From NCBI GenBank assembly GCA_963796455.1, contig CAWCLO010000004.1, positions 32,001 to 96,000 on the forward strand: DNA of 64,000 nt. The letters are read 5' to 3'. Positions 1 to 64,000 of the stretch are shown here, one piece after another; the first letter of the stretch is position 1, and every line of letters begins with the position of its first letter. Source of the stretch: Candidatus Sulfomarinibacteraceae bacterium. Lineage in GTDB: Bacteria; Acidobacteriota; Thermoanaerobaculia; Thermoanaerobaculales; Sulfomarinibacteraceae. A program made the translations under genes and the position numbers. The notes under the pieces were generated by a model. It saw nothing but the letters and a program-made list of their open reading frames with translations, was not told the origin of the DNA and ran no database searches.

Positions 1-414
1 GAGCGGCAGGAGCTGGTCTCCTAGGGAAGACGAGAGTACACGGACCCGGGTGCGAAGGCCCCAACGTTCCGTGGTCCAGCTTTCGAGTACTACGACTCGA
101 ACCCGGATGGCGGTGTCGGCTCCGATGACCTGATTTTCGAGGTGGCGGCGATCGGCTGCCGCATCGAGGCCCCGTCCCCCGACCAGGGCGAGACCCGCCA
201 TCAACCACAGCGCGCCGGTAGCCGCAGGCCCTCGTGATGAACTGCCGGCCAGGGCGGCGATCACGCCCAGAGCACCGCAGGCGGTGAGCAGCACGGCCAG
301 ATATCGGGGCCCTGGGGATGGTGTCAGAGCAGCGGCGGTTGCCGCGAGAACAGCGCCGGTCGTGAGCAGCCACAGAGGACGCAGGGCGCGCCGTTCCGCA
401 GCCTCGTCGGTCAC
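1..414 (-). CDS. N-terminal part of a membrane protein, possibly ComEC/Rec2-like (runs off window)
   Basis: GTG at 414-412 overlaps the stop of the upstream methyltransferase; open to position 1; MTDEAAERRALRPLWLLTTGAVLAATAAA... with several hydrophobic segments. Family call is tentative. Confidence 0.45.
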   Translation of the reverse strand, partial: MTDEAAERRALRPLWLLTTGAVLAATAAALTPSPGPRYLAVLLTACGALGVIAALAGSSSRGPAATGALWLMAGLALVGGRGLDAAADRRHLENQVIGADTAIRVRVVVLESWTTERWGLRTRVRVLSSSLGDQLLPL

Positions 415-1718
415 ATCTTCTCCAGCATTGCCAAGATCTCCACGTGGTGGGTGTGGGGGAAAAGATCGAAGAGCTCGATCGTGGTGAGTTGATAGCCGTT
501 GTCGAGCAGGTGGATTGCGTCGCGGCTCCAGGTGGCGGCATCACAGCCGAGCATCAGGATCCTCTGCGGCTGCCATTTCACGATCGAATTGAGCAACTCC
601 CGGGTCAATCCGGAGCGAGGGGGATCGGTGATGACGAGCGCTTTGGAAGGGAGATCGCTTTGGTCCCGGAGGATCTCCTCGGCGGTCACGCCGACCGCCA
701 CTTTCGCCTCGGGGAGGTTCTGCTGCGCTGCCTGTGCGGCTCCGAAGTGCGGTTCGGCAAGAAAGAGCTCGCGTGGACAGCGTGACGTTGCGGCAGCGGC
801 AAGGAAGCCCACTCCAGCGTGAAGATCGAAGACCGGCTCACCCTCGTCACCCGCGAGGTCGGCGACTCTCGAGAAGAGCGGTTCCAGGAGAAAACGGTTG
901 CCCTGGAAAAATGCCCCGATCGGGACTTCAAGCCGGGTGGCGAGCTCAAAAACGACCCGGTCGTCGCCCCATCCTGAACGAGGGTGACCGCTTCGCGACA
1001 ATCGATGAAAACCGGAAACGAAGTCAGAAACCTCGTCGCTCGTCGGTATCCAGGCGTTGGAGGTTTCTTTCGGACCTCCCTTGGCCGGTCGGATCGCGGC
1101 GACCGCGGTCGCGGGATCGCTCCCCTCCAACCATTCAATATCGACCGCGGCATCGCACCGTCGAGACAGGCTCTTGGAAAGCTCCGGCAACGCTCGCATC
1201 AGGAGAGGAGAAAGTATTCGGCAAGGCGAAATATCGGCGACCTCGTGGCTTTGGGCTTCATAAAAACCGAGTCTCTGCCGGGTGGGGTCCCAGTGAAGGC
1301 GAGCGCGGAGGCGTGAGGCGGCGGGGGAGGCGTGAAATATCGCCGCAGCGATGGCAGTTGAAAGCTCCGGTTTGGACCTTGCGGCGTCGGAAGCCATTGC
1401 AGCTTTGACCGGTCCACCCAATTGGGGGTCGACGTGGGGCCAGTCGCAACCGCCACAGCTGGAAGCGCTCGGGCAGGGGTCTTCGAGTCTGGCCGGGTGC
1501 GGGTTGCCGATGACCTGGAGACACCTGGCCTCGACGATTCCGGCTCGCCGCCTGGTGGCTTTGGCCCGGATCTTTTCGTCGGGCAATGCTGCGGTCACCA
1601 TCAGGGTTTCGCCGGCATGGTGCGCGAGACCTTGTCCGCCCCCGACCACCTTCTCGATGATGACCTCGAAATCATCCGATGCGGAATTGCGGCCGCCCGG
1701 GTCAAGCAATTCGTTCAT
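411..1718 (-). CDS. RlmD/TrmA-family RNA (uracil-5)-methyltransferase
   Basis: TRAM-like N-terminus, CPSASSCGGCDW Fe-S motif, DLHAGVG SAM motif, TDPPRSG, DLFPHTHHVE. Confidence 0.9.
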   Translation of the reverse strand: MNELLDPGGRNSASDDFEVIIEKVVGGGQGLAHHAGETLMVTAALPDEKIRAKATRRRAGIVEARCLQVIGNPHPARLEDPCPSASSCGGCDWPHVDPQLGGPVKAAMASDAARSKPELSTAIAAAIFHASPAASRLRARLHWDPTRQRLGFYEAQSHEVADISPCRILSPLLMRALPELSKSLSRRCDAAVDIEWLEGSDPATAVAAIRPAKGGPKETSNAWIPTSDEVSDFVSGFHRLSRSGHPRSGWGDDRVVFELATRLEVPIGAFFQGNRFLLEPLFSRVADLAGDEGEPVFDLHAGVGFLAAAATSRCPRELFLAEPHFGAAQAAQQNLPEAKVAVGVTAEEILRDQSDLPSKALVITDPPRSGLTRELLNSIVKWQPQRILMLGCDAATWSRDAIHLLDNGYQLTTIELFDLFPHTHHVEILAMLEKM

Positions 1719-2386
1719 CCGTCGATCTCCAGTCGTGGCAGGCGCAGCAATTCGCGGATATTTCGATCACGGTGGGCCCGGTAGGCGCGTTCTCGACCAT
1801 CGGCGGATGTGGTGCTCTGATCGGCGGCGGCCCGCGCACGATGCGCGACTTCATCGCGCTGCTTTTGATCGAGCAACTCGTAGCTGTTGGCGAGAAGCGC
1901 CGTTTCGAGCGCATACAGGTGTTCTCCGACGGTCTCGGGTGGGAGGTCGGCAGCCGCGGTGACGGAGCCGGCCATGCCTTTGATCAGCTCCGCAAGACGA
2001 GGATTGTATGCTTCAGCCTCTCGTGCCGAATCTTCGAGCCTCTCGGCCAGACGATGGAGCGCCGGGGTCTGATCGACGGTCTTTTCAGCAGCCTCCTCAT
2101 CGTGTGCACCGACGTGCATCTCCGCGATTTGTCGCGCCTGGGCGCGAACGGCGTGGCGGCAATAGCTCAGACTCACAACGGGTTCGCCATCTCCTCGATC
2201 CCGTCGCTTGGCGAAGGTTTCGGCGATCCCGGCCTGTACGGCGGCCAAGGGAATCTGATCATCCCACCATTGCCGCAGGAGATGGAAATCTTTTGGCGAC
2301 AGTGTGTGAGGCACGCCGCGCAAGGTCGCGAAGAAATCTTCGGCCGCGCGATAGTATTCGAGCTCACGGTCCTCCGGTGTCGCCAT
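1715..2386 (-). CDS. hypothetical protein
   Basis: 223-aa ORF overlapping the methyltransferase start by 4 bp. Confidence 0.7.
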   Translation of the reverse strand: MATPEDRELEYYRAAEDFFATLRGVPHTLSPKDFHLLRQWWDDQIPLAAVQAGIAETFAKRRDRGDGEPVVSLSYCRHAVRAQARQIAEMHVGAHDEEAAEKTVDQTPALHRLAERLEDSAREAEAYNPRLAELIKGMAGSVTAAADLPPETVGEHLYALETALLANSYELLDQKQRDEVAHRARAAADQSTTSADGRERAYRAHRDRNIRELLRLPRLEIDG

Positions 2387-2499
2387 GTCGAGAGTGTAGC
2401 CCGTTCCCGCCGCAGAACCAGCCCCGAGAGGATTTTGAAATGGAATCTCTTGAATAATACCGACTGAATGAATCGTAACGGTACAATACTGACTCAGAA

Positions 2500-4890
2500 A
2501 TGCGACGCATTTTTCGCCTGATTTTCGTCTTCTGCCTCGTCACGGGGGCTTCGTCGGTGCTTGCGGGCACCTGGGGTGCTTTGCCTGACGCGATCGCCCG
2601 ACTTCAGGTCAACCCGAATGATCGGGCCGCGGAAGGCGTGATCGCAGATGCCGAGGCGTCGATTTTGAACGAAATTGCGGCTGGGCGCCTTCCGGCCGTG
2701 GTGACCTTGATGGAGGTCTACGCGAGTCTTGTCATGCGTCTTCCCAGTGGTGAGCAGAGAATACAGTCACTTCAGAGGCGGGCGGCGGCCGCGCTGGTGA
2801 TTCATGGCAATCAGCAAAAAGCGTCCGATCTCGATGAAGCAGGAAGGTCTTGGACTCTTGCCGCTTCTTTTGATCCGTCGAGCGAGGCGGTCGAGCTTCT
2901 GCGGGGGTTGATTTTTCCGCCCGCCGAACCTGAAACCGGCGAGACCTGGATCTCAGAGCTCGACGGTGCCGCCCTGGTCTACCTGCCGCCCACGAGAGTT
3001 CGCATCGGATGTTCGGAACTGGATCGCCGCTGCCGCCAGAACGAGGTCTTTTTCCTCTGGCTCGAGGTGCCCGGCATCTGGGTCGAAACCACCGAGGTGA
3101 CGAACGATCGTTATCGTCGTTGCGTCGCAAGCGGTGGGTGCTCACTCCCGGCAAACGAGGAGGTCTTTAATGACCGCTCGGTGGGATCGCGACCCGTGGT
3201 TGGAGTGACATGGTTGCAAGCCCGGGATTTCGCGAGGTGGACTGGTCGAAGCCTTCCCACCGAGGCGGAGTGGGAACGCGCGGCTCGTGGCGATTCGACC
3301 CGCCGCCGATTCCCCTGGGGCTCCGCTCGTCGTCCGGACGCTGCCAACGTGTTGAGTGACGCGTTGAGCTATGGCGGAGGACCCATGGATGTGGGGTCAT
3401 TCGAGGCAAATCCGGAAGGAATTCATGATCTTGCCGGCAATGTCTGGGAGTGGTGCGAAGATCGTTATCAGCCGGGGCTCAAGGATCTTCCTTCTGACGG
3501 ATCTCCCCGGAAATCCGGAATCGGCCGGGTGGTTCGCGGCGGCTCGTGGCGGCGAACCATCGACCTCGCCCGGGTCTCGACCCGGTCCTGGTTCGACGAT
3601 GATTACCGAGCCGACGATCTGGGCTTCAGATGTTTTTCGCAACAAACCGGAAATCTCAGCGACGCCAGGGTGATCTCGACCGCCCGCCGGACGTTTCCGA
3701 TCGAGATCGAACCGGGGCGGGAACTCTTCGGGGTGCGGTTGAGCGCCGAAGATCGACGCTATCTCGAGCAACGGACGATTACCTGGCTGGTCCTCGAAGA
3801 ACGATCCGGCGAGGCGGTGTTGCAGGCGGAAAATCTGCTGCGTCGAGATCCCCGCGATCCTGCTGCCATCGAGTTGCTCGACTGGGTCGAGACGGAGTTG
3901 GCAAAGCGGGCTCAGGCGGGTGATGTAACGGTTTTTGCGGAGCTTCAGATCAGCTATCGCCGAGTCATTTCGTCCCATCCCCAATTTGGGCGCCGTGCAC
4001 GCGACTCGGATGTCCGGTTGGCTGCGGCGCTCCGCGCCTGCGGTGAGCGATACAGCCGGGATGGAAATCGGGAACGTGCGCGAGCCTGCTTTCAGGAGGG
4101 CCTGAGAATCGCTTCGGGCGACCCCGTATTGCGGCGCGGTCTCGAGGCCCTCGAGAACAGAGCGGGAGAGTTTCGCATCTGGTCAGGTGACGGCAAGCAG
4201 ATGTCCTGGGTGCCGGGCGATACCTTTCGATTCGGGGCCAGCCCGGGAGACCGGCAGGCCGCGACCGACGAGTTGCCCTCCAGCGAAATTCGGGTCGACG
4301 GATTTTGGATGGACCGCACCGAGGTCACGAATGAAGAATATCGTCGCTGCGTCGACGCGGGCGCATGTACCCCGCCGAATCGACCCGAGGTCTTTGATGA
4401 TCCGATGCGCAAAAACCACCCGGTTTTGTGGGTCAGTTGGCTCCAGGCCCGGAGTTATGCGGATTGGGCCGGGAAGCGGCTGCCAACGGAAGTCGAGTGG
4501 GAGCGGGCTGCCCGGGCCGGATCCACGACCCGGTATCCATGGGGAAATTCCTGGGACTCATCCAGGGCAAACGGCCTCGGGATTGAAGGAAATGACCGCT
4601 GGGTGCAAGATGCCCCGGTCGGCAGTTTCCCCGCAAATGTGTGGGGAATTCACGATCTCATCGGCAACGCGGCGGAGTACGTCCTCGATGTCTATCACCT
4701 GAGCTACGACGGATTGCCCCGTACCGGTCGACCCTGGGTGCAGGAAACAGGGTCCTTTAGCGAGCGCCAGCGAGTCATCCGCGGTGGGTCCTGGGCCGAT
4801 CAAGCTTCGCGCCACCGCGTTTCCCGCCGCGCCTCGAGGGTGGAGATGGACACGCATCGCGCCACCGGTTTCCGCTGCGTCGTCGACTGA
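2500..4890 (+). CDS. secreted protein with two FGE-sulfatase/SUMF1 (CLec-fold) domains and TPR-like helices
   Basis: Signal peptide; two copies of TEVTN..Y, LPTE.EWERAAR, DL.GN..E, V.RGGSW, GFRC. Confidence 0.9.
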   Translation: MRRIFRLIFVFCLVTGASSVLAGTWGALPDAIARLQVNPNDRAAEGVIADAEASILNEIAAGRLPAVVTLMEVYASLVMRLPSGEQRIQSLQRRAAAALVIHGNQQKASDLDEAGRSWTLAASFDPSSEAVELLRGLIFPPAEPETGETWISELDGAALVYLPPTRVRIGCSELDRRCRQNEVFFLWLEVPGIWVETTEVTNDRYRRCVASGGCSLPANEEVFNDRSVGSRPVVGVTWLQARDFARWTGRSLPTEAEWERAARGDSTRRRFPWGSARRPDAANVLSDALSYGGGPMDVGSFEANPEGIHDLAGNVWEWCEDRYQPGLKDLPSDGSPRKSGIGRVVRGGSWRRTIDLARVSTRSWFDDDYRADDLGFRCFSQQTGNLSDARVISTARRTFPIEIEPGRELFGVRLSAEDRRYLEQRTITWLVLEERSGEAVLQAENLLRRDPRDPAAIELLDWVETELAKRAQAGDVTVFAELQISYRRVISSHPQFGRRARDSDVRLAAALRACGERYSRDGNRERARACFQEGLRIASGDPVLRRGLEALENRAGEFRIWSGDGKQMSWVPGDTFRFGASPGDRQAATDELPSSEIRVDGFWMDRTEVTNEEYRRCVDAGACTPPNRPEVFDDPMRKNHPVLWVSWLQARSYADWAGKRLPTEVEWERAARAGSTTRYPWGNSWDSSRANGLGIEGNDRWVQDAPVGSFPANVWGIHDLIGNAAEYVLDVYHLSYDGLPRTGRPWVQETGSFSERQRVIRGGSWADQASRHRVSRRASRVEMDTHRATGFRCVVD

Positions 4891-5062
4891 AATCCCGACT
4901 TCGCTCTGCGGGTCGTCGCCGTGGCAGGTTCGCCCAATTTCGCCCGCAGATCACGCAGACGAGAAATCGCTATCGCTATCGATGTGACGACGATCCGCGG
5001 CTCGAGTCGGCCCCTTTGGATCGCTCGGGTAGGTTCGTCGCCCTCGACTCTTCCCGTCCTTT

Positions 5063-5105
5063 AGATCCTTCGACTACGGCTATGCCTCCGCTCAGGATGA
5101 CATCG
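5063..5105. repeat. right half of the cruciform repeat family (AGATCCTTCGACTACG...CGCTCAGGATGACATC)
   Basis: Matches the right arms of the copies at 20307, 58723 and 63449; left arm absent. Confidence 0.8.
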
Positions 5106-5202
5106 GGAAGGGCTCGTGCTGAATTGGGATGGCTTCGTAGCGACGGTAGCGGGGTTGTCGTGAGAAGGGGGCCGCGAGCGCCGGAGGCGCGACAGAATCT
5201 AA

Positions 5203-5323
5203 AGCCCATAGCCCCATAGCCCCATAGCCCATAGCCCCATAGCCCATAGCCCATAGCCCATAGCCCCATAGCCCATAGCCCATAGCCCATAGCCCATAGC
5301 CCTATAGCCTAGAGCCTAGAGCC
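5203..5323. repeat. tandem 7/8-mer array (AGCCCAT/AGCCCCAT), about 16 units
   Basis: Seen directly; grades into AGCCTAG units overlapping the stop codon of the 5316-6458 gene. Confidence 0.95.
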
Positions 5324-6458
5324 CGACCTTCTCCAGGATCTGATCCAACGCCTCGAGTTCACCTCGAGTGGTATAGAAATGCGGGGAGAACCGCACATTG
5401 CCCTGGCGAACCGAAACGATGACCCGGCGTTCTTCAAGCCGGCGGCGGGCCTCGGCCGGTCCGATCCCGGGGTGTCGGGCGGCGACGATTCCCGAGATCG
5501 GATGACCTGCCCCCGGCGAATAGACATCCCATCCATGAGCCAGCAGAATGCGGGTCAGCAAGCGGCTCAGCATTTCGACCCGTGTCTGGATGTTGTCGCG
5601 TTCGACGGCAGCGAGGATATCGAGGGCGGCCGCCAGTCCGGCAACGCCGATTTCGTTGGCCGCTCCCGGTTCAAATCGCCGGCCATCGCTGCGATGTTCG
5701 AGGTGGTCGAGAAAATAGTTTTTTGGCGCGAGCACCACGTTTCGCCAACCCGAGATGACCGGATGCAGTTTTTCGCGCAAGTGTGGCGTGGTGGCCATCA
5801 GACCGCAGCCCTCTGGACCGAGCAACCACTTGTGGCCGTCGGCAACCAGCGCATCCACTCCCAGAGTTCCCATGTGCATGGGCAGCACACCGAGACCCTG
5901 GATCGCATCAACCACCAGCAGCGTTCCGTGTTCGCGGCAGAGGCGGCTGAGCTGGGCCAGCGGGGCGATCCAACCACTGTGAAACGCGACCCACGAAACC
6001 GCGAGCACCCGGGTCCGGTCCCCGATCAACGATTCGACCACCTCCGGTTCGATCCGCCCATCCGGTTGCGGAAATCTCACCACCTCCACGCCCCGGCGTT
6101 GCAACCCGAGCCAGGGTGCGACGTTGGCAGCAAATTCTTCCGCGCCAACCAGAATTTCGTCGCCCTCTTCGAGATCCAGCCCCTCTGCGATCAGCGACAG
6201 GCCTTCTGAGGTGCTTTTGATGATCGAGATATCATCCGGGGCGCACCCGATCAGCTGGCTCCCGAGATGCCTGCAACCAAGCTGATTGTTGCGCCACTCG
6301 GAATTCTGATCAAAACCGGTCCGCTCCTGTTCGGTGATGCGCCGACGCATGGCCTCGGCCACCGGAGTCGGCAGCGGACACACGGCTGCGTGATCGAGGT
6401 ACAACGCGTGTTCACGAATCGGAAAGTCGGGCAACCAGCGGCCGAGATCGAAGGTCAT
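5316..6458 (-). CDS. class V aminotransferase / cysteine desulfurase-like PLP enzyme
   Basis: YLDHAA, VDAIQGLG, ADGHKWLLGPEG, RFEPG, RFSPHFY. Confidence 0.9.
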   Translation of the reverse strand: MTFDLGRWLPDFPIREHALYLDHAAVCPLPTPVAEAMRRRITEQERTGFDQNSEWRNNQLGCRHLGSQLIGCAPDDISIIKSTSEGLSLIAEGLDLEEGDEILVGAEEFAANVAPWLGLQRRGVEVVRFPQPDGRIEPEVVESLIGDRTRVLAVSWVAFHSGWIAPLAQLSRLCREHGTLLVVDAIQGLGVLPMHMGTLGVDALVADGHKWLLGPEGCGLMATTPHLREKLHPVISGWRNVVLAPKNYFLDHLEHRSDGRRFEPGAANEIGVAGLAAALDILAAVERDNIQTRVEMLSRLLTRILLAHGWDVYSPGAGHPISGIVAARHPGIGPAEARRRLEERRVIVSVRQGNVRFSPHFYTTRGELEALDQILEKVGL

Positions 6459-6649
6459 GGGGTGATCATACCGCGGGTTGTTGCGAATTCGGATGTGATG
6501 CCCGACCTTAAATAGTGGGGTTTTATCGTGGGCTATCGGCGGATCGCTGTTGCTGTCTCAATCGGAATAGCATTCGACGGATTGGCCGCCGAAATCCGCA
6601 ATCGAAACTGGAGCGATTTCCTGTTCTTCGGTTTTTTGATGAACGAGGC

Positions 6650-7330
6650 TCAGACGTTCGGCATCAGGTGAATTTTTTGGATCTGCAGCATGCCGACTTT
6701 GGTCAGTGCATCGGGGTCGCGGATGGCGAGTGGGATGAGGTCGATTTCGGCGATGCCGGTCGCATCCATATTCGGACCGCGCAGCAGACCGTGTCCGCAC
6801 ACCCTGCCCGTTGGTTCCCCGTGCCGGCTCATTCGCCGCGCCAACTCGATGATGGTCTCCCACTGCGCGGGCGGGAAGTTCGGTTGGCTCGAGAGGGGAT
6901 AGATGATGTAGCCGACCCTGGTTCGCAGGTTGGCGGCCTGGAGAAGATCCGATTCCGCCGCTGAGGCGAGGAATCGTTGGCTCACGACATAGGTGTGCTC
7001 GGGGTCGAGATCGCGGAGTACGGCGAGGTGCTCCTGATCGCTCAGGCGCACAGGGATGTCCGAGTCGCGGATGACGTCGTTGAGAAGGCCCTGAACGTGG
7101 TCCCCGATTTGCGACCCACCCTCGGCGGCGGCGGGAAACCAGTTTCCGGTCATCGGTTCGAGGCGAACCAGGTAGATGCCGAGACATGAGTCGGGCAGGC
7201 CGTTGCTGGATTTCGAACTCTGTACCATCGCTTGCCGCTGCGCCAGGCGGATCTCGGGGGGAAGAAATACCTTCAGAAATTCCATCCCTGCGAAGGGTCG
7301 ATCGACGGGTTGGTCCGTTGGTCCAGCCAT
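6650..7330 (-). CDS. hypothetical protein, possibly degenerate GGDEF-like fold
   Basis: IRDSDIPVRLSDQEHLAVL resembles the R.SD...R.GGDEF segment without the GG(D/E)EF motif; GGAG RBS upstream. Confidence 0.6.
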   Translation of the reverse strand: MAGPTDQPVDRPFAGMEFLKVFLPPEIRLAQRQAMVQSSKSSNGLPDSCLGIYLVRLEPMTGNWFPAAAEGGSQIGDHVQGLLNDVIRDSDIPVRLSDQEHLAVLRDLDPEHTYVVSQRFLASAAESDLLQAANLRTRVGYIIYPLSSQPNFPPAQWETIIELARRMSRHGEPTGRVCGHGLLRGPNMDATGIAEIDLIPLAIRDPDALTKVGMLQIQKIHLMPNV

Positions 7331-7425
7331 CTTTCGATCGTCTCAGAACCGGTCCTGTGAGTCAACGAAGCGATGTGACGCCTCTCATCAGAAGACGGTC
7401 TTTCGAGGCGATCGAGGTGTTTTTG

Positions 7426-9693
7426 TCAGTTCTTTTTCCGGAGCACGTTGAGCGCCGAACCAGCCTTGAACCATTCAACCTGTTCGTCATTCAACGTATG
7501 TTTGAGCTGGATCCGGTCTTCCGACCCGTCGGCGTGGTGGATGACGGCCGTGATCAGTTCTCCCGGGGCCAGTCCATCGAGGCCGGTCAGAGACAGACGA
7601 TCATCCACATGGATCTTTTCGTAGTCGGCTGGATCATTGAAGTGCAACGGCAGCATGCCCTGTTTCTTCAAATTGGTCTCGGCGATGCGTGCGAATGACC
7701 GGGCGATGACCGCCATTCCCGCCATGTGGCGGGGCTCCATGGCGGCGTGCTCGCGCGACGACCCTTCGCCATAATTCTCGTCAGCCACCGCAACCCAACG
7801 GATACCGCGTTCCTTGTACGAACGGGCGAGCTTGGGCAGCGACACCGCCTCGCCGGTTTCGATGTCGATTCCGTGGCCGGGTTCGTCGGCAAAGGAGTTG
7901 ATTGCGCCGAGGAAAAGATTGTCCGAAATGTTGTCGAGGTGGCCGCGGAATCTGAGCCATGGGCCGGCTTGTGAGATGTGGTCTGTAGTGCACTTGCCTT
8001 TGGCTTTGAGAAGCACAGGCATGCGCTCGTAGTCCTTGCCGTCCCAGGCGGCAAAAGGCGTGAGCAGCTGCAGCCTTTCCGATCCTTCCGCAACGCTGAC
8101 CTCGACCGAAGATCGATCTTCCGGGGGCGCCTGATATCCGTCGGCCTTGAATATGAAACCGTCAGCCGGCACTTCGGGAGCGGCCGCCGGTGGATTGAGA
8201 GTGTATTTCGAGCCGTCCTCTGCGGTCAGTTCATCGGTCAGTGGGTTGACCGAAAGATAGCCTGCCAGGGCGAAGGCAACCACGATCTCCGGGCTCGAGA
8301 TGAAGCTGTTGGTCTGCGGGTTGCCGTCATTTCGTTTGGCAAAATTGCGGTTGAAGGAGCTGATGATCGAGTTGACATCTCCGTCACTGATGTCGTCGCG
8401 ATGCCATTGTCCGATGCACGGTCCGCAAGCGTTGGCCAGGACGGTTCCTCCGAGTTTGGTGAATGTTTCCAGTTGGCCGTCCCGTTCGATGGTGGCCTCG
8501 ATCTGCTCCGAGCCTGGGGTCACCCAGAGTGTTGATCGGGTTTTCGCGCCGTGGGAAATGGCCTGGTTGGCCACATCGGCGGCCCGGGTGAGGTCTTCGT
8601 AGGAGGAATTGGTGCAGGATCCGATGAGGCCTGCGGTCAGATTGTCGGGATAGTTGTTTTTCGCCGTATCAGCCGCCATTTCGGAGACCGGTCGCGCCAG
8701 ATCGGGCGAGAAGGGGCCGACGATGTGCGGTTCGAGGGTATCGAGATCGATTTCAATCACCAGGTCGAAATAGGATTCCGGGTTCTCCGCGATTTCGGGA
8801 TCCGCGGTCAGCAGGTCCTTGTTGGCCTCTGCCAGCGTTGCGATGCGCGCTCGCTGGGTGGCGTCGAGATAGGTCTTTGCTCGTTCGTCATAGGGGAAGA
8901 TCGAGGTGGTGGCGCCGAGTTCGGCTCCCATATTGGTGATCGTGCCCTTACCGGTGGTCGAGATCGACGAGGTTCCGGGTCCGAAATACTCGATGATCCG
9001 ATTCGTCCCGCCCTTGACCGTGAGGATGCTGAGCAGCTTGAGAATCACGTCCTTGGGTGACGTCCAGCCGCTGAGGCTGCCGGTGAGTTTGACACCGACG
9101 ATCTCCGGCTGCAGAACCTCCCAGTTGAAGCCTGCCATGACGTCCACCGCGTCCGCGCCGCCGACGCCGACGGCAATCATTCCGAGACCGCCGGCATTCG
9201 GAGTGTGGGAATCGGTGCCGATCATCATCCCGCCGGGGAAGGCATAGTTTTCGAGAACCACCTGGTGGATGATGCCGGAGCCGGGTTTCCAGAACCCGAG
9301 GCCGTAGCGTGCCGAGACCGTCTTCAGAAAGTCGTAGACCTCGCGGTTGCGATCGATTGCCGATGCCACATCTTCGTCGGCTCCCGACCGGGCAAGAATC
9401 AAATGATCGCAGTGGACGGTTGAGGGGACCGCAGTTGAATCGCGTCCCGAGAGCATGAACTGGAGCAGGGCCATCTGCGCCGTTGCGTCTTGCATCGCGA
9501 CCCTATCGGGGCGCAACTGCAGATATGCCTTGCCTCGGTCCAGTTCTTCTTCGGGGTCTGCGAGGTGACCGAATACGACCTTTTCGGCCAGGGTGAGCGG
9601 TCGACCGAGACGTTTCCGGATGACGGAGAGGCGTTCGCGAGTGGTGTCGTAAACCGACTGAACGAATTCCGGGGTGGTCTCGATGGTTTGCAT
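7426..9693 (-). CDS. acnA: aconitate hydratase (mitochondrial-like type)
   Basis: [57 protein letters not shown]; start set at MQTIE after AAGGAG. Confidence 0.95.
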
Positions 9694-9795
9694 GTGGCTC
9701 TCCTTGGAGTTGTTTGTGGTTTGCATCAACGGCCGATACAACGCCGGGGTGCGACGGGTATTCTACACCCACTTGTGACGGGGGCGGAACCAGTA

Positions 9796-10100
9796 TCCGG
9801 CATCACTCGTGTCTACCAGAGGGGCAGCAGCGACAGAGAACAGCGATCAGCGGCAGCGGTCAGGAGTACAGGCGACGAAGTGGCAACCTCCTGGTCGTTC
9901 AACGAAAGGAACGGCCGTTGTGGTGTAGGCGTCTCGCCTGCACACCGTGCGGCCGAGACGGCCGCACCACAAAGGCCGGAGCCCCGAAGAAGTGAGTGCT
10001 GTTCGCTGTCCCGGCCGTTGATCGCCGACGCCGACGACTGAACGCTGACGCTGACTACTGTCCACTGTCCCTGCTTGCCGTCCCTGGCGCTGTTTCTGAA
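9796..10100 (+). mobile_element. ORF-less derivative of the four-helix-bundle element containing a REP doublet
   Basis: Left end, CAG arrays and ...CAGGAGTACAGGCGACGAAGTGGCAACCTCCTGGTCGTTCAAC match the full copies; GAAGTGAGTGCTG plus CTG arrays match the post-stop region of copy C. Confidence 0.75.
9919..9971. repeat. inverted pair of 25-bp REP-like units (REPIN-like)
   Basis: TGTGGTGTAGGCGTCTCGCCTGCAC and the inverted GTGCGGCCGAGACGGCCGCACCACA, each with an internal hairpin. Confidence 0.75.
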
Positions 10101-10237
10101 ATCTGTCCAAGACAGAGTCTCGGCTGGCGTTCAGGGACGGCGACAGCGATCAGCGTCAGGGACAGGGAACAGCAATCAGTGTTCAGCGTCAGCGAACAGA
10201 AGTCAGCGTCACGTTTGACTGGCATGGGGCCCTGAAA

Positions 10238-10591
10238 TCAAGACTTCGGGTTGAGCAATCTCCAAGTCATTGCACGCACCTGATCAAAGGCCTTCATCGC
10301 TTCACTGGCTCTGTTCGGGCTGATCGCCCCGGCGTGAGCGAGAAGCTGCAAGTGGCTGTCGACCTCTTTGGCCGAGGCGTAGGCGATCCTCCAGTGGTTC
10401 GACCGGTCTCTACCAAACCGGCCGTGCCCTTCTGCCAGGTTCGCAGGGACCGAACTTGCCGACCGGATCACCTGATCGGCTATCGACTTCAGAGGAGCTG
10501 GAACCCTCATCACGAGCTTGATCGCGATTCCTGCGGCTTCGAGTGCTTTCGAGTGGGCAACGAGTTTGGTGTTCGTGGCGGCGTTGGACAT
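10238..10591 (-). CDS. four helix bundle protein (23S rRNA IVS / Avd-like family), copy A
   Basis: DQVIRSASSVPANLAEGHGR and AYASAKEV family motifs; GGAGGT RBS before ATG. Confidence 0.9.
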   Translation of the reverse strand: MSNAATNTKLVAHSKALEAAGIAIKLVMRVPAPLKSIADQVIRSASSVPANLAEGHGRFGRDRSNHWRIAYASAKEVDSHLQLLAHAGAISPNRASEAMKAFDQVRAMTWRLLNPKS

Positions 10592-10728
10592 GGTCACCTC
10601 CGGGTCGTTCATGCCCATACCCACAAGCCGGTGTGGTGGCCGATGTCAAGGATGCCCTGCACCCTGCCTGTCCTTGACATCGGCCGCCCACCGGCTACCT
10701 CTTCTGTTGAACGACCCGGTGGTGGCCA
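10591..10728 (-). other. conserved nested hairpin leader of element copy A
   Basis: Same inner and outer stems as 36048-36186 and 42661-42798. Confidence 0.8.
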
Positions 10729-11003
10729 CTTCGTCGCCTGTACTCCTGACCGCTGCCGCTGCTCTCTGGCGCTGAACACTGACCGCTGTCCCTGTTCGCT
10801 GTTGCCTGTCGCTGACGCTGGACACTGTCGCTGCCGCTGCAATTCGGGATCGGGAACGGGTACGTGCCAACCGCGAACCGGATATGCCAAAAACCAACCC
10901 GTAAACCACGTGTTGTCAGGTGGGTAACTTCAGGTGACGATCTGTTTTGGACAGCAGTGATCCTGCATCTTGAATCTTGTGGGCGGGCTAAGCTGGTCAT
11001 ATC

Positions 11004-11516
11004 ATGGCATCCGATCCAGCGTGCACGAGGCCGCCGCCCCGCTTCCTCTGCGATGCCATGCTGGGTTCCCTGGCTCGGTGGTTGCGTTTGTTCGGCTTCG
11101 ACTGCGACTATCCGGCGCCCGGGATCGAGGATCGGGTGCTCGCCGAGCGCGCGCGGGCCGAGGGACGATGGCTGTTGACCCGCGATCGGGAACTGGCGGC
11201 GGTCGGACCACGATCCATGTTGATTCGGCAATCGGATCTCGACGACCAATTGGTCGAGGTTTTCACCCGGCTCGCCTGCCTGCCTACGGCGACGCTCGAG
11301 GCGGCGCGGTGCGCGGAATGCAACGGGGTGCTCGAGGAGGCAGCGCCACGCGACGTGAGCGATTCGGCGCCTCCCCACGTCCTTCGGACAACATCGAGAT
11401 TCAGCCTTTGCTCTGGTTGTGGCAGGGTGTATTGGCCCGGCAGTCACGGCGAGAGAATCGTTCGGCGGATGGCAGCGGTGGTGGGGCGGGCGAAAATCAT
11501 GTTATCCAAGAAATGA
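11004..11516 (+). CDS. Mut7-C RNase domain protein
   Basis: FLCDAMLGSLARWLRLFGFD, LLTRD, RCAECNG, CSGCGRVYWPGSH. Confidence 0.9.
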   Translation: MASDPACTRPPPRFLCDAMLGSLARWLRLFGFDCDYPAPGIEDRVLAERARAEGRWLLTRDRELAAVGPRSMLIRQSDLDDQLVEVFTRLACLPTATLEAARCAECNGVLEEAAPRDVSDSAPPHVLRTTSRFSLCSGCGRVYWPGSHGERIVRRMAAVVGRAKIMLSKK

Positions 11517-11585
11517 AGTCAACAGTGACCAGTTGAAGTTATCAGTCACCAGTTGTCAGTCAGTGGGTCGGTAGGCTCGAAGTCT

Positions 11586-12296
11586 TTAATTTTCAGGTAC
11601 AAAGCCGAGTCGAACCAGGGCCCGCCGGGCCGCCTGCTGCTGCGCCTCTCGCTTGCTGACGCCTTCGCCGCGGGCAACTTCGTCACCATCCCACTCGACC
11701 ACGTAGACCCACAGACGTTGGTGGTCGGGGCCTGATGCACCGGCCTGCCGGTACCTCGGTAAGGGCAGATTGCGCGCTTGCGCAGCCTCCTGGAGCGAAG
11801 ACTTCGGATCGGCCAGAGCGAGGGTCCTGTCATCGAGATTGTTGAGATCTTCGGCAAACTGATGTTCGATAAAGGCGAATGCCGCCTCCCAACCACCGTC
11901 GAGAGCGATCGCTCCAATGATGGCTTCGAACAGATCTTCGAGCAAAGCGGAGCGTTCCCGTCCTCGACCCAGTTCTTCGCTCGGTCCGAGCTCGACCCAG
12001 CCGTCGAGACCGAGCAGGGCGGCCCTCTCGGCCAGTCTTTCCGATCGCACGAGGTGGACCCGCTTCCGGGTCAAGAGGCCCTGGTCATCATTTGGAAAGA
12101 TCTCGAAAAGCAGTCGCGCGACGGCGTGCCCGAGGACCGCGTCGCCGAGGAACTCGAGGCGCTGATAGGACCCCGCTGTGTACGCGGTGGCCGCTGAACC
12201 GTGGCGCAGCGCGCGCCGGAGAAGCTCGGGGTCGGAAAAACTGTGACCCAACAAGGCTTCGAGATCTGTGACAGCGTCGTCTCTGAGTCCGGTCAT
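11586..12296 (-). CDS. rnc: ribonuclease III
   Basis: YQRLEFLGDAVL, EDLFEAIIGAI, C-terminal dsRBD (DPKSSLQE...GPDH...SKREAQQQAA). Confidence 0.95.
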   Translation of the reverse strand: MTGLRDDAVTDLEALLGHSFSDPELLRRALRHGSAATAYTAGSYQRLEFLGDAVLGHAVARLLFEIFPNDDQGLLTRKRVHLVRSERLAERAALLGLDGWVELGPSEELGRGRERSALLEDLFEAIIGAIALDGGWEAAFAFIEHQFAEDLNNLDDRTLALADPKSSLQEAAQARNLPLPRYRQAGASGPDHQRLWVYVVEWDGDEVARGEGVSKREAQQQAARRALVRLGFVPEN

Positions 12297-12377
12297 GGGT
12301 GCATTGTACCCGCGGTTGCAGGCCGCCGAGAGCATTTCCGGAGGGATGATCGCGGCAGAGGAAGGTACGATGTCGTG

Positions 12378-14204
12378 GTGACGTCACATCATCCATTGCT
12401 CGAGCGCGCGCATGAAGCGCCGGAAAAGCCGGGGGTCTATCGATTCCAGGACAAGAACGGCAAGGACATCTACGTCGGCAAGGCGCTCAATCTGCGGCGA
12501 CGGGTGCTTTCTTATTTCGGCAAGCACGACCTCCCGGAGCGAACCCTCACCATGATCGGCAAGGCGCGTGGCCTCGACTTCACGGTCACCGCCACCGAGG
12601 CCGAGGCCTTCATTCTCGAAAACAATCTGATCAAACGCCTCCGTCCCCGCTACAACATCAATTTGCGGGACGACAAGACCTATCCCTACCTCAAGGTCAC
12701 TACCGGAGAGGTCTGGCCGCGGGTCGAGCTCACTCGAAGGGTTCGCGACGACGGCCACGCCTACTTCGGGCCTTTCATGGGCCAACACATGGCTCGCAAG
12801 CTGATGGATCTCGCGCGGACCAACTTCCAGGTCCGGACGTGCCGGATAGAGATCGACGGCAAGCTGCCGCGCCCGTGTCTCTACTACCACATGCGCGCCT
12901 GCCTCGGGCCCTGCGTCGATGGTCTGACGACCCCCGAGGCCTACGCCGAATCCGTCGATGAATTGCGCCTTTTTCTCGAGGGGCGTCATCGCCAGTTGTT
13001 GCCGCGTTTGGAAAAGAACATGTGGGTCGCGTCGGAGCGCGAGGATTTTGAACTCGCAGCGCGCTATCGGGACCTCTTGAAGGTGGTCGGTCGGCTCGGT
13101 GAACGCCAGGATGTGGAACGTCCGGGTCGCGGTGACACCGATGCGGTGGCGATCTGGACCGATGGTGAGCACGCCTCAGTGTGCGTACTGCCGTTTCGAG
13201 CCGGGCGTCTGGTGGAAAAACGGGAATTCCACTTCGAAGGAATCGGCGAGGTTTCAGCCTCCGATCTGTTGACGACCTTTCTCGCGCAATACTACGAAGC
13301 CAACCCGTCGGTTCCCGGCCGGGTGGATACGGCGCAGGATCTCGAGTCTGAGGACAAGGTACTTCTGGGCGCCTATCTCCGTCACATCCGCGGCCTCAAG
13401 ATCGATCTCACGAACCCGCGTCGAGGTCCGAGGGTTCGCCGTACCCAGTTGGCCCTGGACAATGCCCGGGCAGCCTTCGATCTCCGATTCCGCGCTCCAC
13501 GTTCGCAAGCGCAGCACCTTGCGCGACGGCTCGGCGAGGCCCTCGGCCTGCCGGGGCCGGTGCGGCATATCGAGTGCTTTGACATCTCACATTCTGGGGG
13601 CAAGGAGACGACGGCCTCCTGCGTGGTCTGGCAGGACGGTCGCATGAACAAGAAGCAATACCGGAGTTTTCACATCCGTTCGGTCGAAGGGGTGGACGAT
13701 TTTGGGTCGATTGCGGAAGCTGTCGGCCGCCGTTATCGCCGACTCATCGACGAGAATCGTGCGATGCCGGATCTCGTGTTGATCGATGGCGGGGTCGGCC
13801 AGCTCAACGCGGCGATGGCGGCCCTCGATTCTCTGGAACTCGATCTACCTCTGGCGGCTCTGGCCAAACGTGAAGAAGAAGTCTGGTTGCCGACGGCCTC
13901 CGAGCCTCTACGGCTCGATCCATCTGATCCGGCCCACCTGGTTTTGCGGGAGACGCGTGACGAGGCCCATCGCTTCGCCATCAGCCGGCACCGCTCGCGG
14001 AGAAGCAAACGGACTCTGGCCTCACAGCTCCTGGCGGTCCCGGGTATCGGACCGGGCAGGGCAAAATCGCTGCTCACCCGTTTTGGATCGGTGCGTGCGG
14101 TGCAGCAGGCTTCCGTCGAAGAGCTGCAGCGAGCCTTGGGACCGAGACTGGGTCGACACCTCTTTCACCATCTGCATGCGGGGGAGCCGCCGGCCGAAGG
14201 CTGA
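12378..14204 (+). CDS. uvrC: excinuclease ABC subunit C
   Basis: PGVY, YVGKALNLRRRV, NINLRDDKTYPY, IECFDISH, DLVLIDGGVGQ, RDEAHRFA, HhH; start approximate. Confidence 0.95.
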   Translation: MTSHHPLLERAHEAPEKPGVYRFQDKNGKDIYVGKALNLRRRVLSYFGKHDLPERTLTMIGKARGLDFTVTATEAEAFILENNLIKRLRPRYNINLRDDKTYPYLKVTTGEVWPRVELTRRVRDDGHAYFGPFMGQHMARKLMDLARTNFQVRTCRIEIDGKLPRPCLYYHMRACLGPCVDGLTTPEAYAESVDELRLFLEGRHRQLLPRLEKNMWVASEREDFELAARYRDLLKVVGRLGERQDVERPGRGDTDAVAIWTDGEHASVCVLPFRAGRLVEKREFHFEGIGEVSASDLLTTFLAQYYEANPSVPGRVDTAQDLESEDKVLLGAYLRHIRGLKIDLTNPRRGPRVRRTQLALDNARAAFDLRFRAPRSQAQHLARRLGEALGLPGPVRHIECFDISHSGGKETTASCVVWQDGRMNKKQYRSFHIRSVEGVDDFGSIAEAVGRRYRRLIDENRAMPDLVLIDGGVGQLNAAMAALDSLELDLPLAALAKREEEVWLPTASEPLRLDPSDPAHLVLRETRDEAHRFAISRHRSRRSKRTLASQLLAVPGIGPGRAKSLLTRFGSVRAVQQASVEELQRALGPRLGRHLFHHLHAGEPPAEG

Positions 14205-14205
14205 C

Positions 14206-14316
14206 GAGTTCTGAGTTCTGAATTCGGAATTCTGAGTTCTGCATTCGCTCTGCCGCCCGTTTCAATGCCGGATTCGTGACGAAAACTCCGAACTCCGAAT
14301 TCCGCACTCCGAATTC
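14206..14316. repeat. inverted pair of 7-mer arrays (GAGTTCT/GAATTCG ... AACTCCG)
   Basis: Left arm 14206-14247, right arm 14284-14316, ~36-bp spacer. Confidence 0.85.
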
Positions 14317-14337
14317 GGGGTGTTAATGTGGCGTCCT

Positions 14338-15015
14338 ATGTTCATCTCCGAAACATTCACGAGCATTCAGGGCGAAGGGATCCTTGCCGGAGTACCGTCC
14401 CACTTCATTCGCACCTCGGGGTGCAATCTCCGCTGCCGTTGGTGCGACACCCCGTATACCTCGTGGCTGCCGGAGGGCAATCGTCGATCGGTGACGGAGC
14501 TTGTGGCAGAGGCTCGATCCTCTGGCGTCGGTCATGTCGTGGTGACAGGCGGAGAGCCTCTTTTGCAGCGGGAGATCGGAGTCCTGACGAATGATCTGGC
14601 GGCCGCCGGTCTGCACGTGACGGTGGAGACCGCAGGCACGATTGACGCAGACTTCCACTGCGATCTGTTGTCGTTGTCTCCAAAGACCGCGAACTCCGAT
14701 CCCGGGGGCCCGCGGCGTGACCGCCATCGTTTGCTGCGTGCGGATCAAGGGCCGGTTCGGCGTCTCGTGGCCCGCTTTTCCGAGTACCAGTTGAAGTTTG
14801 TCATAGAAGATGGCGGAGATCTCGAGGAGGTCCTGGAATTGATCGACGGTATCGGAGGTATCGAGACGGCACGCGTCCTGCTGATGGCGCAGGGCAGGAC
14901 CGCAGAAGAGGTGGCCGAACGTGCCGCGGCCGTCGCGGCCTTGTGTCTGGAGCATGGCTTTCGCTACACTCCCCGACTGCATTTGGACCTCTTCGGAGGT
15001 GGCCGGGGAGTGTGA
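14338..15015 (+). CDS. queE: 7-carboxy-7-deazaguanine synthase
   Basis: SIQGEG, CNLRCRWCDT radical SAM motif, TGGEPLL, VETAGT, PRLH. Confidence 0.92.
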   Translation: MFISETFTSIQGEGILAGVPSHFIRTSGCNLRCRWCDTPYTSWLPEGNRRSVTELVAEARSSGVGHVVVTGGEPLLQREIGVLTNDLAAAGLHVTVETAGTIDADFHCDLLSLSPKTANSDPGGPRRDRHRLLRADQGPVRRLVARFSEYQLKFVIEDGGDLEEVLELIDGIGGIETARVLLMAQGRTAEEVAERAAAVAALCLEHGFRYTPRLHLDLFGGGRGV

Positions 15016-15486
15016 ATGGGTTATTTCAGACTGGCAAAGACTTTCGAGGTCGAATACGGACACCGGTTGAGCAAACATCCGGAGAAGTGCCGTTTTCCTC
15101 ATGGCCACAGCTTGCGCATCGAGGTGGTCGTGCGGGGACGCGAGTTGGACGACCACGACATGGTCTGTGACTACAAGGCGCTCAAGATGCTCGTGATCGA
15201 TATCGTTGATCGACTGGACCACGGGATGGCGCTCAACTCGAAGGACCCTGAACTCGAGAGCCTGAAGGGAATCGGTGAGCGGATCCTGCTCTTCGAAGAC
15301 ATGGACCCGACTTCCGAGGTCCTGGCGCGTTGGATATTCGAAGAGATGGCCGCGCGACTGGCGAATGCCCATGACGTCGAGGCTCCGTCCGGGGTGGCCT
15401 ACCTGATCCCGAACGATCTCGAACTGGAACGGGTTCGGGTATGGGAGACCTCAACTTCGTGGGGAGAATTCGTGGGGATTGAATGA
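15016..15486 (+). CDS. queD: 6-carboxytetrahydropterin synthase
   Basis: HRL..HPEKCRFPHGHS, LDH, PTSE, VWET. Confidence 0.92.
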   Translation: MGYFRLAKTFEVEYGHRLSKHPEKCRFPHGHSLRIEVVVRGRELDDHDMVCDYKALKMLVIDIVDRLDHGMALNSKDPELESLKGIGERILLFEDMDPTSEVLARWIFEEMAARLANAHDVEAPSGVAYLIPNDLELERVRVWETSTSWGEFVGIE

Positions 15487-15496
15487 AAGAGGGCAC

Positions 15497-15596
15497 ATTC
15501 GGATTTCCGATTTCGGATTTCGGAATTCCCATCGCACCTGCTGTGGAGAATTGGTTTGTCCCTGAACTCCGAACTCCGAAATCCGAACTCCGAATT
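15497..15596. repeat. inverted pair of 7-mer arrays (GATTTCG ... GAACTCC/GAAATCC)
   Basis: Left arm 15497-15528, right arm 15564-15596. Confidence 0.85.
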
Positions 15597-15604
15597 GATC
15601 GCTA

Positions 15605-16648
15605 GTGGATTATTCGCATGAAAATCCGTTGGTTGCACCTGCCGATGTGAAACATTGGCTCGAGGCGATCCCTGGACCGATCGCCATCACCGGTGGAACC
15701 GGTTTCGTCGGCTCCCATCTCGTGGATTGCCTGTGCGCGGCCGGTATCAGACCGAGGGTTCTCGTGCGCCGGCCGGATGATCCGCGGTGGATCGCTGATG
15801 CTCCGGTAGAGATGATCGAGGGGTCGCTGGAGGATATTGACGCCCTGGGTCGATTGGTCGATGGGGCCGGATCGGTTTTTCACATAGCGGGCGTGCTGCG
15901 GGCTGCCAGCGAAAAGGACTTTGACGAAGGCAACCGGCAGGGCACACAAAACCTCGTCCGCGCGGTCGGCCGAAACGCTGCCTCAGCGCGTCTGATCCAC
16001 GTCTCCTCGCTCGCCGCGGTAGGTCCGTCCCCGGAACCGGAGGGGGTCGGACCGGAAGCCGAAGCGGCGCCGGTGTCCTGGTATGGAAAATCGAAGTTGG
16101 CGGCAGAAGGGGAGATACGGGCCGGGGCGGGGGACGGTTGGTGGACGATCATCCGGCCGCCTGCGATCTATGGGCCTCGAGACAGCGACATCTTCGAGTT
16201 CTTTCGAATGGCCGACCGGGGTGTGGTCGCTTTTCCGGGCGGGGAGCGTTGGCTGACCGTGTCATATGTTGGCGATGTCGTGCGGGCGATTCTCGCCGCT
16301 GCTGCGGGCAACGCGGGTGCCGTCTTCCACATCGGGGAGCCGGAGCCGGTGCGACTCGACGATATGATTTCGATCCTGTCGGAAGCGGGTGGCGTGCGGT
16401 CGAAGGTGGTCAAATTGCCACCGTGGTTGGTGGCGGGGGCCGGGTCGATTGGCAGTCTCCTGCAACGTCTCGGTTGGCGCCGGTTGCCTCTGACGCAGGA
16501 CAAATGTCGCGATTTGCTGGCCTCCCACTGGACGGCACGCACGGCTGATTCCCTGCAGGCGCTCGGTATCGCTTCGCAAACGCTTTTTGCCCCGGGGTGC
16601 CGAGAAACCTGGCAGTGGTATCGCGAGCAGGGCTGGCTGGCACGCTGA
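15605..16648 (+). CDS. NAD-dependent epimerase/dehydratase (extended SDR; candidate ceramide reductase)
   Basis: TGGTGFVG, HIAG, SSLAA, YGKSK, RPPAIYGP. Confidence 0.85.
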   Translation: MDYSHENPLVAPADVKHWLEAIPGPIAITGGTGFVGSHLVDCLCAAGIRPRVLVRRPDDPRWIADAPVEMIEGSLEDIDALGRLVDGAGSVFHIAGVLRAASEKDFDEGNRQGTQNLVRAVGRNAASARLIHVSSLAAVGPSPEPEGVGPEAEAAPVSWYGKSKLAAEGEIRAGAGDGWWTIIRPPAIYGPRDSDIFEFFRMADRGVVAFPGGERWLTVSYVGDVVRAILAAAAGNAGAVFHIGEPEPVRLDDMISILSEAGGVRSKVVKLPPWLVAGAGSIGSLLQRLGWRRLPLTQDKCRDLLASHWTARTADSLQALGIASQTLFAPGCRETWQWYREQGWLAR

Positions 16649-16732
16649 CACCGGATCTCCTGCTATTATTACGACGCCGTGTCAGTGACGACGACGATTT
16701 CTGGGGTCGGGTCCGAGGCTTGATCCAACGGA

Positions 16733-17923
16733 GTGCATGTGGACGTTTTTCAAAAGTGTTTTGATTTCAAAGATGCCGATATGGTCCGCGAAGCAGGCCT
16801 GTACGCCTATTTCCGGATGATCGGTTCCGGTCAGGATCCGGTCGTGACCATCGACGGACAACGGGTGATCATGCTCGGTTCCAACAACTACCTGGGTCTG
16901 ACCAATCATCCTGAGGTCAAGGCAGCCGCGGCACGCGCGCTCGAAACCTACGGCACCGGAACAGCAGGCTCACGCTTTCTCAACGGCACCCTGGATATCC
17001 ACGTCGAACTCGAGGAAAAACTGGCCGAGTTCATGGGTCGGGAATCGGCGCTGACTTTCTCCACCGGTTACCAGGTGAATCTCGGTGTGATCTCCAGCGT
17101 CGTCGATCGCAGCGACGTGGTGATCCTCGATAGCCTCGATCATGCCTGCATCCTGGATGGCGCCCGACTGTCCTACGGGCGGGTCCTCAAGTTTCCCCAC
17201 AACGATATGGAGGCGCTCGAGGAGCGCCTGCGGAGCGTTGAGGCGGACCGCGGCGCTTTGATCATCGTCGACGGCGTGTTTTCGATGGAGGGGGATGTCG
17301 CCGATCTGCCCCGAATCGTCGAGCTGAAAAAGAAATTCAATGCTCGCCTGATGGTCGACGATGCACACGGCATCGGAGTCATGGGCGCAAACGGCCGCGG
17401 CACGGCCGAACATTTCGGGCTCGAGGATGAAGCCGATCTGGTGATGGGGACATTTTCCAAATCACTGGCGGCGGTCGGTGGATTTGTCGTGGGAGATCGA
17501 AAGGTCATCGACTACATCAAGCATCTTGCTCGATCTCTGATGTTCTCCGCGTCACCGCCGCCGGCGTCGGTGGCAACGGTCATCAAGACGCTCGAGATCA
17601 TCGAGCGCGAACCCGAACGTCGGCAACGCCTGTGGGAAAACACGGAATACATGAAGCACGAGTTCACGACCATGGGCTACGACACCGGCGAATCCGCCTC
17701 TCCCGTCATTCCATTGGTGGTCGGCGAGGATCAAACGGCCTTCAAAATGACCATCCGCCTCCAGGAGGAGGGGGTTTTTGCAAATCCCGTCGTGTCCCCC
17801 GGGGTCCCCGAAGGACGAGCCCTGATGCGGACCTCCTATATGGCGACCCACACTCGCGACCACCTCGATCGTGCCCTCGAGGCCTTTGCCAAGGTCGGGC
17901 GCGAGTTGGGCGTGATTCAGTGA
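16733..17923 (+). CDS. alpha-oxoamine synthase family PLP enzyme, probable serine palmitoyltransferase
   Basis: GSNNYLGL, GSRFLNGT, DHACI, DGVFSMEGD, DDAHG, GTFSKSLA. Confidence 0.85.
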   Translation: MHVDVFQKCFDFKDADMVREAGLYAYFRMIGSGQDPVVTIDGQRVIMLGSNNYLGLTNHPEVKAAAARALETYGTGTAGSRFLNGTLDIHVELEEKLAEFMGRESALTFSTGYQVNLGVISSVVDRSDVVILDSLDHACILDGARLSYGRVLKFPHNDMEALEERLRSVEADRGALIIVDGVFSMEGDVADLPRIVELKKKFNARLMVDDAHGIGVMGANGRGTAEHFGLEDEADLVMGTFSKSLAAVGGFVVGDRKVIDYIKHLARSLMFSASPPPASVATVIKTLEIIEREPERRQRLWENTEYMKHEFTTMGYDTGESASPVIPLVVGEDQTAFKMTIRLQEEGVFANPVVSPGVPEGRALMRTSYMATHTRDHLDRALEAFAKVGRELGVIQ

Positions 17924-17932
17924 TGGTGAGCG

Positions 17933-19069
17933 ATGCGGATTGAGTCGATTCGCAGCCGCGCGGATCGCGCGCGCTTTGTCGATTTCCCCTGGCAGATCTA
18001 TCGCGACGATCAAAATTGGGTGCCGCCACTCAAGGCATCGGTTCGATCGATGCTTGATGCCCGAAGCCACCCCTTCTACAACGGAGGCAAGGGCGCCGAA
18101 ATCGAGCTCTTTATAGCCTGCGAGGGCCCCGACGTCGTCGGCCGGGTCGCCGCGATTCTCAACCACACCAATAACCAGGTTCATGCCGAAAATGTCGTCT
18201 TCTTCGGTTTCTTTGAAACTATCGATCGCCCGGATGTGGCGCGCGAACTACTCGGTGCAGTTGAGGTTTGGGCAACAGAAAAAGGTGCGACCGCGGTTCG
18301 GGGGCCGATGAACCCGTCCACGAACTACGAGTGCGGTCTGCTGGTCGAGGGTTTCTCACGTCCGCCCGTTCTCATGATGACCTACAACCCGCCCTCCTAT
18401 CCCCGTTTGATCGAGGGAGCTGGCTACCGCAAGGTCAAGGACCTGCACGCCTACATCTCGCCGGTCCACGGCGCCAGTCTGAATCGGTTGCAACGCCTGG
18501 CCGCCAGGACACGAAACCGTAATCCGGAAATCGAGACGAGAGGCGCGAACCTCGCGGATTTTGCCGGCGAAGTCAAGTTGGTTCAGAATATCTACAACTC
18601 GGCCTGGGAGAAGAACTGGGGCTTTCTCCCCATGTCGGACTCGGAGATCGAGTGGTTGGCGAAAGAGCTCAAACCACTGGTGCAGAAAGACCTGTTGCGT
18701 TTCGCCCTGTACGATGGCGAACCGGTGGCTTTCTTGCTGACGATTCCGGATTGGAACCCGGTGCTGGCGGATCTCGACGGGTCGCCATGGCGGCACCCGA
18801 TCCGCACCCTCAAACACGTGCTCAAGAGCAAACCCGAGACGATGACCGGTCTGCGGGTGATCACCCTCGGTGTCAAGGCCGATCACCGCAAACGCGGCAT
18901 CGAAGCCATCCTGCTCGGTGAGGGTCTGGAAAAGAGCCTCGAAATCGGCTACCAGTGGTGTGAGTACTCATGGATCCTCGAGGACAACGAGGTCACAAAG
19001 CGTGCCGTGAGATTGATGGATGGTGAGCTCTACAAGATCTATCGGATCTACGAAAAAAGCCTCGGCTAG
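17933..19069 (+). CDS. GNAT-fold N-acyltransferase (bacterial ceramide synthase-like)
   Basis: WVPPL, GRVAAI, FGFFE, GPMNPSTNYECGLL, YNPPSY, AWEKNWGF, SWILEDN. Confidence 0.75.
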   Translation: MRIESIRSRADRARFVDFPWQIYRDDQNWVPPLKASVRSMLDARSHPFYNGGKGAEIELFIACEGPDVVGRVAAILNHTNNQVHAENVVFFGFFETIDRPDVARELLGAVEVWATEKGATAVRGPMNPSTNYECGLLVEGFSRPPVLMMTYNPPSYPRLIEGAGYRKVKDLHAYISPVHGASLNRLQRLAARTRNRNPEIETRGANLADFAGEVKLVQNIYNSAWEKNWGFLPMSDSEIEWLAKELKPLVQKDLLRFALYDGEPVAFLLTIPDWNPVLADLDGSPWRHPIRTLKHVLKSKPETMTGLRVITLGVKADHRKRGIEAILLGEGLEKSLEIGYQWCEYSWILEDNEVTKRAVRLMDGELYKIYRIYEKSLG

Positions 19070-19079
19070 AAGACCTGGT

Positions 19080-20123
19080 TCAGGGTTTTCCACAGAGCGG
19101 CACGCCGCGTTGATCCGGGTCGCCGGTGGCTTTGAGAAAGCGCTTGGTGAGACCGCGAACAATGGTGCGGACGCGATTTCGGCTGGTGTTCTGACCCGGG
19201 AGGGGAATCTGAGCGGCGGCGAGGCTCTGATGGCCGCCACCAAAACCGTGCCGACCTCCCAGATTCCTCGCGATTCGACCGGCGTCCCCTTCGCGGGCAA
19301 TCGTCCGGATGCTGAGGTGGAGCCACCCGTCGATGACCGCCAAGCACATTGCCCAGTCGACGTCTTCAACCCGAAGCAACAGATCCGCTGCCTCGGCCAC
19401 CATCTCTTGCGAGTCGAGCTCTCCGAGATCCGACACGATCCGATTGCCGTAGATCTTCGCGTTGTCGAGTGCGACGCGGAGTTTCGAAAAATAGGATCGG
19501 GGCAGTGGGGCCTGAACGATTCGTCCGAGCACTCGCGCATTGGCGTGGGGATAGAGATCGAGGAAAGCCTCGAGATCGGCTTTGGTGCTTTCGCGACCGA
19601 GATCCTGAGTGTCGGAACGAATGCCGTAGACCATGGCCGTGGCCAGTTTCGGTGGGATTTCGATATCGGCAGCGAGCAGGTATTCGTAGAGTATCGAGGA
19701 CGTCGCGCCGTAGCGGCTTCGGATATCGGTAAACCGGGCCGAGCGGGTCTCGCGCCGAATCGGATGGTGATCGATGACCACATCCAGGCGGTTGCTCGGG
19801 TCGAAGCTGACATTTCCGGCGCCCGGTTGGGCATCGACCATGCTCAGGCGATCGAATCGGTCGAGATCGAGATCGTCCAACGTACGGGTATTGAGCCCGA
19901 GATACTTGAGCAGTGCGAGATTCTCCGCTCGCCACACGGAGCCCGAATGAGCGATCGAGCACGCGATATCGTGCCGTTGATTGGCCAGTTCGCGGAGGGC
20001 TGCCGCCGCTGCGATCGCGTCCGGGTCGGGTGTGTTTTGCAGGATGATCAGCATGCTGCGTGCGCCGTCGAGCACCGACGAGAGTCGAAGCAGGCGTTCT
20101 TCGGGCGTCGTAGGTCGTCCCAT
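19080..20123 (-). CDS. DHH/DHHA1 family phosphoesterase
   Basis: PDPDA, IDHH, GIRSDT, GGGHQSLAAA. Confidence 0.88.
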   Translation of the reverse strand: MGRPTTPEERLLRLSSVLDGARSMLIILQNTPDPDAIAAAAALRELANQRHDIACSIAHSGSVWRAENLALLKYLGLNTRTLDDLDLDRFDRLSMVDAQPGAGNVSFDPSNRLDVVIDHHPIRRETRSARFTDIRSRYGATSSILYEYLLAADIEIPPKLATAMVYGIRSDTQDLGRESTKADLEAFLDLYPHANARVLGRIVQAPLPRSYFSKLRVALDNAKIYGNRIVSDLGELDSQEMVAEAADLLLRVEDVDWAMCLAVIDGWLHLSIRTIAREGDAGRIARNLGGRHGFGGGHQSLAAAQIPLPGQNTSRNRVRTIVRGLTKRFLKATGDPDQRGVPLCGKP

Positions 20124-20230
20124 CAGACGCCACCGCCCTGGTAGTTGCTCCCCCCGGAATGCTTTTGCTGCATCAGTGACCCCGGCGGAAGAGTATACCG
20201 CGTGCCCGGTTTTCGAAGAGCTACCTTTTC

Positions 20231-20745
20231 GTCGCTATCGCTATCGCTATCGCTATCGCTTCGATATCGGAATCGGCTGGACTGAGCTGGCTCGATGATT
20301 TCAAGGTGTCATCCTGAGCGACTTGCCCCGGCGTAGCTGTAGACGAAGCCGGAAGCGCCTGTGGCGCGAAGTCGAAGGATCTGCGGTCCGAGGGCGTTGC
20401 CTTCCATCCCACAGATCCTTCGACTACGCCCCGTGGGGGCTCCGCTCAGGATGACATTGGGAGGCGACGTTCGCGTGCGTGGGTGATCGGTGCCGGGTGG
20501 TACTTCCTTCCGGGAACGGGAGCGGGAACGGCTAGGGCGGTCAGCCCTTTCGAGTGCGGGAATGCCGGATCCACCGGGGCCGTTCGATAGCGATTCCGAT
20601 ACCGATAGCGATAGCGAGAATGCCGAGCGGTCCTCAGTTCCCCCTCGTTCTCCTTTGCCCCTTTCTCCCTTTCCCCCTTTCTCCCTTTCCCCCTTTCTCC
20701 TACGTCCCTCTGCCTACGGCATCCAGCATCCAGCATCCAGCTCTC
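20231..20745. repeat. composite intergenic repeat island: (CGCTAT)n, cruciform 20307-20456, (GATAGC)n, (TTCTCCCT)n, (CAGCATC)n
   Basis: All components seen directly; order similar to 63294-63872. Confidence 0.85.
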
Positions 20746-20791
20746 AGCCTCCCGAGGAGGGACATGCGTAGAATAGGCACACGGAGGAAAG

Positions 20792-23164
20792 ATGATCCGT
20801 CGTGCCTGGTTCCTGCTCACAGCCTGTGGAGTCCTGCTCCTTCTGATCGGGGTGCTCGGTTTGGCAAATCTGCGGATGCGATCGGCATCCAGCCGCCTTC
20901 CGGAACGCGGTTCAGTGGTCGAGTCGATCCCCGGATGTCCGGCCCGCGTCGAGGTGGTCTTTGACGGGCGGGGAATACCGCACGTCAGTACCGGTAGTCC
21001 GTCGGCGCTGTGGTTCGCCCAGGGCTATCTGCACGCCCGCGACCGGTACTTTCAGATGGAGATGGCGCGCAGCACGGCATCGGGGCGCCTGGCCGAAATC
21101 TTTGGCGAATCTGCTTTGGATAACGACCGCAAAATGCGGGTCTTGCGTCTCGGTGCCACCGCCCGAAGGCAGGCGGCGCAGCTGATGGCGAGCGATCGTT
21201 CAGTTCTCGAGTCCTATTCCGATGGGGTCAACGCGGCGATCGCGCAATTTGGGCACTGGATCGCCCCCGAGATCTGGCTCCTGGGCATCGAACCCGAGCC
21301 CTGGGTCCCGGAAGATTCCCTCGCAATCTCACTTCTGATGCAGCTCGATCTCAGCTGGTCGATGGGGATGGAGTTGCGTCGCGGGCTCCAGATCCGGCGA
21401 CTCGGCCAGGAGCGCGCGACCGAGCTCTGGGGTTGGACTCCGCTTCAGATCAGGGATTGGATACCACCTGGCGACGCGATCAAGTATTCGTTCCGTGATC
21501 ACGAGCCGATCACCCATCCGACCGGAAGCATCGGATCGAACGCCTGGGCGATTGCGCCTGAGCGGACGGCGACGGGGCGGCCGCTGCTTGCCACCGATCC
21601 CCATCATGGCATCCAGATGCCCGGGGCTTTTTTTGCAATCCACCTCACTGGACCGGGCACCCACGTCGCGGGGCTTTCGGTGGCCGGGACACCGGGAGTG
21701 TTGATCGGCCACAACGAAAGCGTCGCTTGGGGTCTGACGATGTCGATGGTGGACGATCAGGATCTCTTTGTCCTCACCCTCGACGATAGCGGTACCCGTG
21801 AGTTGGTGGACGGACGCTGGCGACCGCTGCGGACGGTGACCGAGAACATCTACGTTCGCTGGCAGGAGAGTCCGGAACTCATCAAAATCCGCCTTTCCGT
21901 CCATGGGCCTATGGTTCGGGAACAGCGTGATGAGGTATTGGCCCTCGCTTGGACCGCGCTGAACGGACCCAGCTTGTTGCCGGCGGTGATGCGCATGTAC
22001 CGCACCACGACCGTGGGTCAGGCCGCGGAGGCATGGCGCGACGTTCTCAGCCCATCTATGAATCTGGTTGCCGCGGATACGACTGGCGACATCCTTCATC
22101 AGGTAGTCGGTCAGGTTCCGAAAAGGGAGGCGGGAGCCGGACGGCTACCGTCGCCGGGCTCGGACTCACGGTGGGCGTGGAAGGGCTTTCGGCCGATGGC
22201 TGAAAACCCGTCCCGGCTCAACCCGGAAGAAGGGTTCATCGCCTCGGCAAGTCAAGATCTCTTCGGCGAAGGTGAATACCCGGAACGTGAGCGATATCCC
22301 GCCGATTTTGCGCCTCCGTGGCGGTCCCGCAGGCTTCGCGAAGTCCTCGCAAAAAACGATCAGTGGACTGTGGCCGATTGTATGGCCCTGCAAACTGATG
22401 AAGTTTCGGGTCGAGCGATTGCGATGCTCAAAATCATGTGGCCCGATTTCAGTGAATACGAAGGTTTGGCAGTTGCGCGGCTGATGGAGTGGGACGCGGT
22501 CATGGATTCCGGATCCGACGGAGCGGCTCTCTACGCACGCCTGATGTTGGATCTGGGTCGTGCAGTCAGCGGTGACGAGGCACTCCGTGACGGGCTGGGT
22601 TCGCCGCCCCTCGGCCCGGAGGAGATCTTGAGGTTGCTGGCCGGCGGACTCGACGACAGCTGGTGGGATGATGTCGGTACCCAGAAGACGGAGAATCGAA
22701 GCGAAATTTTGGCAGGTGTTTTTTCCCGGCTCGACAACAAAGTGGGTTTCCCTTCGTGGGGTGAAATCCACACGGTGCACTTCCAACACCAGTTGACCGA
22801 AGCACCGGGTCTCGGGAGGATATTCAGCGACTCGTGGAACCGTGGTCCGTTTGCGGTTGGTGGCGGCAACGTGACAGTCAACGCCCACTCCTGGAATTCG
22901 GCGCGGCCGTTTGCGGTCACAGCGATCCCTGCTGCGAGGTTTGTTGCCGACGTCGGGAACTGGGACGACAGCGTTCTCGTGTTGCCGGTCGGACAGAGCG
23001 GTCGGCCCTGGTCGCCCCACTATGCCGATCAGATCGAAAGCTGGATCGCTGGTGAGCCGCTGAGCTTTGCATTCAGTGAGGCGGCGGTCACCGCCGCGGC
23101 GGTAGCACGCATGGAGCTCAGGCCCGGTCCGCGCGAAAAACTGCCCGAGGAGACCGAGCGGTGA
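20792..23164 (+). CDS. penicillin acylase family (Ntn hydrolase, S45) protein
   Basis: GIPHV, AQGYLHARDRYFQME, GRLAEIFG, GSNAWAI nucleophile, GQSGRPWSPHYADQ. Confidence 0.92.
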   Translation: MIRRAWFLLTACGVLLLLIGVLGLANLRMRSASSRLPERGSVVESIPGCPARVEVVFDGRGIPHVSTGSPSALWFAQGYLHARDRYFQMEMARSTASGRLAEIFGESALDNDRKMRVLRLGATARRQAAQLMASDRSVLESYSDGVNAAIAQFGHWIAPEIWLLGIEPEPWVPEDSLAISLLMQLDLSWSMGMELRRGLQIRRLGQERATELWGWTPLQIRDWIPPGDAIKYSFRDHEPITHPTGSIGSNAWAIAPERTATGRPLLATDPHHGIQMPGAFFAIHLTGPGTHVAGLSVAGTPGVLIGHNESVAWGLTMSMVDDQDLFVLTLDDSGTRELVDGRWRPLRTVTENIYVRWQESPELIKIRLSVHGPMVREQRDEVLALAWTALNGPSLLPAVMRMYRTTTVGQAAEAWRDVLSPSMNLVAADTTGDILHQVVGQVPKREAGAGRLPSPGSDSRWAWKGFRPMAENPSRLNPEEGFIASASQDLFGEGEYPERERYPADFAPPWRSRRLREVLAKNDQWTVADCMALQTDEVSGRAIAMLKIMWPDFSEYEGLAVARLMEWDAVMDSGSDGAALYARLMLDLGRAVSGDEALRDGLGSPPLGPEEILRLLAGGLDDSWWDDVGTQKTENRSEILAGVFSRLDNKVGFPSWGEIHTVHFQHQLTEAPGLGRIFSDSWNRGPFAVGGGNVTVNAHSWNSARPFAVTAIPAARFVADVGNWDDSVLVLPVGQSGRPWSPHYADQIESWIAGEPLSFAFSEAAVTAAAVARMELRPGPREKLPEETER

Positions 23165-23808
23165 TTCACCGCGAACACGATGCCGTGAGACTGGCAATTT
23201 CCTCATGTGGACCCCAACTCGAGGTGGCCCTTCGTGCCTCGTCCATGGGCGAGGTTTCCATGGTCCGTCTGGGTGCCGGCAAGCCCCGTTCAACCCTCGT
23301 TCTGGCTGCCGTGGATCTCTTGTTCGAAAATGCCGGACTCACCGCAGACGCGCTCGAGGAGGTCGTCATCTCACGGGGGCCGGGTTCCTTCACCGGCATC
23401 CGCGCCGGGTTGGCCACTGCCGCGGGTCTGGCGAGTGCTACCGGCGCCGTCTGTTTGGCATACGACTCATTGCTCATGCATGCCGCCCGATGTGACGCTC
23501 CCGCCTCGTTGTGGAGTGCACAGCCCGGGCGGCGAGGCGAGGTCTATGCCCGCAGGTTCGAACTCGCGTCAGACGAGCCCCCGAGCGGTGTCGAAGATAT
23601 CGAGATCCTCGCGGTGGCCGATCTTGCCGGCAGGGGACCGTGGGTCGCAGCGGAGGGCCTGGATCTCGGTCAGGCCGAGAGGGCGGTCGCCGCGCGGAGC
23701 GCCTCCGAAGCCCTGCTTTTGCTTGTCGAAGCGGGCGCTGAAACCCAGCCGGTGGAACCTCTCTATATCGAGGGCCCGCCGATCCACCGCGCGGGTGGTG
23801 GCAACTGA
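23161..23808 (+). CDS. tsaB: tRNA t6A biosynthesis protein TsaB
   Basis: GPGSFTGIRAG, RRGEVY, EPLYI. Confidence 0.88.
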   Translation: MIHREHDAVRLAISSCGPQLEVALRASSMGEVSMVRLGAGKPRSTLVLAAVDLLFENAGLTADALEEVVISRGPGSFTGIRAGLATAAGLASATGAVCLAYDSLLMHAARCDAPASLWSAQPGRRGEVYARRFELASDEPPSGVEDIEILAVADLAGRGPWVAAEGLDLGQAERAVAARSASEALLLLVEAGAETQPVEPLYIEGPPIHRAGGGN

Positions 23809-24271
23809 GGTGGCGGTGAGGTACGTGGTAAGACCACCTCAGGTGGGAGACGCGCGAAACCTGGCGGTGGCCGAGTTGGACTGCTTTTCCGATCCATGGC
23901 CGCCGCAGTTTTTTGTCTCCGAAATCCTGGCGGAAGGGCGATTCAACCGAATCCTCGAGGATTCAGCAGGTCAGCTGAAGGCCTATCTCTTTTGTGCATG
24001 GCAATACCTGGATCTGCACGTGCTCAAAGTGGCCAGCTTGCCGGCCTATCGCCGGATGGGGCTGTCGACCCGACTGATGACGCTCGCCGAGGAGCACACG
24101 ACGGAGACCGGTGGCGAAAGCCTGACCCTGGAGGTCCGGCCATCCAATGTGGCGGCAATCAGAATGTACGAGTCCCTCTGCTATGAATGTGCGGGAACTC
24201 GACCGCGCTACTACCAGGACGGTGAGGACGCGGTGATCATGACCAAGAGAATGAGGAATTCGGAGTTATGA
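23798..24271 (+). CDS. rimI: ribosomal protein S18-alanine N-acetyltransferase
   Basis: FSDPW, YRRMGL, LEVRPSN..AIRMY, RPRYYQDGEDAVIM; follows tsaB; start approximate. Confidence 0.88.
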   Translation: MATEVAVRYVVRPPQVGDARNLAVAELDCFSDPWPPQFFVSEILAEGRFNRILEDSAGQLKAYLFCAWQYLDLHVLKVASLPAYRRMGLSTRLMTLAEEHTTETGGESLTLEVRPSNVAAIRMYESLCYECAGTRPRYYQDGEDAVIMTKRMRNSEL

Positions 24272-24500
24272 GTTCGGAATTCGGAGGTGACGTTCGTGCG
24301 TGGCCGCAATTTTTCAGAGGTCGCGACGAGTCCTGACCGTCAAATGTCCGGAGACTGAGAACCAGACAGTGTGGTGCAGCCGTCCGGGCCGCGCGCGCAC
24401 ACCGCAAGAACCATTTTCATTCCTCTCAGAAGGATTTCCTCATTCCTCATTCCTCGTTCCTCATTCCGAACTCCGAACCCCGAAATCCGAACTCCGAACT
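24248..24500. repeat. inverted pair of 7-mer arrays (GAATGAG/GAATTCG ... CTCATTC/CGAACTC)
   Basis: Left arm 24248-24287 overlaps the rimI 3' end; right arm 24436-24500 abuts the fumC stop. Confidence 0.85.
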
Positions 24501-24503
24501 TCT

Positions 24504-25886
24504 TCAGGTCATTTCTTCCGGTCGCACGAGACGATCAAAATCTTCTTCGCTGAGGAGACCGAGTTCGACCGCGGCGGCTTTGAGTGTGATGCCCTCGGTA
24601 TGCGCCTTTTTTGCGATTTTCGCCGAGTTGTCGTAACCGATTTCCGGATTGAGGGCGGTGACCAACATGAGGCTTTTTTCGAGGTATTCGTCGGTCCTGT
24701 TCCGATTGGCCTCAATACCGGCCACACACTTGTCGGCAAAGCTGTTGCAGGCGTCTGCCAGGAGACGAATCGACTGCAGGAGATTGAAGATCATCATTGG
24801 TTTGAAGACATTGAGTTCGAGGTGGCCCGTCGCACCGCCGATCGCGATCGCGGTGTCGTTGCCGATCACCTGCGCCGCCACCATCGTCAGCGCCTCACTC
24901 TGGGTCGGGTTGACCTTGCCCGGCATGATGGACGAACCGGGCTCGTTCGCGGGGAGGGTGATTTCGCCGAGACCGCAACGCGGTCCAGATCCGAGAAGAC
25001 GGATGTCGTTACCGATTTTCATCAGCGAAACGGCGAGGGTTTTAAGCGTGCCGCTGGTCTGGACGATGGCGTCGTGGGCGGCCAGTGCCTCGAATGGGTT
25101 GTGAGCCGGGACAAACGGCAGTTCGGTCATGTCGGCAATGGCGGCGGCGGTCCGCGCGCCGAACTCCGGATGGGTGTTGAGGCCGGTGCCGACGGCCGTG
25201 CCGCCGATTGCGAGTTCATAAAGATCGGGAAGGCTCGTGTTGACCCGGTCGATGCCTTTGTCGAGCTGTTCACGATAGGCCGAAAACTCCTGTCCCAGGG
25301 TGATCGGAACAGCGTCCATGAGGTGGGTTCTGCCAATTTTGACCACATCAAAAAATCGGATCGCCGCGTCGTCGATGACATCTCGAAGATGGGTGAGAGC
25401 CGGCACGAGGCGGTGGACAATGGCCTCGACTGCCGCGATGTGCATGGCGGTGGGGAAGGTGTCGTTCGAAGACTGGCCGCAATTGACGTGATCATTCGGG
25501 TGGATGGGGTCTTTTGAGCCGACGATACCCCCCGCCATTTCGATGGCCCGGTTGGCAATGACCTCGTTGGCGTTCATATTGGTCTGGGTACCGCTCCCGG
25601 TCTGCCAGACGACCAGAGGGAAGTTGTCGTCCAGGATTCCTTCGATCACCTCTCTGGCGGCTCTTTCGATGAGATTGGCGCGTTCAGCATCCAATACGCC
25701 CAACTCGCTGTTGCTGTGCGCTGCCGCCAATTTGAGGATGCCCAGCGCTCGAATGATGCCCCGCGGCATCACTTCGTCGCCGATTTTGAAGTTTTCCAAC
25801 GATCGCTCGGTCTGGGCCCCCCAATAGCGATTGGCCGGCACGCTGACCTCGCCCATCGTGTCTTTTTCGACCCGTGTATCGGCCAT
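24504..25886 (-). CDS. fumC: fumarate hydratase class II
   Basis: [33 protein letters not shown]. Confidence 0.96.
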
Positions 25887-25988
25887 GATCATTCCTCCCG
25901 CCTTCTGTCCCTAAGGGTAACAGCGGATCGCGCCCAAATCGTTCCGGTTGAGTACGATATGGGGCTTTTTGGGCAATGGTTGTAGAAT

Positions 25989-27110
25989 ATGTATATGGGA
26001 TTGCTCGGAGAGATGCTTGTCGAGCGCGGTGCGATATCTGTGGAGCAGTTGCACACAGGTCTGGCGGCGTGCCGTCGCGGTGGCGCCCGTCTCGGGACCT
26101 ATCTGGTTGATTACGGTTTTATCGAAGAAGATTCGCTTCTCCAGGCCCTGGCGGAGCAGCATGGTGTGCCCTATGTTTCACAGCAGATGCTGCTCGAGTA
26201 TCTCGAGGGTGTCGATGCGGGCGTTCTGCCGAAATCGATGCTGCGCCGGTTGCGGGTGGTGCCTTTCAGGCTGATTCAGGACCGCATCCAGGTCGCGATG
26301 AGCAATCCAGGGGATGCACGGATCATCGACCGGATCGCAAATTTCACCCAGATGCATGTGGAGCCCTTTGTCGCGTCCGATCGAACGATTGAACTCGCGA
26401 TCGACCGGGCGAGGGACACGCCTCCAGCCGCCGGAGAAGATGCCGACCTTTTGACCGAGGTCGTGGCGGCGGAGGAGGACAAGCTCGAGTGGGACGATTT
26501 GTGGAAACCGCGCATGATTCCCGCGACACTGTTCAGGCATCACAGCCGGCCGCGAGCAGCCAAGATGGTCCACGTTGCGAGCTTTCCGAGCCTGGTGCCT
26601 GCCGGTTCGGATGGCGGCAAGTTGCGGGGCGCCATCACCGACAATCGTGAGCTTCTGAGGTTGTTCGGGTCGGCCACCACTGCCAGCGAAGTCGGCGAAA
26701 TCCTCGTTCACTACACGTCACAGCGCTGTGACCGGGTGTGTCTTTTTGCGGTGCACCACGGAAAGGTCTCTGGTTGGATGAGTCGGGGAATTCCTCTCGA
26801 TGCCGCTGATGTGCGGTCCTTCTCGATTTTTGCCGATGTTGCCTCGGTGTTCACCGAACTCGAGGAGCGCGACAGATACGCCGGACCGATGCCGGCCGGG
26901 GTGGTCAATGACGATCTCCTCCGGCTGCTGGGTCATCCGGAACCCACCGAGGTCCTGGTGGTCAGCCTCCCAATGAACGGACGCGCCAAGGGATACGTGA
27001 TGGCGGATCTCCCGACGCGGTCCGTCCCGGTTGCGATTCAGGACGAGCTGGTTTCTGCCGGGCGAGCGGCCGGAGAAACGCTGGCCGCAGTTCTGCGCGG
27101 TCGCGGGTGA
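25989..27110 (+). CDS. MshEN / GspE N-terminal domain protein without ATPase
   Basis: LLGEMLVERGAIS...RLGTYLVDYGFI tandem motif; VAMSNP; no Walker A. Confidence 0.8.
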   Translation: MYMGLLGEMLVERGAISVEQLHTGLAACRRGGARLGTYLVDYGFIEEDSLLQALAEQHGVPYVSQQMLLEYLEGVDAGVLPKSMLRRLRVVPFRLIQDRIQVAMSNPGDARIIDRIANFTQMHVEPFVASDRTIELAIDRARDTPPAAGEDADLLTEVVAAEEDKLEWDDLWKPRMIPATLFRHHSRPRAAKMVHVASFPSLVPAGSDGGKLRGAITDNRELLRLFGSATTASEVGEILVHYTSQRCDRVCLFAVHHGKVSGWMSRGIPLDAADVRSFSIFADVASVFTELEERDRYAGPMPAGVVNDDLLRLLGHPEPTEVLVVSLPMNGRAKGYVMADLPTRSVPVAIQDELVSAGRAAGETLAAVLRGRG

Positions 27111-27159
27111 AGCCCACCGACCCCGGGTTTCTTGGACCGGATCAAGATAAGATGGTTTC

Positions 27160-28269
27160 ATGAAGCGTCTGGGCGAGATTCTGCTCGATCGGGGGGCAAT
27201 CGCCATTGCCGAACTCCATACCGGGCTCGAGGCCTGCCACTACAGTGGCGGAAGGCTCGGTACCCAGCTCCTCAAATTCGGTTTTGTCGACGAGCACGCG
27301 TTGCTCGAGGCTTTGTCCGAACAGCTCAGTGTTCCCTCCGTCTCAACCGTGATCCTGCGTCGAGCTCCACTGGAGCTGCGGCAACTGATTCCTTTCCACG
27401 TCTCGAAGCGGATCCAGGCGATGGTCTTCGAACGCAAAGGAGGCACCCTCAACGTCGCGATGACGAGCCCGAGAAACCCGGCGGCGACCGAGGAGGTCGT
27501 GAGTTATGTGGGGATGGACATCACCCCCCATGTGGCGACCGAATCAGGGATTCTCTCGGCGCTCACCCAATTCCCGGAACAAACCGGCGAAGCTCCGAAA
27601 GAGCAGCCGCCGCAGGTATTTGACGGAGCCAATGAATGGCATCAATTGTGGGCTCCGGCCGCTCTGGACCCGGCCGCGCTGATCCGAACGAAGCAAAGCG
27701 TTCCCGGGAACGGACTCGCCATGGCAGCCACCTTTCCTGGTCTGATGCCGGTCCCGGACGGCACCTCGGTTCGAGCGGACGGCGCCCTGGACGAGGATGT
27801 TTTCAATTCGTTTTTGCGCGGGGTCGAACATCGGGATGAGATCGGTGACCTGCTCGTGCGCAGGGCCGTCAAACTGCTCAAGAGGTGTTGTGTTCTGGCT
27901 GTCCATTCCGGACATCTGGTGGGATGGCTGGGGCGCGGGCCGGGAGTCGTGTTGGACGATATCCAATCCTTCTCAGCGCCTACGGAATCGTCTGCCATCG
28001 TGAGCAAGTTGGAAGGCCTCGATTTTTATTGTGGAGCTGTCCCGATGGGTGCTGACAGCAGCGAACTCATCCGATTGCTTGGCAATCCTCAACCGGGCGA
28101 GGTGATCATCGTTCCGGTCACGGTCAAAAACCGGCGGGTGGCGTATCTCTTGGGTGATATCCCGGACTCCAGGGTGCCGAAAACCGCCCAGGCAGAGCTC
28201 CGCGAGGCAGCTCAGAAGGCGGGCCTGGCCTTCGAGATCTTGATCATGAAGCGGAAGATCCTGGCCTGA
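27160..28269 (+). CDS. MshEN / GspE N-terminal domain protein without ATPase (paralog)
   Basis: RLGEILLDRGAI...RLGTQLLKFGFV; colinear with the previous gene. Confidence 0.8.
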   Translation: MKRLGEILLDRGAIAIAELHTGLEACHYSGGRLGTQLLKFGFVDEHALLEALSEQLSVPSVSTVILRRAPLELRQLIPFHVSKRIQAMVFERKGGTLNVAMTSPRNPAATEEVVSYVGMDITPHVATESGILSALTQFPEQTGEAPKEQPPQVFDGANEWHQLWAPAALDPAALIRTKQSVPGNGLAMAATFPGLMPVPDGTSVRADGALDEDVFNSFLRGVEHRDEIGDLLVRRAVKLLKRCCVLAVHSGHLVGWLGRGPGVVLDDIQSFSAPTESSAIVSKLEGLDFYCGAVPMGADSSELIRLLGNPQPGEVIIVPVTVKNRRVAYLLGDIPDSRVPKTAQAELREAAQKAGLAFEILIMKRKILA

Positions 28270-28446
28270 CATCCGTCCGGGTACGGCCCTCCAGTCACTT
28301 CCAGTCATCAATCGGTATCGCTATCGAACGCTGGAGCCGGCGTTTTTTCGCTACCGACAAATCGATTGGATGCTGGTTGCACGGTTGCGCGACCGCGAAA
28401 ACAGACCGGTCCCGACAGGCGTATAATCCTCAGATTGGAGGTGCGA

Positions 28447-29331
28447 ATGGCCCAAATGGAGAGCTACACCGACACATTTGTGGAATTGATTCGGAGAGCT
28501 TCGACGGAGCTCCCTGCCGACGTAGTCAATGCCTTGCAGGAGGGACGCGCGGCCGAAGAGAGCGGTGGTCTCGCATCGCTGGCGCTCGATACGATTCTCA
28601 ACAACGTGGACATGGCCCGCGACGATTCGGCGCCCATCTGTCAGGACACCGGTACGCCGGTCGTTTGGATCCATCATCCGGTTGGAGTCAGCACCCGCGC
28701 ATTGAAGGAAGACTTCGTCGCGGCCGTTCGGCAGGCGACAAACAACAAGTTTCTGCGGCCGAATGCCGTCAATACCCTGACCGGAGCCAATACAGGTGAT
28801 GGCGCGGGACGCGGGATTCCCTTCCTCCATTTCGAGGAGTGGGATGAGGATCGAGTTGAAGTCAGGATGATCCTCAAGGGCGGAGGTTCCGAAAACGTCG
28901 GAACCCAGTACAAACTGCCGGACAGTGATCTGGGAGCCGGCCGTGATCTCGAAGGTGTGCGCCGTGCCGTGCTCGACGCCGTCGTGGATGCCCAGGGAAA
29001 GGGTTGTGCTCCCGGTATTCTGGGTGTTTGCATCGGAGGCGATCGGGTTTCTGCGTTTGAAACCTCGAAACGACAATTGTTGCGGCCGCTCGCAGATACC
29101 AACCCGATGCCCGAGTTGGCAGAGCTTGAAGAACGCCTTCTGCGAGAGGGCAACGAGCTCGGAGTCGGACCCATGGGTTTTGGTGGAAACACCACCCTGT
29201 TGGGGGTCAAGATCGGCGTGCTCGACCGTCTTCCGGCGTGTTACTTCGTGACCATCTCGTATATGTGCTGGGCGAGCCGCAAAGCGGGCGTCAGCATCGA
29301 TCAGGGGGGAGACGTGACATGGCTGAGCTGA
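28447..29331 (+). CDS. class I fumarate hydratase / tartrate dehydratase alpha subunit
   Basis: PICQDTG, KGGGSEN, GCAPG, GPMGFGG. Confidence 0.92.
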   Translation: MAQMESYTDTFVELIRRASTELPADVVNALQEGRAAEESGGLASLALDTILNNVDMARDDSAPICQDTGTPVVWIHHPVGVSTRALKEDFVAAVRQATNNKFLRPNAVNTLTGANTGDGAGRGIPFLHFEEWDEDRVEVRMILKGGGSENVGTQYKLPDSDLGAGRDLEGVRRAVLDAVVDAQGKGCAPGILGVCIGGDRVSAFETSKRQLLRPLADTNPMPELAELEERLLREGNELGVGPMGFGGNTTLLGVKIGVLDRLPACYFVTISYMCWASRKAGVSIDQGGDVTWLS

Positions 29332-29906
29332 AACTGCCGGTCAGCGAAGAAACTATCAGAGGCCTCGAGGTAGGAGACTTTGTCGAGCTCAGCGGGCGAA
29401 TGATCACCGGACGCGATGCGGCCCACAAATGGCTGATGGAGGATTTCCGGGAAGACGTCGCTCCGTTCATGAAAGATACGGTCATCTACCACTGCGGCCC
29501 TGTTGTTGCGGAAAACGATGACGGATCCTATGACTTCGTGGCTGCCGGTCCGACGACCTCGATCCGCGAGGAACCCTATCAGGCCGATGTCATCGGTCGA
29601 TATGGCCTGCGCGGAGTGATCGGCAAAGGTGGCATGAAGGACAGGACCCTCAAGGGGCTTGGAGAACACGGGGCCGTCTACCTGCATGCAGTCGGTGGGG
29701 CGGCGCAGGTTCTGGCGCGCGCCATCCCACGGGTCGAGCGGGTCTTCATGTTGGAAGAATTCGGTGTGCCCGAAGCACTGTGGGTGATCGAGGTCGAAAG
29801 ATTCCCGGTGATGGTAACCATGGATTCGCACGGCGGCTCGCTGCACGACGAGGTCGAGGAGCGGTCGAAGGCCAAGCTGCGGGAGTTGCTCGGATTCGGG
29901 ATCTAG
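29319..29906 (+). CDS. class I fumarate hydratase / tartrate dehydratase beta subunit
   Basis: GRDAAH, YHCGP, GPTTSIRE, IGKGGM, MDSHG. Confidence 0.92.
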   Translation: MAELKLPVSEETIRGLEVGDFVELSGRMITGRDAAHKWLMEDFREDVAPFMKDTVIYHCGPVVAENDDGSYDFVAAGPTTSIREEPYQADVIGRYGLRGVIGKGGMKDRTLKGLGEHGAVYLHAVGGAAQVLARAIPRVERVFMLEEFGVPEALWVIEVERFPVMVTMDSHGGSLHDEVEERSKAKLRELLGFGI

Positions 29907-29938
29907 CCGCCACCAAGGATCCAACCCAGGGAGCTGCC

Positions 29939-30316
29939 GTTCGGCACCGGCAGTTCGGCTTCAGTCTCGTCGAGGCGATGGCCGCACTCACCATTTTCGG
30001 GATGGCGGTGATCGTTGCGGCGAGTTTTCTCGACGTCCACATGAGCGCGGCGCGTCGGCTCGAGGCACGCGCCGATCTGGTTCGCGCAGCGGAGGCGACG
30101 CTCGAGAGCGTACGTGGCGGTGCCCTGCCGCTGGTTTCCGCCGGTGTCGATCTCGGTGAACAAATCCCACCCAAATCGTCGGTGACGATTTCAACCAGCA
30201 TCCTGGTCCTCCCCAAGCCGATTGAGGGACTCTATGAAATTCGGGTGGAATCGCGAGCCATGGTGCGCAGCGAAGAGATGGTGGTGACGATCTCGACCCA
30301 GGTGTGGCGGCCATGA
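29939..30316 (+). CDS. prepilin-type N-terminal cleavage/methylation protein (start codon uncertain)
   Basis: QFGFSLVEAMAALTIF type IV pilin-like leader; no ATG/GTG/TTG in frame just upstream. Confidence 0.65.
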   Translation, partial: VRHRQFGFSLVEAMAALTIFGMAVIVAASFLDVHMSAARRLEARADLVRAAEATLESVRGGALPLVSAGVDLGEQIPPKSSVTISTSILVLPKPIEGLYEIRVESRAMVRSEEMVVTISTQVWRP

Positions 30317-30852
30317 AAAGGTTTCGTCGATCGAACCGCGGCACCACGCTGGTGGAGTTGTTGGTCGTGCTGGCTCTGGTCAGCGCCATGGTGTTGGTTG
30401 CGTCCGCTCTCGTGATCCACTCGATCAAGCTCCTGGGAGCCACGGGCCGGTCGGTCCGCAATCCCCTGGTGGTCCACGTCACGAGTCGCCTGCGCAATGA
30501 CATCCAGGCTGCGGCCGGTGTCAGGAATCCCGAGGAATCATGGTCCGAGACACCCCTCGAGATCCGCACTCGCAACAACCGCATCTTGCGTTTTGAGGTG
30601 GTGAACGGAAATTTGATGCGCCGGAGTATCGGCCTCGATGGAAATTTGGAGGATGAGAGGCTGTTGCTTCGCGGCATCACGGCCTGGTGGTGGCAGACCC
30701 CAGTGCCGGGGGTTGTTGATCTTCGGGTCGGATATTTGATTTATCCGGGGACCGAGACGCAGGCGTCGCGCGATGTCGGTTATGCCAAGGAACGGCGGAC
30801 TGAAAACCTGCGTTTCGCGATCCGTGGTTATGGAGGGACCCGCCGGTGGTGA
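30313..30852 (+). CDS. prepilin-type protein (PulJ/PilW-like)
   Basis: RGTTLVELLVVLAL. Confidence 0.8.
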   Translation: MKRFRRSNRGTTLVELLVVLALVSAMVLVASALVIHSIKLLGATGRSVRNPLVVHVTSRLRNDIQAAAGVRNPEESWSETPLEIRTRNNRILRFEVVNGNLMRRSIGLDGNLEDERLLLRGITAWWWQTPVPGVVDLRVGYLIYPGTETQASRDVGYAKERRTENLRFAIRGYGGTRRW

Positions 30853-31331
30853 CCTCTGATCGTCGAGCCGGCGAACGAGGTGTCGCGCTGGTCTTTGCGC
30901 TGGCGGCATTGACGCTGGTGGCGATCACGCTGGCCGCGGTAGTTGGTGAACTGAGGTCGCGCGGCGCTGGTGTCGTCATCGAAGAGCGCGCGGTCCGGGT
31001 CACCGCTCTGAGCGATGCATCCGTCGCTGAAACTCTCGCCGGGCTCGCCAAATACGGTTCGACCTATCTCGGGATCACCGAACGACGATTTGCCGGTGGC
31101 TATATTTCGTCCACCGTGCGTCCGATGGGGGAGTGGGAGGCCGAGGTCGTCGCAATCGGCCGTGACGACAATTGGCAGATGACGGTACGGCTTCGCGTGA
31201 CGCTTCAGGGAGGTCCCAGAGTTGTGTGGTGGGAACGGACGCAGCACCCCATCAGTGCGCTGCCTTCCGACCCGACCGGCGACAGTGACCGACCGAGACC
31301 CGCCCCGATTCCCACCATCCGGATGAACTGA
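30846..31331 (+). CDS. PilX/GspK-like minor pseudopilin
   Basis: ERGVALVFALAAL leader lacking Glu5. Confidence 0.7.
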   Translation: MVTSDRRAGERGVALVFALAALTLVAITLAAVVGELRSRGAGVVIEERAVRVTALSDASVAETLAGLAKYGSTYLGITERRFAGGYISSTVRPMGEWEAEVVAIGRDDNWQMTVRLRVTLQGGPRVVWWERTQHPISALPSDPTGDSDRPRPAPIPTIRMN

Positions 31332-31410
31332 TCAGAACACGACCTTGGTCCCCAGCCCGCGTGTGCTGACCGGAAACAACCGGAGCTGTCCGTCGTAAGA
31401 CTGCAGGGAC

Positions 31411-33024
31411 ATGAGTCGACGACACATTCCCGCGCTGCTGCTCCTCGTGATGGTGATTGCCGTGGCGATTGAGCGGCCCCTGGTTGGTGACACACCGGAA
31501 GGATCTGACCGACCCTTGAAGGCGGTCGCAAACGACGGCAGCCATCCGGATGCCCCGCCCGTCCGAAACGTGATTCTCATCAGCCTGGACACCACCCGAT
31601 GGGACGCGATCAGCGCCTACAACGCTCCGGAGGTGAATTCGCCGAATATCGCTGCCATCGGGCGCGAGGGAGTCGTGTTCGAAAACGCCTTCGCCCCGAT
31701 GCCGGTCACCTTGCCTTCGCACGCCACCATGCTGACGGGCAAGATTCCGCCGGCTCACGGGGTTCTGGACAACGGTCGATATACGCTCGCCGACCGTCAC
31801 GTGACGCTTGCAGAAGTGATGAAAGAAAACGGTTTCAATACCGGAGCGTTTTTGAGCGCATTGGTCATGGAATCCAAGTTCGGACTCGATCAAGGTTTCG
31901 ATGTCTACGATGATGAAATTGACGAGACCTCGATTATCGGTGAGCGTCGAGGAGATCGGACAACATCGAAAGCCATCGAGTGGATCAGGAAAAATAGAGA
32001 CGAAAAGAATTTTCTTTTCCTTCATCTCTTCGATCCTCATGCTCCCTATGAGGCTCCGGAATCATTTGCAACGAAGATACGAACTCTATATAAGAAGTAT
32101 CCGCGATATATCCAAGATTATGTTGCGGAAGTTGCCTTTACGGATCATTGCATAGGTCTTCTTATCGATGCATTGAAAGAACTGGAACTTTACGAAGAAT
32201 CCCTCATCTGCATCACTGCAGATCACGGCGAAAGTCACGGAGAACACGGCGAGAATACACACGGTTTCTACATCTATACATCAACGATGAGAGTTCCTTT
32301 GATATTCAAAATTCCCGGGAGCGTCGATCCGATCAGAGTGACAGATACGGTTGGAATTGTTGATGTTTTCCCAACGATTATTTCACTTTCTGGCCTCAAA
32401 AAAGTATCTGAAATACAGGGCGTTGATTTGGCAAAGGTTATCCGGGATAAAACGACCAGAATTCCGCAAAGAACGTTGTTCACTATGAGTATCGAACCGA
32501 TGAAATATGGTGGGCAGGGTCTCTTTGGGATCATCGCCGGAGGTTATCAATATATCGAGACCGCTCAACCAGAACTCTACGCATTATCAAGCGATGTTTA
32601 TGAAAAGAATAATCTCATTGATAGTGAGAGATCCCTTGCAAAGAAATTGCGGGCCGGACTCCAGTCAATTCTTGCCGAATTCCCGGTGGAAACGGATGAT
32701 GGATATCGTTCGGTTGATACTGCCACGCGGCAGCGTCTCGAAGCTCTGGGCTATGTCACGACACGAACCGAAGAGGCTCCATCGACCATCGACGCCAAGG
32801 ACCTGATTGAGTACCACAAAAAGAACTTGATCGCCCTGACCTACGTAGCACCGGAGAATCGCGATGCAGCACTGGCTGCCTGCGAGGACATGATCCGGAT
32901 GCGCCCCGATTTTCATCTCGGCTACCAGATGATGGGCACTGTGCTGATGGCGTCGGGGAGGCAAGGGGATGCTGCGCCGTTTTTTGAAAAGGCTGAAGCG
33001 CTCGGAGCTGGGGATCCAAATTGA
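31411..33024 (+). CDS. sulfatase-like hydrolase/transferase with C-terminal TPR-like segment
   Basis: NVILISLDTTR, PVTLPSHATMLTG, HLFDPHAPY, TADHGE, HGENTHG. Confidence 0.88.
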   Translation: MSRRHIPALLLLVMVIAVAIERPLVGDTPEGSDRPLKAVANDGSHPDAPPVRNVILISLDTTRWDAISAYNAPEVNSPNIAAIGREGVVFENAFAPMPVTLPSHATMLTGKIPPAHGVLDNGRYTLADRHVTLAEVMKENGFNTGAFLSALVMESKFGLDQGFDVYDDEIDETSIIGERRGDRTTSKAIEWIRKNRDEKNFLFLHLFDPHAPYEAPESFATKIRTLYKKYPRYIQDYVAEVAFTDHCIGLLIDALKELELYEESLICITADHGESHGEHGENTHGFYIYTSTMRVPLIFKIPGSVDPIRVTDTVGIVDVFPTIISLSGLKKVSEIQGVDLAKVIRDKTTRIPQRTLFTMSIEPMKYGGQGLFGIIAGGYQYIETAQPELYALSSDVYEKNNLIDSERSLAKKLRAGLQSILAEFPVETDDGYRSVDTATRQRLEALGYVTTRTEEAPSTIDAKDLIEYHKKNLIALTYVAPENRDAALAACEDMIRMRPDFHLGYQMMGTVLMASGRQGDAAPFFEKAEALGAGDPN

Positions 33025-33090
33025 ACCAACGGAGGTATCAGGCTCGCGAAGTAGGAGTGAATCTTCCCTTTTCGAGGTGGTCGGCAGGAG

Positions 33091-34602
33091 TCAGGAATAC
33101 TGGGTCGGCCCAACCTGAATGATGCCCTGCAGCATCCGATTCCTGGGGTCCCGGGTTTCCCCAACCGATGACACCCGAATGGCCGCCTGCTCTCCGACCG
33201 GGCAGCGGTTTTCGCACAGACCGCAACCGGTGCAGAGCTCGGGTTGAATCTGCGGGCGTTGCAGAAAGACCCTCTCGCCGTCGCGGTTGGTGATGTTCAC
33301 ATCCTCGAAGAAGATAGCCTTCGGCGAGGTCGGGCACATCTCCTCGCAGACGATGCAGGGAGTCTCCATGGCCCAGGGGAGGCAGCGGCCGCGGTCGAAG
33401 AAGGCGGTGCCGATGCTGACTTCCGCAGGACCGCCGATGGCCTGTTTGGCTTCGGGATCGAGGACGGTCAGGGCCTCGGTTGGGCAGACCTCGCCACACC
33501 GGATGCACGATGGTTCGCACCAGCCGCGGCGCATATTCAGAACGGGAGTGAAGAGGCCCTCGACACCGGTCTTACCGAAGTCCGAAAGAATGACCCCGGT
33601 GGGACAGGAGGCCGAGCAGGCGCCGCAGGTGATGCAGCGCGCCAGAAAGGCCTCTTCATCAAGAGCTCCCGGCGGGCGGATGGCGTCGTGGCTGCGGGCG
33701 TCGAGGCCGCTGCCCCCGGCTCTGAGAACCGGTGCAAAGACGGCCGATCCGGTGACGCCCAGGAGGAATCTGCGGCGGCCGACATCGAGCGACGGCATGG
33801 GTTGGGTGCTTTCGGGGGTCGGAAGACCGAAGTGCAGGCTCTCTTCAGCGCAGGTCCCAAGGCAATTGAGGCAGACGTGGCATTCGCTGACCCGATGTTT
33901 CTCGAGTGGTTCGTCGGCGCCCTGACAGGCGAAAACACACAGGGTGCAGCTCGTGCAGGACCCGGTCTGATCACGGCGAATTCGCAGCGGTGCGAGACGG
34001 GCGAAGAGACCCATGAGTGCACCGAGCGGACAGACGCCGCGGCAGAAGAAGCGTGGCATCCACGCCGAGAGCAGCAGGATGGCGGCCAGAATGCCGAACG
34101 AGATCCAACCTCCGGGGGTCGCACCGCCGTGCCACATGGGCCGGATACCGGCGGCGAATGCACGGTGGAGCAGGGGAATGGGGTCGAGCCACCCGATGTG
34201 GTTGGTTCCGAGGGCCGCCCAAACCAGGAGAACCGTGAGGATGATGTACTTGATGGAGAACCACTTGCGATAGCGGTTGATCTTGTACCGTTTGCGTTTT
34301 TCGGGGCCCGCGATCCACGAGACCAGCTGCTGAAGGGTGCCGAGGGGGCAGATCCACCCGCAGAAGAAGCGGCCGAGAACCGCGGTGAAGGCGAGAACGG
34401 CGAGGCCGAGCCACGTCCAACCGACGATCGTCCAATCGGACAAAGCGGTCCCCACGGCGGTCAGGGGGTCGAGGGCGAGCAGGATCGAGGCCAGCGACGC
34501 AGGAACCCGCGGTTCCGCGAGACCCCAAAAGAGCGCGATGAAGGCAAAAAGAAACAGTGCCTGTACGAGGATCCGGTAGTGGCGGGCGCGAGGGAGTTTC
34601 AT
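33091..34602 (-). CDS. membrane-bound polyferredoxin (NapH/MauN-like fused to NapG/MauM-like)
   Basis: GRFFCGWICPLG, RFFCRGVCPLG, IRPPGA, multiple CxxCxxCxxxCP. Confidence 0.88.
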   Translation of the reverse strand: MKLPRARHYRILVQALFLFAFIALFWGLAEPRVPASLASILLALDPLTAVGTALSDWTIVGWTWLGLAVLAFTAVLGRFFCGWICPLGTLQQLVSWIAGPEKRKRYKINRYRKWFSIKYIILTVLLVWAALGTNHIGWLDPIPLLHRAFAAGIRPMWHGGATPGGWISFGILAAILLLSAWMPRFFCRGVCPLGALMGLFARLAPLRIRRDQTGSCTSCTLCVFACQGADEPLEKHRVSECHVCLNCLGTCAEESLHFGLPTPESTQPMPSLDVGRRRFLLGVTGSAVFAPVLRAGGSGLDARSHDAIRPPGALDEEAFLARCITCGACSASCPTGVILSDFGKTGVEGLFTPVLNMRRGWCEPSCIRCGEVCPTEALTVLDPEAKQAIGGPAEVSIGTAFFDRGRCLPWAMETPCIVCEEMCPTSPKAIFFEDVNITNRDGERVFLQRPQIQPELCTGCGLCENRCPVGEQAAIRVSSVGETRDPRNRMLQGIIQVGPTQYS

Positions 34603-34632
34603 GGAGTCGATTCCTTCGGAAACGACTCGAGC

Positions 34633-34743
34633 TCGGAATTCGGAATTCGGAATTCGGAATCCCCGTCCGGTCCCCCTATCGAGTTTTCAGCACGATTGAT
34701 GAATTGGCGAAACTTCGAAATCCGAAATCCGAAATCCGAAATC
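34633..34743. repeat. inverted pair of 7-mer arrays (CGGAATT ... CGAAATC)
   Basis: Left arm 34633-34661, right arm 34714-34743. Confidence 0.88.
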
Positions 34744-34747
34744 ATCT

Positions 34748-35743
34748 TCAGGACTCCACCAGGACTGACTTCCAGTCCTCGGTTCCGAGCCCGAGCCGTG
34801 CCGCGATGGCGATATGGGGCAGTTCTTCGGGGCCGAGGTCCAGAAGGCTCGCACCCCACGCGTCCGCGGCCACCGGGTCGGTTGCCACCGCCACACAATC
34901 GGTGGCCTTGACCAGCGCCAGCGATCCTCCGGTCGGCCCCCCACCGGTGAGGATCCGGGTCGCGTCGATGACCGTCAGTGTCGGTCGAAAGGCGGCTCCG
35001 AGTTCAGCGCAGACCTGGGCGATTCGCTGGTGGAGATTGGGCCGTCGGCCGACCACCGCCCCAAACCAGTTTTTCATCCCGAGGGTGCCGCGTGAAAGAG
35101 AGTGGTGTTTGACCACCGGTACGTTGATGACACGGTCGGCCTCGACGATCGGTCGCAGGACCTCCCACGGACCGAGAGTGGTTCCGCCCAGATTGAGTGT
35201 CACGGTGCTTGTGTTGTTCTGGTGGGCGCAGCTTGCACCCGCTTCACCAGCCGCGGCTTCGATGCCGGAGCGGGTGAAAGCGCGGCCGGGATCGTGGCAG
35301 GAATTGTCAATCACTACCACCGAGGCGGCGCCCGCAGCCAGACACTGGCGGGCCAGTTCGGCGATGACTTCCGGATCCGTGTTGGCAGCCTGTGCCGGTC
35401 GCCGGTCCCACGCACAATTGGGTTTGAGGACCACCTTTTCGCCCGGTTTGACGAATTGCTTCATCCCACCCATGGCGCCGAGCGCCGCTTGGATATTGGC
35501 AGTCGGACCGTTTCCGCAAGCCGTCGCGATCCGACCGGGGCCGGCCGGATCGGTGCGCCAATCCTTTGGCGAAGGGAGCGCCGCGACTTCGGGCGGTCGA
35601 TGGCGGCCGCCTCGGCCCGAGAATCCAAAACCGAGGGCGGCGAGTGCGAGACCGGCCGCGGTCGGGGGAACCCACTGGCGGAGAAGCTCACGTCGCCCGA
35701 GTTGCTGGTAGTCATTGACGATCGGAAGATTTTTGTCAGTCAT
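34748..35743 (-). CDS. DUF362 domain protein
   Basis: VVLKPNCAWDR, ANTDP, INVPVVKHH, TLGMKNWFG, DPVAAD; RR-containing leader. Confidence 0.85.
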   Translation of the reverse strand: MTDKNLPIVNDYQQLGRRELLRQWVPPTAAGLALAALGFGFSGRGGRHRPPEVAALPSPKDWRTDPAGPGRIATACGNGPTANIQAALGAMGGMKQFVKPGEKVVLKPNCAWDRRPAQAANTDPEVIAELARQCLAAGAASVVVIDNSCHDPGRAFTRSGIEAAAGEAGASCAHQNNTSTVTLNLGGTTLGPWEVLRPIVEADRVINVPVVKHHSLSRGTLGMKNWFGAVVGRRPNLHQRIAQVCAELGAAFRPTLTVIDATRILTGGGPTGGSLALVKATDCVAVATDPVAADAWGASLLDLGPEELPHIAIAARLGLGTEDWKSVLVES

Positions 35744-36047
35744 AGCGCCCTCGCGGCCTCAAGTGTAACGCGGCTTCCTCAGTTGCCGGATCACTGTTGT
35801 CCGAAACAAATCGTCATTTGCGGTTGCCCACCTGCCAATACGTGGTTTATAGGTTGGTTTTTGGCATATCCAGTTCGCGGTTACCCAGCGTCCGAGTTCG
35901 AGTCCGAGTCCGTGTTCGCGTCCGTGCCCGGATTGCAGCGGCAGCGACAGTGTCCAGCGTCAGCGTCAGCGACAGGACAGCGTCAGGAACCAGCGATCAG
36001 TGTACAGGGACAGGGGACAGCGGCAGCGGTCAGGTGCAGCGACGGCG

Positions 36048-36186
36048 TGGTCACCGCCGGGTCGTTCAACAGTAAGGGGTAGCCGGTGGGCGGCCGATGT
36101 CAAGGACAGGCAGGGTGCAGGGCATCCTTGACATCGGCCGCCACACCGGCTTGTGGATATGGGCATGAACGACCCGGAGGTGACCA
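36048..36186 (+). other. conserved nested hairpin leader of element copy B
   Basis: Outer stem 36048-36068/36166-36186 (20/21); inner stem 36081-36106/36125-36151. Confidence 0.85.
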
Positions 36187-36539
36187 TGTCCAACGCCGCC
36201 ACGAACACCAACCTCGTTGCCCACTCAAAAGCCCTCGAAGCAGCAGGAATCGCGATCAAGCTGGTGATGAGGGTTCCGGCTCCGCTGAAGTCGATAGCCG
36301 ATCAGGTGATCCGGTCGGCAAGTTCAGTCCCTGCAAACCTGGCAGAAGGTCACGGCCGAGTCGGTAGAGACCGGTCGAACCACTGGAGAATCGCTTACGC
36401 CTCGGCGAAAGAGGTCGACAGCCACTTGGAACTCCTCGCCCACGCCGGGGCGATCAGCCCGAACGGAGCCAGTGAAGCGATGAACGCCTTCGATCAGGTC
36501 CGTGCCATGACTTGGCGACTGTTGAACCCGACGAAGTGA
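36186..36539 (+). CDS. four helix bundle protein, copy B
   Basis: 7 aa differences from copy A and 6 from copy C over 117 aa (hand count). Confidence 0.9.
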   Translation: MSNAATNTNLVAHSKALEAAGIAIKLVMRVPAPLKSIADQVIRSASSVPANLAEGHGRVGRDRSNHWRIAYASAKEVDSHLELLAHAGAISPNGASEAMNAFDQVRAMTWRLLNPTK

Positions 36540-36837
36540 GAGCTTTTCACTGGCGCTCTCGCTGCCCCGGCCCCGGCCGCTGTTCGCTGCCGCTGATGAC
36601 TGAACACTGCCCCTGACTACTGTTCCCCGTCGCTGCCCCTGTACGCTGTCCGAGACGCTGTTTTGGAAAAGAGTGCCTCCGGATACCGATTCCAGGGTTT
36701 CGACCCCGCCCGGGGAATTGAGCCGCTCACGTGAACGTAGTTCCAGAGGTCTGACACCTGAAGTCCAGAAAACGGCACCTGGCTCGTTGTAGAATGTCGG
36801 GCATCAAAAACTGCCGAAGAGAACTGGAGCGGCACAC

Positions 36838-37428
36838 ATGGCAAAGATACTCATCGGATGCGGGTTGGCATTTGTTCTCCTGTTGGGGATCGTCGCCTTC
36901 ATGGTCACTGGAATCTATAACAATCTCGTCGGTCTGGAAGAGGGCGTCGATGCGGCCTGGGGCCAGGTCGAAAACGTCTATCAGCGGCGGGCCGATCTGA
37001 TCCCGAATCTGGTCGCCACGGTCAAGGGAGCCGCCGAGTTCGAGCAGGAAACACTGCAGAACGTGATCGAGGCGAGGGCCAAGGTCGGGCAGATGAATAT
37101 CGAAGGTGCGCCGACGCCAGGCCAGATGCAGGCGTTTCAGGCCAACCAGGATGCGTTGTCGTCGGCTCTTTCGCGTCTGTTGGTGGTTGTCGAGCGCTAC
37201 CCGGATCTGAAGGCTGTGCAGGCGTTCCGGGATCTCCAGGTGCAGCTCGAAGGGACCGAGAACCGGATCGCGGTCGAGCGCAACCGCTACAACGAGGCCG
37301 CGCGGCTCTACAACACGGCGCGGCGGAGTTTTCCGGCGGCCCTCTTTGCGAATCTCTTCGGATTCGGGGACAAGGGTTATTTCGAGTCGAAGCCGGGAGC
37401 CGACGAACCGCCACAGGTTGAATTCTGA
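36838..37428 (+). CDS. lemA: LemA family protein
   Basis: YQRRADLIPNLV, VVVERYPDLKA, LEGTENRIAVER. Confidence 0.95.
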   Translation: MAKILIGCGLAFVLLLGIVAFMVTGIYNNLVGLEEGVDAAWGQVENVYQRRADLIPNLVATVKGAAEFEQETLQNVIEARAKVGQMNIEGAPTPGQMQAFQANQDALSSALSRLLVVVERYPDLKAVQAFRDLQVQLEGTENRIAVERNRYNEAARLYNTARRSFPAALFANLFGFGDKGYFESKPGADEPPQVEF

Positions 37429-37455
37429 TTACTCGCGGTTGGTTGAGCTGAAAAG

Positions 37456-38109
37456 ATGAGCTTTCGTTCGCTCTTTAAGCCCTCGGATCTTGAGTCGATC
37501 CAGGAGGCCACCGCCCATGCGGAGTCCCTGACCGGCGGCGAGATCGTCCCCTATATCGTCGAGAGGGTCGTCGATCACGATGAAGGGCGCTGGCGCGGAG
37601 CCACCATCGGCGCCTTGACCGCCGCGGTGGCGGCCGGTCTGGCGCACGCTTTCGGAGACCACTGGGGTGGGTCTGGAGTCTGGTGGATCACGTTGCCGAC
37701 TCTGGTTGGCGCCGGTTTCGGCTTTCTGTTGGCCGGATTGGCCCCGATTGCCAGGTTTTTGATTCCCGAGGATCACCTCGATCGGGTGGTCGGGTTGCGG
37801 GCGGAGGCGGCCTTCCTGGAAGAGGAGGTCTTCGCCACCCGGGATCGAACGGGCATTCTGGTGTTTTTGGCGATCTTCGAACATCGTGCGGTCATCCTGG
37901 CCGACGAGGGAATCCACCGGGCGGTGCCAAAGGACGAGTGGCAGCATCTGATCGACAATCTGGTCTTGGGAATCAAGGCCGGAAGGGCACCGGGTGCTTT
38001 GGCAGAGGTCATCTCTCGCTGTGGCGATCTGTTGGCGACCTACGAGGTCGTTCGCAGGCCTGAGGACGAGGATGAACTCGAAGATGCGCCGCGGATTCGG
38101 GAGCGCTGA
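37456..38109 (+). CDS. TPM domain membrane protein
   Basis: AESLTGGEIV, TRDRTGILVF, ILADEGI; typical lemA neighbour. Confidence 0.85.
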   Translation: MSFRSLFKPSDLESIQEATAHAESLTGGEIVPYIVERVVDHDEGRWRGATIGALTAAVAAGLAHAFGDHWGGSGVWWITLPTLVGAGFGFLLAGLAPIARFLIPEDHLDRVVGLRAEAAFLEEEVFATRDRTGILVFLAIFEHRAVILADEGIHRAVPKDEWQHLIDNLVLGIKAGRAPGALAEVISRCGDLLATYEVVRRPEDEDELEDAPRIRER

Positions 38110-38110
38110 A

Positions 38111-39004
38111 ATGGCGAAGATCCGGCTCCATCGCGCCCGAGGTTTGCTCCTTGTGGCCCTGTGCCTGGTGGCGGGCACCTTGGCGGCGCTCGAGGTTCCG
38201 TATCTCGCCGGACGGGTCAACGATCAGGCGATGTTGCTCGGCGATGCCTATGAAGCTGAACTCGAGGAAAGACTGCGGCAACTCGAGGAGGAGACCGGCG
38301 CCCAGGTCGTGGTGCTGACCGTCCCGAGTCTCGATGGCGATCCGATCGAGGACTTCGCCATCCGGGTCGTGGAGGCCTGGAAACTGGGGCGGTCGGGAAT
38401 CGACGATGGTGTGCTGATCCTGATCTCACGGGATGACCGTCGGATGCGGATCGAGGTCGGGTATGGGCTCGAGGGAGCCCTCACGGATGCCCAGAGCGGC
38501 AGAATCATCGATGGTCTGATGGCGCCGCGGTTTCGCTCGGGAGATTTTGACGGCGGTGTCGATGCCGCGGTCGGAGCAGTTTCCGCCGCAGTTCGGGGTG
38601 AGGAACTCGAACTCCCCCGAGAGACGGAGAGCGACCGTGGCGGCGACCCTTCTTCCGTCATTTTCTTTTTCATTTTCGGCATGCCGTTTATCATGGCCGC
38701 GCTGTCATCGAAAGGCCCCGCCGGGTGGATCCTCGGGCTTTCTCTGACCCCGTTTTTCTTTGCGGCTCCGGCGATTCTCCTTGGCGTGAAAGCGGGCGTG
38801 GTGGCTGCGATTCTGTGGTTGGTGGCCTTCCCGATTCTGCGCCTCATCCTGCCCAAACAGATGGTCGGGCGGGGCTCGGGATCCCGCGGCGGGACCTTTT
38901 GGGGTCCGATGGGCGGCGGTGGCGGCGGTGGTGGTTTTTCGGGTGGCGGCTTCTCCGGCGGCGGCGGAAGTTTTGGCGGCGGCGGGGCGAGCGGAGGGTG
39001 GTAA
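38111..39004 (+). CDS. TPM domain protein (YgcG-like)
   Basis: GRVNDQA, WKLGRSGIDDGVL, RIEVGYGLEGALTD, Gly-rich GGGGASGGW tail. Confidence 0.9.
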   Translation: MAKIRLHRARGLLLVALCLVAGTLAALEVPYLAGRVNDQAMLLGDAYEAELEERLRQLEEETGAQVVVLTVPSLDGDPIEDFAIRVVEAWKLGRSGIDDGVLILISRDDRRMRIEVGYGLEGALTDAQSGRIIDGLMAPRFRSGDFDGGVDAAVGAVSAAVRGEELELPRETESDRGGDPSSVIFFFIFGMPFIMAALSSKGPAGWILGLSLTPFFFAAPAILLGVKAGVVAAILWLVAFPILRLILPKQMVGRGSGSRGGTFWGPMGGGGGGGGFSGGGFSGGGGSFGGGGASGGW

Positions 39005-39196
39005 CTGACGGCGGTTCCGGTGGCTGGTCCCTACTGCGTATCCAACGATTGGCATCACCGGATATGACCGTCGTTGATCTTCGCCCATTTGATATCTGGT
39101 CAATCAGCCGCAGCATGTGACTTTTCCAAAGACCAACTGTCCGAGTTTGTGAATGATGAAATATCCAACAACCGACAAACACACAAGGAGGTAGCG

Positions 39197-39691
39197 ATGG
39201 GACTGATTGATTTTATTAAGGGTGCAGGCGAAAAGATTTTCAACAGGCAAGACGATGGGGCCGAGGCGGCGGCACAGGCTGCGGCGGTAGCCGCGGCAGA
39301 AGTGGCGGCAGAGGAGAAGAAAGAAGTGACCCTCGGAAAGTACGTCGGGAGACTCGGTCTTGAGATCGAAAACCTGGGAATCGAGGTCGACGACGATCTG
39401 GTGACGGTGACGGGCTCTGCTCCGAGCCAGGAGATTCGCGAAAAAATCGTCCTCGCCCTGGGCAACACCGCGGGCACCGCGCGGGTCGATGATCGCATCG
39501 TGGTGGAGGCTACGGAGCCGGAGGCTCGGTTCTATACCGTGGTGGGTGGCGACACCCTGGGCAAGATCGCCAAAGAGTTCTACGGCAATGCCATGAAGTA
39601 TCCGGTGATCTTCGAAGCCAACAAGCCCATGCTCAGCGATCCGGACAAGATCTACCCCGGTCAGGTGCTGCGGATTCCGACCCAGGACTGA
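39197..39691 (+). CDS. BON-LysM protein (YgaU/Kbp-like)
   Basis: MGLIDFIKGAGEK, YTVVGGDTLGKIA, IFEANKPML.DPDKIYPGQVLRIP. Confidence 0.92.
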   Translation: MGLIDFIKGAGEKIFNRQDDGAEAAAQAAAVAAAEVAAEEKKEVTLGKYVGRLGLEIENLGIEVDDDLVTVTGSAPSQEIREKIVLALGNTAGTARVDDRIVVEATEPEARFYTVVGGDTLGKIAKEFYGNAMKYPVIFEANKPMLSDPDKIYPGQVLRIPTQD

Positions 39692-39837
39692 CCCTGTGGG
39701 ATATGCGGATTCGCCCTCCGTCGTCGTGCTACGATGACCGGGCACTATCCGTACAGACCAAGGAGAGCCCCGTTGCCGAGTCAGCGGGCACAAGCCAAAG
39801 AGTCGGTTGACGACTCACAACCAAAAAGGAGATCGAT

Positions 39838-40041
39838 ATGTCAGTCGCAAAAGTCACGGAACTCAGTTGTTCTTCGCCGACCAGCTTCGAGGATGCGATT
39901 CAAAAAGGCATCGAGCGTGCCGACAAAACCCTCGACAAGGTCAAGGGCGCCTGGGTGAGCGAGATGAAGGTCGAAGTGGACGACGGAAAAGTCAGCGCCT
40001 ACAGGGTGAACCTCAAGGTCACCTTCGTACTGAAGGGTTGA
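39838..40041 (+). CDS. dodecin family protein
   Basis: SPTSFEDAI, YRVNLKVTFVL. Confidence 0.9.
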   Translation: MSVAKVTELSCSSPTSFEDAIQKGIERADKTLDKVKGAWVSEMKVEVDDGKVSAYRVNLKVTFVLKG

Positions 40042-40045
40042 ACCA

Positions 40046-40660
40046 ATGGCAGATACTTCCGATCTTCTCGGATCGTTGATGGGACAGCTCGGCGGCGGCG
40101 GGGTCGATCAGATCGCCCGTGCGGTGGGTGTCAGCGGCGGTGACGTCACCAACGTCCTTGCCGGTGCCCTGCCCGCGATGATGGCCGGACTGACCCGCAA
40201 TGCGACGTCGGGCAACGGTGCCAGTGCCCTTCTGGGTGCTCTCGATCGCGACCACGACGGCAGCGTTCTCGATGATGTCATGGGCTACCTCGGCGGTGGC
40301 GGCAATCTCGCCGCAGGAGCCGGGATCCTCGGCCACGTCTTTGGTGGAAGCCAGGGGAATGTGGAAAAGGCGGTCAGCCGCTCGAGTGGTGTTGATATGG
40401 GCACGGTCACCAAGATCATGGCCATGGTGGCCCCGCTGATCATGGGTTCACTCGGCAAGGCCAAGCGCCAACAGGGCTTCGACGCGTCGGGCCTGGCGGC
40501 GGCACTCGGTCAGCAGGAGCAAGTAGCCCGAAAGGCCTCGCCCTCAGCGGTCGACATGTTCTCGAAGATGCTCGACAGCGACGGCGACGGCGAGTCGATG
40601 GACGACATCGTCAAGATGGGCACCGGTCTGCTCGGCAGCCTGTTCGGCGGCAAACGATAA
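40046..40660 (+). CDS. DUF937 domain protein
   Basis: ALDRDHDGSVLDD, GILGHVFG, LDSDGDG. Confidence 0.85.
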   Translation: MADTSDLLGSLMGQLGGGGVDQIARAVGVSGGDVTNVLAGALPAMMAGLTRNATSGNGASALLGALDRDHDGSVLDDVMGYLGGGGNLAAGAGILGHVFGGSQGNVEKAVSRSSGVDMGTVTKIMAMVAPLIMGSLGKAKRQQGFDASGLAAALGQQEQVARKASPSAVDMFSKMLDSDGDGESMDDIVKMGTGLLGSLFGGKR

Positions 40661-40674
40661 ACCAAATGCCTGAC

Positions 40675-41208
40675 TCACCCTGATGGGGGTGCGTCGGCGA
40701 ATGGATCGGCCGTGTCGGTCTGAGTCGGTATCGTACCGGTGAGATCGACGCGGCCCATTTTTTCGATCTTGATCTTTTTGGTGCCAAAGGCTCCCTGCGT
40801 GAAGAGCGAGCCGCGAAGGCCGTAGCTCACTTCTTTCGCTTCGAAGATATCTTTCAGTCGCAAAAGGGCCGAAGCATTGTTGACGTGAAACATCGTGTCG
40901 ACAACGTAGGAATCGAGACGCTCCACCGTGAAGATCTCGGAGGTGGTTCCCGTGCCGACCTTTTTGTCCTCGAGATAGAGCTTGAATGAGGCGCCATCGA
41001 TGGAAAAGGGTTCGGGGTTCGGATTGGTGATTCTGAGCTTGGCGACCAAGGTGGTCTCGAAGACCGTGATCTCTTTGACTTCGAGATTGGCGAGGGTCAC
41101 CTCGAGAGGTTCCATTGAAGACATGGAAGAGCAACCCAGGGCGGCGGCGATCACCAGCAGTAGGGAACTGATTCGGAGAGCCGGCAATGCGGATTTCTTT
41201 CGGTACAT
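40675..41208 (-). CDS. LEA type 2 (WHy) lipoprotein
   Basis: Lipobox ALGC; LRITNPN motif. Confidence 0.82.
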   Translation of the reverse strand: MYRKKSALPALRISSLLLVIAAALGCSSMSSMEPLEVTLANLEVKEITVFETTLVAKLRITNPNPEPFSIDGASFKLYLEDKKVGTGTTSEIFTVERLDSYVVDTMFHVNNASALLRLKDIFEAKEVSYGLRGSLFTQGAFGTKKIKIEKMGRVDLTGTIPTQTDTADPFADAPPSG

Positions 41209-41377
41209 ATGACCTCCTGGGAAGGCAGCGGGTACAAAATGATCATGGCTCCGAAGCCAGTTCCTTGTTCCGGTGGTCCCCGTGTTGTTGGGCGGATTAT
41301 AGAGCAGATCGGGCTCACAGCGGCGATAAAATGAATCTGCTACGATCGATTACAGGAATTCAAATGAGGAGGAGTTG

Positions 41378-41560
41378 ATGGCGGCCAAATTCGAGGTGTT
41401 CAAAGGCAAGAGTGGCGATTTCCGGTTTCGGCTCAAAGCGGCCAACGGCAAGGTCATCTGCAACGGTCAGGGATACAAGTCGAAGGACGCCTGCATGAAG
41501 GGGATCGACTCGATCAAGAAGAACGCCAAGGGCGCGACGGTCGTCCAGACCGATAGCTGA
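41378..41560 (+). CDS. YegP / DUF1508 family protein
   Basis: FRFRLKAANGKVI..GQGY.SK..C..GIDSIKKNA; strong RBS. Confidence 0.9.
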   Translation: MAAKFEVFKGKSGDFRFRLKAANGKVICNGQGYKSKDACMKGIDSIKKNAKGATVVQTDS

Positions 41561-41581
41561 CCCGTCCCTCATAAACGACTG

Positions 41582-42355
41582 TTACTCCAGATAACGGGCT
41601 TCGAAACGGATCGTTTTCCCTTTGGGATCGAGCAGAGTCAAGGTGTCTCCTGATATCTCGAATCCGGTCACCGAGCGGAGCGCGACCAGGAGAGAATCTT
41701 CGATCTTCATGGAATCGGCGCAATACCGTTTTGTGGTGCTCAAGGTTCCAAAGCTCAGACGCGACCCGTCCGCCTCATAACTTCCCATGAGTTGGTTGCA
41801 ACCCGCATATCCGCGAATGTTGCCGGTGTCGGACTCGAAGAGAATAAATGGTTCGCGCTTGCCGGCGCCGACGTAGACTTTGCTGGCGCGAATCTCGGTC
41901 ACCGCCCAACGGGTGTTCCTGAGTGAGGCATCGGGTTTGGCCTGTGCGCAGGTCTCACCAATAAGGACCGCGATGAAACGGTCGACGAGGACGACCTCCT
42001 CGGTGCCGTGCCCTTCCATCGGTGGGCGTTCGACGATCGATCCATCGATACTGACCATCAGGGGTTGACCGGCCTCCTCCACAGTGTCGAGGTAGGCTCG
42101 CTCGAGTCCGATGAAGTCTGCCTCCATCGCCACCGGTAGCCGTCGGCCGGTTGCGCAATCGGAGAAAAGCCCGGCGTCGGCCATATAGGTGAAGTTTCCT
42201 CGCATCGGCCTGGGTTTCACGGTGGCTGTGGCTTCGGAAGAGCTCGCCACAGGAGGACCGACAACCCGGGAAAGGCCGTCCACCGTATCTGTGGATCCGC
42301 AGGCCGTCAGGGTGGCCAGAGCGAAAGTTGCAGCGATGATCATGACGTTTTTCAT
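41582..42355 (-). CDS. lipoprotein with NlpE-like and META (HslJ) domains
   Basis: Lipobox LTAC; YMADAGLFSDCATG; GYAGCN...STTKRYC. Confidence 0.85.
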   Translation of the reverse strand: MKNVMIIAATFALATLTACGSTDTVDGLSRVVGPPVASSSEATATVKPRPMRGNFTYMADAGLFSDCATGRRLPVAMEADFIGLERAYLDTVEEAGQPLMVSIDGSIVERPPMEGHGTEEVVLVDRFIAVLIGETCAQAKPDASLRNTRWAVTEIRASKVYVGAGKREPFILFESDTGNIRGYAGCNQLMGSYEADGSRLSFGTLSTTKRYCADSMKIEDSLLVALRSVTGFEISGDTLTLLDPKGKTIRFEARYLE

Positions 42356-42660
42356 CGGGTCCTCCTTGTGGGGTCGTATGAGGTTAGCAGGATTCAGGAA
42401 TAAGGAATTCCGGATCTCCGCCCAGGATCATCTCAGAAATCGCTATCGCCATCGGAATCGCTATCGCGATCGACGTGAACCCGATCTGCAACCCGGATGG
42501 CTGCTTCAATCGAGCATTAGCATCCAGAATCACTGCCCGAATTGCAGCGATGGCGACAGTGTCCAGCGTCAGCGACAGACAACAGCGAACAGGGACAGCG
42601 GCAGGGAACAGCGACAGAGGACAGCGGCGGCGGCGGCGATCAGGAGTACAGGCGGCGAAG

Positions 42661-42798
42661 TGGCCACCTCCGGGTCGTTCAAAGGAAGGGGTAGCCGGTG
42701 GGCGGCCGATGTCAAGGACAGGCAGGGTGCAGGGCATCCTTGACATCGGCCACCACACCGGCTTGTGGGAATGGGCATGAACGACCCGGAGGTGACCA
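42661..42798 (+). other. conserved nested hairpin leader of element copy C
   Basis: Same stems as copies A and B. Confidence 0.8.
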
Positions 42799-43151
42799 TG
42801 TCCAACGCCGCCACGAACACCAACCTCGTCGCCCACTCGAAAGCCCTCGAAGCAGCAGGAATCGCGATCAAGCTCGTGATCAGGGTTCCAGCTCCTCTGA
42901 AGTCCATAGCCGATCAGGTAGTCCGATCGGCGAGTTCAGTCCCTGCCAACCTGGCAGAAGGCCACGGCCGATTCGGTAGAGACCGGTTGAACCACTGGAG
43001 AATCGCGTACGCCTCAGCCAAAGAGGTCGACAGCCACTTGCAGCTCCTCGCCCACGCCGGGGCGATCAGCCCGAACGGAGCCAGTGAAGCGATGAACGCC
43101 TTCGATCAGGTGCGTGCCATGACCTGGCGGCTCTTGAATCCGGAGAAGTGA
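42798..43151 (+). CDS. four helix bundle protein, copy C
   Basis: Same motifs as copies A and B. Confidence 0.9.
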   Translation: MSNAATNTNLVAHSKALEAAGIAIKLVIRVPAPLKSIADQVVRSASSVPANLAEGHGRFGRDRLNHWRIAYASAKEVDSHLQLLAHAGAISPNGASEAMNAFDQVRAMTWRLLNPEK

Positions 43152-43270
43152 GTGCTGTCGCTGATCGCTGACGCTGACTACTGTTAGCTGTTCACTGTCG
43201 CTGTCGCCGTCCCTGAACGGTAGCCGAGAACCTGTCTTGGACAAGAGTGATGCGGGATCCAGCATCCTGC

Positions 43271-43309
43271 ATGACCCAGGTCAAGGACGGATCCGCGACT
43301 GAGTATCAT
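43271..43309 (+). promoter_or_regulatory. putative CRP/FNR-family box plus -10 element
   Basis: ATGAC-CCAG-GTCAA (43271-43284; 9/10 to TTGAC-N4-GTCAA) and TATCAT (43304-43309) upstream of the ATG at 43330. Confidence 0.55.
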
Positions 43310-43329
43310 GATCTATTGCAGGAGGCGCC

Positions 43330-44568
43330 ATGAGTGAATTACTCGACAACAGTCGTCATCGTATCGAGACATTGAAGGAGATCATCAAGAGCCTGCACGA
43401 TGGGGCCGATCCCGACAGCCTGAAGGAGGAGTTCGGAGAACTTCTGGCCGAAGTCGGGCCGACCGAAATCGCGGCAATGGAAAATTCGCTGATGTCCGAT
43501 GGCATGAAGCAGGAAGAGATTCAGCGGATGTGTGATGTGCACGCGGCGGTTCTCGGTGGAGCAGCGCCACATGGACCGACGGACGTTCCGGCGGGTCACC
43601 CGATCCACACCTTCAGGCTCGAAAACGAACGAATCCGCGAGATCGTTGCCGAGTACAGGCTCTTTGCCGACAGGCTTCAGAGCGCAGACGCCGGGGAAGA
43701 CAACGACTGGCGAACGCTGCACGAGTCGCTGGCCGGGGTCGACGTGCACTACCAGCGCAAGGAGTATCTGGTTTTTCCTTATCTCGAAAAGGCGGGCATT
43801 GCCGGTCCTCCCAAGGTCATGTGGGGAGTCCACGATGAGATCCGGGAGAAGATCGCCGCAGCCGGAGAACTGATCTCGAACCAGAGCGACCTCGACACGG
43901 ACGGACGGGCTTTCGCGGTTCAAACCGTCATTCTGCCGATGCTCGAACAGATCGAAGGCATGACCGATAAAGAGGACCGTATTCTGTGGCCGATGACTCT
44001 CGAACACGTGGCGGTGCAGGACTGGGAGGCCGTTCGTTCGCAATGGGACGAGTTTGGAAAGGGCCTGGTCGAAGCGGCAGGTCTTTGGCTTCCCGTCATT
44101 CCAAAGCTCCCCGAGAAACCGGTCGAGCTCCCCGGCGACGATGCAGTCACTCTGCCGTCGGGCCACCTCACGATGCGCCAGTTGACCGCGCTGCTCAACG
44201 TCCTGCCGATGGATCTGACCTTTGTCGACGCCGAAGGCCGGGTCGGTTTTTTCAGCGAGGGGGACGACCGCGTCTTTGCCCGCAATCGAGCCATCATCGG
44301 CCGCAGGGTCGAGGATTGCCATCCGCCAAAGAGCGTCCACATCGTCGAACAGGTGGTGGACGACCTCAAATCCGGAAGGCGTGACGTGGCGGAGTTCTGG
44401 ATCCAGATGGGTGATCGGTTTGTGCATATTCGATACTTCGCGGTACGTGACGAAGGAGGCGAGTACCTCGGTACCCTCGAAGTCACCCAGGACATCGCGC
44501 CGCTCAGGGCCCTCGAGGGCGAACGGAGATTGTTGGCCGAGGTCTCGGCCGGTGAGGCGGGAGCATGA
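43330..44568 (+). CDS. DUF438-hemerythrin-PAS domain protein
   Basis: MCDVHA, GHPIHTF, HYQRKEYLVFP, VMWGVHDEIR, CHPPKS PAS segment. Confidence 0.9.
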   Translation: MSELLDNSRHRIETLKEIIKSLHDGADPDSLKEEFGELLAEVGPTEIAAMENSLMSDGMKQEEIQRMCDVHAAVLGGAAPHGPTDVPAGHPIHTFRLENERIREIVAEYRLFADRLQSADAGEDNDWRTLHESLAGVDVHYQRKEYLVFPYLEKAGIAGPPKVMWGVHDEIREKIAAAGELISNQSDLDTDGRAFAVQTVILPMLEQIEGMTDKEDRILWPMTLEHVAVQDWEAVRSQWDEFGKGLVEAAGLWLPVIPKLPEKPVELPGDDAVTLPSGHLTMRQLTALLNVLPMDLTFVDAEGRVGFFSEGDDRVFARNRAIIGRRVEDCHPPKSVHIVEQVVDDLKSGRRDVAEFWIQMGDRFVHIRYFAVRDEGGEYLGTLEVTQDIAPLRALEGERRLLAEVSAGEAGA

Positions 44569-45086
44569 GCGCGCCGGTGATCGGGCCCGAGACCCGGGTG
44601 GCTGATCTCCTGGATGCCCATCCCGAGGCGGAAGATGTGTTGATCGGAATCGCACCGCAATTCAAGGCACTCAAGAACCCTCTTCTTCGCCGAACGGTCG
44701 CCAAGGTCGCGACTCTCGAGCAGGCTGCGAGAGTCGCTGGGATGCAGCCAAGGGAACTGGTATTGGCGCTTCGAAGCGAACTCGGGCTCGGCGGCGACTC
44801 GAACATCGGCGACGGCCTCGTCGACGAAAGAGGGACCGAAATACCGGCCTGGGTCTCCTTGGATGCCGAAGCGACGATTGATGGCGCCGCACTGCTCGAT
44901 GCGGGCGAGACTCCGGTCAAAACCGTCTCCGCCACGCTTGCGGAAAAAGAGAGTGGAGACGTGGTGGTGGTCACGGCTCCTTTCCAACCCGCGCCCTTGA
45001 TCGACGGACTTCGCTCGAAGGGCCACGATGTCTTTGCCAGCGCGCAGGCCGACGAGAGTTGGAAGGTCTGGATTCGGAAGAAGTGA
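44565..45086 (+). CDS. DUF1858 domain protein
   Basis: TRVADLLDAHP, LKNPLLRRTVAK, APFQPAPLID. Confidence 0.8.
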   Translation: MSAPVIGPETRVADLLDAHPEAEDVLIGIAPQFKALKNPLLRRTVAKVATLEQAARVAGMQPRELVLALRSELGLGGDSNIGDGLVDERGTEIPAWVSLDAEATIDGAALLDAGETPVKTVSATLAEKESGDVVVVTAPFQPAPLIDGLRSKGHDVFASAQADESWKVWIRKK

Positions 45087-45341
45087 AGACGCTACAGAGT
45101 TCGGAAATAGGACTGAGGAAATAGGAATCCTCGCTCCTCATTACGACCAGAGGTTTCGGTGCGCTCCTCCCCTTTCCCCCTTTCACCTCTGTAGTCGAGG
45201 AACGGAATCCAGCATCCATCGGGGCCGGTCTGTGTTACCTTTGCTCGACCTTAATTGAACACGGTTGTTGATCGAAAAAAAAGGGGTGCGGCAGGGAATC
45301 CAGGTTCAATTTTTTCGGTTATTCTCATCGAGTGGGGTTGA

Positions 45342-46196
45342 ATGATGTCGATTCAGAGCAGTCCACTGAGACTGGGTGTTGCCTTGATTATGTTGGTCGC
45401 GATCGCCGGTCCGGCTGAGGCTCAGCTGGTGAGCGAGGTGCCTGAGGCCCTGGACGAGGTCGGGGTGACGGAACACCTCGACGCCAAGCTGCCGCTCGAC
45501 GCGAGGTTTCGTGACGAAAGCGGCGAGTGGGTCGAGCTCGGGAGTTACTTCGACGGCGAACGGCCGGTGATCCTGACCCTCAACTACTACCGTTGCCCAA
45601 TGCTCTGCGGGCTGCAACTCAACGGTGTTGTAGATGGTCTCGAACAGATGGACTGGTCGCCGGGAGAAGAGTTCGAGATGGTGACGGTGAGCATCAACCC
45701 GCTCGAGACACCCGAGCTGGCTACCGCCAAAAAACAGAACTATCTCAAACGTTTGCAGCGACCTTCCGCAGGAAGCGGTTGGCATTTCCTGACCGGCAAT
45801 GAGCCCGAAATCGAGCGCCTCGCCGAGACGGTCGGCTTTGGCTACACCTATGATGCAGAGAGTGGTGAGTATGCCCACGCCGCCGTGACGATGGTGATCA
45901 CGCCCGATGGCAGGATCGCGCGTTATCTCTACGGGATCGAATATCCCGCCAAGCGTCTCAAGCTGGCGCTCCTCGAAGCGGCCGAAGGTTCTATCGGCAC
46001 AACCCTTGACCAACTGATTCTCTACTGCTATCACTACGATCCAACAAATCGTCGCTATTCACCGGTCGCAATGAATATCATGCGTCTCGGGGGAAGCGCC
46101 ACCGCGTTGATACTCGGAATCTCCCTCGGTGGTTTTTGGGCTCTTGAGTGGCGCCGGAAAAAACGATCCGCGAAAAAGAAGGACACGACTGCATGA
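45342..46196 (+). CDS. SCO1/SenC family protein
   Basis: YYRCPMLC, WHFLTG, YAH, YLYGIEY. Confidence 0.9.
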   Translation: MMSIQSSPLRLGVALIMLVAIAGPAEAQLVSEVPEALDEVGVTEHLDAKLPLDARFRDESGEWVELGSYFDGERPVILTLNYYRCPMLCGLQLNGVVDGLEQMDWSPGEEFEMVTVSINPLETPELATAKKQNYLKRLQRPSAGSGWHFLTGNEPEIERLAETVGFGYTYDAESGEYAHAAVTMVITPDGRIARYLYGIEYPAKRLKLALLEAAEGSIGTTLDQLILYCYHYDPTNRRYSPVAMNIMRLGGSATALILGISLGGFWALEWRRKKRSAKKKDTTA

Positions 46197-47203
46197 CGGC
46201 AACGCAATTTGTAGGATCACTGCTCGCACGGATCTCCATGGCTCCCGATCCCGAAGATGGGTCCTTCTGGATGCCACCACAGGTGTCGACGGTTGCCCAG
46301 GGTGTGGATTGGCTGTTCAATTTCATCCTCGCGATCTCGGTCTTTTTCTTTGTGCTCATCGTCGCGGCGATGGTGATCTTCGTTCTCAAGTATCGCCGCC
46401 GCGAGGGGCAGGGGGCAGAGGACTCACCGAACCACAATCTGCCGCTCGAGATCACGTGGACTGCGATACCAGTGCTGATCGTTATCGTCATTTTCTTCTT
46501 TGGATTCAAGGGCTTTCTCGATATGGCCACGCCGCCGGCCAACGCCTACGAGGTTCTGGTCGAGGGGCAGAAGTGGAATTGGAGCTTCACCTATCCGAAC
46601 GGTTATGTGGATGAGAATCTCCACGTACCGGTGGACCGTCCGGTGCAGCTCGTGATGTCCTCCGCCGACGTGATTCACAGCCTCTATGTGCCGGCTTTCA
46701 GGGTCAAGATGGACGTCGTTCCGGGTCGATACTCGAAGGCGTGGTTCGAGGCAACCCAACCCGGTGAATACGATCTTTTTTGCGCCGAGTATTGCGGCAC
46801 GAGCCACTCCGACATGTTGGCGCACGTCATCGTCCACCCGGTGGGCGAATTCGAGACCTGGCTCGAGGAGGCCTCGAATTTCCTCGCCACGATGTCGCCA
46901 GTCGACGCAGGACGCAAGCTCTTCCAGGTTCGTGGTTGCACCCAGTGCCACAGCATGGACGGGTCGGCAAAGACGGGCCCGACATTGCTCGGGGTCTTCG
47001 GCCGGGTCGAAAACATGGCCGACGGCAGTTCGCTGACGGTGGACGAAAATTATATTCGCGAGTCGATTCTGGAACCGAACGCGCGGGTGGTGGCTGGTTT
47101 CGAGCCGGTTATGCCCACCTATCAGGGAAGGCTCAAAGACGAAGAGATCATGGCGATCATCGAGTATCTCAAAGCGCCCGAAGGCGCATCTCAGGAGGAG
47201 TAG
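46193..47203 (+). CDS. coxB: cytochrome c oxidase subunit II with fused cytochrome c
   Basis: LEITWT, DVIHS, CAEYCGTSHSDM CuA motif, CTQCH. Confidence 0.93.
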   Translation: MTATQFVGSLLARISMAPDPEDGSFWMPPQVSTVAQGVDWLFNFILAISVFFFVLIVAAMVIFVLKYRRREGQGAEDSPNHNLPLEITWTAIPVLIVIVIFFFGFKGFLDMATPPANAYEVLVEGQKWNWSFTYPNGYVDENLHVPVDRPVQLVMSSADVIHSLYVPAFRVKMDVVPGRYSKAWFEATQPGEYDLFCAEYCGTSHSDMLAHVIVHPVGEFETWLEEASNFLATMSPVDAGRKLFQVRGCTQCHSMDGSAKTGPTLLGVFGRVENMADGSSLTVDENYIRESILEPNARVVAGFEPVMPTYQGRLKDEEIMAIIEYLKAPEGASQEE

Positions 47204-47209
47204 CAGCTG

Positions 47210-48904
47210 ATGGCTGAAGCGATCTCAGCCCCGGTCGCCGACACACACACCGGGGAGACCGAAAACTATCTCAAGCACGGCAAGGGGGTTCTCTCCTGGC
47301 TGTTCACGCTCGATCACAAACGGATCGGCGTGATGTATCTGGTGGCGATTCTGGCGTCGTTCTTCCTCGGCGGCATGTTTGCGATGCTGGTCCGGGCCGA
47401 GTTGTTTACGCCCGGGCAAACCATCATGACGGCCGATACCTACAACAAGATGTTTACCCTCCACGGAGCGGTGATGATCTTTCTCTTCATCATCCCGGGC
47501 ATTCCGGCCACCCTCGGCAATTTCGTGCTGCCGCTGATGCTCGGCGCCAAGGATGTGGCGCTGCCGAGGCTCAACCTGGCGAGCTTCTGGCTGTGGTTGA
47601 CCGGTGCGACCTTTGCGGTGTCCTCGATCATCATCGGCGCGGTTGATACGGGATGGACTTTTTACACCCCGTACTCGACGACCACCAGCACGGCCGTGGT
47701 GTCGATCACGATGGGAGTCTTCATCCTCGGGTTCTCATCGATTTTCACCGGCCTCAACTTCATCGTAACGATCCACAAGATGCGCCCCGAAGGCATGACC
47801 TGGTTCCGGATGCCGCTCTTCCTGTGGGGCATCTACTCCACCGCCATCATCCAGGTTTTGGCGACACCGGTGCTGGGCATCACTCTCTTGCTTCTCATCG
47901 CCGAGAGGACGCTCGGCGTGGGAATCTTCGACCCGGCCCTCGGCGGCGACCCGGTTCTGTTCCAGCACTTCTTCTGGTTTTATTCGCACCCGGCGGTCTA
48001 CATCATGATTCTGCCCGCCATGGCGATCATGAGTGAGTTGATCTCCACCTTCTCCGGCAAACACATTTTCGGATACAAGTTCATTGCGTGGTCGTCGATC
48101 GCGATCGCTCTCCTCAGCTTCCTGGTGTGGGGCCACCACATGTTCACCAGCGGGCAGTCGGGCTTGGTCAATATGATCTTTTCCGCGTTGACCTTTTCGG
48201 TGGCGATACCATCGGCGGTCAAGGTCTTCAACTGGCTCGCCACCATGTACAAGGGATCGATCCAGCTTGCCGCGCCGATGCTCTACGCCTTGTCCTTCCT
48301 CTTCCTCTTCGCCATCGGCGGTCTGACCGGCCTTTTCCTGGGCTCGCTCTCCACTGATATCCACCTTCACGACACCTACTTCGTCGTTGCCCACTTCCAC
48401 TACGTGATGTTTGGCGGCACAGTGATCGCCTTCCTCGGCGGGCTTCACTACTGGTGGCCGAAGATGTTCGGCCGGATGTACTCCGAGCGTTGGGCGCAGG
48501 TCGCCGCGCTACTCATTTTTGTCGGATTCAACCTGACCTTTTTCACCCAGTTCGTGATGGGCAGTCATGGCATGCCGCGACGCTACTACAACTACCTGGA
48601 GCGATTCACCGCCTATCACCAGGCATCGACGGTGGGTTCTTTCATCCTTGCGCTCGGATTCTTCGTCATGGCGGGTTACCTGCTGCACTCCCTGGTGGCC
48701 GGCGAGAAAGCACCACCGAACCCCTGGGGAGCCGCGACCCTCGAATGGGAAACCACCTCGCCGCCTGCCTATTTCAACTTCAAGCACGATATGCGGGCGG
48801 GTGATCCCTACGATCTCGAAGCGATGGAGAGGGACCCGGTCAATGGCGGGTATCGTCGAAAGGACCCGAGTTCGGTGCTGGCGGACGGTGGGGGAGCGAG
48901 CTGA
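47210..48904 (+). CDS. coxA: cytochrome c oxidase subunit I (A2 type)
   Basis: [34 protein letters not shown]. Confidence 0.96.
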
Positions 48905-49752
48905 TGTCGAGCCACACCGATGATGCGCAGGACGGCCTCAAGGTCGATCATCATTTCGAAAATGCGGACCAGCAGTACCAATCGGCCAAGCTGGGAATGT
49001 GGTTGTTTCTGTCGACGGAAATCCTCTTCTTTGGCGGGCTCTTCGTGGCCTACTCGGTCTACCGTGCAAACAACCCCGAGATTTTTGTCTATGGCCACCA
49101 TTTTCTCGACAAAAACCTCGGAGCCCTCAATACGGTCATTCTCATCTGCAGCTCGCTGACCGCAGCCTGGGCGGTACGGGCGGCCCAACTGCGCCAGATC
49201 CGCCTGCTCAAGGTGATGATCGTGCTGACGATCGCCTGTGCATTTGGCTTCATGAGCATCAAGGCTGTCGAGTACAACGCCAAGTGGAAGCACGGGCTTC
49301 TCTGGGCGGGACAGTTCGATCCGCACGTCGACCACGAGGAATCCGGAGAGACCGCGATCGCTGATGATGCCGACCACAGCGAGGCCGTCGAAACTGAGGC
49401 CGCGGTCCCTGAAGAGCCCACCGTGGCCGATCCTGATCGTTCGGCCATCCCACCCGCCGCGGACGCTCCCTCAGGTTTAGCGCCACCACCCACCGAGGTC
49501 CACGAAGAAGAGACCGTCGAGGTGACCCCGGCCAACGCTCAGATCTACTTTTCGATCTATTTTCTGCTGACCGGGCTCCACGGTATTCATGTGCTCGGAG
49601 GGATCGGCGCCTTTTTGTGGCTCTTCATGTGCGCCCGCAGGGGAGATTTCGACAACGGCCATTTCACCCGTGTGGATATGGTCGCCCTCTATTGGCATCT
49701 GGTGGATCTGATCTGGATCTACCTCTTTTTGCTCCTCTACCTGATCGATTAG
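48904..49752 (+). CDS. coxC: cytochrome c oxidase subunit III
   Basis: GMWLFLSTEILFFGGLF, TGLHGIHV, YWHLVD. Confidence 0.92.
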   Translation: MSSHTDDAQDGLKVDHHFENADQQYQSAKLGMWLFLSTEILFFGGLFVAYSVYRANNPEIFVYGHHFLDKNLGALNTVILICSSLTAAWAVRAAQLRQIRLLKVMIVLTIACAFGFMSIKAVEYNAKWKHGLLWAGQFDPHVDHEESGETAIADDADHSEAVETEAAVPEEPTVADPDRSAIPPAADAPSGLAPPPTEVHEEETVEVTPANAQIYFSIYFLLTGLHGIHVLGGIGAFLWLFMCARRGDFDNGHFTRVDMVALYWHLVDLIWIYLFLLLYLID

Positions 49753-49761
49753 GAGACCCGG

Positions 49762-50097
49762 ATGACTGAAAACGAACAAAACGTCGGACACGTCTCATCG
49801 GTGAGGTTGCTCCTGGTTGTCTGGATCGCGCTGATGATCGGCACTTGGTTGACGGTTGCGGCCTCAACGATTGACCTTGGATTCCTCAATATCTGGATCG
49901 GGCTCGCGATTGCGACGGCCAAGGCCTTCCTCGTCGGTCTCTACTACATGCATCTGCGGTGGGACAAACCCTTCAACGCTTTCGTGTTCGTCACCGCCTT
50001 CGCCTTCCTCTTCCTCTTCATCGGTTTCGCGATGATGGACACCGGGCAATATCAGGTCGACGTCATCCCGGGCTACTCGCCCGGTATGGGAGGCTGA
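49762..50097 (+). CDS. cytochrome c oxidase subunit IV
   Basis: IATAKAFLVGLYYMHLRWD. Confidence 0.88.
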   Translation: MTENEQNVGHVSSVRLLLVVWIALMIGTWLTVAASTIDLGFLNIWIGLAIATAKAFLVGLYYMHLRWDKPFNAFVFVTAFAFLFLFIGFAMMDTGQYQVDVIPGYSPGMGG

Positions 50098-50741
50098 TGG
50101 GTCGCGAAGAGGGAGACCGCCCGGCGTATCAGACGGAGAAGATTCCGACTGTCTCCACAACCACACCAACCACCGAACGAATCCGAGTTGATCGGGGTGG
50201 ACCGTCCATCGGCCGCATGGGGATGTGGCTCCTGATCGCGTCGCTCGCGGTCCTTTTTGGGGCGGCGATCGTCGGCTATCTGATCATCCGGATGCGGGCA
50301 CCGGAATGGCCCCCCCCGGGTTCGCCGGCGCTTCCCGGCGGCGTCTGGATCGGCACCGGTTTGTTGGTTGTTCTGAGTGCTCTGCTGGCCCGTGCGGAGA
50401 GCTCATGTCGAAAAGGCCAGTCCGGGACCGCGACACGGATGATGACTGCAGCGGCTGTGGTGGCGGTTGCGTTTCTCACGATCCAGGTCGGCAACTGGAT
50501 GCAATTGGCTGCGGAGACGGTGGTGCCGAAGGAGAGCCTGCTGGTCTGGGGCTTTTATGTCCTCACCTTCCTCCACGCGGTGCACGTGCTCGCGGGAATA
50601 CCGCCTTTGATCCTGGTCGCGCTGCGCACCCGTAGAGGCCACTACACGCCCGAAGAAACCGAGGGAATTCACCTCGTCGGAATGTATTGGCATTTTCTGC
50701 TGGTGACCTGGGTCGTGATTCTCGGAGTTTTGAGTTTTTAG
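50097..50741 (+). CDS. second cytochrome c oxidase subunit III-like protein
   Basis: GMWLLIAS, LHAVHVLAG, YWHFL. Confidence 0.85.
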   Translation: MGREEGDRPAYQTEKIPTVSTTTPTTERIRVDRGGPSIGRMGMWLLIASLAVLFGAAIVGYLIIRMRAPEWPPPGSPALPGGVWIGTGLLVVLSALLARAESSCRKGQSGTATRMMTAAAVVAVAFLTIQVGNWMQLAAETVVPKESLLVWGFYVLTFLHAVHVLAGIPPLILVALRTRRGHYTPEETEGIHLVGMYWHFLLVTWVVILGVLSF

Positions 50742-50828
50742 TTTTGAGGTTTGAGTTTCCGCCGAGCCCCTTCGCGGGTAACTTCCATGGGAACGTCAAC
50801 TCATAACTCAAAACTCATAACTCAAACC
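50725..50828. repeat. inverted pair of 7-mer arrays (TGAGTTT ... AACTCAT/AACTCAA)
   Basis: Left arm 50725-50758 overlaps the stop codon; right arm 50798-50828. Confidence 0.85.
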
Positions 50829-50877
50829 TCGCTGCGTCCAACGTTGCGATTGATCGTTTCGAGCCGACTCCGGTGAG

Positions 50878-52029
50878 TCAGTGGGATTGAAGGGTCGGTA
50901 ATCCAAGCTCTTTGGCGTTGACGATGCTCGGTGCGGCAGGAGGCGCCGTGCCATTGACAAACTCCAGGATCCCACCCGGGTCGGTCGAGACCGGCCAGCC
51001 TCGCAGAATAGCGGCCACGTTCGATGCCGCAAGGATGGCCATCCCTTGCCGGGCCCACCGCGTGGCCGAGGCGATGTGCGGCACGATCACCACGTTCTTC
51101 AGTCCGCTCAGACCCGGTTTCATCTTCGGTTCATTTTCGAACACGTCCAAACCGGCCTTGAATTCGGGGTTCTGTCTGCAGTGCGCCACCAGCGCCGCTT
51201 CGTCAATCACGGGTCCGCGTGCAGCGTTGATCAGGATCGCGTTGCCCTTCATCAGACGGAGCCTCTTTGCGTCAATCATGTGGTGAGTCGTCTCGTCCAG
51301 GGGCGGGTGCAGGCTGATGACGTCGGAATGTCTCAGCACCTCTTCCACGGACCGCGCGCGGGTCAACTTGATGGGCGCTTCGCCCTGCGATCGCAGGAAT
51401 TTCGAATAATCACGAATGTACTCTTCCAACTTCCGGCTCCGGTGGATGTCGTAGTAGATGCAATCCATCTTGAAGCCTTCGACCATCATCTTCGCGTACG
51501 CGGCCCCGATGCGCCCCGCTCCGATCACGCCGACCGTTTTACGGCCCAGAAGTTCGCCGAGAAAGAGCGTGGGAAGCCATCCTCCATAATTGCCGCCGCG
51601 CATGTAGGCGTCAGCCTCGGGAACTCGCCGGGCGGCCGCGAGTGTGAGGGCGACTGCCATTTCCGCCGTTGTCTCGGTAAGAACTCCGGGTGTATTGCCG
51701 ACCGGAATCCCTCTCGCGGTCGCTGCATCGACGTCGATGTTGTTGAACCCCACGGCGTAGTTGCTGTAGACCCTCCCTCCCGCATTTGCGAGGGCCGCAA
51801 AAAGCGCCGGTCCCCATTTCTCGGTCAACTGGCCGATCGCGCCGTCGCATCGGTCGCCGATGGCAGACTTGATCTCGTTCACCTTCAGGATTCGGGTCTC
51901 GGTCCCGTACTCGACCCTGGCCCCGGCGTCGGCCAGGATCTTCAGCCACCGCTCTCCCGGCAGCTCTTTTGTCACTACAACCCGTCGCGTGCCCGAGGGG
52001 TTGTAGACCTTCCAACCTGTGGCAACCAT
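50878..52029 (-). CDS. D-glycerate dehydrogenase / hydroxypyruvate reductase
   Basis: NYAVGFNN, NTPGVLTETTAE, GAGRIG, INAARG, LDVFENEP, PHIASAT. Confidence 0.92.
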   Translation of the reverse strand: MVATGWKVYNPSGTRRVVVTKELPGERWLKILADAGARVEYGTETRILKVNEIKSAIGDRCDGAIGQLTEKWGPALFAALANAGGRVYSNYAVGFNNIDVDAATARGIPVGNTPGVLTETTAEMAVALTLAAARRVPEADAYMRGGNYGGWLPTLFLGELLGRKTVGVIGAGRIGAAYAKMMVEGFKMDCIYYDIHRSRKLEEYIRDYSKFLRSQGEAPIKLTRARSVEEVLRHSDVISLHPPLDETTHHMIDAKRLRLMKGNAILINAARGPVIDEAALVAHCRQNPEFKAGLDVFENEPKMKPGLSGLKNVVIVPHIASATRWARQGMAILAASNVAAILRGWPVSTDPGGILEFVNGTAPPAAPSIVNAKELGLPTLQSH

Positions 52030-52043
52030 TGGTCCGGCCTCCT

Positions 52044-54197
52044 TCAGGGTGATGATGAGCGGCGCAGCGTGGCCAACACCAACGGGACCGCTGCGAGTTG
52101 GAGCATGGCGAGCCCGAGCGATGTGACAGTCATCCCCACCCAGGGGATCATGATAATCCCAACCGCGAGTGCAGCTGCAGCGGCACCCGCCTGGTCTGCG
52201 GAAAAGGCAACTCCTGCGGCGCGACGAATGTCAGGGACGCCGAGCCGGGTCAGACCGGGGAAGACCGCGCCCGTGAGGAGCCCGGCGACGGCCAGCAGCG
52301 GCGGGATCGTAGCAGCGGGAGCGAAAAGAGCCCAACCGGCGGCCAGAACAACCGACAACACCGAGCCGGCGATGAGCACCGCCGGCACCATACGTTCGGG
52401 GTTGCCAATCCTGGAGGCCACCAGCGATCCGGCCGCGAGACCGGCCATGAAAACCGCGGCCAGGGCGCCGATCTCGGAGTAGATCGAGCCCCGGGTGGAC
52501 TGCCATGCGGCGATCAGGAGCAGCCACCAACCCATGGAGCAGAAGCCGACCACCGCCGCGGTAGCGCCGGCGGTACGGCGGCCCAGTACGGCGACGACGA
52601 AAAATATCATTGTGACCACAAGCAGCGCCGCGGCAAGAGGCCGAGCAACCCGTCCCTCGAGGGCGGCGATCGACGGCAGGAGACCCGGCAGGGATCGTGC
52701 CTCGTGGAGACCACCGGCCAGCAACACCGCACGAGGATGGCGGATCGTGTTGACTTCCGAGTCGAGGTGGAGCCGGGCGAGGAGATCGGAGGATCGGTCT
52801 TGGTCCAACACAAGAGGAATCAACTCCGGAGAGATCCCGGTGGAATCCGTTGCGGTCGCCGGCAGGCGGCGAACGAGTTCCTCGGGGTCGAGAGTCAAGT
52901 CTGCCTCCGGCCCGCCCGCCACCACCAGGGTGTCCTCTCCCGAGATGACGAGAACCGGCCCGAAGGCCTCGTGCACGGTGCTCGCGAGAACCGACAACAG
53001 CCTACCGCCCACACCTCCCAGATACGTGTCCGATACCCCGACTCGCATCACCAACACTCCGTCCGGACGCATCCGCTCGCGGCACCTCTGCAGAAACTCG
53101 AGGGTCCGGGTGCGGTTGTTACGAAGCGTGGTCGGGTCCGGGTCGAGCAGGATGACCAGATCCCAGAGTCCACCCTCTTCGAGCGCCAGCAGCGGATCAG
53201 TGGCAGCAGCCTGGACCATCGGCAGGTCGAGCGCCGCGTTCATCTCGGCACCGTAGACAGAGGGCAGCACTCGCAACAGGTCCGGGTCCTCTTCCACCAC
53301 TCGCACGCGGTTGGCCTGGTGGCTCGACATGGCCTCGATGGTTCCGTCGATTACACAACCGACGGCCAGGATGTCGCGGGGGCGGGGGTGGAGGGTCATC
53401 AGGAGGTGGGCCCTCGGCTTAACTCGGTATTGGTCGGGGTAGGTGGCCAGGAGGCGCCCGTCTCCGTAGATCGAGGTCGGCGGTCCGTCCGAGATCATGA
53501 TCTGCTGGTAGCGGGTTTCGAGCCACGATCGGAGGGCGCCCGGACGGCCGGAAGCACTCCATTCCGCCCGCGCGAGGGCGCCGCCGGCTGGTACGGCCAG
53601 CGCGAGCGTCGCGACCGCCAACGCCGCAGCGGTGACGGACCGCCGTTGCCACGCCGTTCCAGCTGCAACCACGCCGAGCCCGCAGCAGGTGGCGGAGGCG
53701 GCGCCGAGGTGGATGAGCCCGAACGTGAGCAGGGTGCCGCCAATCAGTGCTCCCAGCGCCTCAAAACCGTAGGCCCGGCCCCCTCCAGTTGAACCGAGCG
53801 CGCCGGCAAGGGCCGGGAATGCGAAGCCCCCGGCGAAGGCCGCCGGGACAATTGCCAGGGCCCACAACCACAGGGCGGAAGCAGTGGTGATGGTTTCGCC
53901 GGGCGCGGCCCCGATGGCGGCCGGAGCGATCCGCAGAGCGACGATGCCGAGGCTCGCCAGCAAGAGCACCATCGTCGGCAGCCATGTGGCCAGATCGACG
54001 GAGCCGAACCGCGCCCCGGCCCGGGCTCCCGCGGCCATCCCGGCCAGCCACAGGGCCATGACAACGCCCCAAGAAATCTCAGAACCCCCCATCGCGGCCA
54101 TGGCTTCGCGCACCAGCAGAGCCTGCCCGATGACAGTCGCAAAGCCCAGGAGCGCGACGGTAAGGCGTGGATCGGTACGATTTGATGAAGGGCTCAC
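52044..54197 (-). CDS. multi-pass membrane protein with spermidine-synthase-like domain
   Basis: N- and C-terminal TM bundles; ETRYQQI, VVEEDP, WDLVILLDPDP, TLEFL...PDGV; start reset to GTG 54197. Confidence 0.75.
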   Translation of the reverse strand: MSPSSNRTDPRLTVALLGFATVIGQALLVREAMAAMGGSEISWGVVMALWLAGMAAGARAGARFGSVDLATWLPTMVLLLASLGIVALRIAPAAIGAAPGETITTASALWLWALAIVPAAFAGGFAFPALAGALGSTGGGRAYGFEALGALIGGTLLTFGLIHLGAASATCCGLGVVAAGTAWQRRSVTAAALAVATLALAVPAGGALARAEWSASGRPGALRSWLETRYQQIMISDGPPTSIYGDGRLLATYPDQYRVKPRAHLLMTLHPRPRDILAVGCVIDGTIEAMSSHQANRVRVVEEDPDLLRVLPSVYGAEMNAALDLPMVQAAATDPLLALEEGGLWDLVILLDPDPTTLRNNRTRTLEFLQRCRERMRPDGVLVMRVGVSDTYLGGVGGRLLSVLASTVHEAFGPVLVISGEDTLVVAGGPEADLTLDPEELVRRLPATATDSTGISPELIPLVLDQDRSSDLLARLHLDSEVNTIRHPRAVLLAGGLHEARSLPGLLPSIAALEGRVARPLAAALLVVTMIFFVVAVLGRRTAGATAAVVGFCSMGWWLLLIAAWQSTRGSIYSEIGALAAVFMAGLAAGSLVASRIGNPERMVPAVLIAGSVLSVVLAAGWALFAPAATIPPLLAVAGLLTGAVFPGLTRLGVPDIRRAAGVAFSADQAGAAAAALAVGIIMIPWVGMTVTSLGLAMLQLAAVPLVLATLRRSSSP

Positions 54198-54224
54198 GCG
54201 CCCATTATGGCGCACCAATGAACT

Positions 54225-54309
54225 AGGAATGATGAGTTCGGAATTCGGAGTTGCGGATAGGTCACCTTGTGTGATGGGAGGATGAACTCCGAACTCCAAA
54301 CTCCGAACT
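54225..54309. repeat. inverted pair of 7-mer arrays (GAGTTCG/GAATTCG ... GAACTCC)
   Basis: Left arm 54225-54252; right arm 54284-54309 next to the pepD stop. Confidence 0.85.
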
Positions 54310-54311
54310 TG

Positions 54312-55778
54312 TTACGCGAGTGCTTCCAATACCGCGGCGAGGTGCTTGTAGAACTTCTGCACCGACGAGATCTGGACCCGCTCCTCTGGGGAATGGGCGT
54401 TCTCGATCTGCGGACCGATCGAGGCCACATCCATCTCCGGGATCTTTTCGATCAGCAGTCCGCATTCGAGACCGGCGTGGATCGCCTTGAGTTCGGCCTC
54501 TTCGCCAAAGAGTTCCTTGTAGACCTCGGCCGTCTTCTGCACGATCGGTGACGAAGGATTGGGCTTCCAACCCGGATAGGCGTCGTCGATGCGGACGGTC
54601 GCGCCTGCCTGGCGGAAGATCGAACCGGCCTGCCGACGCACCGCATAGAGTGCGGGCATGATCGAAGACCGGTGGGAAACTGTCATCTCGGCGTGGTCAC
54701 CACGGTTGATGACCACCGCCATGTTGTTTGAGGTCTCCACCAGCCCGTCGACGTCGCGCGACATGGTCAGCACACCGTGGGGCATGCCGTCGAGCACTCG
54801 AAGCAAACGATCCCTTGCGTGCACGTTGAGAACCTGCCGGTATTCATCATTGTCGTCCACCTCCTCGACCGCCACTGCAAGGTCGGGATCGGAGGCGAGA
54901 AACTCTGCTTCGAATTCGCCCTTCTGGGTTTTTGCGACGGCCTTGAAGGCGTCGACCTTCGATTTGTCGACCCGGCACACGGCAAAGCATTCGCGAGGAA
55001 TGGCATTGTGCTTCGACCCGCCGTCGATCGAGACCAGATCGACTTCGATCCCGTCTTCGAGCGCGGCCAACACGACTCTCGTGGCGAGCTTGATGGCATT
55101 GGCCCGGTTTTCGATGATATTGAGCCCCGAATGGCCGCCCCGTAATCCGGTCACCGAGAGCTTGACCGGAACTGAACCGAGGGACGCAACTCGACGGGCG
55201 GTTTTGAGCTTGGCGATGGAATCCGCTCCACCGGCGCAGCCAAGATAGATTGCCCCGTCTTCTTCGGTGTCGAGATTGAGCATGATGCGACCGGTCACGA
55301 TCGACGGATCGAGGTCCTTGGCTCCGGTCAGACCGGTTTCTTCGTCGACAGTACACAGCAACTCGAGCGGCCCGTGGACGACATCCGGATCATCGGCCAT
55401 CGCCATCGCTGCAGCCACACCGATACCGTTGTCGGCTCCGAGGGTGGTGCCTTTGGCCTGGACCCAGTCTCCAACGACCTCGACCTTGATGCCCTCGGTC
55501 ATGAAGTCGTGCTCCACATCGGAGTTTTTCTCGCACACCATATCGACGTGGCCCTGGAGCACGATGGTCGGGGCGTTTTCGTGGCCGGGGGTCGCGGGCA
55601 CCCTGACGGTGAAGCTTCCGGCCTCGTCCTGGACGACCTCGAATCCGCGGTCGGCGGCCCAGTTCTTGAGTTTTTCGATAATTTTCTCTTCGTGTTTCGA
55701 GGGACGGGGAGTCTGCCGGATCAGATCGAAGTGCTGCCACAGCAGTTTCGGCTCGAGGGACTCCAAAGGACTGGTCAT
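54312..55778 (-). CDS. pepD: aminoacyl-histidine dipeptidase
   Basis: PRPSKHE, LQGHVDMV, TTLGADNGIG, VDEETG, GGHSG, IHAGLECG, HSPEE. Confidence 0.95.
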   Translation of the reverse strand: MTSPLESLEPKLLWQHFDLIRQTPRPSKHEEKIIEKLKNWAADRGFEVVQDEAGSFTVRVPATPGHENAPTIVLQGHVDMVCEKNSDVEHDFMTEGIKVEVVGDWVQAKGTTLGADNGIGVAAAMAMADDPDVVHGPLELLCTVDEETGLTGAKDLDPSIVTGRIMLNLDTEEDGAIYLGCAGGADSIAKLKTARRVASLGSVPVKLSVTGLRGGHSGLNIIENRANAIKLATRVVLAALEDGIEVDLVSIDGGSKHNAIPRECFAVCRVDKSKVDAFKAVAKTQKGEFEAEFLASDPDLAVAVEEVDDNDEYRQVLNVHARDRLLRVLDGMPHGVLTMSRDVDGLVETSNNMAVVINRGDHAEMTVSHRSSIMPALYAVRRQAGSIFRQAGATVRIDDAYPGWKPNPSSPIVQKTAEVYKELFGEEAELKAIHAGLECGLLIEKIPEMDVASIGPQIENAHSPEERVQISSVQKFYKHLAAVLEALA

Positions 55779-55874
55779 GAGGGCCTCCGTGATTTTCGGG
55801 ATTGAACCGGCGGGACCGGCTCCAGCATGATACCGGATCTCTTCCCGAACCGCATTCCCGGTTTGGGCTGCAAT

Positions 55875-56810
55875 TCAGACCAGTGAATCGAGAATATCGA
55901 TGGCTGTCATGGCACCGCCCGCTCGGAGGCCGTCGGCCATCAGTGTGAGGGCCAATTGACTGCCGTCAGGTGACAGCGCGGGTGGCGCCACCAATATCCG
56001 ATCGTTGTCGGGCACCGAATCCAGACCGATCGGGAAGGTCGCGAGTTCGAGGTCTTCGGCCTCGCCGAGAAAACTCTCGATCTCGGTCAACTCGAGGGAT
56101 CGATCAAAGCTCAGAGTGAGAAAGGCGAGGTGACCGTGAAAACACCCGCCAAGGCAGCGCACGACGGCAAGCGGTGTGTCTGGGAGCACGATGGCTGCCT
56201 CGGTTTGAAGATCGCCGCTGTCGACCGCTACGGTGTTGAAAGCGAGGACGTGGCCGAAGATCCGATCGGCGACCGGAGCTCCTTGAACCCTCAGCAGGGC
56301 CTGTTGCGCCAGGAGGTCGATCCCCTCTCGACCGAGAGACGAGACCGGATCGACGGCGATCAGCGATCCGCGGAGCTTGCCGAGATGCTGTAAGAGTTCA
56401 ACAATCGACGATGTGGCGGTCAATGCAGGATGGGTGACGCGCAGCCGTCTCGAATCGGAATGGACGCGGCCCGCTGAGGGCTCGACGAGATCATCGAGGC
56501 AGCCCAGATGGGAAAGATCGATCAGCGCCACATCGGCTTCCTCGGCGAGATGCTCGAGCAGGTGATCATGACGCGACGAGATGGCATCCGATGCGACCAC
56601 GATGACATCAAAGCCCTTCAGCTGCTCGGCGCTCTCGAGTGGGGGGACCAGCGCCGGGTCGTCGGCGACCTCTGCGATCTGATGTTCTTCGTCGAGGTCG
56701 GTGTGAAAAAAACCGAAGTCGCTGACCATCCGACTGAGGCGTTCACGATCTGTAAGGAATTCACGTCCCACCAGGGACAGAGGATCAAGGACCAGTACTC
56801 TCGCCGACAT
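55875..56810 (-). CDS. Asd/ArgC-like dimerisation domain protein (degenerate)
   Basis: SLVGRE, IDLS, VSSLGREG, VLAFN, GCFHGH, DGLRAGGA; lacks the catalytic NC(S/T) motif. Confidence 0.7.
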   Translation of the reverse strand: MSARVLVLDPLSLVGREFLTDRERLSRMVSDFGFFHTDLDEEHQIAEVADDPALVPPLESAEQLKGFDVIVVASDAISSRHDHLLEHLAEEADVALIDLSHLGCLDDLVEPSAGRVHSDSRRLRVTHPALTATSSIVELLQHLGKLRGSLIAVDPVSSLGREGIDLLAQQALLRVQGAPVADRIFGHVLAFNTVAVDSGDLQTEAAIVLPDTPLAVVRCLGGCFHGHLAFLTLSFDRSLELTEIESFLGEAEDLELATFPIGLDSVPDNDRILVAPPALSPDGSQLALTLMADGLRAGGAMTAIDILDSLV

Positions 56811-57588
56811 TGGAATCTCCTGTTTCCGCCTCACCGGTGGCGACTGCCGGGGTCGACCGGTGTCGCGCTTTTTTTGTCAGAACCGTGACCGGGGCCGAAA
56901 GGATATATACGGCGGCCAGTATGGACAGGACATGAGGCGTCAAGGTCACGAGAGAAAAGACCACTGCGATGAGAAACAGCGTCGGCGCCGGCCATTTTTT
57001 CCGCAGATTGACCGCCTTGAAGGATGGATAGGGGAGGTTCGAGACCATCAGAAGTGAGAGCCCAAGGACGAAGGCCGCCACCACCGGTTTGAAGGCGGGA
57101 TGGGTCACCGTCGTCGGCGACATCAGAACCAGCATGGCGATCGAACCGGCACCGGCCGGAATCGGGAGGCCGATAAAATCTATGGAGTCGTGCTGTTTGG
57201 CTGAAAAACGGGCGAGACGAATCGACCCCGCCACCAGAAAGAGAAACGCGACCGCCATTCCGATTCTCGGCACATCCGACAGCCCCCATTGATAGGCCAG
57301 GAGCGCCGGCGCGATACCAAAGGAGACGACGTCTGCCAGGGAATCGAATTCTTCACCGAACTGGGTGGCAGTGCCGGTGAGCCGGGCGATTCGGCCGTCC
57401 AGGACGTCGGCGAAAATGGCGACCAGGATCAGCACCGCTGACCGTTCGAAGTGACCCTGGCTCGAATGGATGATCGAAAGAAAGCCACAGAAGATATTGG
57501 CCACGGTAAAGAGCGACGGGATCAGATAGAACCCGCGACTTACGTGACCGTCGTTCCGTCTACGGCGTTTGATGCGGGGCAACCTCAC
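56785..57588 (-). CDS. pssA: CDP-diacylglycerol--serine O-phosphatidyltransferase
   Basis: PSLFT, DVLDGRIAR, FGEEFDSLADVVSFGIAPA, RLARF, FIGLPIP. Confidence 0.93.
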   Translation of the reverse strand: MRLPRIKRRRRNDGHVSRGFYLIPSLFTVANIFCGFLSIIHSSQGHFERSAVLILVAIFADVLDGRIARLTGTATQFGEEFDSLADVVSFGIAPALLAYQWGLSDVPRIGMAVAFLFLVAGSIRLARFSAKQHDSIDFIGLPIPAGAGSIAMLVLMSPTTVTHPAFKPVVAAFVLGLSLLMVSNLPYPSFKAVNLRKKWPAPTLFLIAVVFSLVTLTPHVLSILAAVYILSAPVTVLTKKARHRSTPAVATGEAETGDSNVGESTGP

Positions 57589-58223
57589 GAGTGATTGGTG
57601 TCCGCAAAGCGGGCCAGCGCCGTTTCACCGGCGCGAACCCGATCGCCCATCGATACGAGAACTTCAGCATCGTCTGGCAGAAAAACATCCACCCGGGAAC
57701 CATAGCGGATCAAACCGATTCGGTCACCCCTGGCCAGGGTCTTTCCGGGCGCGTGGTCGAAGACGATCCGGCGGGCGATCAAACCGGCAATTTGTTTGAG
57801 AGCTATCTTGCCGGATGGGCCCTCCCAAACCGACAGATTCTGTTCGTTTTCGAGCGAAGCTTTTTCTTTGAACGCAGAGAACTTTCGTCCGGGGTTGTAG
57901 CTGTAGGTGAGCAGTGTTCCTGCGATGGACGCTCGATTCACGTGGACATCAAAGACAGACATGAAGACGCTCACTTGCTTCGGCAGGCCAAGATCGGAAA
58001 TCTCCGCGGGTGCTCGATCAATCTTGATGATCTTGCCGTCTGCCGGGGAACAGGCAACCCGTTCGTCACGGTCGCAGCTGCGGTCCGGGTTGCGAAAGAA
58101 AAAAAGCGCGAACAAACCCGCGAAAACCAGGATGGCGGCGGGAACGGGCCAGCCGAGGAGCAGGGCCACAACTCCCACGCACACCGGAACCAAGACGAAG
58201 GGCCAACCCTCAGGAGCGATCAT
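57585..58223 (-). CDS. psd: phosphatidylserine decarboxylase proenzyme
   Basis: FFRNPDR, SPADG, FMSVFDVHVNR, QIAGLIARRI, IRYGSRVD. Confidence 0.93.
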   Translation of the reverse strand: MIAPEGWPFVLVPVCVGVVALLLGWPVPAAILVFAGLFALFFFRNPDRSCDRDERVACSPADGKIIKIDRAPAEISDLGLPKQVSVFMSVFDVHVNRASIAGTLLTYSYNPGRKFSAFKEKASLENEQNLSVWEGPSGKIALKQIAGLIARRIVFDHAPGKTLARGDRIGLIRYGSRVDVFLPDDAEVLVSMGDRVRAGETALARFADTNHS

Positions 58224-58237
58224 GAAAACTCTCTTGC

Positions 58238-58432
58238 TTACCGGCGGAGCAGTTCCATCTGGTCTTTGAGGCGCAGCTTGAGTTTTTTGAGGCGTTTTTC
58301 CTCGATCTCCTCCTCCGGCGTGAGCCAAGACTTCTTGCGTATTTCTTCGAGTCGTCGTTCATAGTCCTGGTGTTGACTCCGGAGATCTTCAAAAGTAGGA
58401 GACGATTCAAGCTGCTCGGGGTTTGGATTCAT
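58238..58432 (-). CDS. DUF465 / YdcH-like small protein
   Basis: HQDYERRL...LTPEEEIE..RLKKLKLRLKD; GGAGG RBS before MNPNP. Confidence 0.8.
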   Translation of the reverse strand: MNPNPEQLESSPTFEDLRSQHQDYERRLEEIRKKSWLTPEEEIEEKRLKKLKLRLKDQMELLRR

Positions 58433-58481
58433 TCCGATCCTCCCTTGTGATCGAGTTTCATTACCCATCCTAGCACCGCTG

Positions 58482-58601
58482 GCAGAGGAGCAGAGGAGCA
58501 GAGGAGCAGAGGAGCAGAGGAGCAGAGGAGCAGAGGAGCAGAGGAGCAGAGGAGCAGAGGAGCAGAGGAGCAGAGGAGCAGAGGAGCAGAGGAGCAGAGG
58601 A
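58482..58601. repeat. perfect octamer array (GCAGAGGA)x15
   Basis: Counted directly: 120 bp. Confidence 0.97.
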
Positions 58602-58635
58602 TCTGCCCTTATCACGAACGAAGTCTCCGGTACGG

Positions 58636-58700
58636 TTCTCCCTTTCCCCCTTTCTCCTTTCTCCCTTTCTCCCTTTCTCCCTTTCTCCCTTTCCCCCTTT
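58636..58700. repeat. degenerate octamer array (TTCTCCCT)n
   Basis: About 8 units seen directly. Confidence 0.9.
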
Positions 58701-58719
58701 CGGGAACGGAACTGTCGTT

Positions 58720-59048
58720 CAAGATGTCATCCTGAGCGAAGCGCCTTTGGCGCGCAGTCGAAGGATCTGCGGATCACGGGCGTTTCGGCCCATCTCATAG
58801 ATCCTTCGACTACGCCCCTGTAGGGGCTACGCTCAGGATGACATCGGGAGGCGATACTCGCGTGCAGGAAAAATCCGTGATCAACGGTTCTCCCTTTCGG
58901 GAAATCGTACGAATCGCGAGTGGGATAAGGGTAATGAACCAACGGTTGCCCATCGATAGCGATAGCGATCGTTACTCAGCCCCTCAGCCATGTGGTTCGG
59001 GAATCCAGCATCCAGTATCCAACATCCAGTATCCAGCATCGAGCGAGC
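58720..59048 (+). repeat. ~330-bp dispersed repeat starting with a cruciform (58723-58845)
   Basis: GATGTCATCCTGAGCG/CGCTCAGGATGACATC outer arms; colinear with 63445-63764. Confidence 0.9.
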
Positions 59049-59055
59049 GGGCAGA

Positions 59056-59586
59056 TCAGTAATACGGGCGGTAGCCCAGATCCTCATCCTCGATCGCACC
59101 CTTCTGCTTGAGGTCATCGATGCCGACGATGGCTTCGGCGCGGGTGGTAAAGCTCATTTCGTGCTTGCGGCTCATGATCAGAGCCTGTTTGGGGCAGGCA
59201 TCAACGCAGAAGCCGCAGAAAACGCAACGGAGCAGGTCGATCTCGAACTCGAGGGGCCGTTTTTCCCACTCCACGGTCGCTTCGGGATCCTCTTCGGCAA
59301 CGATGGTGATGCAATCGGCCGGACAGGCCGTTTCGCACATATAACAGGCGACGCAGCGCAGCGATCCATCCTCCTTGGTGGTCAGGATGTGGCGGCCGCG
59401 TGTTCGTTCTGAATACTCTCTTCGTTCTTCGGGGTATTGGATGGTGGCCACATCCCGTTGGCCGAAGAGGTTGCGCAGGAAATGGCGGATGGTCACCGAC
59501 AAACCGCTGATGATCGGCCCCAGATAGAGCCATGCGGCCAGACTCTTGGCGGGGCGATCGACGTTGACAGTGGTGAGAGGTCTCAT
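59056..59586 (-). CDS. nuoI: NADH-quinone oxidoreductase subunit I
   Basis: TIQYPEE, RGRH, CVACYMCETACP, RCVFCGFCVDACP. Confidence 0.93.
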   Translation of the reverse strand: MRPLTTVNVDRPAKSLAAWLYLGPIISGLSVTIRHFLRNLFGQRDVATIQYPEERREYSERTRGRHILTTKEDGSLRCVACYMCETACPADCITIVAEEDPEATVEWEKRPLEFEIDLLRCVFCGFCVDACPKQALIMSRKHEMSFTTRAEAIVGIDDLKQKGAIEDEDLGYRPYY

Positions 59587-61286
59587 CGGTCGAGTTCCCC
59601 GGCGATGATGTTGAGGCTCGAGAGGATGGCGATGGCATCCGCGAAGAGGTGGCCTTCGAGGATGTGTGGATATGCCTGGAAGACGGCAAAGCACGGTGGT
59701 CGCACCTTGACGCGATACGGGTGGCCTGTTCCGTCGGAGACCAGGTAGTAGCCGAGCTCTCCATTGGCACCTTCGGTGGCGAAATAGGCGTCGCCCGCCG
59801 GGACCTTGATGCCCTCATAGATGAGCTTGAAGTGCCAGATCAACGACTCCATCTCTGAGTAGACCTTGGGTTTTGGCGGGAGGGACACGTGGTGGTTGTC
59901 GGTGATGACGGGTCCGCCGGGCAGGCGGGTGATTGCCTGTTCGATGATTTTCAGGCTCTGCCGCATCTCTTCGAGGCGGACGAGAAACCTGGCGTAGGCG
60001 TCACCCGTCGATGCGATCGGAATGTCGAAGTCGTAGTCTTCGTAACCGAGATATGGCCGGGCGCGGCGCAGATCATAAGGCACACCACATGCTCGGAGGC
60101 AGGGGCCGGTCCAGCCCCACCCGACGGCCTGTTCCGCCGTCAACGCTCCCACACCCTCGGTGCGATCGCGGAAAATGCGGTTTTTTGTAACCAGACGATC
60201 CACGTCGTCGATGAACTTCGGGATGGTGTCGAGCAGGACGCGGACGCGTTCTTCGAAATCGAGGGGCACATCAGACGCGAGGCCCCCGATCCGGGCGTAA
60301 GAAACCGTCAGCCGGCCGCCGGCGCAGGACTCGAGAAGGGAGTAGATCTCCTCGCGGGGCTGGAAAAAGTACCAGAAATTTGTGAGCGCGCCGAGATCGA
60401 CGAGGGTGGTCCCGAGGCACACCGCGTGGTCCATCAAACGCGAGAACTCGGAGAGAATCAGCCGCACGGCCTGCGCCCGCGGTGGTGCTTCGACTCCGAG
60501 CATCTGTTCCACCGCGAGGGCGAAGCCGACTCCGTTGATCATGCTCGAGCAGTAGTTGAGGCGATCGGTGTACGGAATGACCTCGTTCCATCCGTGGGTC
60601 TCGGACATCTTTTCGAAACACCGGTGGAGATATCCGATCTCCGCCTCCGCTCGTGTGATGACCTCGCCATCGAGCCGGAGGATCATCCTCAATGTGCCGT
60701 GGGTAGCCGGGTGGGCGGGGCCGAAATTGAGGACCTGGGTTTCAAATTGGTCCTCATTGCCGGCCTCGGTCGCCCAATCGGGAACCATGATCTCGTCTTC
60801 AGTCAGGATCCAGCGTTTTTCGGGGTCGTAGTCCTTGCGCAGAGGGTGGCCTTGAAATGCCTCGTGGGTGAGGATTCGGCGGAGATTCGGGTGGCCATCG
60901 AATCGCACACCCATCATGTCCCACGCCTCGCGCTCGAACCAGTCGGCAGCCTTCCAGATCTCGTAGGCTGTCGGCAGCCTCGGATCTTCCTCGTCGATCG
61001 GGACCTTGACCCGGAATCGGTTTTCCGACTCGATCCCGGTCAGGTGGTAGACGACCTCGAATCTCGGCTCCCGCTCCGGGTAGTCAACCGCACAGATGTC
61101 GAGCAGCAGATCGCAGCCGAATTCGCTCCTCTCCTTGAGGGTGCGCAGGACATCGATCAGCCGGCTTCGATCGACCGTGATCTCCGTCCAACCATCGCTC
61201 GCGATCTCGATCTCGAGATCACCACCTCTGGTGAGGAACTCTTCATGCGGAATCCGCGCGGCGGCTTCAGCCTTTGAGCTGGTCAT
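59583..61286 (-). CDS. nuoCD: fused NADH-quinone oxidoreductase subunit C/D
   Basis: [17 protein letters not shown] (C part); [31 protein letters not shown] (D part). Confidence 0.94.
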
Positions 61287-61752
61287 ACTGCGTTTCTCCG
61301 CGTTGAATCAGATCCTGGAGTTGCATTACACCCTCGATCAACGCTTCCGGTGTCGGGGGGCAGCCGGGGACGTAGACATCCACCGGGATGAACTCGTCCA
61401 CACCCTGCACGACGTGGTACGCGCGGTAAAAGCCTCCGGTACAGGCGCAGGCGCCCATGGAGATCACGTACTTGGGCTCGGCCATCTGGTCGTAGATCCG
61501 TTTGACCACCGGCACCATCTTGTCGGTGATCGTGCCGGCGACGATCATCATGTCCGACTGGCGCGGCGAAAAGCGCACCACCTCGGCGCCGAACCTGGAG
61601 AGATCGTAGTGAGCCGAAACGGTGGACATGAACTCGATGGCGCAGCAGGCCGTGCCGAAGGGCAGGGGCCACAGACTGTTCTTCCGAGACCATGCAAGCA
61701 TGGATTCGAAGCGCGTCGTCAACAGCGTCGAGCTGCCGTCTGGTTGGCGCAT
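61267..61752 (-). CDS. nuoB: NADH-quinone oxidoreductase subunit B
   Basis: [27 protein letters not shown]. Confidence 0.95.
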
Positions 61753-61982
61753 TCGTCCTCCCGGATTGAATTGGCGAATTATTTCGCCTGCGTATTATAC
61801 GTGTTCCGCGGCTCGCGTGAAGGCTTTCCTCGGACCGCGGAGACACCGGAAGGCATTGCGTCTTGAGACTTTGCGTGATAGCTTTTGAAGAGTAACGATT
61901 GGGTCGATTCGGGGTGCGAGACTCGGAATCGGAGGCCCGATCACAGGGTTTCGATCGAGGTTTTAGACCAAGGAGATTCTGG

Positions 61983-62270
61983 ATGGAGAAACGATTGTTC
62001 GTAGGAAATCTACCGTTCAGCGTCGGCGATGCTGAGCTGGAGACCGCATTTGCAGAATATGGCACCGTGGTCAGCGCGGTCGTGATCTGCGATCGTGAAA
62101 GCGGACGTTCGCGCGGCTTCGGCTTTGTCGAGATGGAGACCGAGGAAATGGCGGAGAACGCCAAACAGGCCCTCGACGGCTTCGAGATGGATGGGCGCAG
62201 GGTGCGAGTCAACGAGGCTCAATCAAAGAACGATCAGCAGCGTCGATCCAGCTTCGGAGAACGCTGGTAA
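61983..62270 (+). CDS. RRM RNA-binding protein
   Basis: LFVGNL (RNP2), RGFGFVEM (RNP1), RVNEA. Confidence 0.93.
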   Translation: MEKRLFVGNLPFSVGDAELETAFAEYGTVVSAVVICDRESGRSRGFGFVEMETEEMAENAKQALDGFEMDGRRVRVNEAQSKNDQQRRSSFGERW

Positions 62271-62292
62271 CCCCCAGACAATCGAAAAAATG

Positions 62293-62320
62293 AAAAAGCC
62301 CCGCGAAAGCGGGGCTTTTT
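62293..62320. terminator. bidirectional intrinsic terminator
   Basis: AAAAAGCCCCGC-GAAA-GCGGGGCTTTTT between convergent genes. Confidence 0.9.
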
Positions 62321-62406
62321 GGTGAGAGTTTTCAGTCATGCACCGTCAATGGGGATCCCACGGGGATCTTTTCCGTAACTCAAACCTCAAATCTGATCCG
62401 GCTTGA

Positions 62407-63114
62407 TCAGAATCGATACGCGATGCCGCCGCTGAGCTCATAGCCCGACAGATCGATGGTTCCAAAGCCCGAAAAGTCTTTGTTGAGTTCAGCGTCCGCA
62501 TAGCGGTAACGTCCCTCGAAGAAGAAGCTCCATTTGAAGCCGAGAGCGATGTCGACTCCGGCCAGCCCGAGCAATTCCCAGGTGGTTCCGTCGGCACGAT
62601 AGGAAGCAAACACGACCGGTAGATCGGGTGCACCGAAATCGATGAAGGACCCTTCTTCGCGCAATCGCCACCACAACAGACCGCCGCCGGCGCCGACATA
62701 GGGGCGCACACTGCCGCGGCCGATGCGGTAGATATAGACCGCGGTGAGGTCAGTCTCTTGAAGGGTTGTCAGGTGGCCGATGTCGCTGCCTTGAGCGTCC
62801 ACCCATTCCTCGTAGAATTGGGTGGCCTCACCCTCGAAAAAGCTGACTCCGAATGCGATGCCGCCCTGACGGGAAGTCATCCACAGATACTCGGCGCCAA
62901 AGATGAGGTCTTCGAATGATTTTGCCGACCCGGTGAAATCCTCGAATTTCGTGTCCCAGTACTCGGAGTTTGCCTGTGGTTGATAGATCCCGAGCCGGAA
63001 CCTGAGCGAGCCGAAATCTCCAGGAGCCCAGTTTCCCTGGGCCTCGGCGGTTCCGGTCCAAAACACCAACGCGGCCAGAGCGGTGATCAGAAGTTGCAGT
63101 CGTCGTTGTCGCAT
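62407..63114 (-). CDS. outer membrane beta-barrel protein
   Basis: Signal peptide, RPYVGAGGG, EGRY, terminal YRF. Confidence 0.85.
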   Translation of the reverse strand: MRQRRLQLLITALAALVFWTGTAEAQGNWAPGDFGSLRFRLGIYQPQANSEYWDTKFEDFTGSAKSFEDLIFGAEYLWMTSRQGGIAFGVSFFEGEATQFYEEWVDAQGSDIGHLTTLQETDLTAVYIYRIGRGSVRPYVGAGGGLLWWRLREEGSFIDFGAPDLPVVFASYRADGTTWELLGLAGVDIALGFKWSFFFEGRYRYADAELNKDFSGFGTIDLSGYELSGGIAYRF

Positions 63115-63293
63115 CGTTCCTCCCTCTGCCCGGTTTCTATTGTGACCGCCGGACTCGGCGATGGCTATAGCAACATTGGTGCCACCCGGATGGCGGCGAT
63201 ATGTGGCCCAATCGGGGGTGTCGGGTATCCCCTATAGCGACAAACTGACCTCTGGAGGGGACACTCAGCCTCCGTCGAAGCTCTGCCAGATAC

Positions 63294-63872
63294 TCGCTAT
63301 CGCTATCGCTATCGCTATCGCTATCGGGATTGGTATCGAAGAGCGAACACGCCGCGGTCCGTTTGATGATGGGAACATCGTGGCCCTTTGCCCCGCACCT
63401 GGTGATAAATTGCCGCGGGGATTCTGAGCTGGCTGAGTGGCTTCAAGTTGTCATCCTGAGCGAAGCGCCTTCGGCGTGAAGTCGAAGGATCTGCGGCCTG
63501 ATACTCTGTCGATTCATCTCATAGATCCTTCGACTACGCCCTGTGGGGCTCCGCTCAGGATGACATCGGGAGGCGGTATTCGCGAGCAGGAAATATCCGT
63601 GATCGACGGTTCTCCCTTTCGGGAAAGCGTACGAATCTCGAATGGGTTAGGAAGATGAACCAACGGTTGCCCATCGATAGCGATTCCGATAGCGATAGCG
63701 ATAGCGATCGTAACTCAGGCCCTCATCCAGGTGGTTGGGGAATCCATGATCCAGCATCGAGCGACGGGCTGCTCTCCCTCTCGCCCTTTCTCCCTTTCCC
63801 CCTTTCTACGATCCGCCCCTTAGGCAACGGGTTCGGGATCCAGCATCCAGGATCCAGCATCGAGCATCGAGC
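63294..63872. repeat. composite repeat island: (CGCTAT)n, cruciform 63449-63565, (GATAGC)n, (TTCTCCCT)n, (CAGCATC)n
   Basis: Seen directly; homologous to 20231-20745 and 58720-59048. Confidence 0.88.
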
Positions 63873-63944
63873 AAGAGAGCCCTTTCCCTTGATTTCCCGG
63901 AGCGTTAGCCGGAGACCCGGTTACGATAACCCCCGGAGGCATCC

Positions 63945-64000
63945 ATGATCGAACGCATCACCCACGGTGACATCCACGAGATTCGGCTCGCGCGACCGCC
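63945..64000 (+). CDS. start of a probable enoyl-CoA hydratase/isomerase (runs off window)
   Basis: GGAGG RBS; MIERITHGDIHEIRLARP resembles the crotonase N-terminus; only 18 codons visible. Confidence 0.5.
   Translation, partial: MIERITHGDIHEIRLARP

Follow-up and report, generated by a model that had tools for sequence, protein, structure and literature searches.

Mobile insertion cassettes are defined in PMC6199540, as far as the available portion of that account goes, by the inverted repeats of an insertion sequence (IS) enclosing one or more coding sequences, with no transposase, over a length of 0.7-3 kb, and movement in trans has been demonstrated for MIC231. ORFs of unknown function are also reported to be carried often by MITEs (PMC10969869, in part). 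Proteins of the PF05635/TIGR02436 kind are recorded in several other settings: 18 such genes lie inside cas loci according to the excerpted text of PMC3936711, a resemblance of PF05635 to Avd is noted in the available portion of PMC10053308, and a proposal made in 1993, cited in the accessible part of PMC4990558, holds that the ORF of 23S rRNA intervening sequences (IVSs) encodes something needed for mobility, an idea that is unproven. Literature searches, conducted on a set from which subscription papers are mostly absent, revealed no description of the cassette reported here.

The window, i.e. the whole stretch of 64,000 nucleotides that was analysed, contains three copies (A, B and C) of an element with a shared order of parts, situated between the genes that the original prediction had named. 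The existence of the copies and their neighbourhoods was thus borne out, although their extents have been revised: the interval previously assigned to copy B (35786-36682) includes flanking sequence, and the limits of copies A and C were similarly corrected (Table 1). Copy B starts with CACTG and finishes with GAGTG, and the flanking bases, TTGCCGGAT and CCTCCGGAT, match at 6 of 9 positions. Only ~6 bp of the upstream end is kept in copy C, through an internal deletion. The ORFs of the three copies are 90.6% (A/B), 89.5% (A/C) and 92.3% (B/C) identical at the nucleotide level, and the end motifs are matched in random windows at a rate of ~1%. A contig from another study's run spans the right junction of copy B with one difference in 165 nt, and two contigs from RNA runs cover its 3' half and flank, which is not proof of transcription; no sigma-70 promoter or terminator pattern was found in 35700-36850. 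An RNase III gene (window 11586-12335) lies ~600 bp from copy A, past Mut7-C, a proximity that is probably coincidental.

Table 1. Positions in the window of the cassette copies and of the parts of copy B.
Feature	Position	Strand	Remarks
Copy B, complete cassette, 884 bp	35792..36675	+	paired ends
Copy B, upstream terminal inverted repeat (IRR of cognate IS4)	35792..35815	+	
Copy B, subterminal segment, from IS4 3' non-coding end	35816..35885	+	shuffle test on copy A segment
Copy B, hexamer array, then CAG-rich 6-7-mer array (5' arm)	35886..36046	+	sequence; varies between copies
Copy B, nested hairpin over both candidate start codons and GGAGG	36047..36187	+	z value and covariation
Copy B, four-helix-bundle ORF, TIGR02436/PF05635	36165..36539	+	124 aa from 36165; 117 aa from 36186
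Copy B, CTG-rich array (3' arm)	36540..36651	+	sequence; generic arm complementarity
Copy B, downstream terminal inverted repeat (IRL of cognate IS4)	36652..36675	+	
Copy A	10104..10959	-	ORF 10591-10238, upstream ATG 10612; downstream end without outer 6 bp
ORF-less sister fragment	9810..10103	+	joined tail to tail to copy A; hairpin and ORF replaced by REP-like doublet
Copy C	42531..43249	+	ORF 42798-43151, upstream ATG 42777

The arms on either side of the ORF had been described as complementary, and this holds as a trait of the family but not copy by copy. The duplex energy of an arm with its own partner (-103.1) is far from that with a shuffled arm (-64.0) but is no different from that with the arm of another copy (-102.7, p 0.63), and copy-specific co-evolution of the arms was rejected on that basis. 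Folding of the whole element gave z = -5.6 (20 shuffles).

The three coding copies of the original prediction proved to be a small sample. This genome (G000; 5.02 Mb, 90.5% complete) carries 59 full-length copies of the ORF, 58 of them intact and one with a stop near its end, together with 44 partial matches, many cassette fragments and 70 ORF-less sister cassettes that have one REP-like core in common. Both ends are kept by 28 of the 59 full copies, the downstream end only by 17, the upstream end only by seven and neither by seven; elements with paired ends and a full ORF (n=26) measure 782-895 bp. The copies are located between protein genes, and a preference for divergent gene gaps was considered and rejected (a crude gene caller placed 9 of the 59 in divergent, 25 in convergent and 25 in tandem gaps). 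The same deletion junction, at a 7-bp microhomology, recurs in nine copies whose alleles differ, which may reflect a single origin followed by conversion, or recurrent deletion. Some ORF-less cassettes are 95-98% identical over their whole length. Four further TIGR02436 genes in G000, at C4:1278079, C1:983116, C9:2705 and C10:733016, belong to other subfamilies. Among the 41 genomes searched, G000 included, 29 gave a match and several others none; G004, G006 and G040 have 45-54 matches each (matches, as opposed to copy numbers), and copy number within one genus ranges from 0 to ~60. Loci examined in relatives are the best-scoring matches rather than every copy.

The ends of the cassette, imperfect inverted repeats of ~24 bp beginning CACT, are of a known kind. 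They are matched by inverted repeats of the IS4 family, of the IS4Sa type, including those of an intact IS in the same genus. Of the 24 PF01609 loci in the genus, one, at G017:C434 (L033), is bounded by cassette ends, and its transposase is of the IS4 family (NF033592, 251 bits against a cut-off of 115; DUF4372 plus DDE_Tnp_1). The YREK motif, spaced Y-2-R-3-E-6-K in this enzyme, is present in it and in the transposases of L111, L126 and L127. The family consensus 18-mer of the upstream end is identical to the end downstream of the L033 transposase, and that of the downstream end is identical to the IRL of L126, with three mismatches against L033. When transposase loci with enough flanking sequence were compared, both ends lay within three mismatches of the cassette 18-mers at 11 of 13 loci with at least 65% identity to the G017 enzyme, at 17 of 28 loci with 53-65% identity and at two of 28 below 53%. 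Perfect 9-bp repeats flank 11 of 53 autonomous loci, no other length from 4 to 13 being represented. The subterminal segment of copy A scored against L033 above all of 500 shuffles, while its scores against L126, L127 and L111 were reached by 2, 23 and 93 of 500 shuffles, respectively; homology to the 3' non-coding end of the IS is clear for L033 and L126, weak for L127 and absent for L111. Subgroup IS4Sa is characterised in Table 1 of PMC2266710, as excerpted, by CA------T ends and direct repeats of 8-10 bp, and the end signature and repeat length of the putative parent IS fit this subgroup.

The cassette encloses no transposase, its conserved ORF being the PF05635 gene, and none of the end pairs with proper termini encloses a long ORF. 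Against the IS4 reading, the cognate transposase gave no match in the G000 assembly (best tblastn E 0.55; genome 90.5% complete) or in G006, and was found in only one of 25 genomes of the genus. The copies in G006 have a median identity of 98% and look young. The enzyme may have gone unassembled in both genomes, or may have been lost or only transiently present. The original prediction had allowed for an ordinary MITE with a passenger gene should the ends belong to a known IS family with its transposase present; the family is indeed known, but the transposase resides in a relative and not in this assembly. An exact search of a contig collection with the 24-nt upstream end gave no matches, the genome itself and its nearest relatives possibly being absent from that collection. 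Other sources of the ends were considered and dismissed: the single PF01609 gene of G000 (C7:291107) has different ends, and an IS1380 end in G004 and G006 resembles the motif at one end only. No ISL3 transposase was found in G000. Separately, C7:290800-293858 of G000 holds a DDE insertion sequence that is unrelated, present once and bracketed by a pair of 60-bp repeats; beside it, at the contig end, is a frameshifted transposase that we take to be IS110-like.

Target duplication was examined in 70 elements with paired ends, among which a few false or aberrant pairs were left. Perfect 9-bp repeats flank 19 of these and repeats with at most one mismatch 36, as against 1.4 and 6.2, respectively, for mismatched flank pairs. 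Over repeat lengths of 2-16 a clear excess occurs at 9, with an echo at 16 that corresponds to 9 bp plus one heptamer. In G006, nine of 18 two-ended copies have a perfect duplication. The equivalent figure for full-ORF copies with both ends in G000 is only eight of 28, which counts against the cassette model; of the 70 ORF-less cassettes, 28 have both ends and nine of those a perfect duplication. The target consensus is AT-N5-AT, and insertions favour such sites in heptamer arrays, the local arrays supplying the targets. Some cassettes in G000 (C1:754686, C5:83811, C2:82711 and others) have inverted rather than direct 9-bp flanks, and these are centred between two inverted heptamer arrays.

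Orthologous sites in relatives are mostly empty. ORF and ends are both absent from the acnA/Mut7-C spacer in all 14 syntenic relatives, and from the DUF362/lemA spacer in 15 of 18 relatives, the latter spacer containing a different copy in the opposite orientation in G006 and the same ends around another, palindromic cargo in G008 and G021. The locus of copy C is not syntenic, since META lies upstream of DUF438 in none of seven relatives. Base-exact empty alleles were not seen because the relatives are different species with fast-changing spacers, and no joint between the two flanks appeared in seven public contig runs, which do not extend across the stretch. In the DUF362/lemA (L011-L030) and acnA/Mut7-C (L324-L340) spacers, short conserved blocks adjoin the genes and the filling between them is species-specific, made up of REP-like palindromes and of 6-8-mer arrays that are often in inverted orientation; independent IS4-ended insertions are present in the DUF362/lemA spacer in three species. 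The earlier view of a mobile, transposase-free, multicopy cassette was therefore upheld. By the published definition (PMC6199540, in the portion available) the element is a mobile insertion cassette, and its ends, duplications and empty sites argue for movement in trans. That the shell is an IS4-ended cassette moved by a transposase of the IS4Sa type is, on these sequence data, highly probable.

The cargo comprises a hairpin and the ORF that follows it. The hairpin at 36047-36187 has z = -10.4, none of 200 shuffles being as good, and compensatory changes occur in 23 of 39 predicted pairs (27 sequences, 13 genomes), a count of the sort that kinship inflates. Its core, TGTCAAG/CTTGACA, is nearly invariant, and in 52 of the 58 copies scored the middle stem has GTAG at its foot. 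Rfam offered nothing near a gathering score, only generic hairpin matches, and a model of the hairpin found no match in 140 other genomes of the phylum, a weak negative given that 21 candidates were scored per genome. All three ORFs in the window match PF05635 (~56 bits, cut-off 33.8) and TIGR02436 (~58 bits, cut-off 24), in agreement with the original assignment of the sole ORF to an IVS/Avd-like four-helix bundle. The frame of the 117-aa ORF also stands, but the protein may be 124 aa in length, since a further ATG in the same frame, 21 nt upstream (36165 in copy B), is retained by 58 of 59 copies, and no other start aligns in the distant relatives G036 and G040. In L008 (G017) and L020 (G006), immediately before the ORF, the right arm of the hairpin is interrupted by a related extra palindromic segment, which takes the place of the upstream ATG but leaves the second.

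The predicted structure has four helices (pLDDT 91) and matches the folds of Xcc0516 (2gsc, E 1e-5), BT_0352 (2rld) and, more weakly, Avd (4dwl, TM 0.75, E 0.046). To our knowledge, proteins of PF05635/TIGR02436 have solved structures but no known function beyond the Avd relatives. A family member from Xanthomonas is reported as a homopentameric ring, and the Coxiella relative encoded by an IVS as probably not expressed and decaying, in the accessible text of PMC4990558; the latter counts against a role for the cargo. The Avd-like predicted fold, the structured leader and the fine mosaicism of the copies (see below) would suit spread through RNA and a reverse transcriptase (RT), the four-helix bundle then playing the part that Avd has in diversity-generating retroelements. 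Such a route is very improbable: no PF00078 match was found in G000 (90.5% complete), the ends are of the DDE type with a 9-bp duplication, and there is no adenine bias, the 82 A of the ORF having 21 singleton changes and its 114 C having 43.

The original prediction had suggested that an RT or a HUH/RAYT-type enzyme may mobilise the whole element. Given that no RT match in G000, no adenine bias and no Y1 gene with the hairpin or inside the ends was observed, and that the ends are IS4-type with a 9-bp duplication, both routes are unlikely for the element as a whole; likewise, the Y1 transposase that it suggested might share these ends was found neither between them nor beside the hairpin. The GTAG tag does give slight room for a HUH enzyme acting on the inner module. 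The hairpin and ORF could themselves be mobile as single-stranded DNA, through a RAYT/TIRYT-type HUH enzyme that reads the tagged hairpin, with the IS ends representing later hitch-hikes. The tag recalls the GTAG-tagged REPs of PMC3733652 (excerpted text). Six Y1 transposase genes are present in G000, and the REP-like doublet that stands in for most of the hairpin and ORF in the ORF-less sisters, inside the same IS4 ends, matches repeats flanking two Y1 transposase genes (L285/L286). Dozens of matches also occur in G004 and G040, where the sampled loci show no recognised ends. However, the hairpin is found at none of five distinct Y1 loci (best blastn E 0.14), all 65 TGTCAAG..CTTGACA palindromes in G000 are in a cassette-type context with none free-standing, and the absence of ends in relatives may signify decay or an unrecognised end type. 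Mobility of the inner module by this means is accordingly judged improbable.

The module is not confined to the IS4 shell. ISL3-type ends surround it at 10 of 11 loci in G014 and nine of 11 in G017, and at least seven of 8 bp are duplicated at nine of 13 two-ended loci of this type. The module within ISL3-type ends and an 8-bp duplication was found in G014, G017, G008, G016, G020 and G005. In G017, one such cassette neighbours an intact ISL3 that bears the same ends. Neither end type was recognised at 12 of 12 loci in G040, four of four in G036 and 11 of 13 in G004, and these loci are left unexplained by an account based on two shells. In a tree of 82 rows (a subsample, midpoint-rooted, from which the G040 rows were removed by a stop-codon filter), the 18 IS4-shell rows form one clade (100/100) among copies with an ISL3 shell or no recognised ends, a pattern suggestive of a single later capture by the IS4 shell. 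The hexamer arrays flanking the G040 copies are direct and not complementary. At G040:C393, C500, C52, C26 and C411 and at G036:C86, diverged four-helix-bundle genes occur in pairs of opposite orientation, separated by a few hundred bases and bounded by direct hexamer arrays, IS4 or ISL3 ends not being recognised. Near many G040 and G036 copies (L252, L255, L254, L268, L274 and L276) is a short GGTACC-containing motif resembling the inverted repeats around a long Y1 transposase in G000 (L281).

Selection was examined among the copies in G000, for which pairwise dN/dS is 0.16 (1711 pairs). Singleton alleles are near neutral, with 38 synonymous to 69 non-synonymous changes (0.68), alleles present in 2-3 copies give 58:30 (0.19) and those in at least four copies 79:27 (0.13), the classes differing with a Fisher p of 1e-8. 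Purifying selection on the shared alleles is strong. New alleles in dead ORF halves, which serve as a neutral control, comprise three synonymous changes, 14 non-synonymous changes and one stop. Rough within-genome ratios in five relatives are 0.05-0.17. These data mean that alleles reaching several copies came from protein-intact donors. The pattern may be accounted for by an advantage in cis, on entry into a new host or for the host itself, and shared alleles that are old imports from a wider pool may also give rise to it, with no effect in cis. A strict need for the protein in cis is excluded, since ORF-less cassettes have spread about as widely with duplications of their own. Linkage between copies decays within ~30 bp, with four gametes in 90% of distant site pairs; the copies are thus fine mosaics, which points to frequent gene conversion, to which assembly may have contributed.

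The same observations bear on whether the gene in the IS4 cassette is a passive or host-useful passenger, selected at host level (through dosage, or through mutant subunits poisoning a ring) or earlier in a wider pool, with gene conversion shuffling the surviving alleles. The comparable spread of cassettes without and with the ORF (70 vs 59) is in keeping with this, as are the rapid decay of linkage, by which alleles cross between copies without transposition, and the slight synonymous excess that remains among singletons (p 0.036). Conversely, a ratio of 0.19 for alleles in only 2-3 of 59 copies is strong for a dosage effect, the range of copy number, down to one weak match in a 95%-complete genome, fits a selfish gene better than a needed one, and the module has been amplified in two unrelated shells. 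A passenger is therefore considered rather unlikely.

The reading preferred here joins the IS4-ended cassette to a hairpin and four-helix-bundle module that would aid the spread of the copy encoding it, and taken as a whole it is reasonably probable. The IS4 shell would have captured the module once, in an ancestor of the G000 and G006 copies, and amplification would have taken place while the transposase was present. The hairpin, by covering the start codons, may keep translation low; the protein may form a ring of the Avd/S23p type and bind the hairpin as RNA or single-stranded DNA, and the bound protein could then raise the chance of its own copy serving as donor in transposition or gene conversion. 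The ORF-less sisters would use the transposase, and perhaps also the protein, in trans. The component concerning the cargo, namely binding of the protein to the hairpin of its own element and preferential use of that copy as donor, is a serious but tentative suggestion drawn from sequence comparisons. A broader version is doubtful, if worth entertaining: the hairpin and four-helix-bundle module would be a selfish unit independent of any shell, its protein binding its own RNA or single-stranded DNA and making its own copy the preferred donor, with amplification by IS4, by ISL3 and also without recognisable ends. Were that so, ORF-bearing rRNA IVSs would have the module as their free-living mobile counterpart, and the very large TIGR02436 family would gain a function. 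The cassette makes the mobility idea of 1993 directly testable, owing to its defined ends, named candidate transposase, natural ORF-less controls and the contrast in selection between shared and private alleles. Should the protein prove to be a passive passenger, there would remain a mobile insertion cassette of modest interest, unusual for its high copy number.

Compared with described systems, the cassette resembles the REPs and REPINs of RAYT/TIRYT in its GTAG-tagged hairpin and in the Y1-associated doublet of its ORF-less sisters, but the tagged stem-loop measures ~70 nt, against 20-40 bp for REPs (PMC3733652, in the part available), and the hairpin lies inside DDE-type ends and is absent from the five distinct Y1 loci compared. 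The likeness to Avd lies in the predicted fold (TM 0.75-0.77 to 4dwl and 8ub7, ~10% identity, E 0.04-0.05), although Xcc0516 and BT_0352 are closer structures, and in contrast to diversity-generating retroelements no RT was found, no template/variable repeat pair was seen and there is no adenine-biased change. With the ORF-bearing 23S rRNA IVSs (S23p, PF05635) of Coxiella and Leptospira the cassette shares the protein family, complementary flanks and heptamers upstream of the ORF (PMC4990558, excerpted), but its ORF is under purifying selection and is not in rRNA: the 23S match in G000 (3011 nt, C10:140644-143654) overlaps none of the 73 TIGR02436 matches. The cassette is, then, neither an rRNA IVS nor a diversity-generating retroelement. 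The autonomous IS4Sa element at G017:C434 has the same terminal repeats, CA------T signature, 9-bp duplication and subterminal homology, and differs in that the cassette is devoid of transposase and carries the four-helix-bundle gene in the direction opposite to the former transposase gene. MIC231, of the IS231 subgroup of the IS4 family, is likewise built of two IS4-family inverted repeats with a coding sequence and no transposase inside, has a subterminal segment in common with its parent IS, and, in the available account, accommodates varied cargoes within the same ends. The present cassette departs from it in having ends of the IS4Sa rather than the IS231 type, ~60 coding copies in one genome, and a cargo that is a single module of structured RNA and ORF under selection among copies, found also within ISL3 ends. 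To call it an ordinary MITE with a passenger would undersell the element, as its cargo is found in the shells of two unrelated ISs and selection acts on it among copies.
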